The notes below the pieces were generated by a model. That model ran no database searches. It was not told the origin of the DNA and saw only the letters and a program-made list of their open reading frames with translations. Both the position numbers and the translations under genes were made by a program. DNA of 64,000 bases, taken from assembly GCA_904063045.1 (NCBI GenBank), contig CAJFCJ010000009.1:1302968-1366967 (forward strand), given 5' to 3'. Source of the DNA: Dimorphilus gyrociliatus. Its lineage: Eukaryota > Animalia > Annelida. Positions within the stretch are counted from its first letter, which is position 1; each line of letters starts with the position of its first letter. This document shows, piece by piece, positions 1 through 64,000 of the stretch.

Positions 1-3444
<3,444 letters not shown>

Positions 3445-3591
3445 TTATTCTAATCTTGGAGACAACGAACCAATCAGAATTCAATGAGAACGTTTTGCTC
3501 GTCAATAAGCGGGAAAATATGATTTTCCAATACATTTTTGTTATGAGAGCAATATTTTAATTAGTCTATTTATCTACTGATACTATATAAA

Positions 3592-3876
3592 TTATAAATG
3601 ATTATTAGATAAAAAATCTTGTTCTATCTCTTTAGTGCCTTTTAAATCATTCAGTGCTATGGAGTATCTGAGTGCTTTTGTACTTTCTACTAAATTACTC
3701 TCAGAGCAGCTTTCAATTCCAACATTTGGCCTTCTGGCTCGTATATTGTATCCAAGCATACAAACGAAGCCACAAATAAGTAGAATGATAGCTATACAGG
3801 CACCTGCTGTTAGAGCCATATAGCCAGCTGAATTATTCCTTTGTTCTTCATCAGTTGTATTAGTATAGTTAGCCAT
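3592..3876 (-). CDS. Orphan 94-aa single-pass membrane protein
   Basis: ATG-initiated ORF; N-terminal N-glycosylation sequons (NYT, NTT, NNS); TM ALTAGACIAIILLICGFVCMLGY followed by basic RARR. Confidence 0.6.
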   Translation of the reverse strand: MANYTNTTDEEQRNNSAGYMALTAGACIAIILLICGFVCMLGYNIRARRPNVGIESCSESNLVESTKALRYSIALNDLKGTKEIEQDFLSNNHL

Positions 3877-4331
3877 AATTTGTCAAGAATTTTAATAAAA
3901 TTTGTAATTACTTTAATTATAGAAAAGTATTTTAACTAGATATATATATAACGAATAATATACTATGTTAATAAACCACATTTAAGAAATAAATGTTCAA
4001 GTTTCTTTTAAATGTTCTTTTTTTTTTAAAAGAATATCTCATGATTGTGTATATATATAAATTTATATATATACATGTATTTTGTTTATTTCGTTTTAAA
4101 GTTATATTTAAGAGTCATTTTCCCACGACATTTATCTTGTAAAAGTACATTTTTTTAATGCTATCTATATTAATTTCATGAATTTTTAAGGGGTAAAAAT
4201 AGAACATTCGTAATTCCATGAAAGTTTCCCCTGATCGTTATACCAGTTTTTGTAACTATGCAAGAGCTGCGACTGAATCATTAGACAATCCTGTATAATT
4301 TCATAGAAAACTTTAAAAGCAAATAGCAATC

Positions 4332-4810
4332 ATGTCCAACGAAAGAGCATACGCACATCCCGCATTCCATGGCGGAAAGAATAATTCGGAACAAGTAACT
4401 ATATTATTGTTTTTATAAAGAAATTATAAAACTTTATTATGTATCTTATGTTAACAATTTTTTAAGGTTACGGATGAATACTTAACATGTCCAATAAGTG
4501 GACGACCTGGATTTATACATCCAAAAATTTTGCTATGCGGCCATACATTTAGCAAAGCAAGCTTGGAAAGTTATGTAAGTATGGCTCATTTTTGAAAGAG
4601 ATAGCGATAATGCTTTTAATGAAATAGGCTGGTGGAGCTAGATGCTTTTGCTGTCCAATGTGTGGAAAGGTGACAGAATTACCATCTAACGGGGTTTCTG
4701 GCCTTAGAGACAACATCTTTATTGATACACAAGTTGAAATGCTACTCTCAAGACATAATAAGGCTAGAGGCCGCGATGACTCTTTTTACAACATAACAAA
4801 ATACGAATGA
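4332..4810 (+). CDS. 117-aa stand-alone degenerate RING-finger protein (TRIM-like RING), 3 exons; not in the ORF track
   Basis: Exons 4332-4394, 4467-4574, 4628-4810, phase-0 GT-AG introns: MSNERAYAHPAFHGGKNNSEQ|VTDEYLTCPISGRPGFIHPKILLCGHTFSKASLESY|AGGARCFCCPMCGKVTELPSNGVSGLRDNIFIDTQVE...KYE*. Confidence 0.85.
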
Positions 4811-5033
4811 TCTAGTTTGGGAAAATCCTATTGATTAATGCAAAATTACTTAATGACAAAAAGCTTTTCATGACCTATTTTTGAATTATAACCTAGTGCT
4901 ATAAAGTATATTTGTCTAAATTTCACGGATGTAGGTATCTAAAAATTGAAGTACTGATACTAAGGAAAAAAAAGAAAACACACATTACTAATATATTCAG
5001 AATTCATCTACTTGAATATCTAATACAGTATTT

Positions 5034-5975
5034 TTATTCAGTTTCATCGTCGTCACCGCAAGTATTCAAACTTAAAACTTCTACTTGACCCTTTCCTTTC
5101 GTTTCCATTTTGACTATGTCATCTATTTCTCTAAATAGTCCGGGGTCGATTACTACTGTCTATAATAAATGAGTAGGAAAATTTCTTTAGTTAATTATTC
5201 TATTGTTTTCTACGCTTTGACTATTCTTACCATTTCCAAGTCGCAGTCGAATTCTTCAGATAATATTTGGGCATTTGTTTTCTTTACTTTTTCTCTTACC
5301 CTCTTCCCGTCTTTGCTTGGTATAAATAGTCTCAATTTCATCTGGGCTCTTTCAATCTTGAACGTTTCAGTAGCTTTCAATTGTTGTATAACATCCAAAG
5401 CTTGTTGTTTTGCACTTCGACTAGGTTTTACTGAGATATGACAATCTTTCATAGCCTTTTCTATCATTGTTACTGTATAAGGTTTTTTAGTTTCCGGATT
5501 TATACATTTTTCAGAAACAACAGTAGCTATATCTCTGAAAGTATTTTCAATTTGGGCCTGTCTTTCTTTTTCAGTGACTTGCAATTCTCCTTTTGTTAAA
5601 ATCTATGGAAGATTGTCATTTTTTTTTAAAAAAATGTCTTAATAATAAATATAACTTACTATTTTGCATATATCTGTTGCATCATCAGTATTAAATGCTT
5701 TTCGTAAGTCGTCAGCTTTGGCAACTTGGCCTTTTGAAACGTTTAAAAACACAGTTGGTGTCTGTAGAACTTCATCAATGTCGGTTTCACTAAATGAACA
5801 TTTTGTTTTTGTTATTACATTAAGAAAAAAATTTATTAGATTACATTTTATTTCTCCATGGCATAACTTTATTTGGATAACAAGCTATTTCGAATCGCTT
5901 TCCTCCTTTTTTTAATCTAACGACAGCGATGTTAGTTAGCCGTTTTTGATTTGTGGGAGTAAATATAGTAGCCAT
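5034..5975 (-). CDS. SBDS: Ribosome maturation factor SBDS
   Basis: [37 protein letters not shown]...[20 protein letters not shown]...RAQMKLRL; multi-exon. Confidence 0.97.
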
Positions 5976-6321
5976 TTCAAGCTCCTTCCAGCTTCAGTCG
6001 TTTTTAATTCTTTATGATATATATATATGTACCAATATTGCTTGATTTCAAGTGAACTTGCAATTTCTCGTGGTAAATTTCCACTTGACAGGTAACCTGA
6101 CTAATATATCTTTATATATATATATTTATACACATAGACAGTATTATCCGCAGCGAATCGAACTTTTTTTTCAACTCTTTGTCGCGTTATGAGGGAATGC
6201 ATAAAAAATTATTAATACGGTTTCAAAATGTACGTTCACAACTTTTCAGTTCTTACTTTATGACAAGCTAAGTCTGCCACTCAAAAATTAAAATTTTAAA
6301 AACAAACTAATTGTTAGGAAA

Positions 6322-6390
6322 GCTGTCTGCAAGTTGGTAATTTTCGTATTATTGATATCAAAATACGAAAATGCGCAAATAGCAGACGGC
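6322..6390. repeat. Imperfect ~69-nt inverted repeat with a near-perfect 33-nt palindromic core
   Basis: ATTTTCGTATT-A-TTGATATCAA-AATACGAAAAT (6340-6372), enclosed by GCTGTCTGC (6322-6330) and GCAGACGGC (6382-6390). Confidence 0.7.
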
Positions 6391-6395
6391 ACATA

Positions 6396-6410
6396 GTTTT
6401 CATTAGAAAC
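6396..6410 (+). promoter_or_regulatory. RFX X-box-like motif upstream of IFT56
   Basis: GTTTTC-ATT-AGAAAC fits the GTHNYY / RRNAAC half-sites; ~100 bp upstream of the ATG of a ciliary gene. Confidence 0.55.
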
Positions 6411-6510
6411 GCGAATTCCTTTACTTTGAAAATAGGAAAAATTTTTTTCGACTTTTGACCGTTTTATACTTGGATCAACTCAAAAAAGTAACAAACAAAA
6501 ATCAGTCAAG

Positions 6511-9188
6511 ATGGTTTGTATATTAATCTTTAATATTTACATAGATAAATGATTTTAATTTGATTTGTTTGCCAAAAAGATGCTCTCAAGGCAAAAGCCC
6601 GCTGTTGGGCCAGGATCTCAAGCAGCTTCAAAACAGAAAGAAAAGAAACACGAATTACCTAAATTTGAAGAATTCATTGAACAACGAGATTATACCGGAG
6701 CAGGAACACTTTTAGATACTCGTTCGATTCCTGGAATGAATCCAGATGACTATGATGCATGGATAGCGTACTGTGCCTTCCATTTGGGTGATTTCAAAAA
6801 ATCAATGGATTGTTACGAAAAGATCTTAAAGAGAGATGGAAGTAATCCCGAAGTGTGGCTATGGTTGGCTTGTACATATTTCATGTTAGGAATGTATCCA
6901 GATGCTGATGAAGCTGCAAAAAAATCTCCAAAATCTAAACTTCAAAATCGTCTACTTTTCCATTTATCTCATAAGTTTAATGACGAAAAAAGACTTATGA
7001 GTCACCATCAAAGTCTACAGGACGTAACGGAAGATCAACTATCACTAGCTTCTATTCATTACCTACGTTCTCATTATCAAGAAGCTATTGATATTTACAA
7101 ACGTATCCTATTGGAAAACAGGTATGGTTTTTAAGCCTAGCTTTGCTAAAAATTCACTTACAAAATCTTTACTTGTTCCTTCACATATGCTTACACTTTT
7201 CAGGGAATATTTAGCGCTCAACGCTTATGTGGCTTTGTGCTATTACAAACTCGATTATCATGATGTATCACAGGTAAAAGTCTTTATAATTCCTTTTTTT
7301 TATTACTCTAAACAGTGAATTTACAACTGTTAACGTTTATGTTGCAATTTGTTATCATAAAATGGATTATTTTGATTTATCCCAGGTCTGTTTATCAATG
7401 GAATTGTCTTTTTATTCTGAAAATATTAGGCTAAAATTAATAGGTGATTAAAACAGACTAATAAGTTGGTAATTTCCTATGTTGTAGGAAGTTTTGGCTG
7501 TCTACCTTCAGCAATATCCCGATAGTGCTATAGCACTCAATCTCAAGGCCTGCAATCACTACAGATTATACAATGGAAAAGCTGCTGAAGCGGAATTGAA
7601 AACTCTACAAGACATAGCATCACCATCTTTCACTTTTGCTAGAGATCTTGTCAAACATAATCTAGTTGTTTTTCGGTCTGGAGAGGGCGCACTTCAAATT
7701 CTACCTCCTCTAATTGACGTTCTACCTGAAGCTAGATTAAATTTAGTTATTTATTACCTAAAACAAGACGATGTTGGTGAAGCCTTTCAACTAATCAAAG
7801 ATCTGGATCCAACAACTCCTCAAGAATACATACTAAAAGGAGTTGTTAATGCAGCTGTAGGACAGGATCAAGGAACGGTTAGTATCTATTTATCAGTAAA
7901 TAGTAAAATTACAACAAAAGGCATAATTCAAATTTTCTAAATTGTACACTTATGAAGGAGATACAAACAAAAACTGATAAGGTATTACTGCATACCGTGT
8001 ACCGCTTATGTAACAAACGAATGTTGTTAATGATAATATCTGTCTCTTTCTCTCTCTTCCTCTCTCTATCTCTCTCCCTCTCCCTCATCTATTTATAATT
8101 ATATTTAATATTTATGTAACTTGAAAATATTATGGAATGTTAACCAATAGTCTAATAGTAATGAGTGAAATCGTCACACCATCATATAGACTGTTCAATG
8201 TAATTCAGTCACCATTTTGCACTATATTTTATTTACATTAACTTATTTACAAACTTTAATTTTCCATAGTTTGTTTATACGAAAACAAATATAATCAAAA
8301 TTAACTTAATTTTCATAACAGAAAGAACATTTGAAAGTAGCTCAACAGTATTTCCAGTTAGTTGGGGGATCAGCTAGCGAATGCGGTAAAAATTTTATAT
8401 ATACATTATATATTGTTTAATTGCATAATTAATTATATTATTTAAATTATAGACACCATCCCTGGTAGACAATGTATGGCATCTTGTTTTTTCTTATTAA
8501 AACAATTTGACGATGTTTTAATCTACTTAAATTCTGTTAAAGTAAATATTTTAAATGTTCTCCATTAGGATAAACTAATAATAGATTTATTATATTATTA
8601 TATTATTTAAACAGAGTTATTTCTACAACGACGATCTATTCAATTATAATTATGCCCAAGCAAAGGCGGCTGTTGGTAATTTTAAGGAAGCTGAAGAAGT
8701 TTTCTTGTTAATTACCAACGAAAAGATCAAGTCAGAATATACCTACCTATCGTGGTTGGCCAGATGTTACATTATGAACAGAAAGGCTCGCTTAGCCTGG
8801 GAGCTCTACTTGAAAATGGAGACATCTAGTGAATCATTCAGCTTGTTAGGCTTAATAGCTAACGATTGCTATAAAATGGGACAATTTTATTACGCTGCAA
8901 AAGCATTCGATGTTCTTGAGAGATTGGATCCGAATCCAGAATACTGGGAAGGTAAAAGAGGAGCTTGTGTAGGAGTTTTTCAAATGATTATCGCAAATCA
9001 CGAGCCAAAGTGAGCTAAATTATCTATTTCCCTTTTGAATTGAAATTTATTAATTAACAATATTTTGCAGAGAAAAACTACGAGAAATATTACAATTGCT
9101 TAGAAACACGAGTAATCCTCAAGTAGATTATATTACAAAAATCATGAGAAACTGGGCAAAAGATAACAAAGTTGCGATTCCTGACTAA
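6511..9188 (+). CDS. TTC26: Intraflagellar transport protein 56 (TPR protein)
   Basis: ATG-only first coding exon at 6511, then [10 protein letters not shown]...[22 protein letters not shown]...[17 protein letters not shown]...KVAIPD* (TAA 9186-9188). Confidence 0.96.
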
Positions 9189-9710
9189 ACAAGGTATTAG
9201 ATAGAAATTATTAATTCTTAAAACCTATTACTACTGTACTTACTTCTTTTCTTTAGAGGAGAGGTGAATGAATCCTAAAACTATTACAATATCACTTTGA
9301 AAATGAAAAAAAAAACAACTACTATTATATTTAACCATTTGGGGCGATGAAAACTGTTCATATATTATTCCATATATATTACAAATATATATTACAAACA
9401 AATTGTTTGTCTTCTTAAAATATCTATTTATTTTTTAAATTCAATAAAATGTAATCTCATTTATCAATATCTTTCGTATTTGCAACAAATATTTGATGCT
9501 GTAACTTTAGTCTAAAGAAAAAGAAAGGAAAGAGACTGAGAGAGAGGAAACTTCAACGACTGCTATAAATAAGTAATAAAACTATAGTACAAATCGATAG
9601 TTACGACCTAATTACTATAAAAATTATAGTTATTTAATTTTGTATTCAACAAAAGAATTTCTATAACAAGAAAATATTTCACAGTTTTTCCCCTGACAAT
9701 ATTTTACGAT

Positions 9711-11659
9711 TTAGTTAGGTAGGCCATCTTTTCTTGCATATTTAACTGTTGGTAACGATTTATAATAACGATCATCAAAGTCTACTTTATCCATTAACTT
9801 TGTTCTTTCCCTATGCCATTCCTCAAGACATTCATAACCGTACCATTTATACGTTAGGTTAAACTTGTTCATAAACATTTCGGGTCTTGTCACTAGCCAT
9901 GGAACGTCTTTAATCCCAAAATGGCATATACCTCTCACATACCGACCCAAACAGTCGCGTCCACCGTAATGACGACCCGAATTCCATAGTTTTAATCGAA
10001 TAGCAAGATTGTAAGAATAGTTGTCAGCTAATTTCGAATTACCTACAATTATTCATTCAAGTTTGCGTTTTAGACGATAATCTAATCAAGATAGACAAAC
10101 TATTGTGAGCATACCGTAATATCCACCTGGTGCATTAAGATATTTATTATAGTTTAAAACGTTGTAATAATGTTCACTAGGATGACCAGTGTCTTTGCAC
10201 CAATTTAAATAATCAATGCCAATTTTACTCTCGACTACGTACTTTACAAAATTATGAGAAAATAAGCCGTGCATCTCTCCTTTATAAAATGTTACATTCT
10301 CATAAAATTGGGTTTTCTGTTCGAAAGTATCATAGAAGATCATTTGCTGATAGGTTATACTCCACCTATGACCCCATTTATGAATAACTCGATCCATTTC
10401 CATTCTAAAAGATTTTAGTAGTTTAATTATTAATTATTGATTTATTTTTTATATTTACCTCGAAAGTGATCCTGCAATGTCATTTGATCCATTAAATATT
10501 TCTGCAATTCTAGCCAATTCGTAATTGGTTCGCAAAGGAAATTCTTGACCGGTAAGATTAATAAAGTATTTCCACCGACCCCTAGATTATAAAACAAGCA
10601 AAAACGTTTCTTTTCTGTTGTAATTAACTTTTTGATAGCCAGCAAAAGTAAAAAGTTTGCAAAAAGAAGAAAGAAAGAATTGAGAGATCGGTGAGTAGCT
10701 CAAAATGTTAATTGGAAAAATTGCAAGAAAGAGGAGAACGTTTGTAATTCCGAACCTGTAATATCTAATTAGGTCTCTCATACAATTGATATCTGGGAGT
10801 AATACACTAACATCTCCCCATTTTATCTTATCCAAATGGGAAGCTATAAAAACATTATCAAAACATTTTGCTAATGCCCTAACTGTTCTATGAAAGATTA
10901 AGGGTGATTTAACATCAATATGGATGCAGTAAATATTATGGGGTCTCCATATAGCTCGTAAAAGTCTTTCGGCTTGTTCAAAATCTCTATAAATTGAAAG
11001 ACTAAATGCTAAAGGCCATTTTTCCTCCTGTATACGATAAAAAATATAGCATCTAATCAAATAATTAATACGTCTAGAATAATAAATTCTAAAACACCCG
11101 CCTGTTCTGTTGCAACTTCAACGTATCCTCTTGCTCTTCTAAAGTCCTTACATCGAGACAACCACCATTGATAAGTCTCTAAAGGTACCGGAATTTTCCC
11201 CGGTCTTTCTATATGCAAACTTTCAGCTTTATTTATTTCTTGCTCATCATTTTTCATAACTCTAGAACATTTAATTGTTCCTTGATGTTCTATAGATGGG
11301 ACAATATACGAGGATCTCTCAGAGTAGTCATACTTCAGAGGAACTTTGTATTTATGCTGAGCTTGAGTATATACTTCGTCTATACGAGTTTTGTCTTTTT
11401 CAAAAGGCTCGTTCTTTTCTTCAGCATATATAGGTTGAGGACGTAAATGCACACCTTTTTCGTAGTCATCCAAGGTTTTGTAGTACTCGTGTTCTATCAC
11501 TTCGAGTGATAATTTTTTTGTATTTGAAGACTTTACTGAACTTGTATTGGTAAGAATCCATATATTAAAAAGTAGAAGAGATATGTTCACTAATAGCAAT
11601 ATTCCATATTTGTAATGTCGCCTAAGATAGATAAAAACATTTCTTCTCAATTGATGCAT
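9711..11659 (-). CDS. Core-2/I-branching beta-1,6-GlcNAc transferase (GT14, GCNT family)
   Basis: Type II anchor YGILLLVNISLLLFNIWIL; motifs PLAFSLSIYRD, RPHNIYCIHIDVKS, WKYFINLTGQEFP, RGICHFGIKDVPWL, MFMNKF. Confidence 0.92.
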
Positions 11660-12148
11660 GGTCGTCAAAAAAGTTTATTTCGCAAATTTTCACTAGCTAA
11701 TAGAACTGGTTCTTGAAGATGCCTAGAACCAAAATATTTAACGTCAAAATAGGATTTCAAGAAGGAGTATTACAACTTTAATTAGTTCTCCCTTTACTAT
11801 AAAATAAGTTATTACCTTTAAGTGCCACACCACCCCCAGCTTTCCGCTCCTATAGTAATCTTCGTATGCATAAAATACGAAGACGATTTAAGAGCCTTTG
11901 AAAAGGGTATTGAGCCTAAAAAGATTACTATATTTTGGGTTGCTTACGTGCAAGTCGTGAGGAGAATAATTAAAGAGTTGAGCGAGCTTATATCTAGCTT
12001 AAGGCTGCACTATAGATAAGATTAAGTGTACTCTTTTAAGAACAACTCTCGCACTTAACATATGTAATTCTAATGCTTTCGTTCAAGAAGAATAAGAAAG
12101 TAATATATATTCAATTCAAAAACGTGTATTTCTGATAACTTTAAGAAA

Positions 12149-12908
12149 TTAGTTCTCCTCGTCTTCTTCTTCGTCGTTATTGATGTTGAAGTAACGAACT
12201 TCGTAGGATTCCTTGGCGTTAGCTACTACACGAAGCCAATCACGAAGACTGTTCTTCTTGAGATATTTCTTTGTTAAATATTTCAAATATCTCTTGCTGA
12301 AGGGAATTTCGGCATGAACGGTAATCTTGTTCTTGTCCTTGACAAGCTTGACATCTTTTCCCATGTTGCCGGTTTTTCCATTTACCTTAACTTTTTCTTT
12401 CAAGAAGGCTTCCTAGAAAATAATTCAAACAATACACTAGGGAAGGTGACCCTAGATAACAACGTTTAATTTAAGAGACTGAATCGTCACAGTTTACTTA
12501 CAAAGTTCTCAACGTTCATAACACCATCTTCAACTGGGTGAGTGCAGTCAATAGTGAATGACTTGGCGTCCTTGTTCTTCTTCTTTCCCTTTGGCTTGGG
12601 TCTCTTTTGAACAGTTTTAGTCTGAAAACCATGAAATTGTTTATAATACCTTGGAATAGTATTTGAATTAGACAGTGTTCAAAGTAAAATCATAGGGAGT
12701 ATTAATTCAATTGTTCTCAGCGTGGCACGTGGTCTCAATACTACATTTCATTTAATTTCACAAACTCCCGAAAATTTACAAAATGTTTTATCGCTATTCC
12801 TTTCTTTAAGTATTTATAATAAAGTAGATACGAGTTAAAATAGAAAAAAAAGGAAAAAGATAGGTGAAATATTGACAAAATGTTTCAAGCTATGCTTACC
12901 GGTGCCAT
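12149..12908 (-). CDS. RPL22: 60S ribosomal protein L22 (eL22)
   Basis: Exon 1 ATGGCACCG (12908-12900), exon 2 from 12621; [12 protein letters not shown]...[27 protein letters not shown]. Confidence 0.98.
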
Positions 12909-12920
12909 CTTGGATTCCGT

Positions 12921-12934
12921 GGAGAAAAAGGAAG
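12921..12934 (-). promoter_or_regulatory. 5' terminal oligopyrimidine (TOP) tract, likely TSS of RPL22
   Basis: CTTCCTTTTTCTCC 13-26 nt upstream of the ATG; typical of ribosomal-protein mRNAs. Confidence 0.75.
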
Positions 12935-12977
12935 ACTGATAGTTGAAATTTTGCGATGTATAATGTATAGAAAATTA

Positions 12978-13020
12978 AAAATGGCGATATAAATAATCTA
13001 AATAAAGCGCCGCCATTTTG
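12978..13020. promoter_or_regulatory. Two oppositely oriented YY1-like motifs in the RPL22/NUP210 bidirectional promoter
   Basis: AAAATGGCG (12978-12986) and CCGCCATTTTG (13010-13020). Confidence 0.45.
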
Positions 13021-13061
13021 AAATATCAATGAAAGTACATGTCTACCGGAAGGAAAGAGAC

Positions 13062-16000
13062 ATGTTTGCCGGCAAAATAATTTTCTTATTTTTTTCGCTA
13101 AAAGTTCTTATTGATGGTGCCAAACTAAACACACCTAAAGTTTTATTGCCATACTATGCGTCTGAAGCCTCAAATACAACTTTAAAAGTTTCTGGAGAGG
13201 GATGTTTTCAATGGTTTGTATATCAGTTGCATTATCGCTCAATTAAGAACATTTGAACACATTCTATTTGAATTTAGGACATCTTCAAGAAACGACATTG
13301 CAACCATAAATCCAGTATTTCAAACTAATGGAAATGATCAAAAATGTGCTAAATCTGCAGTCGTTACAGCAGTCTCCAGGTTCCCACAACGTCGAACGAG
13401 CGTTATTACTGCTAAGGATGAAGGTATAAATACTATCTTCACATGATATAGATTTTTTAGTAGAATTGAATATTTCAGTGTCTGGTATGGTGCTAACTTG
13501 CAACGTTATTGTCGATGATATATATTCCATTGACATGGAAACAACTACCAGAGAACTGTACCTTGATGATTCCCCACTTCAGTTAATTATCACAGCTCAT
13601 GATAACGAAGGTAGCTTATTACAAAAGAAGTATCCTCTTTTGTTTAATCTATATTTTATTATTTAAGGAAACACATTTAGTTCTTTGGAAGGAGTTGAAT
13701 TTAAATGGACCCTACAGCCAGATGAAGGATTTGATATGGATCCTAACAAAATCATAAGGTGAGCATAAAAATAATTTATAAACTTTCAAATGTTTATTCT
13801 TTTTTTAATATCTTGTTTTATATTAAAAATTTTCAACTAAAAATAAAACACTCTGTTTACAAAGCTTCCCGCAAAGTAAATAACGTAGAAATAAAAATAT
13901 TTCAGCTATTCTATGTATATTTGTGTTGTTTCGATACCATTGAAACATTGAACAAAATTTTCTTTTTGCATAGGTTTCTTCCTTTTTCCCATTCATCATA
14001 CAAATCATCATCATGGAGCGTTCGACATTTAGAAGAAACCGGTCGACAAGGTTACACAGTATTATTGGAAGGCATAAAAACAGGAACTGCCAAAGTCAAT
14101 ACGAAAGTGGTTGCTCCCGCTTTCTCCAAAGTTCAGGCAACAACTATACGTCTGGTTGTGATCGCCAACGTTGTACTTGAACCATCATTAGCATTTGTTT
14201 TACCAAAATCGATATTGACTTTTAAAGTGTCAGTTTTAAAACAAGGAAGAGCTTATGACATGAACGATGACCAATTTGAATTAGAAACTAAGGAGGAAGA
14301 TTTTCTAAAATTGAATTATGGAACTTGCTGTTCTTTCACCGCTTTAAAAGTAGGTGAATCAGAAGTTATTCTTCATCATGTTGGAGTAAAGATTCGCGAT
14401 GGATTTCATGAACCTTCTGCAAGAATCGTCATTGAAACAGCAAAATACTTGTCCGTTGTAATTATGCCTGATAATATATGGGTCTTAGAAAAGCATAGGA
14501 CATATACTATTGTTGTTCATGTTTACTGCCAGAAAGATGAGAAAATGATTATGCCAGATAATTATGAAATGAGAACCAATATTCCCGAAGAATACTTTGA
14601 AGTCTTACAGTCATCTAAAAATCAAAGTTACTTCGTTGTTCGAGCGTTGAAAAGTGGTCATACATTGATCAAAGCTCAGATGGATAACATTATTGATGGA
14701 CATACCCCTTCTACTGTTAGTCGAACTGTGGAAGGAGAACAATCTGCCACTATTTTTGAGCCTTTAAGAGTCAAACCAAACGAAGTTTTTTTTCCATTTT
14801 TCCCTGATGTTCCCGCAGCTTATAGCTATAACTTGAAAGCCACTGGAGGATCAGGATCGTACACTTGGAAATCTAACGATACTTCCGTTTGCACTGTTCA
14901 ACAAGATGGAAAACTTGAATCTGGGAATGGAGAAACAGCTGTTATAACAGCCACTGACGAAAGAAATAGGAATCATTTTGCAACTGCAGTCGTTCGGGTT
15001 GTACCGCCAGGCGGTGTTCAATTCAGACCACATAAAGTTGAAGCAGTAATCGGAGAGAGTCTTGAATTGGATATTGATCTTTTAACAAAAGATAGACAAA
15101 GTTTTGCAGTATGCACCAAAGCGCCTTTTGAGTTTAGAATAAGAGAGAAAGATATATTTGTGTTAGATGAGGGAATATATCCAAGTGAACGAGGATGCGG
15201 AATGATCAGAGTTAAAGCGCTAATACAAGGATATACAGAAGTAACTGTAGAACTACCAACTCATGGCATTAAAGCTGCCATAACAATAGCAGCTTACGAA
15301 CCACTTGCCTTGACCATGCCGAATGATTATATTATTTTAAGTCCAGGATCTTCATTTCCTGTTAACTTTGAAAATGGGCCAAGACCATGGATATTGGAAC
15401 CAGGTTCTTTTGATCCAAAAATAATAATTAATAATCCGGAATTTCTTGATGCTCGCTACGAACCGACTGGTTTCGAAAAGCATACAGTTAGGGCAGTTTG
15501 CCTGAATTTTGGTGAAAACTCCTTTTCTCTTCAAATAGGCAATGCTAAGACTAAATCAAATCCTCTACCTGTAATATCATCTTTAAATTTTACTGTATTT
15601 TGTAGTCCTGTTGCCTCTATGGATCTTTATCCAGTTATCAATCGTCCAAGAGATATGTCTCAGTGCCCTTTGGAAAGTTTAGCATCAAAAACTAGGCTGC
15701 CCGTATTCTCATCTCATGCTATCACTTTCAACTTACGAATCTTTGACTCTCAACGTCGGTTGTTCGATAACTCTTCTTCTTTAGATATCAAATGGGGGGT
15801 TTCTGACAGGAAAAAAGCAAATTTTCTAAATGAATTTCCTCAGAATGATACTTCAAAATCTTTAAGCATACAGGATCAACTGGGAGATTTAACGGCTACT
15901 GCGTATATAAAAGAATTTAAACGAAGCTACCTTGAACATCATTCAGCTAAAGTTTCTCAAATTCTCGATAGAAAAGTTGAGCAAAGCGTTGAATTAATTA

Positions 16001-19000
16001 TTGTTGAACAAGTAAAAGTAGAACCAAAATACGCTAAATTGTATAATCATCCCAACAATGTTCTAAATATAAATATTAAAGGTGGATCGAAATTTTTTGA
16101 TGTCAAAGCAAGCCCACAGGAGATCGTGGACGTGCATTTAATCAAAGGAGACCAGCCCCAACTGGAACTTCGACCATTGAAAGAAGGGCAGACTGTTGTG
16201 ACAGTGTCTGATTTGTGCCTTGCATCAGATCTTGCTCAGGCTACTATAACAGTTTCGGACGTAAATAATATAATTGTGGATGTTCCTGATAAAGTTCAGC
16301 TACATCAACATATAAAAGCAATTGTGAGAGTATTAGACGTGAATAATGCAGAGATTCTAGCAAGTAACTTCGATCAGATGAGATTAAGACCAAAATTAGG
16401 CTCTAACATAATTTCTCTTAAGAAAAGTCGGGATAAACTGAATCCAAATGCTATCGAAATGGAATTTCTAGTAACAGGTGAGGCCACAGGATTTACATCT
16501 CTGGCTTTCGAAGCAATTTCGCCTAGTGGTGCTGAATTGTATAGTAATCCTATAACTATTCAAGTATTTCCGCCTGTAACTATCGATCCAGAAGTTATTA
16601 CAATGATAGTTCATTCATCTTTTCAAGTGAGCATTTCAGGGGGTCCAAAGCCAAGAGCGGAAATTATTAGTAACATCAACGACGAGAATGTTGCTAAAAC
16701 AACAACTGAAGGACTGATAACTGCCCTGAAATTAGGAGAAACAAGATTGAGTGTGAATTGTTATATTAAATCAAACGGCAAACAAGTACACCTCTCTTCT
16801 CATACTGTGCAAGTTTTCGTGGTTAAAATCACATCATTAAAATTATGGACTCCGCTTTCTAGCTTCTACGTCGGAAATGAAATGCCCATATACCCTATAC
16901 CTTTTAGTAAGCATACTAAAACGGAGCTCAATGCTATGACGTTTGGAACGGTTGGATTGAAGTTTACTTGGAATATTAGCGATTCAAAGGCTGTTGATCT
17001 TCGACATCTTATGCAACAAACAGGAATGAACTATCAAGTAACGGATGTAAATAATATGGCTATGAGATTAAGAGCTCATGAATCTGGTACTGTTTTTGTA
17101 ACATTGAAAATAACTTCATCTTATCCGGATCAACTAGACAAAGATGAACTGATCGATAGAATAGAAATAACTGTACGAGATCGATTTCGTATGATTATTC
17201 CACCAATGATAATAGATGAAATACTTATAACACCAGACACAAAAGCAACTCTAAGAGGTAAATATGAAAATGTGAAATTTAGTGTTGTCCAACAAACATC
17301 TAAATTATCGATAAATGACGATGGAACTCTAATTTCTGGAAGTGAAACCGGATTTTGTACCCTGTATGTGTCCGATATGGATAATAATACTCTTACTCAA
17401 ATTCTTGTCAGAGTTAAGAAACCAAGCTATATTATGCTCTCGAATAAGAATCAAATGGCGACAAAAAGGCCAATATCTGTTGTTCCAAAAGGAGTGAATT
17501 TAAATTTTACTATAACTGTACACGACAATAATGGCGATATCTTCACATTTGCCGATATGATTGTAAAAACAAGAACATCCCGGCCTGATGTTGGTAGAGT
17601 ATCTAAGGATGACTCCCTTGCTATAGACTTTAGAGCTCTAAATACTGGTCATACATTGTCCGAAATATGGTTCGAAAGTAACAAGGAGCGCATCTCAGAT
17701 TATGTTAGCCTAAATGTTGGTGATGTTTTGATTCCATCAAATGCAAAAATTATGATCGGACAAGTTTTGTGCTTTGTATCACCTTTTAAAAAGATTAGAG
17801 AAGAACTCTGGTTAGCTAAATCTGATCAGCAAAGTGTAACTATTACCAGGGAAGGAATTGCGACCGGGACATCTCTAGGATTAGCAACTATTAGTTACTT
17901 AGTGGACGGATTGGTAATGCAGAGCAATGTTGAGGTCATGGACATAAATAATGTGGCTTTTACTGGAGGAAGCTCAGACAATCTTGTTATTCCAATAGAG
18001 AAAAATTTTACTAATGTAGTAACACTGCCCGTAAAACTGAGCTCACAACACTTAAGCAACTCGGAAGTTTTTGGTAAGTTTTTTACATACTTTCTCTGCG
18101 AAGTAGTTTTTAATCAAAATTTTTAATTCAGACAAAAACTGCGATAGAGCAAAATTGCAATTAACGTATATAGAGGAAAAGCTACCTATATCTTGTAGCG
18201 CATCATTGGAAGTCCTTGAAGAGCCCTATGGTACTCATCTAGAGGCGAGAGACTTTGTTCACGTTGAAGCTGGTATAGATTATGCAACTAATTCATACGT
18301 GTGTAGATTAAGAGCTCTGAGTGTCCGCAAAGCTGATTCTTCATGGGCAAAGTTGCAGGCTAAAATTTTTGTTGAGGCTAGTGTAGAAAATCAATTAAGC
18401 TGTATAACTCCTCTGAGCCTACGACTACCGATATACGTAAACGTAGAGCGAATAACTATAGCTACCGATGGAACAGAATCGCTGTTTTTCGTTGTGGCTA
18501 CTTCTACCGTTTTAGACGAAGTAAGCATAAAAGTAGCCAATGAAAAACTTTTGACCATTAAAGAGCAAGTTAAGGATAGTAAAAACGGAGAACTAAAAGT
18601 TTACGTAGCTGTAAAATGTATTCACTGTCTGTCAAGAATTGTTGAAGAGGAATTTGCTAGCGATATTCATATTGATAGTCCTCTGACGAAAGAGAGCGTT
18701 ACAGTCAAAGTTTTCGTCAAAAAATCATACGAACCGAGAGAAGAACATATATCAAACATATTCCCATCGATGTCTACGACAAGTCTGCTCATTGCACTAA
18801 TTCTCGTTCTTTGCATTTTCATAAGTATGTTAATTTTTTATAAATGAAAATCTCGCTACTTTTTTTTTTCAGTTCTTGCTCTGCGTAGTACGAACAGTGT
18901 TGAAGATAAAATGAGACAACCTTCAATGAGCAACCAAATGAATAATAGTACAAATGGTTCCTCATTATCTCCTACTCGTGCTCCTACACGTACGTACTAT

Positions 19001-19208
19001 ACATATGTATATATATATATATACAGTATATGTTTTTGTGATTAAATCTAACTTTTCTCCTCTCACAGCATTTTTGTGGAGTGCAGCAAAGTTATCATCA
19101 CCTCCCTCTCCAGCTAATGCATATTCTCCAATGAGCCCGACGAGATTCTCCCCTCCTGACAATTTGCGCCATCGTAACTATTCATTAAACACGTCTAATT
19201 CACGTTAA
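13062..19208 (+). CDS. NUP210: Nuclear pore membrane glycoprotein 210
   Basis: Signal peptide then AKLNTPKVLLPYY...GCFQW; GNTFSSLEG; ENGPRPWILEP; long Ig-like repeat region (exon 13974-18073); C-terminal TM LLIALILVLCIFISMLIFY and S/P-rich tail. Confidence 0.93.
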
Positions 19209-19368
19209 GTAATTGTGACTTTAAAAGTGTATACGGTTGTACATATATTTCTCTCTCACTCTCTATATATATACACTAATATATATATATATTTACACCT
19301 ATATATGTACATACATATATATATATTTTTCTCTTTTTTATTGTAAGTTTTGTATAATTTTACAAGGC

Positions 19369-19726
19369 TCAGTTTTTTTCCGTCAAGTAATCTTGTACAG
19401 ACTTCTCCACAACTGTATATTGAGATGGTTCAAGTGTTACTTCACTAATAATTCTTTCTGAATCAGACTTTTTCGTCAAGCTGAGATACTTTTGTGCTGT
19501 AAAAATCGTAATAAAGAATCAAATTGTATATGTAAAAAGTACATCTGTAAGAACTTGACTACAAACCGTTTCCCATTTTATCCCATTCTTCACCTTTATT
19601 TTTCTTAACTATCTGATAAACTGCGTATGCCATTAAATTCCATCCAACAATAAAAGTTACAATGTTTCGAGGTTTGGATAGCCTTGAAATATTCTGATTA
19701 GGATCTCCGAAGCGGTATTTTCTCAT
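19369..19726 (-). CDS. 95-aa single-pass membrane microprotein, 2 exons; not in the ORF track
   Basis: Exons 19726-19567 and 19496-19369, phase-1 GT-AG intron joins in frame: MRKYRFGDPNQNISRLSKPRNIVTFIVGWNLMAYAVYQIVKKNKGEEWDKMGNAQKYLSLTKKSDSERIISEVTLEPSQYTVVEKSVQDYLTEKN*. Confidence 0.75.
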
Positions 19727-21262
19727 GGCTCAATACAAAGCTATATTTCGATGGGGGCTGACATTTTAAAACAAAAAATGTTCTGAAACAATTTTGATAG
19801 GCAATGTCTTTAATAATAGGCCTATAAATTCAGGATTAAGAACTATAGTTTTCGGTGCTTTGCGAAGAAAGGAACGGTTTGAATTTGTTTCTTTTGGACT
19901 TATTACGGATAAAGTTAGCAAACAAATTGAAGCCCCCAATTCTTAGGCCTATATTCGGTCACATTCCTCGCGCCATTCGTTCCTTCTCCCCAATCACGTG
20001 ACCTTCTTCTCAACCGTCTATTGGCTATCATGATTTCGCAACGAATTATTCATTTCTCTACATCAAAAATGGCAGAACAGTGCAGATCGGCGTGAAGTTT
20101 CGAACGATTTCGTTCTATTTTCCAGTTTGATCGTCTTTGCAAATGGATTAGAATGTGCAACGATTGCAGTTCGTATTTTTGTTTGATAGTATCAAGGTTA
20201 TCATCGTTGTAAATCAGATTATATTGGGAATTTGGCATACGGAGTATTAAACGTCGTATGACGTTCACCGTCTGTTTCTCTTATCACCCTTTATCAACGA
20301 TAAGACCATAAACGCCTTCTACTGAATTTATCGATCACGATAGGCGTCGAATTTGAATAGGCGTCAGTCTCTTGCATCGATGCTTACGAACGATTATCCA
20401 TTCCACGCCCAGTTTTGGGCGGCAAATCGATATGAAAATGTTCGATTTTAAGCCTACACGGGCGGGCGTTGCCAGTGTCAAACTTATGGCTTCCTTTGAA
20501 ATTAGTGCGTATAATTAAAGTCACTGGAAGGTTGTACGTTTTATACAGTGTTATCTTGCTTTGTTTGCTGCTAACAATATTTGTCACTACTAAAGCTTAG
20601 GCTTTTATTGTTTTTCGATTATATCTTATTAATAAGTGTATTCCTGTATAACAAAGTGAATTTACGCTTTAAAATCGATCTTTTCTGTCTTTGTGACAAA
20701 CTCGTTTGAAGTCGTTCTTTTGAAAGTTGTATATTTACAATATAAGGAAGTATTAGAGGAGTAGGCGGCCTACTGCTTTATATGCAGCATATTTGTAAAA
20801 GTAACGTCCAATTAAATACTAGCAATTCAGGTAAAAAGTTTACCAATCCTTTCAATTAATTGATTTTTTTTATTTCAAAGAAATAATTAAAAGCTTAAGG
20901 AAGCTGAAAATTGATCATAAAAACGAAAAAGCTTTAAATATGAAATTCTCTATTAAATTTGAAGTTAATTTCAATGTTATAGAGTATCTATTAAACAATT
21001 TAGACAATCATAACAATATTAGCTATTTCTAGTATAACTAAATAAAGCGATCTTCTTCAACATCTTTATTAGACTAATTGAAGTCTCATTTGTTAAGTTT
21101 CACGCCTTCCTGCGTATTTTTAGCCTAATTGCAGCTTGTTGCGGCTATAATTGCACATAGTTTGTAACATCGATTTTCGAATAGTGTTTAGAGCAATCTG
21201 TCGCACATTAAATTTCTAAATGTTTTTTTACAGTAGATTAAAAGAGTAAACGATCGGCCGAA

Positions 21263-27921
<6,659 letters not shown>

Positions 27922-28365
27922 AATAAAAGGCACTTGATCGCCACCGTATTTCGAGCACCACCACAACACTGCAGAAGGAAAAAATTAACTGTAATTTCTT
28001 ACACTTACATGCAAACTTTCATCCCATCATATTTTTGTTTATAGTTTTAGTTTTAATTTTAATGAGGAAATTGTATTATAATATTCGTTTCCTAAAACGT
28101 TGTTTCGATATGATTCTGGAATCGTTCGTTCCTCGAATGTGTAATAACCCTGTATGGGTTTATTACAGAAGATAAAAATTACCTGTCGGAATCTCTTGTG
28201 ACATTTTATACGGTAGTTGTAGCCTGTGATGAGTTTGTCTCTTTAGTTAAATACTCATCCAAATTTTTTAAGTCATCCTTTCTAACAAACTAGTATTGTC
28301 TCCAAGAATTGTATATCACGGAAATGATTGATTGCATGACGAAAATACAATTATTTTTGAAAACT

Positions 28366-29207
28366 TCATTTATGACCACTTTCTACAAGCATACTTTCTA
28401 ATAAAAAGTCGTGCTGTAACTCAATGTAAGGTTCATGTATCCACGCTGATGAATAAAATATTAAAAGTTCCTTTTCGGCATAGTTATGACATATATTCTT
28501 AAATATCATTTTCTTAAGTTCTAATTCCTTTTCATACATTCTTAGCAATCTTTCACTTTGTTCTCCTGAACATTGAGTAAAGTATTAAACATTAATTGGC
28601 TCTTTATATAAAGAAATGATTAATAAACCTACCGAATTCACTGATTGTCCAAGTTTGAAATAATGGCTGTTCCACAATTGAATCATCATTTCGGAAAAGT
28701 TCCAATTGTTCAATGCCTTTCAAACTTTTATTTAGTGCTTGAAACTTATTAACGTAATGTTCCTACAAAGATAAATGATATATTGATCAGAACAATAGGA
28801 CTATAAATTGATTTACCATCTTTTCTATTATATTTTCAAGTGTAGAAGTCTTTGGTAACAACATTCTAATGATTTCTTCTGACTTAGTAGCATTATTCTC
28901 TTCAGATAGTATCTCAGTTATTTCAGCTAGGCATTTAGAACCATCCAGAACACATTTCTTCCATTTCTGAATGTAATTATATAAGTCAGCAATGTTATCT
29001 TTTACTTTTCTAGCATCTCCCGTCAACCTTCCTTTTAAGGGACTACGTCCGGATTGCACTAAAACGAGCGATAATAGATGATTCTAATGAATAATTTTTT
29101 TATTTAACTAGTGATATACCATTGATAGGGGAAAATTGAAGCGTATCGGGAGTAGGTGATTGGAAGGATGTATTAAGGGACCTGTCAACTTTAGGAGTAT
29201 TGCTCAT
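28366..29207 (-). CDS. CINP: CDK2-interacting protein
   Basis: LTGDARKVKDNIADLYNYIQKW and C-terminal MLRMYEKELELKK...SAWIHEPYIE...LLESMLVESGHK* match the CINP pattern. Confidence 0.85.
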
Positions 29208-29329
29208 TACTTAAACTTTTAAATTAAATGGCCGTACACGCCATCTGGTGATACAAAAGTAAAAAGCCGGAAATCATGAGACTCGCATCCGGTGTTTTTC
29301 TAACATTTTTTGTCATTGGATATATAATT

Positions 29330-29339
29330 GTCACGTGAC
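29330..29339. promoter_or_regulatory. Palindromic E-box GTCACGTGAC (USF/MiT-TFE type) in the CINP/MAPRE divergent promoter
   Basis: Perfect 10-bp palindrome between the two start codons. Confidence 0.45.
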
Positions 29340-29598
29340 ACATTAGAAAAAACCGACCCGGGACGAGCGTTTCTGATTTTGTCATCAGTTCAAAAAAACC
29401 CAGGTATTTATCATAGAATTAGTGTTATTTAACGAAGATTTCGAATCAGTATGTTAAGAGGGATGAACACGCAAAAATCATAGTGAAAATCCCGTAGATC
29501 AATCGTTATGAATCATTCCTGTGTCCGTCATGAGATGGTAACCGTTGGAAATGTGTTTTTCAGTTAGAAATCAAGAACAGAGAGTTTAAAAAACGACT

Positions 29599-31890
29599 AT
29601 GGCTGTTAATGTATATAATACAAGCGTAACTGCCGAAAATCTAAGTCGGCACGATATTCTAGTATGGATAAACGAAACATTGGACGCTAACTATTCAAAA
29701 ATTGAAGAGTTATGCTCTGGTAAGTTATCCTATACATAACTATATATAATATAAATAAATATATATATAAAAATAAAACTTATTCAAAATAGGTGCGGCT
29801 TATTGCCAATTAATGGATTTGCTCTTTATAGGTAGTATCTTGTACATTCATTTAAAGATATTAAATATATTATTTAAGCCCAAACGTAATTATTTCTACA
29901 AAACAGAATCGGTACCGATAAAAAGAGTAAAATTTCAAACCAAACTTGAGCACGAATATATCAGTAATTTCAAGATTTTACAAAACGCTTTTAAAAAAGC
30001 GGGTGTCGACAAGGTTATTAAACTAAATGACAAACGTTATGCTATTTTTTTTTAACTTTCCATAACAAAAATCTTGAAAAAAAAAATAACGAAAATATCT
30101 TTCTTTTTTCTTTTCCTTCCTTTTCCCTCCCTCTCTCTCTCTCTCTCTCTCTCCTCTAATATTAAATTGTTCACTATCCTTATTAAGTTTAGTTATTTTT
30201 TTTTTCTGGTTAATTATTATATGCATTCTTGTGTATTATTGCAAGTTTATTTATATTAGTGTAATGTTTACTTTATACGCAATAGTATTCAAAAGAACAA
30301 AAAAAAAAGAACATTCTAATCGTCTCTCTTTAACACATTTTTTTTAAAAAAAAGAATCTTTTTTTTTTTCCATTCGCTTTCAATATTCGATATAAATTCT
30401 TATTATAATTATATTACTCCTCTACCGCTTCCCTTATCATTATTTATGATTATTATTATTAATAATATACTACTTTTAAGAATATTTATCTTTATGGAAT
30501 ACTTTTTTTTTCTAACTTTGTTTCTCCCTAACGCTGCTTCTTTTTATGTTTCTCTATTGCAATTTTTAACCAGACGCAATAAGCTTGAAGAGAGTGAAAT
30601 TTAACACGCAATTAGAGCACGAATATATTAATAATTTCAAGATATTCCAACAAGCCTTGGGTCGAGTAAATATCGACAAGGTGATTTTGAAATCTTATGT
30701 TATTTTTCACTTATATTCTTTCTCGTTTTTAATCTGTTTTGTTTTGTAATTACTATTATTTTATTATTATTATTATTATTATTATCATCAATCTTGATGT
30801 GCCTTCTCTACAAACCACCGCTCGTCTCTACCACTGCAATAGGAAGAGACCATCTAGCTATATTTATCATTTGTAGCAAGCGAAAAAAAAAAGACACATT
30901 ATATTGTATTAATTGCTTATAGAGTTGTGGCCTTAATTGTTCTAACCGCATTATAATTATGCCTAATATCGACATGTATTCCTTCTTTGCTTTTGTTTTT
31001 TTTTTTTTTGTTGTTCTGTTTTTTAATTTATTCTCTTTGTTCCTTACACATTTTTTTCTTCTCAATCTTCTATTATTTAAAAAATAATAATTTTTGTCTT
31101 TTTAATTGTTTTTTTTTTTTAAAAAAAAACAGTTAATTCCTGTTGAGAAATTGGTTAAAGGAAAGTTTCAGGATAATTTTGAGTTTGTACAATGGTTCAA
31201 GAAATTTTTTGACGCTAATTACGATGGATCGGAGTATGATGCTAGAGCTGTTAGAGGTGGTGTACCACTTGGTCGGGTAGATAATAAGAAAGCTGGAGGA
31301 GCTTTGACTAGACCCGTTCCAAAAAGTGTTCCCGTTTCGAATAATAAAGCGCCTGCTAGACCCATGCCAGCTAAAGGTATATACTAATAGACTTTGAATT
31401 GTTACAAAACAGAATGCTTGTTATGGAGATTTATATTCTTTGTTATTTCCAGCTCCAACTAGGACTGCGGCACCAAAAGCCAATTCTGGCGCTAGACCCG
31501 CAGCTGCAGTAAAACCTATTCCAGTATCAAATGATAACTCCGTTTCGAATAATGGCAATGCAAAAGTAGATGAACTCCAGAAGGAAAATGACGATATGAG
31601 GCAAACAATTGAAGGTTTAGAGAAGGAAAGAGATTTTTACTTTGGAAAATTAAGAGACATAGAAGTTATTTGTCAAGAATTCGAAAACGAGGAAGGACAT
31701 CAAAGTATTGTCAAGAAAATTTTTGATATTCTTTACGCTACCGAGGTAAAACGTCGCTTTCAATAGTTTGTAAACGAAGTTATAAATAATTTAATCTTTT
31801 TTCTCAACAAACAATTAATAGGAAGGATTTGCGGTTCCCGATGAGGAAGCTGAGGGTGAAGCAGAGGAGCAAGAGCCCGAAGAATATTAA
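29599..31890 (+). CDS. MAPRE1: Microtubule end-binding protein EB1 (MAPRE family), with mutually exclusive exons 29907-30013 and 30574-30680
   Basis: [25 protein letters not shown]; CH domain; [16 protein letters not shown]; ends EEQEPEEY* (EEY tail). Confidence 0.96.
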
Positions 31891-32821
31891 CTCACGCAAA
31901 AATGAAAAAAAGAAAACATAGTAATTTATTATCAATAGTAAAGAAGATAAACACCGTGCTAATCATACACATTTTTCTGGATATATATATATATGTACAT
32001 GTGTGTATGTGTATATGTATATATGTAGCTGAAAAAAAAGAGAAGGCAAAATACGACCTTCAAACAAAAGTCTATAATCCCACCACCAATGAACAAAAAG
32101 AATGTGTTGTACTTTATTTTATTTCTCCGATTTATTAATATTATTGCTTTTCTATTTAATTTATTCTCAACCAATAACTTGAAAAAATATATATAAATAT
32201 ATGTATATACATGTATTTATATATATATGTATTTATAGACACGATTTAAACAAAGCTTTATACAAAAATTCCCGGTACTTTTTGTTATTCTCCTGCTACA
32301 TGTCTGTTACTCTCCCTATTTTTTTCACATCACTAACTTATACGCTCCCCTCCTACTCAACCATGTTTTGATAAAATTCAACACACAAGTGTCTACTTTA
32401 AAAAAATGTGTGATGTCTATTACTTTGGTTTTTACATTACGAATGCAAATTATGATTTTACTATGGATTTATATAATACCTAATAAAGTATTCTTTGAAA
32501 AGACCTTTATCACAATTGCATTGGTCTTTTAAGTGCGCTTCTTGGGATTGTCAATGTACTAATAATCTATTTTTAATGAATCGTAGAAAATTTGGTAAGC
32601 TTAACAAAAATCTAACATTACGTATCATCTGCTCCTGTCGTTTAACGTAGTCAAAATGCTAATAATAATAATAATAATATGAAATTTAATACATCGAACA
32701 GGAATATTTTCGAGTAGATTTATCTCTCATTGATATTATTATATTTGTGCTTTTCAAATGTTTTAAATATGATGGACGTTCCATTTAATTCAAATTAATA
32801 ACATTTATCATTAAATAGACA

Positions 32822-34126
32822 ATGCCCCATTATCGTTCCCTATATAGAGATCGGTCGGTTCTGTCCAGTTCCAATAGTGATAGGTCAAATAGGAGTAAGC
32901 GGAAAAAGAGTGAAATAGAAGTTGATCCTATGGTGAATATTTTGGAGAGATTGCATAATCATGGTATATCTGGTGGAAAAATCGACTTTGAAAGACCTTC
33001 CGGTCTTCAGATTACGGAACGTATACGAATTTATTTAACGATTAGTTGCATAGGAATGAATCTAGTCTGCCTTATTGTTTTCTGCGCCCTTTTCCTTTTG
33101 ATTCTTGAGATGAAAAGAAATTTATTACAATTCACCAATATAAGTCAAATGGACGATATGATGGAAAGAATGCTCTTTTTCTCCTCTATATACGGGGCAA
33201 TTGTCAGTTTGTTTACAGTCATAATCTGTATGTCAATCTTATCGCCTTCCTCTCGATTCAATGTACAAATCCTATTGAAAGCTTTTACTCTCCTAATATT
33301 GATCTTGGTTATTATTATAATAGTCACTTTATTAAAGCTAAGGAGTCATCTAGAGACTATTAGCGTTACTATGAAGAATGACTTTAAATTAGCTATGGAA
33401 GAGTACGACTTTTATCCTTTGAAACGTAAATCCGTTGATAGGATACAACTCAATTTCGAATGTTGTGGAAATATGGACGGTTATGTCGAATGGTTTAATA
33501 TTCCTTGGATAGATGCAAGATTCATAGATAGCTCATTAGTAGCTTTACAAGACAATCTGATCGATGGAATCTTTGTTAGGAATGATAAGCTCAAAAATGT
33601 TCCCTTTTCTTGTTGTTCACCTTCTTCAAGAAAGCCGTGCATTAATGAAAGAGTACAGAACAATGAATATCACAAAAGCTATAACTGGATCGAAGATTTA
33701 ACGTTAAATAAGGAAACGTGTTTCCAAAAAGTTACCAACTTTTTTAATACCATTTTTGTAATCTTACTGGTTTGTTATTGTTTTCTCGTTATTTTTGAAT
33801 TTACTATTCTTATATGTGCCCGAATTGTCTACTTGTCACTTGTATCGTTACCGAGACACTTTCCTACTGCCACTGTAATAGTTAGTCGTTTGTATTACAA
33901 TACTCTCGACCCTCATGATCTTCCCCCAACTAAAGAAGAGATAAAAAGTAAAAGAACTGCGTCAGTCGACGAAAATGTAGCGAAAGTCGCTCATATTTTT
34001 TCCGAATGGAACAATAGTGAAAAGAAGAAGGAAGAACTTAAACCGTTATTGAGTAACTCAAAGAAAAATATCAGGAAGAAGCGAAGCGTTGCATTTGTCG
34101 AAGGTGAAACTATTCTATTAGACTAA
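32822..34126 (+). CDS. Intronless peripherin/ROM1-like tetraspanin
   Basis: Four TM segments; EC2 with ECCGNMDGYVEWFNIPWID, VPFSCCSPSSRKPCI, SYNW and ETC, following the PRPH2 pattern CCG..W...W / VPFSCC.PSS..PC. Confidence 0.85.
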   Translation: MPHYRSLYRDRSVLSSSNSDRSNRSKRKKSEIEVDPMVNILERLHNHGISGGKIDFERPSGLQITERIRIYLTISCIGMNLVCLIVFCALFLLILEMKRNLLQFTNISQMDDMMERMLFFSSIYGAIVSLFTVIICMSILSPSSRFNVQILLKAFTLLILILVIIIIVTLLKLRSHLETISVTMKNDFKLAMEEYDFYPLKRKSVDRIQLNFECCGNMDGYVEWFNIPWIDARFIDSSLVALQDNLIDGIFVRNDKLKNVPFSCCSPSSRKPCINERVQNNEYHKSYNWIEDLTLNKETCFQKVTNFFNTIFVILLVCYCFLVIFEFTILICARIVYLSLVSLPRHFPTATVIVSRLYYNTLDPHDLPPTKEEIKSKRTASVDENVAKVAHIFSEWNNSEKKKEELKPLLSNSKKNIRKKRSVAFVEGETILLD

Positions 34127-34188
34127 ATCAAACAAAAAAAACATTTCAGAAATATCCCACGTTCGAATTGTATTCCTACAACAACTGT

Positions 34189-34777
<589 letters not shown>

Positions 34778-34795
34778 ATCGCTTGCTTCTAAACC

Positions 34796-34806
34796 GGAAA
34801 AGGAAA
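34796..34806 (-). promoter_or_regulatory. TOP-like pyrimidine tract of RPS23
   Basis: TTTCCTTTTCC ~20-30 nt upstream of the ATG. Confidence 0.65.
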
Positions 34807-35057
34807 CGTGCTTGCAAAATTTTCACGACAAAGATTATGAAATCCTGAAAAGTTTAATTAATTCAGTGTAATTCCTAGATTTTGGGCAAGATTTTATAAA
34901 AAATATTAGAATTTCTATACAAAAATTATATTTGCAATTATTTTCACTTTATTTCTTTAAGAACTGAAGTTTATTGTTCATATTATTTAGTTGAAATTTT
35001 CTATAAATAAAATACTTGTATTGTAGTACCATATCTAGGAGCTAATAATCCTTTAAA

Positions 35058-36575
35058 ATGCGGCTACAACGTTTGCCATTATTGTTATATTTAATTATTC
35101 TGTCAGTAATATTAGGTTTTTTGATAATCCAATATGATAAGTACGTTAAGAGTTCATATATGGACGAGATCTTTCATATTCCACAAGCCCAAAAATATTG
35201 TAATGGAAAGTTTACAGAGGTTTTTATTAATATTGATTTAAAACTTGAAATCGCTAATTAAAACTGCTTTTTTTTAGTGGGATAACATGATTACAACGTT
35301 ACCCGGTTTATACTTTTTAAGTTTATTCGTACTTTACCCTATTGCTTATTTACTGGGATTGCCAATTGAAACAACATGTTCAATCTTTAATTTACGAGCT
35401 ATTAATGCTCTTCTAGCAGTGGGCTCTTATTTGGCTTTATGTTTCCTAGTTAAGAAGGTAGGTTAATAAACAATCACTTGAATAAATAGCATGTATATAT
35501 ATATATAGAAGACGCTGTCCCACAGCTGCAAAATCCAAGGAATGCTGCTCTCACTAGCTTTGGTATTTGCCTTTTCCCTTTGCATTTCTTTTTCAATTTT
35601 CTCTACTATACGGATACTGGATCGACGTTTTTTGTTCTCCTATCCTATCTATTGTCATTAAACAACCTCTATCTACCATCGGCTTTGGGTTGTGTTTTCT
35701 CAATAGTTTTTAGGCAGACAAACATTATCTGGACCGTATTTATTGCCGGAGAATGCGCGATTAGAATCCTACTTGAAAAGTTAGATTTTGATAAGAAAGA
35801 TCTTCGAAAGGAGAAGAGAAACTCTCTTATATTTATTCCTCTCTTTCTAAAATATACATTAGGCAATGTTCATAAGATAAAGAAAACTATAAAACTCCTA
35901 TGGAGACCAATAATCTATTATGGAATGGTAATTATATCATTTATCATTTTCATTGTACTAAATAATGGAATTGTTGTTGGGGCAAAGTCAGATCACCAAG
36001 CAGTATTACATTTTCCTCAAATTTGTTATTTTGCATCATTTTCATGTTTATTCGCTATACCTTTACTATTCCATTTGAAGTTAATCAAAGAATTCTTTAA
36101 ATGGGTAAAAAGTCATTATTTTATATGTCTTTTTGGCACGATTCTATTCTTAATCGTCTGCTATAAATTTACTCACGTTCACCGATATATTTTGGCTGAT
36201 AATCGACATTACACATTCTATTTTTGGAGTAAACTTCTGGGAAGATATTGGTGGATAAGATACGCTCTAGCACCAATATACATCTTTTGTTTTTGGATTA
36301 TGAATAGAAGTTTAAAAAGTCCTAATATCATCTTTAAACTATTGTTCTTTATATCAATCTTCATCCTACTCGTTCCACAAGCTCTTATTGAATTTCGTTA
36401 TTTTATAACACCTTATATAATGTGGAGAATTCATTTAAAGGATATAAGCAAACGAAGACTATTTTTAGAAGCTGTTTATTACGGTTTATGGAATTGTTTG
36501 ACTATTTATATTTTCCTATTTAAAACTTTTAAATGGCAAAACGAACCTAATAATATACAAAGATTTATGTGGTAG
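35058..36575 (+). CDS. ALG10: Alpha-1,2-glucosyltransferase ALG10 (DIE2)
   Basis: YMDEIFHIPQAQKYC; WDNMITTLPGLY; YYTDTGST; FRQTNIIW; HRYILADNRHYTFY; LIEFRYFITPY; QRFMW*. Confidence 0.96.
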
Positions 36576-37414
36576 CTATGGTAACAGTCTGTTTTTTTGT
36601 AATAAAGAGCTAAATGTAATTGTCAAAGTGATGGGATAGTAATAATAATAAAAAACTACAGCAACTATTTGTATTTCTATTGTTTCTTTATATTTTTTGT
36701 ATGTCTATATTGTTTATTTTATTTTGACGAAAAAAAAATGCCATCTATCGGTTAGGATAAAATACATTTGAGATTTTGCTTCCTAATTAGTTAACTTGTC
36801 AAAAGAGAGAGAAAATAAATCGTATCAGCTACTCTTTGCTATTTAAATAATAAATATCGGTTTATATACAGTATACAGATTATTGTATTTAGATGGTTGA
36901 AACTGTATATATATCTATATACTGTATAATTGTATATATATACAGACTTAATATACGATATGTTGTACAGTAAATAAATATAAATAGAAAAGTCCACTTG
37001 AGAATAATCAATAGGAAGGGTTAAAGAAAGCAAAATAAAAGGAAGGAAAGCATTGACGAAAGCTATAATTAGATATTCTGTCATTGTTTTCTTTTTAAGA
37101 GGATTACCCAAATTATTTCTTATTCAGGTTATAGATGGAGGAAGAGATGAAATATCCTAAGTGGATATTAACGAGAAGGATGATTGTTAGTTTGTATTTT
37201 TCCTTACTCTGTACTTTTATGATATCTATATATATCTTTATATATATATATATACAAATTTATTTTAAAGCATATAAAATGATCAATTTAAATAAGAACA
37301 GGAAAAAGATAGCAAACATAACAATAATGGAAAGGAGTATAAAGCCGAGTTCTAATTTTAAATACGCAGGTGTGGTAAAATCGATGGACAAATATTACTT
37401 TTCTACAGTTTGTC

Positions 37415-37645
37415 ATGAAGGATAGAACGAACGCTGAACGGATAATTAAAGAGCGTCGAATGGCTGCAAATGCCCGAGAACGACGAAGAATGGAGGCGTT
37501 AAATAATGCTTTTGAAAGGCTTAGAGAAAGTGTCTCAACATTAAGAAACGAAAAAAGAAAGAGAAAATTAAGTAAATTCGAAACTTTAAAATTGGCCAGA
37601 ATTTATATTGATGGATTGAGACGAATGCTGGAAGAATGCGGTTGA
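37415..37645 (+). CDS. Atonal-like bHLH transcription factor (core domain; a 5' exon near 37135 is possible)
   Basis: [24 protein letters not shown]...[18 protein letters not shown] matches the atonal-family bHLH signature. Confidence 0.85.
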
Positions 37646-37850
37646 CTTGTTTTTTTTTCAGTATATACCGTAATTTTATACAAATCTTCTGTATATATAT
37701 ATATATATATATACTGTATATATATATGTCTAGATATATATATATATATATGTATATGTACACAAGTATATATGCTGTGGACAATATTAAAAATTAGACA
37801 ACAATCTAGATAAAATATACATTCTGTAAAAAAAAAAGAGTCTGTGGGTA

Positions 37851-39227
37851 TCACGCATGCAATAATTGATGACGTACGTCGGTTAGTGTCTTACCGTAAA
37901 AATTGTTGAAATCCCAGGTATTCTGATCTTCGATATTAGGATCATTTATAAGTTTTCCTATTCCCCAAATATTAGCTTCGGCATATACCAACTCCGTTCC
38001 TTTTGTCTTGGCGAGCTCGGCGTTTAAATAGCTTGATGAAGTAAATTTTTTTATTAAAACTTCCTTAAGAAATATATGTCTTTTATCCATCCATATTCTA
38101 TCAGAATAATTTTTCACACTTCTTCCGCAAGACTTCCAGACTCTGAAGCTGTTACTTGTGAGAACTCTTTGAGCCAGAGTTGGGTCATTAAAGACCTGAC
38201 ATTTCTTGTACATTACGTAGTGTATTGGAGAATGAAAACATTCATTTTCAAGATAAATAGGTGTGTAATGACTTGGACCAAATACGGAATTATCAGTAAA
38301 ATAAGTAAACTCGGGACTTTTTTTAATGTAAGGATCGTTACTATCTCGTAATTTCTTCACTACCTCTTCCGCACTTATCCTATCTTGAGGTTTTGATTTT
38401 ATCATGGACCTTATTATAACTTTTAGAGCGCCGATTTCGGGAAGGAAATCATCATGATAAAATTCAATAAAATTTTCGTCAGGTCTTATTATTAACGCTA
38501 AACCAATAGGTTGTTTACCTAGACCCTCTTCCGAAGGGGCTAAAGGTGCCATTAGAGGATCTCTACTATAATTTAGCATAGCCAGGAATATCAATCCCAT
38601 TGCAAATACATCGACAGAATCCGAATACGTTTGATCAACTTGATATAACTCAGGAGCCCAAAAACATGGAGTTCCGCCCCGAGTTTCGAATAAACTTTTC
38701 CCTGTAGTTTTCCATTCTTTGCCACAGCCAAAGTCTGAAAGTTTAAAAATCGTTTCTCCATTTCCATCAGTTGTAACAAGCATATTTACGGGTTTAATAT
38801 CTCTGTGAATAAAGTTATTTTTATGCAGATGGGCCATTCCTTCAGCTAACTGCAGCATAATTTGCTGTTGATGTTTTATTGTAAATTTACCACCTTTAGA
38901 TTGATAATATTTAGGTAAATCTCCAAGGTTACAGTATTCAAAAATTAGTTTTAAAGAATATTCATCTGTGACTATGCCGAAAATCTCTAGGATATTTCTA
39001 TGCAGTGGAATTTTGTAATGTAAAAGAGCTTCTTCTCTTGCAATATCCAAATCTTCAGCGTCATTTATATTAAAAATCTTTAATGCCTTCGTTTCGTTAG
39101 TGTTGAGATCTTGACATTTATAAACAATTCCAAATGATCCTTGTCCCAAGTATTCTTGAATCTTGATGGTTGTATCTTTGCATGTTACAGTCTTTCCAAT
39201 TTCGGCTTTTATCAAAGAATTCATCAT
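37851..39227 (-). CDS. Intronless Ser/Thr kinase (STK35/PDIK1L-like features) fused to a C-terminal NADAR/YbiA-like domain
   Basis: Kinase motifs GQGSFGIVY, ALK, REE, HRDIKPVN, DFG, GGTPCFWAPE, DVFAMG. From about aa 307: FTYF..., FHSPIHYVMYKK, KSCGRSVKNY, W.DKR, KKF, LAKTKGTELV, IWGIG, NFYGKTLTDVR follow the NADAR pattern. Confidence 0.88.
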   Translation of the reverse strand: MMNSLIKAEIGKTVTCKDTTIKIQEYLGQGSFGIVYKCQDLNTNETKALKIFNINDAEDLDIAREEALLHYKIPLHRNILEIFGIVTDEYSLKLIFEYCNLGDLPKYYQSKGGKFTIKHQQQIMLQLAEGMAHLHKNNFIHRDIKPVNMLVTTDGNGETIFKLSDFGCGKEWKTTGKSLFETRGGTPCFWAPELYQVDQTYSDSVDVFAMGLIFLAMLNYSRDPLMAPLAPSEEGLGKQPIGLALIIRPDENFIEFYHDDFLPEIGALKVIIRSMIKSKPQDRISAEEVVKKLRDSNDPYIKKSPEFTYFTDNSVFGPSHYTPIYLENECFHSPIHYVMYKKCQVFNDPTLAQRVLTSNSFRVWKSCGRSVKNYSDRIWMDKRHIFLKEVLIKKFTSSSYLNAELAKTKGTELVYAEANIWGIGKLINDPNIEDQNTWDFNNFYGKTLTDVRHQLLHA

Positions 39228-39489
39228 TTTGAAGAATTACCGTTAAAACTGATCGAAGACGTTTAATATGATTGCAAAATGAAAGTAAAAAATGGCGCGT
39301 TTCTATTTTCATTTTACTACTTGTGTCAGTCATTTATAAAAATATCACGAATTGAATATATTTATATATTTAAGCCTATATGAATGAAATAAATAGATTT
39401 ATTTAAATGTTACAACGATTAGAAGCAAATACTTCTATACAGAGAACAACAATAAATCGACTACATGGACATGATAGGCTCATAGTTGT

Positions 39490-41824
39490 TTACAAGTTTG
39501 TAGCACATTCTGTAGTTTTGTTGGATTCTCCTACAGTAAAGCTCACTAAGCGATGATCTTCACTTTGATCGGGTTCAGGTAGAGGATCTTCGTCAAAAAC
39601 TTCAGGAAATTCTTCAACTTCGATGTTAGCTCCAGGGGCAAATTGATGAGCGATTTCCTCAAATGTTTTATTTCTAGTTTCCGGAACGAGACAGTAAACG
39701 AAAATCAAAAATAACACCATAAGACCAAGGAAGAGTAGGAAAGTGAAATGTTTCAATTCTTTTTGTATGCTCTCGAACGAAATTGCTATGATAAACGTGC
39801 CAAGCCAATTGACAAAGCCCGCTAAACTCATTGCCAATGGTCGAGGACCTTGTCGAAATAGTTCTGCACCTATCATTTGCGGAATTGGTCCTAAACCAAC
39901 CGCAAAACCAATAACATAAATAATCACACAAACTACCGCTACTATAGACAGCCATTCAGCTTTTTTCTGTCAAGGAAAATAAGGAAAATGAAAGTAAAGA
40001 GATATTTGTGGATGAATCATACCTGGAAGTTTTGCGCAACAGTTATTATAGCAAGATCAAATATCATTACTATCATTGGATATAGAAGAAGAGCCCTTCG
40101 ACCAGCTATATCCATTATAGGTATCTATACAAATAAAAAATGAAAGGAATATTAATACAATTTTTAATTAGATGAGTTATTTTTGAATATTCACCGCAAT
40201 AATTGTCATAAGGACATTTACGGCATTTGTTCCAATTACCGCATAAGGGATATGGTTTGCAGAAACACCTGCCTCGTTAAAAATTCCATTTGAATAGAAG
40301 AATATCTACGAATGGTCATATAGTTTAATGGAAAGAATAACGGGAAAACATCTTGCAACAAACCGCATTAATTCCTGAAAATTGCTGTACAACTTGCAAG
40401 CAACAAGCAATTAACAGTGGCATCCTAAGAGCAGGATTCAAAAAAAGCTTTTTTAAAGTGTAAACTTCCGTTTTAGTACTTTTTGAATCAGATTGCTCAG
40501 TATCCATTTCTTCAATGTCAGTTGTAATATCTTTTCTATTTCGAAAGAATCTTAAAGCCTTTGAAGCCAATTCTCTTTCATTTTTTATCAATAATAAGTA
40601 TCTTGGACTTTCTGGCAAGAATGGGAGAATAGCTAAGCATAATAGTGGAGGGATCGCATTAATACTGAGAACATAGGGCCAAAGTTTTTCTGTGCCTAAT
40701 ATTCCTTCTATTCCGAATATGCTAGCTGCTAAAATACCTATTGTAATGAAAAGTTGATGTAGTGTACCGAATGCTCCTCTATAGTTAAAAGGGCAAATTT
40801 CCGAAAGGTACATTGGTGCTAAGGACGTGGAGAGACCTGAGTGAACTCCCACAAGTACTCGACCCACCATCAGCAACTCGGGGGTCCTACTTATTACGGG
40901 AAAAGTTGATATAATTGCTCCCAAAATAGCAAAAATATAACTCAATAGGATAGCTTTTTTTCGTCCAATTTTATCAGCTATAAATCCAGCCGAAAAAGCC
41001 CCTATCATGCCACCAGGAAGGAAAAGAGCAGTTGTTAATGACCATAGAAAAGTCAGGGAAGCATCTGATATTGGTTGATTATTTCTTTCCACGTATGTTT
41101 CATTATAGAAACTTTTTATAAGCTGCAGCATAAAAACAATAATTTATGACCTTAGAGGAAATTAAAAAGTGGAAAAAAGTTTATAATTTACGGGTGAGAT
41201 CTGGTTCAAAGCTCCAATATTGTATCCAAAAAGGAAGCTAGATCCAAAAACTATAACGAAAGCTGTTACGCAGAGGTTAAGGGTTATTCCCTAAAAAAAA
41301 AACATAAGAATTAATATTAGGCCTATATATGGCAACAGTATGTTTTATTAAATACCGATGCCAATTCTGGTTTTAGGTTATCGTGATACTCAGATCTTGT
41401 CACTTGTAAACTGCCTTTGCTAGCCACAGATGATATTTTGCTAGCAGTTCGATCAAAAGGCTTATCAGTGGTTTCTGTAGAGCTATATTGAGTAATCCTG
41501 TCAGCTATATATAACTTCACGAAATCTCAACTAACGAACCTTACTCTTCTATACAAACTACTTCTAGAGGATCTACGTTTGGAAGAACAGGAACTGTCCG
41601 TGCTTTTTTGACTAACATTACGCAATTTCTTTTTTGGTTCATTTTCTTTAATGCTGTCACCCTAAAAATAAAAAGTAAAAAAAAAAATATAATAAATTAT
41701 TGATTAATTAATCCTTTAGACATATAGCAGCTCTAGATGTAATTATTTATTATATTTGGCAAATGACTATAAAATATGATATTCTTACATCTGACATCAT
41801 TTTCTCTTTAGCCGAATCGTCCAT
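39490..41824 (-). CDS. Facilitated glucose transporter (SLC2A class I-like, MFS sugar porter)
   Basis: FGYNIGALN, DKIGRKK, PESPRYL, QQFSGINAV, GLGPIP, VPETRNKTFEEI; start MDDSAKEK at 41824. Confidence 0.95.
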
Positions 41825-43367
41825 GGTGAATATTTTCGTTTTTTTTTCTAATCAATAAGCTAAGATAGGTATTCTTGTAAATTCTTTTCCAAATGAGACA
41901 CTTCTTTGTTTATCTATAAACATTTATTTACCGTATTTAAATCGGTTATAAAGGTTAAAATAGCATGTATACAATTTTTAAAATAGTGAAATAGGGGATC
42001 TAACCCAAAGTAATCCCTATTCAACTATTTCTTAAGCAATTTATTATGCAAATTAATCTAAAAAATTATGCTATAAACGTTACGAATTTGAAAAGTTTGA
42101 TAAACGATAGAATATACCTATTTACTAACAATTTGAGTATTCTCTGACGCTCTAAGAAAGAAATTAATACGCCCTTGCATTGAAGGGGCAACTCAAGGTC
42201 AAGGACTATACTGCAATTCTGAAGTTAGCTGCAATGTTGTACCCTAGTGCCATCTGTAGTAAGGGAAAAGTATATAATCCAGATACGAATAGTGGCAATA
42301 TACTGTATATATGAGAAATCAGTATGTAAATTAAATGTATATATAAATACCAAAACACGTAGCGGTCTAAATTTCCTTGGCTAAAGTGACATCCACACTG
42401 TAATTCACAGTTGAGTAACTTTCCCAGGTTGTTGACAGTTTTCAGATTGTTTACTTTAAGGTGACCTTCAATTAAGCCACGAATAGAGTCCTTTGACAGA
42501 TTCAAAACTATAGTAGAAATAATTATTATCCCATACTTTCGAGTATAGGTCTTCTACTTTAGGTTGGCCAGAGCATAATCTAATTTATATTAAAAAAAGA
42601 AAATATTATTAAAATAAGATGTTGAAATTAATAGTATTAAGACGTAAATGATCCAATTCCAAGTCCAAATGAGTAGATAAAGAGGAGGAGACGTTTTTAA
42701 CAACTTCATCTTTTTAATTATACCTATGGTAATGAGAAAAGTATTCTATTTCTTGACAGTAAACTCTTACGGAAATTTTATCCTGCTGGAACTTGGTAAA
42801 CTGTCGTTATTTTACCATTTTATTTTTCTATATTTCCTCTGGGAAGGTCTTCACTCAAATCCAGAAATAAACTTGAAGGAGCTGTCATTGTAATAGGACA
42901 TTATCTTTTTTTGTAATAAACGGTGAAGAGATTACAAACCTTTTATTGTAGATAAAATGGTGATAGTTCTTTTATTGACACAAGAACATAAGAATATTTG
43001 AATTTTCAATTCTAAAATAAATTTTCAGATTGATTTCTTGGCTGTAAAATAAATCGTTTCGAAACTGGTGCTCATTTCACTCTTGGTTTAGCTTTTGAGG
43101 TAGGATTTTGACGGTTGGCCGACTATTTAATCTTAGATTATACCCTAGATCTGGTAATAGTTAGCAACAATATTATTTCAGCGTGAAGTGAAGACCTTAT
43201 GTACGAGCTTCAGTTCAGGAAATTACTGCCTAGCTTTGTAAATTCCGAAGAAATAAAAAGACAACAATTGATTTTTAACATCTTATAAACTGTGTACTTT
43301 TTAAGATTGTGTCACGAATTAACAGAAAGAGCAACACATATTTAATAGTTTTTAGCAACTCTTTAAT

Positions 43368-44419
43368 TTATGGATTAACCTTTTCAAAGTACTTCAATTT
43401 TTCTTGTGGATTTGGGATGATGGTATCCGAACCAGGCTTCCACCCAACTGGGCAAACTTCTCCATGTTGATCGGTATATTGGAAGGCCTGTACCAAACGA
43501 AGAGTTTCATCAACAGATCTTCCGACTGGGAGATCGTTCATCGTTATTTGTCTCAAAATTCCTTTATTGTCGACAATGAAAAGCCCTCTTAAAGTGTGAC
43601 CTGCATCTTCAAGGTAAACTCCATAGTCTTTTGAGATTTTGTGGGTAAGATCCGACAGTAATGGAATGTTCATTGGACCCAATCCACCTTGATTTCTTGG
43701 GGTGTTAATCCAAGCCAAATGTGTAAACTGGGAATCAATTGAGACTCCAACAACTTCAGCACCGATCTTTCTAAATTCATCAGCTCTATCACTGAAGGCA
43801 ATTATCTCGGTTGGGCAGACAAATGTGCTGTAATTCAAAACGAAAAGTTATGAGCGAGTATATAAGAATATTCTATAAAAGAGAATTACATAAATTATTC
43901 TAGTTCGTTGGATAAAAATCGCTACATCCATTAAATAATAATGTGTGCGTATTGACTATGTTGAAGGGGATATTTTTGACCTTTATACACCATTTAAGAT
44001 TCTTTCTAATATTAATCCTTTAAAGCTCGTTCGGGCAAGCACATACACCACTCAATTTTGCACGTACACAGATAAATAACTTAAAAAACTTACAAATCCA
44101 AAGGATAGAAAAAGAAAACCAAATATTTTCCTTTATAATCAGACAATTTTAATTCTTTAAATTCACCATTTACAACGGCTGTGCCTTCCCATGCTGGGGC
44201 CGGTTTTTGAACTGCAAAAGTAACTTGTCATTACATTTCTAATGGAGCCGGTGAAAAAATAAACTTACTTTGAGCTTTGCTCCAATGTAAAGAATGTCCA
44301 GAAGCTTTGGCTTGGGCTGGATATACTTCTCCTCCAGCATAGGATCGACAACTGCCCTCATCCTCAGCGAAGACCAGGGCAGATAAGAAAACAACCGAAA
44401 AGATCTTGATTGACAACAT
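43368..44419 (-). CDS. PRDX4: Peroxiredoxin-4 (secretory 2-Cys Prx)
   Basis: Signal peptide [51 protein letters not shown]. Confidence 0.96.
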
Positions 44420-44723
44420 TACACGTTGCAGTATCACCAGGGTATGAAGAAGACATATTAGAAACTTTAGTTAGTTTACCTCTACCTAATAAAATATAAT
44501 ACCGCCATATCTAAAAAGTAGATCAATTTATATCTAATTTCGAAATTTTGGTATGGTACAGTCTTTCAGTACCAAAACTAGAGATATAATTTGTACGCGG
44601 AGCACTAGACCGTTCTTCGAACATTTTATTCGGCGCGAATTTGTTCTTTCGTTCTGAAAATAAAATTCATTTGGAATTTCTTGATTATTATCGAAAAACA
44701 AGCAATATACTATAAAGGACAAT

Positions 44724-46509
44724 ATGAAATTTCAAGACTGCCTTCATTGTATGAAATGTTATGAACAGCCGAATACTGTTCAATTACACGTGTTTGAATG
44801 TGGACATTTATATTGTGAACGTTGCAAAGATTATGGTTGGAAAGAGTATATTACGAATATCTTGTAAAAAATTCTTCATTCGCTTTTTTTTCACATTTTT
44901 GTATTGAATTTTCAGTAAAGCAATCTAAATGTCTTATCTGTGATAAGAAAATATCCCATGCGCGAACAATTACCAAGGAACTGAAGGTATTTTGTCAAAG
45001 AAGATTACACATAATACAATCTAATTTCATTAGAATTTATCTAATTCATAGAATGATCCTGTTCTATCCGATTATTTTTTTATGGATACAAAGCACGAAT
45101 TAAAGAAGATTGTGCAATCATTCAATCAACTAAACAAGTCTTTAACAAAAGTAGAGTTTAAATTATTCCAAAAGTTAACTTTATTATTTGTTAACTTGAG
45201 ATTTTTTCAAGATATTGGAAGTAGAATCTTTTCAAGTATCCCATACCTCTCACTTTACTAACAAGTGCCGACAAGATGCAGTTTGTTTCAAATTTTATTT
45301 CTGGACACTTTGTTGTTTATCTGAAAGTATTCTTTTTAGCTACGAGCAGCTGAGGATAAAGATAAAATATCAGCTTACACAAAAGAATTTGAAAAGTAAA
45401 GAACAATATTTGAAAAAATAAATTGCGTGTCTAATTTATAGTTTTCCTTTTGATCAAAATAGAATGAAAACCCAAATGAACATCATGTATTCTAAAATGC
45501 AATCTCAGGAGAAAAAATTGTTGGCTCAATATGAAGAACTTAAAGTACGAAATTGAAATTATATTTCTTAAAACCAACTAAGCATTTGCAGTTTGTCTTC
45601 CATTAGCGAATCTCAAACGACGAGAATAAGAAATCGAAAACTCTATTAACAGAACAAGATCGGTGAATTAAATGAAATGTTTTAATTTTTCAAGATTTCA
45701 ATTAAACTTCGATAAATTTACAGTCAAATTAAACGTTTGACCGATGAGCTGGTATTTTTAAGAAATGAGAATCAACAGTATAAAGGATTAATGTCTGGAG
45801 TGGTTTGCTAAATAATTAATTTTAAGCCTGTCTGTTTATTTTAACTGAAGATCAATGTGTGTTTTATCAGTTTACACGTCTGTCTCCGGAAGCCGCTGCT
45901 GTTGTTAAAGAAAAATTTAAGCAGAAACTGACGCCGAATCAACAAGTGAGATCATAAAATACATCCATACTAATATGCTATAGTAGAGAAGATAGGGGGA
46001 ATAGATAGGACACAAATTCTCCCAATTGGGAAGATTGAAAGATTAATTATTTTTACTTCTAAACTTATGCAAAATATTATTTGAAATTAGAAACAATCCT
46101 CAAGGAGTCAAAAGACGCCATCTTCCGATCAAGTAGGAGCGGAAAGTGCTCTTGGATTAAGTCGGCGTATGACACCTAGAAATAGTCCTTTTGGAGTCAT
46201 AATGTTTGTATCATTAATTAAAGATGCTATAAAAATATTTGTTGTTAAATAGGGATACAAAGGATCCAATAACCGGGTTTGGAGCTCTTGGCGGGGGAGA
46301 TGGTTCTAAACACTCAGAGGTTTGCTTGCAAATGGAATTTATATTTCTTTAATCAATATATTAAATTTTCAGACATTACCATATAGAACCCCTTCTAGAA
46401 TAGGATTTCAGTTCAATCCGTAAGTTTTTGTATGGCTATTTCATTTTCTTAAACCATGAAACAATACTATTTCAGGAGTAGCAGTACGAACTATCAAAAG
46501 GGTAATTAG
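44724..46509 (+). CDS. RNF212/Zip3-like meiotic RING E3 ligase, many short exons
   Basis: MKFQDCLHCMKC...FECGHLYCERC...KCLIC; then coiled coil (ILEVESFQ...) and S/P/T-rich tail; spliced in frame by hand to TAG at 46507-46509. Confidence 0.65.
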
Positions 46510-47247
46510 AATTTCTACAAATAACTCTTAAAATATAATAAAATATTTCTAAATTAGCAACAGGACCAGATACAGCCCTCCACGAATCGTTAGTATATAC
46601 AAATAATTTTGATGAGAAATCGAAAAGTTTATTTCTTTCAGACCATTTCAGAGGTTTCCAAATTTTTTCACTCTTACAACTAAATAAACAAACTATTGGC
46701 AAAGTAATGCAAATGATTGACCACGACGCATAAAAGACAGACGGAAATGACTGTAGAAAGTTCTTAGACAGTTTTTACAAAAAACTTTTAGTTTCAATAT
46801 ATGCTAATAGATAGCACTTTATGAGCATCATAATTATTTAACTCGTTTGTACTAATGTACGGAAAATTCATGATAATGGCTTTATTTCTACGTGATTAAA
46901 AGCAAACTTAACATAAAACAAAAGTTTTATACGAGCTATTCACTGTAAAAAGCTTTTCACCAATAAAATCACATAAAATTATACTAGGTAGAGACCATTA
47001 CAAAAGCTCATAATAAGTTTATAATACCTCTCTAGCCAAGAGCAAACACTTGGCGTGATACGAAATATTTCTTTGCCCTTCAGAATTTTTATGAAAGAAA
47101 CAAAAGATCAATAGAACAATGTACCTGTCTTTGCTCTTAGAAAAGGCTTATGCAATTATTAGATATTTTAAGATTAGAGAGAAATTCAGGACAAGTTACG
47201 AATAATTCATAAAATTGAACGTTTGTAATTAGGTATTGTGTTATGAG

Positions 47248-49427
47248 CTAGTTGTCATTATCGGGCTGATAAGCATGTTTCCAAATATGTGCGAAGCAAA
47301 CCGATGAATGAAATCTAAAAAATAACAATAATGGGGACGAAACATTCAAAACAATCAACCACATAGTTTGACCGATTACTTTGGAGACAGTTTCCATTTG
47401 TAATTCTTTTGCCTCAAAACTACGTGAGGCCCATAGAGCAACATTTCCCAGTAAAATAAATGTAATCGCTTGCCTTCCAGGCTTTTCCTCCCTATCCTCT
47501 GGATTTTTACAAACAACTCTAAGACCAATTGGTATGATAAGACTCTGGAAAATTGATTGGCTGATAGAAAGTAGAGAAGATACAATGCTTAGAACCGGTA
47601 ACAAACTATAGCCATTATCACGAATATAAATTGAATTCGAACCAGCGATTACAAACTCCAATATAAAATTTCCTGCCAAGCCTATTAGCAGCAGAACATC
47701 ATCTACTGTTGGGGCTGAAATTTTGTGGCTAAACTTCCATAGATTATAAATCGCTATAAAGCAACCTATAAACAAGAACAAATGACTGAGAATATCTGAG
47801 TAGTAAAATACCTTCATTGCCGAAGCTGTTTTATCTCTAAGTAAATAATGATGAAAAACAATAATACTAACAACCGAACCGGTGATATGTATAACGCCTA
47901 GAAAGAGGCCTGTGTGAGATTTTTCTAATAAGCTATTTCGCTTTCTTACTAAATTCTCGTTGTTGATGCTGTTGTTGTTGTTATTATTGTTATTACTGTT
48001 GTTGTTATTTGAGGGAGAGAGGGTTCGTTGGCAGCTTCCGGACCCAAGACGATCCTTAGCTAATGACTTTTCTAAAAGCCTTATATACATACAAATAAAA
48101 ATCGCCATTGCAATTAAACTATACTCAAGGACGAAAGGGAAAAGAAAAGGAATGATCTTTGATACATAATAATCTCTCCATTCGGAATTTCCACAATCTG
48201 TAGTGATATTGCCTTTTAAGGACTGGTTCATTTTATGACTTTCATGCTGAAAGGCTTCGTAAATTTCGTTCACTAGGGCTCTCAACCAAACACAAATATT
48301 CGTGCAAATCACGTGACTAAACCCCATTATGGTGATGGGAAGATTTCTTGTTATTTCGGGCTGTTGTAAAAAGAATGGCAAATGGAAGCAGGTGAGTAAT
48401 TTTAGAGTAATTTTAATGTCAATTTCAACAGAAATAACAACTAAAAATTCACTTATTTACCATTGAATGCTTAAAGATGAAGAAGGTCTCTGTTAGTAGA
48501 TAACCCATTCTAAAGAAGTATGTATAGACCGTTCCAAGACTTTTACACCCGTCTTCATTCTGACTGAATGTATATTCAATTTCAAGAGCCGAGTAAGCAA
48601 TATTTCCGACACAGAAAGCTTTTTAGGGTAAAAAAGAACATGATCTGTTTATTTTTTTTTATTTCCATTTACTTGATTAAATATTCAAATATTTTTTTAT
48701 AATTCATGAATATCATCTTAATACCTAAGGCTCCAAGTCTTAAGTAGAAATTTGTTCCACTGTGAAGATCATTCCAGCGATGCTCTATATGAACGACAGT
48801 TGTACTGTTGATTGAAACCCTCGCCGGACGAGGGTCCCCACTAGGTCCGTCTCCTTTTATTAGATACTTTAGAAATATTCGAGCGTTGGGTTCTTTAACT
48901 CTTTTTGGTTCAACAATAAAGAAGTGGCAGTAGACTAAGAATATTGTAGCAATAACGTAAAGGTAGACGAGAAAGATCTTGTGAAGAATAACTATTTAGT
49001 AAAATTGTATGACGAAAATATTTTTGTTATTTTTTACCCCAACGGGAATATTTTTGCCCCAAGTTCTTGTAGAAATCTCGACAACAGGAAAGCCTATACC
49101 CAATGTGATAAGGCATAAACCGTATATAAAGCTTATTAGACAGATGAGAGTCAAAATTGGGCTGTAAATAGGCATAAAAAAAACAAATATTACACTTTTC
49201 TTTTCGCTAACTAAAGGTTACATAATTTCACGGCTAACTTACCGGTCGTTGGTGTTATCAATTGGAATGTTCATAGCATATTCCCTTGAGTTTTCACCAA
49301 CTACTATGTCTTGATTTTCCGTGGTACTGTCAAAAGTTACTTCATGATTTTCACCTTCATCTTCATAATTACCCGATCTCGTTCTACGAAATATTCCTCT
49401 ATCTTTCAAAACGATACTAGATGCCAT
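47248..49427 (-). CDS. Otopetrin proton channel (OTOP family)
   Basis: HVICTNICVW, FPFVLEYSL, EKSHTGLFLG, KPGRQAITFILLGNVALW, FFRFHSSVC. Confidence 0.93.
47958..48010 (-). repeat. AAC/AAT trinucleotide tract encoding poly-Asn in otopetrin
   Basis: Encodes NNNNSNNNNNNNSINN. Confidence 0.9.
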
Positions 49428-50422
49428 TTAAAATATCTTTATTCGATTTCAACAAGTTTCAAAATTAAAAGAAAAAACGAAAGAGTTAAAAGTCTATTAA
49501 TCAGGAAATGATCAATCAATTCTATGTCCCTTCTAGCACATTGAAAAATAGGGCGAACGATAGTCCTTTAGTGTTAAATACATATAGATATATAGGCCTA
49601 ATGATTCAGAATAAAAGAGAAAAAAAAACAATTCTAACGATTAAAAAACGTTAGAGATTGTTAATATATATTATATGCTGTATATATTTACAGATATATT
49701 AAAAAAGAAGGAAATGAAGGGTGTTGAAGGAAAGAGAAGAGGGAGCAACGAGCGAATTGATGGAATAGTTGTTGGGTAGTAATAAATAAAAAAGAAATGA
49801 ATTGTTCTCTTTCCTCACATTGTACTTAGGAGTTTTTATATTTATATTTTTTAAAACATTTTAATGGTATTTGAACAACTAATTTGAACAATTACTCTCC
49901 TTTTTCTTCATACAAATTCCAATAAAGGTAAAGCAATTTGCTTAAAAGTTTATTACGTTTGCTAATAAAAAAAAGTTTTTTTTCTTTTTTTTTTCTAAAA
50001 TGGTGGAAAATTTTTATGATTTAGTCTCTCGTTTTTTTTTAAAGAATGTTTATTACAACCAGTTCGCGCAGGGTGACGGAGAGAGAGAAAGAGAGAGGAC
50101 GAGGGGAGGAGGGGAGGGGGTAAGCGCCATCTATAGTCCTGTGATTACCACGTATAATCCCGTTTAAGGATAGTAAAAAATAAACAAAAGCGGATATATT
50201 AAAGTCGATCGATTTCTTCCAAACAAACTCCGTACTCGTCCACTAACCAGTTGAAATAATAGAGAATTACTTGTCACCGGTAACGTAAAGAGAAAAAATA
50301 GATAGTTTATTTTTTTTCGCAGCACAATCATTTTACACACTCATTCAGTCTGTGGCTCTCGTTCTCTGTCTATCTGTCTGTCTCTCTCTTCTTTCATTTA
50401 CTCTCCTTCCCCCCTCCGCCCT

Positions 50423-50424
<2 letters not shown>

Positions 50425-50468
<44 letters not shown>

Positions 50469-50474
50469 GACTTG

Positions 50475-50506
<32 letters not shown>
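50425..50506. repeat. (CT)n microsatellite upstream of the globin
   Basis: Two perfect CT runs interrupted by ACGACTTGTGCG. Confidence 0.95.
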
Positions 50507-50510
<4 letters not shown>

Positions 50511-50692
50511 CTCTTTTACACCTTCAACTCTGTTCTGCCGCCTACATTGCCTACAATTGACCAGGGCCGCATTCAAGTTGGCGAGCAGGGCGCCATATCA
50601 GCGCAGACAGTGGCAGAGATTTGTTGCAAATTATACAAGAGAAATATTTTTTACCCTACTGCTCTCGGAGCCTTTTCAAAGGAAGAACAATT

Positions 50693-51907
50693 ATGGGATG
50701 TTTACAAAGTAAGGCGTCGGATAAGGGATTTAAAGATCCACCAGCCAAACAGCTGGATTCTCGTTTACCCTTTGAAAATTATAGGCAGTTCTTTAACTTT
50801 AAAAATTCTTGGAAAACTGTAGCAAGGAAAACGGATGCGTGTGCTCAGGAGAATATGTTACTGTAAGATTTTATTTGTCTATTTTTGTTTCTTATTCTTT
50901 TTATTTTTGCTTTTCGATTCGTTTCGTATCGATTTAGGCGTATAAGACATTAGAAGAAATCCAATTCGATCTGACAGTTTCGAGTGCTAAAGGTATTTTG
51001 CAGCCAATCAATTAAAAGCGTTTTTTCCCTACGTAGAAGAATTTTAACGAGCCACATTCCATTTTATAGGCTTAGAAGTTTCTTTTCACTCTGACGAAAA
51101 CAAAAACAAACACCCATACCCGATCAGTCTCTTTAGATAAAGTCGGATTAGGAGACTACGTCGTTAATCTATAATTAATATAACGTACAGTAAAGTTTTC
51201 TATGTACGTTTCCAATAGTCACTATTGACCTTACTGTTTATATTCATATGACTTTTTTGTTGAGCAGTTATAAATCGGGTAATTAGCCATAGACTAGACA
51301 GGAAAAGAAAGTTCTTGGGTCCTAAAGCGATCCTATGAACTTTTTCAATTAATCTTCGTGATATTCCGTTGATCGATAATCTTTATAATAAATTTTCTTT
51401 TTTCTATTCATTTTATATATTCAAAGCTTAATATCTAAATATTAAATGCTAATCAAACAGCTTTTTTGAACGCTTCCCTCAACACAAAGCTTTGCACACG
51501 GATTTAGCGAATTTATCTGAGGAACAATTGAAAATGAGTATGGCTTTTCAAAATCAATCAGAAGCAATCTTTAATCTATTCGACGATGTTCTTCAAAAAT
51601 GTGATAATAACGTCGACGGGGCAATTAGAGATTGTTTAGTTGCGGGAGAAAAACATAAACATATCCCTGGATTTCAACCAGAATATTTTAAAGTATTTAT
51701 TTATATTTTCAAAATAGGCACTACAACTTAATAACTTTCTCTTCTCCTTTCATTATTCAGGATATGGAAGATACGTTTCTACAAGCTTGCCGAACTGCTT
51801 TAGAAGACAGATTCTCAGAGGCAACTGAGCAAAACTTTAAACATTTCTACGGCTTCGTCACCCAACAAATGTGCAGAGCTTTGGGATCTGAGAATAATCG
51901 TATTTGA
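50693..51907 (+). CDS. N-acylated (membrane-bound, globin X-like) globin, 3 exons
   Basis: Exons 50693-50862, 51461-51692, 51761-51907; MGCLQS N-terminus; A-helix W, C2 Pro, F8 His (GEKH), G5 Phe; introns at ancestral B12.2 and G7.0. Confidence 0.9.
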
Positions 51908-52708
51908 ACTTTGTTAATGAAACATTAATATATAAATTCTGTTTTAAAAACAAAATACTATGGAGAAATTGAAGATAGTGGGAAGGGATGAGGGATTTGT
52001 GGGAAACTTCAATTGCTCTTCTGTCTTTTTCTTCCTTAGTTTGAAGGGAATGAAGGATTAGGGAAGGGGCTAAAATATACTGCAGGATTTCGCAGACGAC
52101 GTCTACCTACTATTCTATATTTGATATAAAACTTTGAAATGTTTTTCTCTTTCTCTCTTTTTCTTCTTCTTCTCTCTCTCTCTTTTCATTACCCAGCCGT
52201 GACTATAATAATTTAATTAGGAGTTATTTATATATTTATATACGAATATATACAAACACACGGATTTCTTCTACTGGAAAAATTCTTAGTAAAAGAAGAA
52301 GAAGAAGAAGAAGAAAAAGAAAAGAAGAATGATTCGTTATAAAGGAGAAACTAGCTAAATTTTTCGTTTTCTTAGAAAGTTTGTAAAGTGAAATTGAGTA
52401 GGCTAACGAAAGGATATTGATAAGAAACGGGCGATAATGAAATGTTAAATCAGCAAAAATTGGAAAAACACAAAGTGGGTGGACGTAATGAATTTAGTTT
52501 CTGTCAACTATGTGTCCCTTTTTTATATTTTTTGCCCCTCCCACTGTCTTTCTTTCCTTGCCCACTCCTTCGTTTTGGATACGTTAACGAGCAACCAGTA
52601 GTTTTAACTTCCGGTCTTGGAAACATTTATTTTCTCTTCTAAAAACAAATATTCCTTCCTCCTTTTCATTCAGTAATTAAGAATAGGAAGCAATGCAAAA
52701 GTACTCAT

Positions 52709-55302
52709 CTACTTAACTAACAATCTTTGCAGTATAAATATAAATAAAAACGTATAAATATCAAAAGAATTGCGTGCAGCGAAGCCTTTCTTGTCTTTTA
52801 TATCTTCTACGTTCTCAATTGTCTCTTCATTTGAAGGTATTTCATTATTATTAATAATAATCTCAAGGGGACCTTCATCCAAAAAATATAAATTGATTCC
52901 AGATGACGCTAGTGACACACTTCTCTTCTTTCTCGTTTTAGAGCAGGACCTGTTAAAATTCAAATAACTTTAATGGGAAACAGGACATTGTTTCCGCCCC
53001 TGCTAAAATCATTAATTCGTGTAATTTTGAGTTAGTTTTCCATATGTGCAAACAAAAAATTAATACGAGAGAAGATAAGTTAATAGTGGATAATGATAGT
53101 GATGCTGATAACGACTATTAAAATTGTAGTATATAATATCGATTATAATAATGACAATAAGAAGAGAAAGAAATCTTTCTTCTTTTCATAGTGATGTACA
53201 TTAGAGAGTAGAAGCGAAGGGATAAATGTGGAATAGAGAAGGTTTGATAAGAGGAAGCTGCCCTTTTTTTTTTTATAAATATACTCTATATGCGAATAAA
53301 TGATTTTCTCACAAGCAAAAACAAGCTATATCTGTTTAGGTAGAGTGAAACAAACCTATCGCAGAAATCATTCTTCTCATCCTGTTTACAAACAACAGCT
53401 TGGCAGTGAAGAAAAACTTCTGTATAATTGTTGCCAAAAAACTTGAATGATTGGAATCTAAAGCCAAAGAAAGTCGAATTATAAGGAAAATAGGTCACTG
53501 AAGATTCGGCTTTACATCTGTTCAAGCGGAAAAAAGAACGGTAAGATATGATTAGAAGTTGATTGAAAATTTTAAACACTATTGGATTAATAAACGACAT
53601 GTTCATACTTGTTTTTAATAAAATCGTAAGAGGGAGTTGTATTCGGATCTTTTGTAGGCGTTGCCTTACATTCAGGAACTACAATCTTGAGAGTTCCATC
53701 AATCGTAACTAATCTTATTCCAACATACAAAAAGTCACCGAGTGTTAAACGAGCCGGAAATTGTGTTATCGGATTACTTATATCGTTGTTCATGTATAGA
53801 AGCATTTGAACGTTAAACTTTCCATCTCCAAACTGCGGCTTAGCCGTCTGTTTTTGTGGTAGAAAATCTTTATCGGCGTCACTACGCCTAGGAATTACGC
53901 AATGAACATCTATAAGATATTGGGTTGTACGAGTGATAACACTGGATTCGGGAGGCACGTAATATCTAACTTGGTTTGAATAGATAATATGAGTATCGTT
54001 GGTTTCCGATTTAGTATCACATCCAATAAAGGGTATTAATATTGAAACACTCGAACTGTCCTCTCTCTTATTCACACCGCAATTGTTGGAATTTGCTGAA
54101 GATACACCTAAATTATCCATACCCAATCTTGGTTCCTCCGCTCTCGAGAAGATTGCAGCAATCTTCTCATCGTCACAATCTATGCGAGGTGTTGGCGGAG
54201 GAGGCGGCGTTGGTGTATCTCTTAGACAGGAAACACTTGCCGCCTCCACTAATGAACAATCATGGGGAGTTGTTTTTCGCCTGCAATCTTGAAGTCGTTG
54301 TTCGTCACCAACACAACTTACGTCATCGAAGTCTATAGGCGTTGTAGCGTTTCCATATTCCCCACCCATATGGGCACGCGCGTATGATGGTCTATAAAAG
54401 TGAAGGGGAGGAAGATATACAGTATATATATATATAATAATAATATAGAATGAATGAAGCTTACTCATAGCAGAGCATTTTACAAACAACCTGGGCGTCT
54501 TGAATGCCCCAGTTATCGTCGCAAACCGATCTCCAACCTTGGCCTAGTAAGACCTCAACTCGTCCTTCTGCTAGACTACTACCACCAACAAGTCGAACGG
54601 AATTATCGGCAATACCTGAGATGAATGCGAAATGCAATAAGTAGCTGATTTACTAATTGGTAACTTACAATTAGCAATCGTTGGCGGTCTCTTTGGAGTA
54701 GTTGGTGCGGGCGTGGTTGAAGGTGGCCGAGTCGTTTCCTTCACTCCTAAGCATATAACGCCCGCATCTTGCGAATGATCGCAATTAGAATTACCCCATC
54801 CAATAAATCTACAGTTCAGAATAGTACTTTCATCTCCTTCGCACTCTACGTTATCTAACCAAATCGGACCTGTAGCGGGTGTTATTCTTTGTACTAAATC
54901 CCTAGACATTGCCACTGAATAACCCCTAAGTAGGTAGGAAGAAAGGTAAAAGGTCAATAATAAGATAGCTTTTAATTGAAATGAAAAGAAATAACAAACA
55001 AACCTATAACCCAGCATTTTACAAATAACAGAAGCTTCTGCATTATCCCAATTATCATCGCAAATCGTTCCCCATTGATTATCGTAAAATACCTCCACTC
55101 TACCGAGATTTTCCGCCTCTCGTAATCTAACTTTAAAATTAGCCGTCTTCGATGGTGTAACTGTTTATTGATTTCAACGATTGATTTTACTTTTTTTCTT
55201 TTTAAAAAAAAAATCGTTATTCATTTGATTGATCATACCTTGAGCTTTTGTTGAAGTCATTAAGCATAGGGAAGAGAGGGCGGCGAAGAACGGAACGAGC
55301 AT
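52709..55302 (-). CDS. Secreted or membrane-anchored 2xSRCR-ZP domain protein (DMBT1/CUZD1-like architecture)
   Basis: Signal peptide MLVPFFAALSSLCLMTSTKA; SRCR GRVEVFYDNQWGTICDDNWD; second SRCR; Pro/Thr linkers; ZP domain; furin site RKKR; hydrophobic C-terminus. Confidence 0.9.
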
Positions 55303-55810
55303 TATTATAGTTGTACAAAACTTAAGCTGCTTAACAAAGTACTATTAGTTAAGAGAATTGAATAAGTTATTATGTAACACTTACTTTGAACGCAATCAAG
55401 TATGCATCACTTAATTATTTACAGAGAAAAAAGGGAGGCGGTTGACACTGTACCCGCCAATACCGTCTCTAAGGCAACGGGTCAACAACGCATGCGCGCG
55501 CCAAGGTATGAAGAAAAAAAAAACATGGAATGGCGCGACCATCGATTATCCAAAGAATTTAGCCTATAGAAAAGAAAAAGGGCTATTTAATAAAATAATA
55601 TAATCTAGAAAATATTTACAAATCGCATATACTCGGTGGACAAACAGAGTTTATTTATTTTACTTATCTAAAAATCTAGTAAAGGTGAGTTTAAATATTC
55701 TCAATTTTCTACCTTGTTTGCCTCTAATAAAAAAAAACAACTAATGTTTATATTTGCAGGTTCGGACACGTGTTTATGATAACATTGATTTTCTTTAGTA
55801 ATTTATAGTT

Positions 55811-55840
55811 CGTTTTCGAATCGAATCTGATTCGAAAACG
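55811..55840 (+). other. Perfect 12-bp hairpin in the PTP 5'UTR
   Basis: CGTTTTCGAATC-GAATCT-GATTCGAAAACG, ending 8 nt before the ATG at 55849. Confidence 0.75.
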
Positions 55841-55848
55841 CAAGAAAT

Positions 55849-58800
55849 ATGTATGACTCGATTAAACTTACTTCCCTTATTCTTTTGTTCTTTTTGATAA
55901 TTGTGAAGATTTGTCAGGAAACTAAAGCAGGTAATTTATTCCCTTAACCCTTGAAATTTGATAGAGATGAATGAAGAACTATATTGCGCATATATATATA
56001 TATATATACAGTATATATATTTATGTATTATGTATGTCTATAAGTGTGAAAGAGGGGGTGGAAGAGAGAGAAAAAAAGAATGACTCAAGTGAGAAGATTA
56101 TGAATAATTGATAATGAAATATCTTTTCTTCTATTTTAAAGCGTTTATTAAAAATTTGCAGAAAATTGCGATATTGGTAGATTTTTCGCAAATTGTTCAG
56201 GAATATGCCATTGTGCCGGGGGTAATGAAGGATGTGATCAGGAATACGGATGTATTAACTACCAATGCGCCAAAGGTTGGATGAATCCGCCCCATTGTCA
56301 AACACGTAAATAAAAAGTTCCTTTTTAAAAATGTTGTATTGATTAATTGATGAGAGAGATTTTAAATTCATTGAAAATAGCTTGTCCGCAAGGCTTGTAC
56401 GGTAAAAATTGCAAAGAGGAGTGCCACTGCCCCATTAACGATACTTGTTCATCTATTAATGGTTTATGTACAACTTTTAAATGTCATCCAGAATGGACTG
56501 GACCTGGATGTAAAAATCGTCTGTATTATTAATAAAATATCAACAGATTTTTTACTTTACTTTCTAATATCGTTAATTAGGATTACCAGTTTTAAAAGAA
56601 GCTGCGAAATTGGTAAACGTAAGCTGTAAATCGTTAATAGTAAAGTGGTTACGCTGGGATAGATTTTCGGATATAGGAGATTTAAATGTCGTCGCCTATA
56701 GATTAGAAGAAAGAATAAATTTAACAGACTGGATTAACGTCAGTTACATTGAGAATTCTTCGAATCCTGAATATTTTTTTCGTAAGGAATTTCACAATGA
56801 ATGGGGTAGTTATCAATGGAGAGTTATGTCAATCTGGGCGGATAATAACAAATACCAGGAAGGACTCTACTCTCCAAAGACGCTTCACTTTCAACCTAAA
56901 ATTTGCGCTGGTAGAATTTATTTCTCTTATTTTAATCTAACACCATCTCTCTTTATACAAATTAAATATAATTATCTATTTTTAGAACCGACGGAGACAA
57001 CCTTCGCCTCGATAAGTAGTTCGCCATCTAGCACGATTACAACAGCTTCCTTGTCACTGAGTACTCCATTATCTCGTAATTAGAATTTTGTTTATCTTAT
57101 CTTTCATTAATAAATTAAAAGATTTTAATTAGATTTGTTCTCTTGATATTTATATAGCTCCGTCAATCATCAAATTTCTAAACTTACTTGTGGGTCAAAA
57201 ACAAGTATTCGTTCAATGGAATGATGTTAAATTAGCTCAAGGTTATAATTTAAGCTACTGGAAGACTTCTACAGGCACATGCAGAAATAAGCTAGATGAT
57301 ACACCTACTACAATAGTCATTAACCAGTCGGAAACCTCTTATGAACTGAGTAAATTACATAAGTGGACCGTCTATAAATTAGAATTGTTCGCTTGGAATT
57401 CTGGAGGAAGAGGGAATAGTTTAATAAAAGAATTTCTAACACTTGAAGCAGGTTACCTAACTGGATTAATTAGTATTTAAAATTTGAATATCTAAGAAGC
57501 CTATTTTACTCTTGCAGCTCCATCTAGTAAGATCGACCTAGTCAAATATAGTGATAAGACAAATAGTTCGCTTACGTTCAACTGGATTGAACCAAGTTGC
57601 ACTAGTAGAGGAGGCAATATAACAAGATACGATGTAATTGTTCAATCTCAAAAAGCTGCCGAAATAAGAGATGTATCTTACAGTCTAAAATACGAGGCTA
57701 AAAACTTAAAATCCTATACTGAATACACATTCAAGGTTCGTTACGTAAATAGCGCTGGTCAGAGTAACTATTCTGATCCAATATCAACATCGACACTTCA
57801 AAGTCCACCTAGTCAACCAACTAATCTCAGAATATTAGAGAGAACCATATCAACTATACTAATTAGTTGGGAGAAGCCCGACGAACCTAATGGAATTTTA
57901 TCAGCCTATCAGTTACTTTTTTGGAAAAACGTTAAGCTCAAGTACCAAATTCCCGATATTGATGCCAAAATCCTACAATATCGTATTGAAGATCTTGAAC
58001 CAAACAGCCAATATACAATATCTATAAAAGGAAAAACGGGTGGCGGATGGGGACGAGAGGCTCTTACTAGAGCCTTTACCGAACCTAAAAACCGTAAACC
58101 CGACGGACCTTCAATGATAAATATGGTTTTTAGAAATGAAACTTGTATAGAAATTCGTTGGACTGAACTACAAAACGAAAATGTCAACAATTATAGAGTT
58201 TGTATTATGATTATTATTATTAATATACTTTATCAATGTTATTCTTTAGGTTTTCAACCTAAAATAACCTATTTTCTTTTATTATTTGTACAACAGATAA
58301 CTTACAAACCCATTATGAGCCATTCAGGTCCAATTGATTCAAATACTATTGAAAAGAACCAAAAGCTAGTGAAAAGCAGAATTTGTAGTTTATTACCGGC
58401 AACTCAATACGAATTTCAAGTGAGAACCATAACAGACTTTGGTTCTAGTCCTCCAACGGTTGCTCTATTTTGGACGGAGGTTCCTAAACCTTTAAAACCT
58501 TCTGAGCCTATTGTAAAAAACGTTGGAAAATCTAACGTAACAATCATTTTAAAACCAGTTATACAAAACGCTGGTCCTATTGCGGATTATTATATATCGG
58601 TAAAGAAAGTGGCGAATTCTTCGCGAATGAGAAGGGCTACTACGGATATTCCAGGATTGATAAAAGCTAGATTAAGGAGGGTACAACTCTTAAAGGATAT
58701 AGAATTCTTGATTGGCGATAGTAAATTTTACAATAATTTCCATAATACACCACTGGATGAAGGTTCGACTTATGATATATACTTTGCTGTTACCAGCCAA

Positions 58801-61011
58801 TTAGATGGTATTACAAAATCATCCTATTCAAAAGTTGAAAAATCCGTCACTCTCGGCTCAGTAACGGATTTACCAGTTGAAAAGGAGGCTAAAGCTTGGG
58901 AAACCGTTGTTCCTATATTTTTAGGAGTTTTCTTTGGTCTTGTTATTCTGGGTTTACTGATAGGTCTAATTGTTTGGCGTTATTGCGTATCGAGAAGAGA
59001 TTATGGCTCATCCTTATCTAAATCAAAGAGGCAACCTTCTTGGTTGACATTGTATAATAAACAATATATGGAAAATCCTAAGTGGACAACAGTAACGGAC
59101 GAACGTGTTGATAGAACAATCAGTTTTCAAGATATTAAAATTGAAAATTTAAAGCCAAATGATTATCTTCTTTTCTCGGATGAATTTCACAAACTTCCTC
59201 AAGGTCAACTTCATCCCTGTTCGGCAGCCCTAAAAAAAGCAAATAAAAGACGAAATCGTTGCGATCACATCCTTCCCTACGATCAGAATAGAGTTATTTT
59301 GAAATCGGATCCAAACGACGAATGTTCGGATTACGTTAATGCTAGTTGGGTCGATTCTTATTCGGAGAAAAAAGCTTTCATAGCAGCTCAGGGTCCGTTT
59401 AATTCAATGACGATTATTGATTTTTGGAGATTAATATATCAAACTCGGGCAAGAGTTATTGTAATGCTTACGAAAGTAGAAGAAGACGGTTTGGTTAAGT
59501 GCGCCTCCTATTGGCCAACGATTGTGGGAGTTTTCGAAAGCTATGGAAAGATAGAAGTAAAATTAAATCAACAAGAGACGTATGCTAATTACCTTATAAG
59601 AACGTTCGTTATACGAAAGGAGGAAGGCAAAGAACGGAAATTAGTTCACCTTCAATTCGTAGATTGGCCGGAACACGGCATTCCCAACGACCCAACTCCT
59701 TTTGTTGATTTTGTAGCCAAAGTGGAATTAGAGACTCCTATCAATAATTCCTATCCAATTGTTGTTCATTGCGGAACAGGAGTTAGTAGGACTGCTGTTT
59801 TTATTGCTGTTCAAAATTTAAGTAGCAGAGCTCGAAAGGAGGGCGTTATAAACGTTTATCAGGAAGTTAAAGCGTTACGTCATTCAAGATCCCTTATGGT
59901 TAGGACACTTAAGCAATACGAGTTTATTTACGACGTCCTCTACGAACTTTTGGTCTGTCCTAGTCCAAGAGTAGCCGGAGAGGATATCACAAATACTCTT
60001 CGTCAGCTTTCATCCACTAACCCATCCGTAAAAAAATCCTATATGAGGCAACAATTCGAAATATTGGAGCATACGACGCCAAAGATTGTTCTTCAGCATT
60101 CAACAGCCCGCCAACCTGACAATATTGAAAAGAACCGCTTTCCCACAATTGCTCCGTCCGACAGACATAGAGTTTATTTAAGAGCAAATCGTCCCACCGA
60201 TTCCGATTACATTAACGCCCTCTGGATGGATTCTTATTCGGAAAAAAATAGGTTCATTATTACTCAAACTCCATTGGAAGCTACTTTAGAAGGATTTTGG
60301 TCAATGATATACGATTATGAAGTGAGAACTATAATTAACGCTGATAATGTTGATTTGGCAGACGCCTCTTGTTCTACATATTGGCCATCCAATAATAACC
60401 AAATAGTATTCGGAAATATTCGTGTGACGTCGTTTAATGTCACCGAATCTTCTTATTTTATAGCTCGAGATTTATTAATAGTCAACGATAATCAGCCTTC
60501 GCCAAGGCCGAGGGATGTCCGCCAATTACATTTAACATCATGGCATGGATATGAAAAGACGCCGGAAGTGGCGGACGTCATCTCGACAGTGATACGCGAA
60601 ATAAAAGGATCGCCCTCACCTGTCGTTATTCATTGCGTTGATGGAACAACAAGAAGCGGTTTGATATGTGCAGTATCTAATCTTCTAGAACGATGTGAAA
60701 GAGACGGTGAAGTAGACGTATTTAACACAATCAGGTGCCTTAAGAGACGACGACCCCATTTTGTTGCTTCCGCCGAACAATATAGATTTTGTTATAAAGT
60801 ACTACGTAATGCTATAGTCCCAAGTGAAACAGATCCGAAACTGGAAAGCGGATATGCTACGTTAGATCCAAGTAATAAAAAGACTGGCGACGTAGAGACT
60901 TTTTATAGTAAGCAGATGACGCGAGAGAAACGTCTTAAAGAAGCCAAAGAAGAAAAAGGACGAGTAATTACCGTTAGTGAGGATTGCACGAAAAATGCTA
61001 CTCGAGTTTAG
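55849..61011 (+). CDS. Receptor-type protein tyrosine phosphatase (EGF-like repeats, FN3 repeats, TM, tandem PTP domains)
   Basis: Signal peptide MYDSIKLTSLILLFFLIIVKIC; Cys-rich EGF-like repeats; FN3 repeats; TM VVPIFLGVFFGLVILGLLIGLIVW; D1 VHCGTGVSRT; D2 IHCVDGTTRSG. Confidence 0.93.
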
Positions 61012-61744
61012 GCTCTTTTCCTGCCTCTTCTTCAACTGACAATATATTACTATCGAAGCAATAAAACCCCCTTATAAATTAATCATACAACTTGTTGTAC
61101 ACCTTCATTAAGGGACAAATGATTCGCATGTCTCCAGTCAAAATCCTTTATTAAAGGTTATATAGTCTGCAAAAGGAATTGTTTCATATTCATTCGCTAA
61201 ATATCTTCTAGGAAAACTATAAAAAAAGATATCTTAGAATTGTATACATAAGATTTATAAATGAATATATAAGTGGTATATATAAAATACAGGAACACCA
61301 ACAGCGTTCTCCTCCAGTTCGTCTACTTGTGTATAATGTGACAAACTAATTAGTTGTACTCTACTGCAACAAGATCAGTAAACGTTGCAAAGTAACTCAT
61401 GAATATTTTGCAGTAAATTGTCTTTTTTCGGAGCGCTTTAAAATAGGTCTTATTCTAGTTAAGATAGTAGAAATTGACATTTAAGAATAGAATGGATAAA
61501 AAGCTCTACAGCAAAAAAATTTTTTTTTTTTGCGCGTCGACTCTCGACCATCTCTAGACGCCTTGATCGATAAAAACCTCACAGCTGCAATTCTGGCGGG
61601 AAGGGAACAGTTTGCTACGACGTCGCGTGGTTCCCTATTCCAGTTTATCTTATACAATAAATTATAAGCCAAGGCGGAACTTCGAACCAAGTATTGTATG
61701 TAAATGAGCCGATTCAGAAACGCCATTGCAGTTGGACGTCGACG

Positions 61745-63356
61745 ATGAGCAAGCTGTTGAGTGTTTATTGCTCATTATTCGTTACTAGTAAGTTAATTTC
61801 AAGATGCATTTTTTCGTAGCTTAAACAAAACGTAGATCTTACAAAATGTAAACAATTTAAGTTGTAGGCCTAACCAATAAAAATATTATAAATAATTAAG
61901 AAGGAGCGTCTAAAGCGACAAAAAGAAAAAAAAAAAAAACCTGTACTTTGTATATAAATTGTATGTAATTGCATATATAAGAAGGAAAGCTTAGAAATTA
62001 CTGAATAGAACGTAAATATTATCATCTGACTGGAAGGGTAAACTTTTCGTTGTATTTAAAGTTCATTTATAATAAATTGTTTGCCAATTTCCTCAGCCGG
62101 TTTAGTATCCATTGGACAAACCGCTAATATAAATATCCCAGTATCTACAGCTGGTGAGTAATACCTTATTAAAGGTTATAGTTGCTATATAATAAACTGT
62201 AATATCTTGTTTAATACCTATTAGTGCCTACCACTGATTCCGGAACTCCGATTTATTCCTTAAAGAACAAGGATGGGAAAATCTGCTTTAAGGCTGCTTT
62301 CGACTCGGAAGTTCATGTGAGGTTTAAGCCTGATAATACTACCAAGGTTCCATTCATTTATTATTTCCTAACATTTTCCTTATTATCATATAACATCCTA
62401 ATGGTACGATAAGAAAAACATACATAAATACATACAGGAAAAGACCGTAGTAGTCAAAGTACCAGCTGATGCGAGCGCAACCGGTAAATGTGACGAATAT
62501 AATTCTGCTTTGACTCTAAAATGGTCCAAATATTCTTTAAAATTTTCATTTCAAAAAGTAAGTTTAATTAATTAATTAATTAATTTTTTTATTAAAAAAA
62601 AAAGAATTCTATATTTTATAAGTATAATTACTTTTTTTTGTAGAAGGCTGCTAATTTAACAACAAAAAAGCACAAAGCAACGCAATTATACTATTCTAAT
62701 GGAGTAAATTTTACTATAAATACTACAAATAATTCTGATTTCCCAGACTTACGTGACGAAGGTTAGTCGTCAAATTGGATAACACTTCTCTCTATTGTTT
62801 TTTTTTTTTTTTTCCCTTTATCTTATCTTTCTCAATAAAAGGTACAAAGACTTTAGAGAAGAAAACGAAACAAGTAGGGTTCATAGTATCACCCTCTAAT
62901 CAATCATACAGCTGCGTAATACTGCAAAAATATACATTGAAGTTACCGTATTTATATAAAAAAACCAGTCAGTTTAAAAATGCTAAGCTTCATTTGAAAA
63001 ATGTACGATTTCAACCGTTCAACGTACCGGAGAGTGGCAAATTCTTAAAAAGTAAGTGTTACACTTTCAAACCTTTCTTCCTTTAATCAATTTATTAAAA
63101 ATAAACAAACAAAGAGTATAATATAGTTAAAAGAAAAAAGCAAATAGAAGGAAAGCATAAGACTTTATATAAACAAAGAATAAATATTAATATAACAGGT
63201 CACGACTGTCCAGCGGACGTCGCCAATAAACAAGCAAAACAGAATATTGTACCTCTGGTTGTTGCCTCTTCCCTTGGAATTTTCATCATCATAATTATTT
63301 TTGCTTATTTTATTAGTAAAACACTTAATAAACCGGGTTATAAGGCAGTTGATTGA
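61745..63356 (+). CDS. LAMP-family lysosomal membrane glycoprotein, single LAMP domain
   Basis: Signal peptide, ICFKAAFD, SYSC, RFQPF, C-P-A-D, TM IVPLVVASSLGIFIIIIIFAYFI, tail KPGYKAVD* (GYxxPhi). Confidence 0.88.
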
Positions 63357-63864
63357 TAAGGAATGAAATATGTTTCCATTTCTTTTATTATTGGTTAACA
63401 TTAAAATTGATGACTCTGCTGTTTTCGTGATTGCATTTTATCTTAGATTGATGATTGTCAGTTTGATCACATTATAAAAATCGCACATTGTTGTTGTTAC
63501 TTATAAAATTTTTTTTTTAATTCATTCATTCTAAAGAATATGTATTCTTAACGTCGTCAAGAACGAATATAAAGATATATCCCTCATTTCCTTATGCAAA
63601 TTAGTTTTCAAACTACATTAAAAAACGTATTCAACATATAGGTTATATACATTCATATACAGCATAAAATATAACATTCTGGGTATACATTAGAGATAGA
63701 ATAGATAACGTACAAACAAGTGCAAATATCAAAAAGGCACCAAATTGAAAACAGAACGAAAAAAGTTGACATGATGTTTTAATAATAAAAAAACGAAGAC
63801 GGATTATTTTGTATACCTGTACAATTTCTAATGATGAGTATATGTATGCACATATATACTAAAA

Positions 63865-63865
<1 letters not shown>

Positions 63866-63909
<44 letters not shown>
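63866..63909. repeat. (TA)n microsatellite
   Basis: Near-perfect TA run with one C interruption. Confidence 0.9.
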
Positions 63910-63910
<1 letters not shown>

Positions 63911-64000
63911 CGATATGTTAATTGACACATGTGCTTATGCAAGAATTAAAGCAGGTTAATCAACTCTACAAGTGTTAGGCAGAAATTGATATGTTTTTCT

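What the first reader, a model, noticed from the sequence alone, without database searches (positions are those of the whole stretch)
37851..39227. Ser/Thr kinase fused to a NADAR (YbiA-like) domain: candidate ADP-ribose-sensing kinase
Seen: one intronless 458-aa ORF among intron-rich neighbours. The kinase (about aa 20-295) has all catalytic motifs. Residues ~307-458 follow the NADAR pattern end to end. Known: NADAR proteins include E. coli YbiA (N-glycosidase for riboflavin-pathway intermediates) and hydrolases that remove ADP-ribose from guanine in DNA, acting as antitoxins of DarT1; they are patchily distributed in animals. Inference: I know of no characterised kinase-NADAR fusion. It could couple detection of ADP-ribosylated nucleic acid or damaged metabolites to phosphorylation (innate immunity, toxin or damage response). 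The lack of introns suggests retroposition or transfer of the NADAR module.
Basis: partly seen in the sequence, partly recalled or inferred. Interest (0 to 1): 0.85.

Follow-up and report, generated by a model that had tools for sequence, protein, structure and literature searches.

The report
Kinase fused to catalytically stripped NADAR domain
A tiny marine worm makes a one-exon gene that joins an intact-looking protein kinase to an ADP-ribose-handling (NADAR) domain. That domain keeps its ligand-contact residues but has lost its catalytic acids, so it may sense ADP-ribose rather than remove it, although nothing about its function has been tested.

Summary
Window 37851-39227 (minus strand) is one 458-aa ORF with Pkinase (aa 23-291, E 2e-48) and NADAR (aa 316-455, E 2e-23) domains.

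- **Fold:** an AlphaFold model of aa 296-458 (pLDDT 94.5) matches the Phytophthora NADAR-ADP-ribose structure 8bau (TM 0.84) and E. coli YbiA (TM 0.74).
- **Transcript:** one RNA-assembly contig lies colinear on 37767-39258. It spans both domains without an intron, while the neighbouring transporter gene shows GT-AG intron skips in the same run.
- **Organism:** very probably the annelid Dimorphilus gyrociliatus.
- **New point:** all ten ADP-ribose-contacting residues of 8bau are kept, but the acidic catalytic residues are gone (E43 to I335, E125 to Y415, Asp of DxxW deleted). The domain also sits on a seven-fold long branch. I therefore favour a non-hydrolytic ligand-binding module that steers an active-looking RD kinase. 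E417, two residues along the same strand, could still rescue catalysis.
- **Rarity:** the architecture is rare but not unique. Mastigamoeba balamuthi has a kinase-NADAR protein with a canonical NADAR.
- **Origin:** retroposition or horizontal transfer is not supported, because composition is host-like and the genome's other NADAR gene also lies in a single open frame.
- **Earlier scan notes:** none on other DNA mentions NADAR.

Function is untested.

The parts
37851..39227 (-). Complete single-exon CDS, 458 codons plus TGA stop (protein P0001)
37767..39258 (-). Stretch covered colinearly by one transcriptome contig (1523 nt; 31 nt of 5' UTR and at least 84 nt of 3' UTR that runs into a TA repeat)
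   Evidence: table 8 record 2: 0 other letters, 0 gaps. The run behaves as RNA because the neighbouring gene shows GT-AG skips.
38355..39161 (-). Protein kinase domain, aa 23-291, with all catalytic motifs. It is an RD-type Ser/Thr kinase (HRDIKPVN, DFG, GT..APE).
38328..38354 (-). Very short junction, aa 292-300. The last kinase helix ends at about aa 296 and the first NADAR strand starts at about aa 302.
   Evidence: secondary structure of the full-length model; pLDDT 73-76 in this block
37863..38327 (-). NADAR (YbiA-like) fold, aa 301-455 (Pfam match aa 316-455)
38223..38225 (-). Codon I335, at the position of the conserved motif-1 glutamate (E43 of Phytophthora NADAR, E88 of E. coli C7 NADAR)
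   Evidence: residue roles from PMC11543638
37977..37985 (-). Codons Y415-A416-E417 in the last beta strand. Y415 sits at the catalytic glutamate position (E125 of Phytophthora NADAR). E417 lies two residues on. The Asp of the following DxxW motif is deleted before N419-I420-W421.

Best explanation
This is a genuine, transcribed, lineage-restricted gene of a small annelid, very probably Dimorphilus gyrociliatus. It encodes an active-looking RD-type Ser/Thr protein kinase joined by only about 5-10 residues to a fast-evolved NADAR fold.

The NADAR part keeps the residues that hold ADP-ribose in the solved NADAR structure: adenine stacking, pyrophosphate and proximal-ribose contacts. It has lost the acidic residues that act on the distal ribose. 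I therefore read it as a non-hydrolytic ligand-binding module, a 'reader' of free ADP-ribose, an ADP-ribose derivative, or ADP-ribosylated nucleic acid. This module would recruit or switch the attached kinase. The canonical stand-alone NADAR elsewhere in the genome would remain the hydrolase.

Shown: ORF, domains, fold, transcript, residue pattern, rarity. Inferred: ligand binding without hydrolysis, and any coupling to kinase activity. One possible coupling is ligand-driven clustering and activation-loop autophosphorylation, as with PKR on dsRNA.
For: - **ORF and domains:**
- **Transcript:** a colinear contig spans both domains in a run that shows spliced neighbours.
- **Fold:** the NADAR model has pLDDT 94.5. 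Foldseek top hits are 8bau (NADAR with ADP-ribose, TM 0.84, E 3e-9) and YbiA 2b3w (TM 0.74); the next hit has E above 1. The full-length model has pLDDT 87.9 with a well-folded kinase.
- **Residue map against 8bau and 16 other NADAR domains:**
  - Kept: K342, K365, G368, R369, V371, Y374, D376, W379, R383 and W421, matching ADP-ribose contacts K50, K75, G78, R79, V81, Y84, D86, W89, R93 and W133 described in PMC11543638.
  - Lost: I335 replaces E43 (E in 14 of 16 others). Y415 replaces E125 (E in 14 of 16). The Asp of DxxW is deleted (an acidic residue there in all 16).
- **Published mutagenesis:** mutating the equivalent Glu/Asp residues inactivates E. coli C7 NADAR or stops rescue from DarT1. 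The equivalents of Glu, Asp and Trp are the residues cited as critical for YbiA (PMC9303266).
- **Gene-specific acceleration:** the domain's branch is 3.49 against a median of 0.5, and 0.82 for the same genome's stand-alone NADAR. Pfam scores are 84 against 176 bits.
- **Division of labour is possible:** a canonical NADAR exists in the same genome, and there are only two NADAR loci.
- **Convergence:** an independent kinase-then-NADAR protein in an amoebozoan suggests the pairing has a functional logic.
Against: - No binding, hydrolysis or kinase assay exists.
- E417 lies two residues after Y415 in the same predicted beta strand, so its side chain should face the same way. In E. coli C7 NADAR the working acid (D171) is likewise offset by two from the aligned glutamate, so catalysis might survive.
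- E88A in E. coli C7 had only a minor effect in vitro.
- The gene has no detectable orthologue, so purifying selection cannot be measured.
- One RNA assembly shows presence only. It does not show level, ends or strand.
- No coordinates were available to inspect the modelled pocket.
Confidence: 0.5

Rival explanations
1. Bifunctional enzyme. The NADAR domain is still a hydrolase (ADP-ribosyl-guanine/cytosine glycohydrolase or N-glycosidase) using E417 as a relocated catalytic acid, and the kinase acts on the same pathway.
For: E417 is two residues from the canonical position in the same strand. Catalytic acids already sit at shifted positions in different NADAR subfamilies: D171 against E173 in E. 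coli C7, Asp in BC4488, His in phage NADARs. E88A keeps in-vitro activity. The TIGR02464 riboflavin-type N-glycosidase model scores just over its cut-off (74.3 against 73.7).
Against: Three acidic positions are missing at once (motif-1 Glu, strand Glu, DxxW Asp). Loss of the first or the last already abolishes function in tested NADARs. The very long branch indicates changed constraint.
Confidence: 0.2
2. The NADAR fold is a decayed or repurposed scaffold, for example a protein-protein or autoinhibitory module, that no longer binds any ADP-ribose ligand. The protein is simply an orphan kinase with a C-terminal appendage.
For: The branch is long and the profile score is halved. No orthologues exist to show conservation of the pocket. 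Other animal multi-NADAR proteins also carry repeats without the two glutamates (Haliotis N-terminal repeats). NADAR1 of nematode SNA-3 lacks the conserved residues.
Against: All ten ligand-contact positions are retained although the domain changed at about 70% of positions relative to any relative. That pattern is hard to get by neutral decay.
Confidence: 0.2
3. A young, functionless or dying gene: transcribed but not under selection, or not translated.
For: It is an orphan in 5.8 and 1.84 billion-protein searches. Only one RNA data set was available.
Against: The open frame of 458 codons in a 33% GC genome has a chance probability of about 5e-16. Every kinase catalytic motif is intact. Both domains fold with high confidence. 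Codon composition is host-like. The transcript contig is bounded tightly around the ORF.
Confidence: 0.07
4. Origin claim of the first reader: the gene or its NADAR module arrived by retroposition or by horizontal or viral transfer.
For: It is a single exon. NADARs are common in phages and giant viruses, and ladybird beetles acquired NADARs by HGT. The nearest feature-space and structure clusters are phage and bacterial NADARs.
Against: It lies inside a 2.69-Mb animal contig between spliced genes. GC 0.346 in both halves and GC3 0.26-0.31 are host-like. The canonical NADAR of the same genome also lies in one open frame. No poly(A) tract or target-site duplication is seen at the 3' end. In the tree, a sister relationship to the worm's own NADAR is not rejected (AU 0.285), nor are phage-like (0.114) or Mastigamoeba (0.109) placements.
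Confidence: 0.1

Closest known systems
Phytophthora nicotianae NADAR (PDB 8bau) and the DarT1-associated / stand-alone NADAR hydrolases (PMC11543638, PMC11125620, PMC12945103)
   Same: Same fold (TM 0.84). Same ADP-ribose contact residues (K50, K75, G78, R79, V81, Y84, D86, W89, R93, W133 equivalents). Same domain family by Pfam.
   Different: Lacks E43, E125 and D130 equivalents. Fused to a kinase. No DarT partner. Evolves about 7 times faster than the relatives sampled.
E. coli YbiA (PDB 2b3w), N-glycosidase for riboflavin-pathway intermediates
   Same: Core fold (TM 0.74). The TIGR02464 model scores marginally over its cut-off.
   Different: The subfamily-defining glutamate in the last strand is Tyr here. 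The motif-1 Glu and the DxxW Asp, cited as critical for YbiA activity, are absent.
Mastigamoeba balamuthi EP00727_P006159 (P0214, 859 aa), uncharacterised
   Same: Same order of domains: protein kinase, then C-terminal NADAR.
   Different: TKL-like kinase at only 29% identity. About 66-residue linker and a 370-residue N-terminal region. Its NADAR is canonical (137 bits, both glutamates and the Asp present). Probably an independent fusion.
N-terminal NADAR repeats of Haliotis rufescens multi-NADAR proteins (P0193, P0131) and NADAR1 of nematode SNA-3
   Same: Animal NADAR domains that lack the two glutamates. Haliotis has Leu and Tyr at the very positions where this protein has Ile and Tyr. There is a weak tree affinity (58/73).
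   Different: They sit in tandem NADAR arrays, not next to a kinase. They keep the DxxW Asp. SNA-3 acts in trans-splicing, which this annelid lacks.
Reader/eraser split in macrodomains and the PKR logic (ligand-binding domain driving an RD kinase)
   Same: Works-like analogy only. A hydrolase fold that keeps ligand binding but loses catalysis becomes a reader. A nucleic-acid or ligand sensor is fused to an RD kinase.
   Different: Unrelated folds. No evidence here for dimerisation or activation.

Membership tests
Eukaryotic protein kinase superfamily (Pkinase, PF00069) | Profile match over the curated cut-off | tested here: met
   165.6 bits against 31.7
Eukaryotic protein kinase superfamily (Pkinase, PF00069) | Catalytic residues: glycine loop, AxK Lys, alpha-C Glu, HRDxKxxN, DFG, APE, subdomain XI Arg | tested here: met
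   G28-G33, K50, E65/66, H141-N148, D165-G167, A191-E193, R283. The kinase core folds with pLDDT mostly above 90.
A named kinase group or family (CMGC, CAMK, PDIK1L/STK35 etc.) | Clear best match to one family | tested here: inconclusive
   Best solved relatives are a mix (CDK5, CDKL, STK33, CDPK, MAPKAPK2), all about 80-92 bits. At most 34% identity to any kinase of its own genome. At most 40% to any of 1.84 billion representatives. PDIK1L-like is only an Atlas lead.
NADAR superfamily (PF08719) | Profile match over the curated cut-off | tested here: met
   84 bits against 35.1; 86.8 bits in the genome scan
NADAR superfamily (PF08719) | YbiA-like alpha+beta fold | tested here: met
   pLDDT 94.5. 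8bau TM 0.84 and 2b3w TM 0.74 are the only hits with E below 0.001. Atlas NADAR clusters reach TM 0.82-0.90.
NADAR superfamily (PF08719) | ADP-ribose contact residues of 8bau | tested here: met
   All ten positions are identical
Catalytically competent NADAR hydrolase | Motif-1 glutamate (E43 Pn / E88 Ec C7) | tested here: not met
   I335. 14 of 16 comparison domains have Glu.
Catalytically competent NADAR hydrolase | Acid (Glu, or Asp/His in subfamilies) in the last beta strand (E125 Pn / D171 Ec C7) | tested here: inconclusive
   Y415 sits at the aligned position. E417 at +2 in the same strand might substitute.
Catalytically competent NADAR hydrolase | Asp of the DxxW(G) motif (D130 Pn; cited as critical in YbiA) | tested here: not met
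   Deleted, reading N419-I420-W421. An acidic residue is present there in all 16 comparison domains.
Catalytically competent NADAR hydrolase | Hydrolysis of guanine/cytosine-ADP-ribose or N-glycosidase activity | not testable with these tools
   Needs a biochemical assay
DarT1-NADAR (DarTG1) toxin-antitoxin | Genetic linkage to a DarT ADP-ribosyltransferase | tested here: not met
   Neighbours are a sugar transporter and other spliced animal genes. There is no PF14487 match in the genome, although the controls were silent too, so genome-wide absence is not shown.

The most novel reading that the evidence does not exclude
The NADAR domain is a pseudo-hydrolase that specifically recognises base-ADP-ribosylated DNA/RNA (the lesion made by pierisin/ScARP/DarT-type genotoxins) or an ADP-ribose-derived messenger, and so switches on the fused kinase. 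That would be the first NADAR 'reader' and an animal kinase that signals nucleic-acid ADP-ribosylation, working alongside the worm's canonical NADAR 'eraser'.
Probability: 0.25. Interest if true: 0.85.

Novelty: new variant of a known kind. Interest (0 to 1): 0.55.

Why it matters
The NADAR papers read here describe the physiological roles of animal NADARs as still unclear (PMC11125620, PMC12945103). All characterised NADARs are hydrolases. A NADAR fold that keeps the ligand contacts, drops the catalytic acids and is welded to a kinase would be the NADAR counterpart of macrodomain readers. It would link nucleic-acid or small-molecule ADP-ribosylation to phosphorylation signalling. It gives a compact, soluble-looking 458-aa protein on which that idea can be tested directly. 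The independent kinase-NADAR fusion in an amoebozoan suggests the coupling is not an accident. If the domain turns out inert, the gene is just an orphan kinase of one worm.

Tried and rejected
- **Complex prediction**, kinase (aa 1-298) against NADAR (aa 299-458): score 0.01, 'no answer'. This is no evidence either way about docking of the two domains.
- **The search for homologous proteins:**
  - Whole protein: no hit above 37% identity and none carrying both domains.
  - NADAR part alone: only 8 distant stand-alone NADARs.
  - NADAR region of the Mastigamoeba protein: only itself.
- **The search for related loci:**
  - With the protein in metagenome contigs: one ordinary bacterial NADAR, picked up through a chance word in the neighbouring gene.
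  - With the protein in viral contigs: nothing.
- **The look-up of encoding contigs** for P0001 and P0214: not on record.
- **Own-genome searches** for DarT (PF14487) and ADPrib_exo_Tox (PF03496): no match, but the control genomes were silent too, so this is uninformative.
- **NADAR tree and AU tests:** these cannot place the domain, and four alternative sisters are not rejected.
- **PADLOC:** only generic kinase (mad6, PD-T4-6) and NADAR (PDC-M42C) family-level matches. There is no system-level meaning in an animal.
- **Literature:** the first search for 'NADAR' plus 'kinase' was swamped by the surname Nadar. The de Souza and Aravind 2012 paper that defined NADAR is not held. The search for '349 contigs' did not find the genome paper.
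- **Rejected readings:**
  - Contamination: the gene lies in a 2.69-Mb contig with spliced animal neighbours.
  - Exon of a larger gene: the RNA contig is colinear and a stop lies 3 codons upstream of the ATG.

Full report
**1. The observation**

The ORF listing finds a single 458-aa ORF at 37851-39227 on the minus strand. Only three sense codons precede its ATG in the open frame (open frame 461 aa). At the window's base composition (about 33% GC), 458 stop-free codons have a chance probability of about 5e-16.

Pfam gives Pkinase at aa 23-291 (E 1.9e-48) and NADAR at aa 316-455 (84 bits against a cut-off of 35.1, E 1.9e-23). NCBIfam agrees: TIGR02464 at aa 313-455 scores 74.3 against a cut-off of 73.7.

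The kinase carries every catalytic motif (positions):
- glycine loop at 28-33
- K50
- E65/E66
- HRDIKPVN at 141-148
- DFG at 165-167
- GT..APE ending at 193
- D206
- R283

It is an RD-type Ser/Thr kinase.

**2. The gene is expressed as one unspliced message**

The only public run holding the stretch (X1, 2017, library type not on record) behaves as a transcriptome. On the neighbouring gene its contigs skip nine stretches of 56-204 nt bounded by CT..AC, which is GT..AG on the minus strand. That neighbour is a sugar transporter (Sugar_tr, E 1e-25).

In the same run one 1523-nt contig lies colinear on 37767-39258 with no mismatch and no gap. It runs from 31 nt upstream of the ATG to 84 nt past the stop and on into a TA repeat. 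It is separate from the transporter contig, which ends at 39456.

Contigs cannot give strand, ends or level.

**3. Whose genome**

The assembly has 77.9 Mb in 349 contigs. Introns here are 56-70 nt.

The genome paper reports a roughly 78-Mb assembly in about 350 scaffolds, a median intron of 66 bp and no trans-splicing (PMC7854359). I take the identification as very probable, but I checked it only through these statistics.

**4. The C-terminal domain is a NADAR fold**

AlphaFold2 on aa 296-458 with a 17-row alignment gives pLDDT 94.5 and pTM 0.88. Foldseek against the PDB returns only two significant hits:
- 8bau, Phytophthora nicotianae NADAR with ADP-ribose (TM 0.84, E 3e-9)
- 2b3w, E. coli YbiA (TM 0.74, E 1e-6)

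ESM Atlas neighbours are all NADAR clusters (TM 0.82-0.90). The full-length model has pLDDT 87.9 and pTM 0.71, with a well-folded kinase. The last kinase helix is at 286-296 and the first NADAR strand starts at about 302, so the junction is only some 5-10 residues.

**5. The active site is selectively stripped**

The phmmer alignment to 8bau, the MAFFT alignment with 16 other NADAR domains and a column count agree. Residue roles come from Schuller et al. 2023 (PMC11543638).

All ten ADP-ribose contacts are retained:

| 8bau residue | This protein |
|---|---|
| K50 | K342 |
| K75 | K365 |
| G78 | G368 |
| R79 | R369 |
| V81 | V371 |
| Y84 | Y374 |
| D86 | D376 |
| W89 | W379 |
| R93 | R383 |
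| W133 | W421 |

The three acidic positions around the distal ribose are not:

| 8bau residue | This protein | The 16 comparison domains |
|---|---|---|
| E43 | I335 | Glu in 14 |
| E125 | Y415 | Glu in 14 |
| D130 (Asp of the DxxW motif) | deleted | an acidic residue there in all 16 |

In E. coli C7 NADAR, mutation of the equivalents (E88, D171) abolishes rescue from DarT1. D171A/N and E88Q abolish hydrolysis, whereas E88A has only a minor in-vitro effect. The Glu, Asp and Trp equivalents are the residues cited as critical for YbiA (PMC9303266).

One caveat matters. E417 lies two residues after Y415 in the same predicted strand (412-417), so it should face the same side. In E. coli C7 the working acid is also offset by two from the aligned glutamate. 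I therefore put loss of hydrolysis at roughly two in three, not higher.

**6. Evolution**

- The genome has only two NADAR loci. The other (G000:C8:38088-38552, L002) is a stand-alone gene with canonical Glu, Glu and Asp positions. It scores 176 bits and is 36% identical to the fusion's domain.
- In a maximum-likelihood tree the fusion's domain has a terminal branch of 3.49, against a median of 0.5 and 0.82 for the stand-alone copy. The acceleration is therefore specific to this gene.
- Its placement is unresolved. It groups weakly (58/73) with the N-terminal repeats of two Haliotis multi-NADAR proteins, which carry Leu and Tyr at the same two glutamate positions.
- Sisterhood with the worm's own NADAR (AU 0.285), with the Mastigamoeba domain (0.109) or with a phage-like group (0.114) is not rejected.
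- GC is 0.346 in both halves and GC3 is 0.26-0.31, similar to the neighbouring exons and the stand-alone NADAR.
- There is no poly(A) remnant directly after the 3' UTR. An A9 tract lies about 190 nt downstream, beyond the TA repeat.
- The kinase half has no close paralogue in the genome (at most 34% identity). It also fits no clear kinase family.

Retroposition or recent transfer is thus not supported, and not excluded for the deep past.

**7. How rare it is**

- Nothing above 37% identity and nothing with both domains turned up among 5.8 billion clustered proteins in a word-seeded search.
- An exhaustive phmmer scan of 1.84 billion representatives lists 150 best hits. A local phmmer run with the NADAR part over all fetched proteins found only one other protein with both domains.
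- That protein is P0214 from Mastigamoeba balamuthi: 859 aa, kinase at 380-635, canonical NADAR at 702-847. It is 29-30% identical in each domain and has a different kinase type and linker, so it is probably an independent fusion.
- Weaker fusions could hide below rank 150.
- Among large Atlas clusters the structural search listed NADAR alone or with Macro, ARH, capping methyltransferase, HAD or cytidylyltransferase partners, and no kinase.
- No searchable paper combines NADAR, ADP-ribose and 'protein kinase domain'.

**8. Mechanism proposed**

- **Shown:** an expressed kinase-NADAR polypeptide with an intact kinase catalytic set, an intact ADP-ribose-contact set and a missing acidic catalytic set.
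- **Inferred (confidence 0.5):** the NADAR part binds but does not cleave an ADP-ribose-containing ligand. That binding positions or activates the RD kinase. One possible route is ligand-templated clustering and activation-loop autophosphorylation, by analogy with PKR. The stand-alone NADAR would do the erasing.
- **Context from the literature:** animal NADARs are hypothesised to protect against guanine/cytosine-ADP-ribosylating bacterial genotoxins, and ladybird NADARs act in antibacterial defence (PMC12945103).
- **Rivals:** a still-active hydrolase using E417 (0.2); an inert or protein-binding scaffold (0.2); a functionless young gene (0.07).
- The docking test between the two halves gave no verdict.

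**9. Verdict**

It is a new variant of known kinds. It is rare, uncharacterised and directly testable, but it is a single-species orphan with no functional data. Interest is 0.55.

Noticed in passing
window 39456-42883 (minus strand): A sugar-transporter (Sugar_tr) gene lies immediately upstream; its stop codon (39490) is about 260 nt from the kinase ATG. The RNA contig shows nine short GT-AG introns (56-204 nt). An AATAAA lies at about 39398-39403.
   Followed up: partly
window 37682-37766 and 37302-37681: A TA-rich microsatellite sits at the 3' end of the kinase-NADAR message. Another transcript contig (2289 nt, laid in + orientation) ends at 37681 on the other side and splices leftwards beyond 37302. 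The two genes may therefore converge on the repeat.
   Followed up: no
window 39289-39298 (minus strand): A GCGCCATTTT (YY1-like) motif lies about 30-40 nt upstream of the 5' end of the transcript contig. It is a possible core-promoter element and was not tested.
   Followed up: no
window 42881-43028: A CT..AC skip (42881-42940) and a GT..AG skip (42958-43028) lie side by side in the RNA contigs. This suggests a plus-strand gene starts head-to-head with the transporter gene.
   Followed up: no
G000:C8:38088-38552 (L002:1417-2043, minus): This is the worm's only other NADAR locus: a stand-alone gene in a single open frame, with a canonical active site (176 bits). It is the natural positive control and possible parent of the fused domain.
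   Followed up: partly
P0131, P0193 (Haliotis rufescens), P0177 (Branchiostoma): Animal proteins built from tandem NADAR domains: at least seven in the 4240-aa abalone protein P0131, three in P0193, two in amphioxus. In both abalone proteins the first repeat has Leu and Tyr in place of the two catalytic glutamates.
   Followed up: partly
Several genes separate them, so the proximity is probably coincidental.
   Followed up: no
L018:741-6504: In a bacterial metagenome contig a stand-alone NADAR (P0125) lies two genes from a 1117-aa Pkinase-WD40 protein on the opposite strand. This is probably chance.
   Followed up: no
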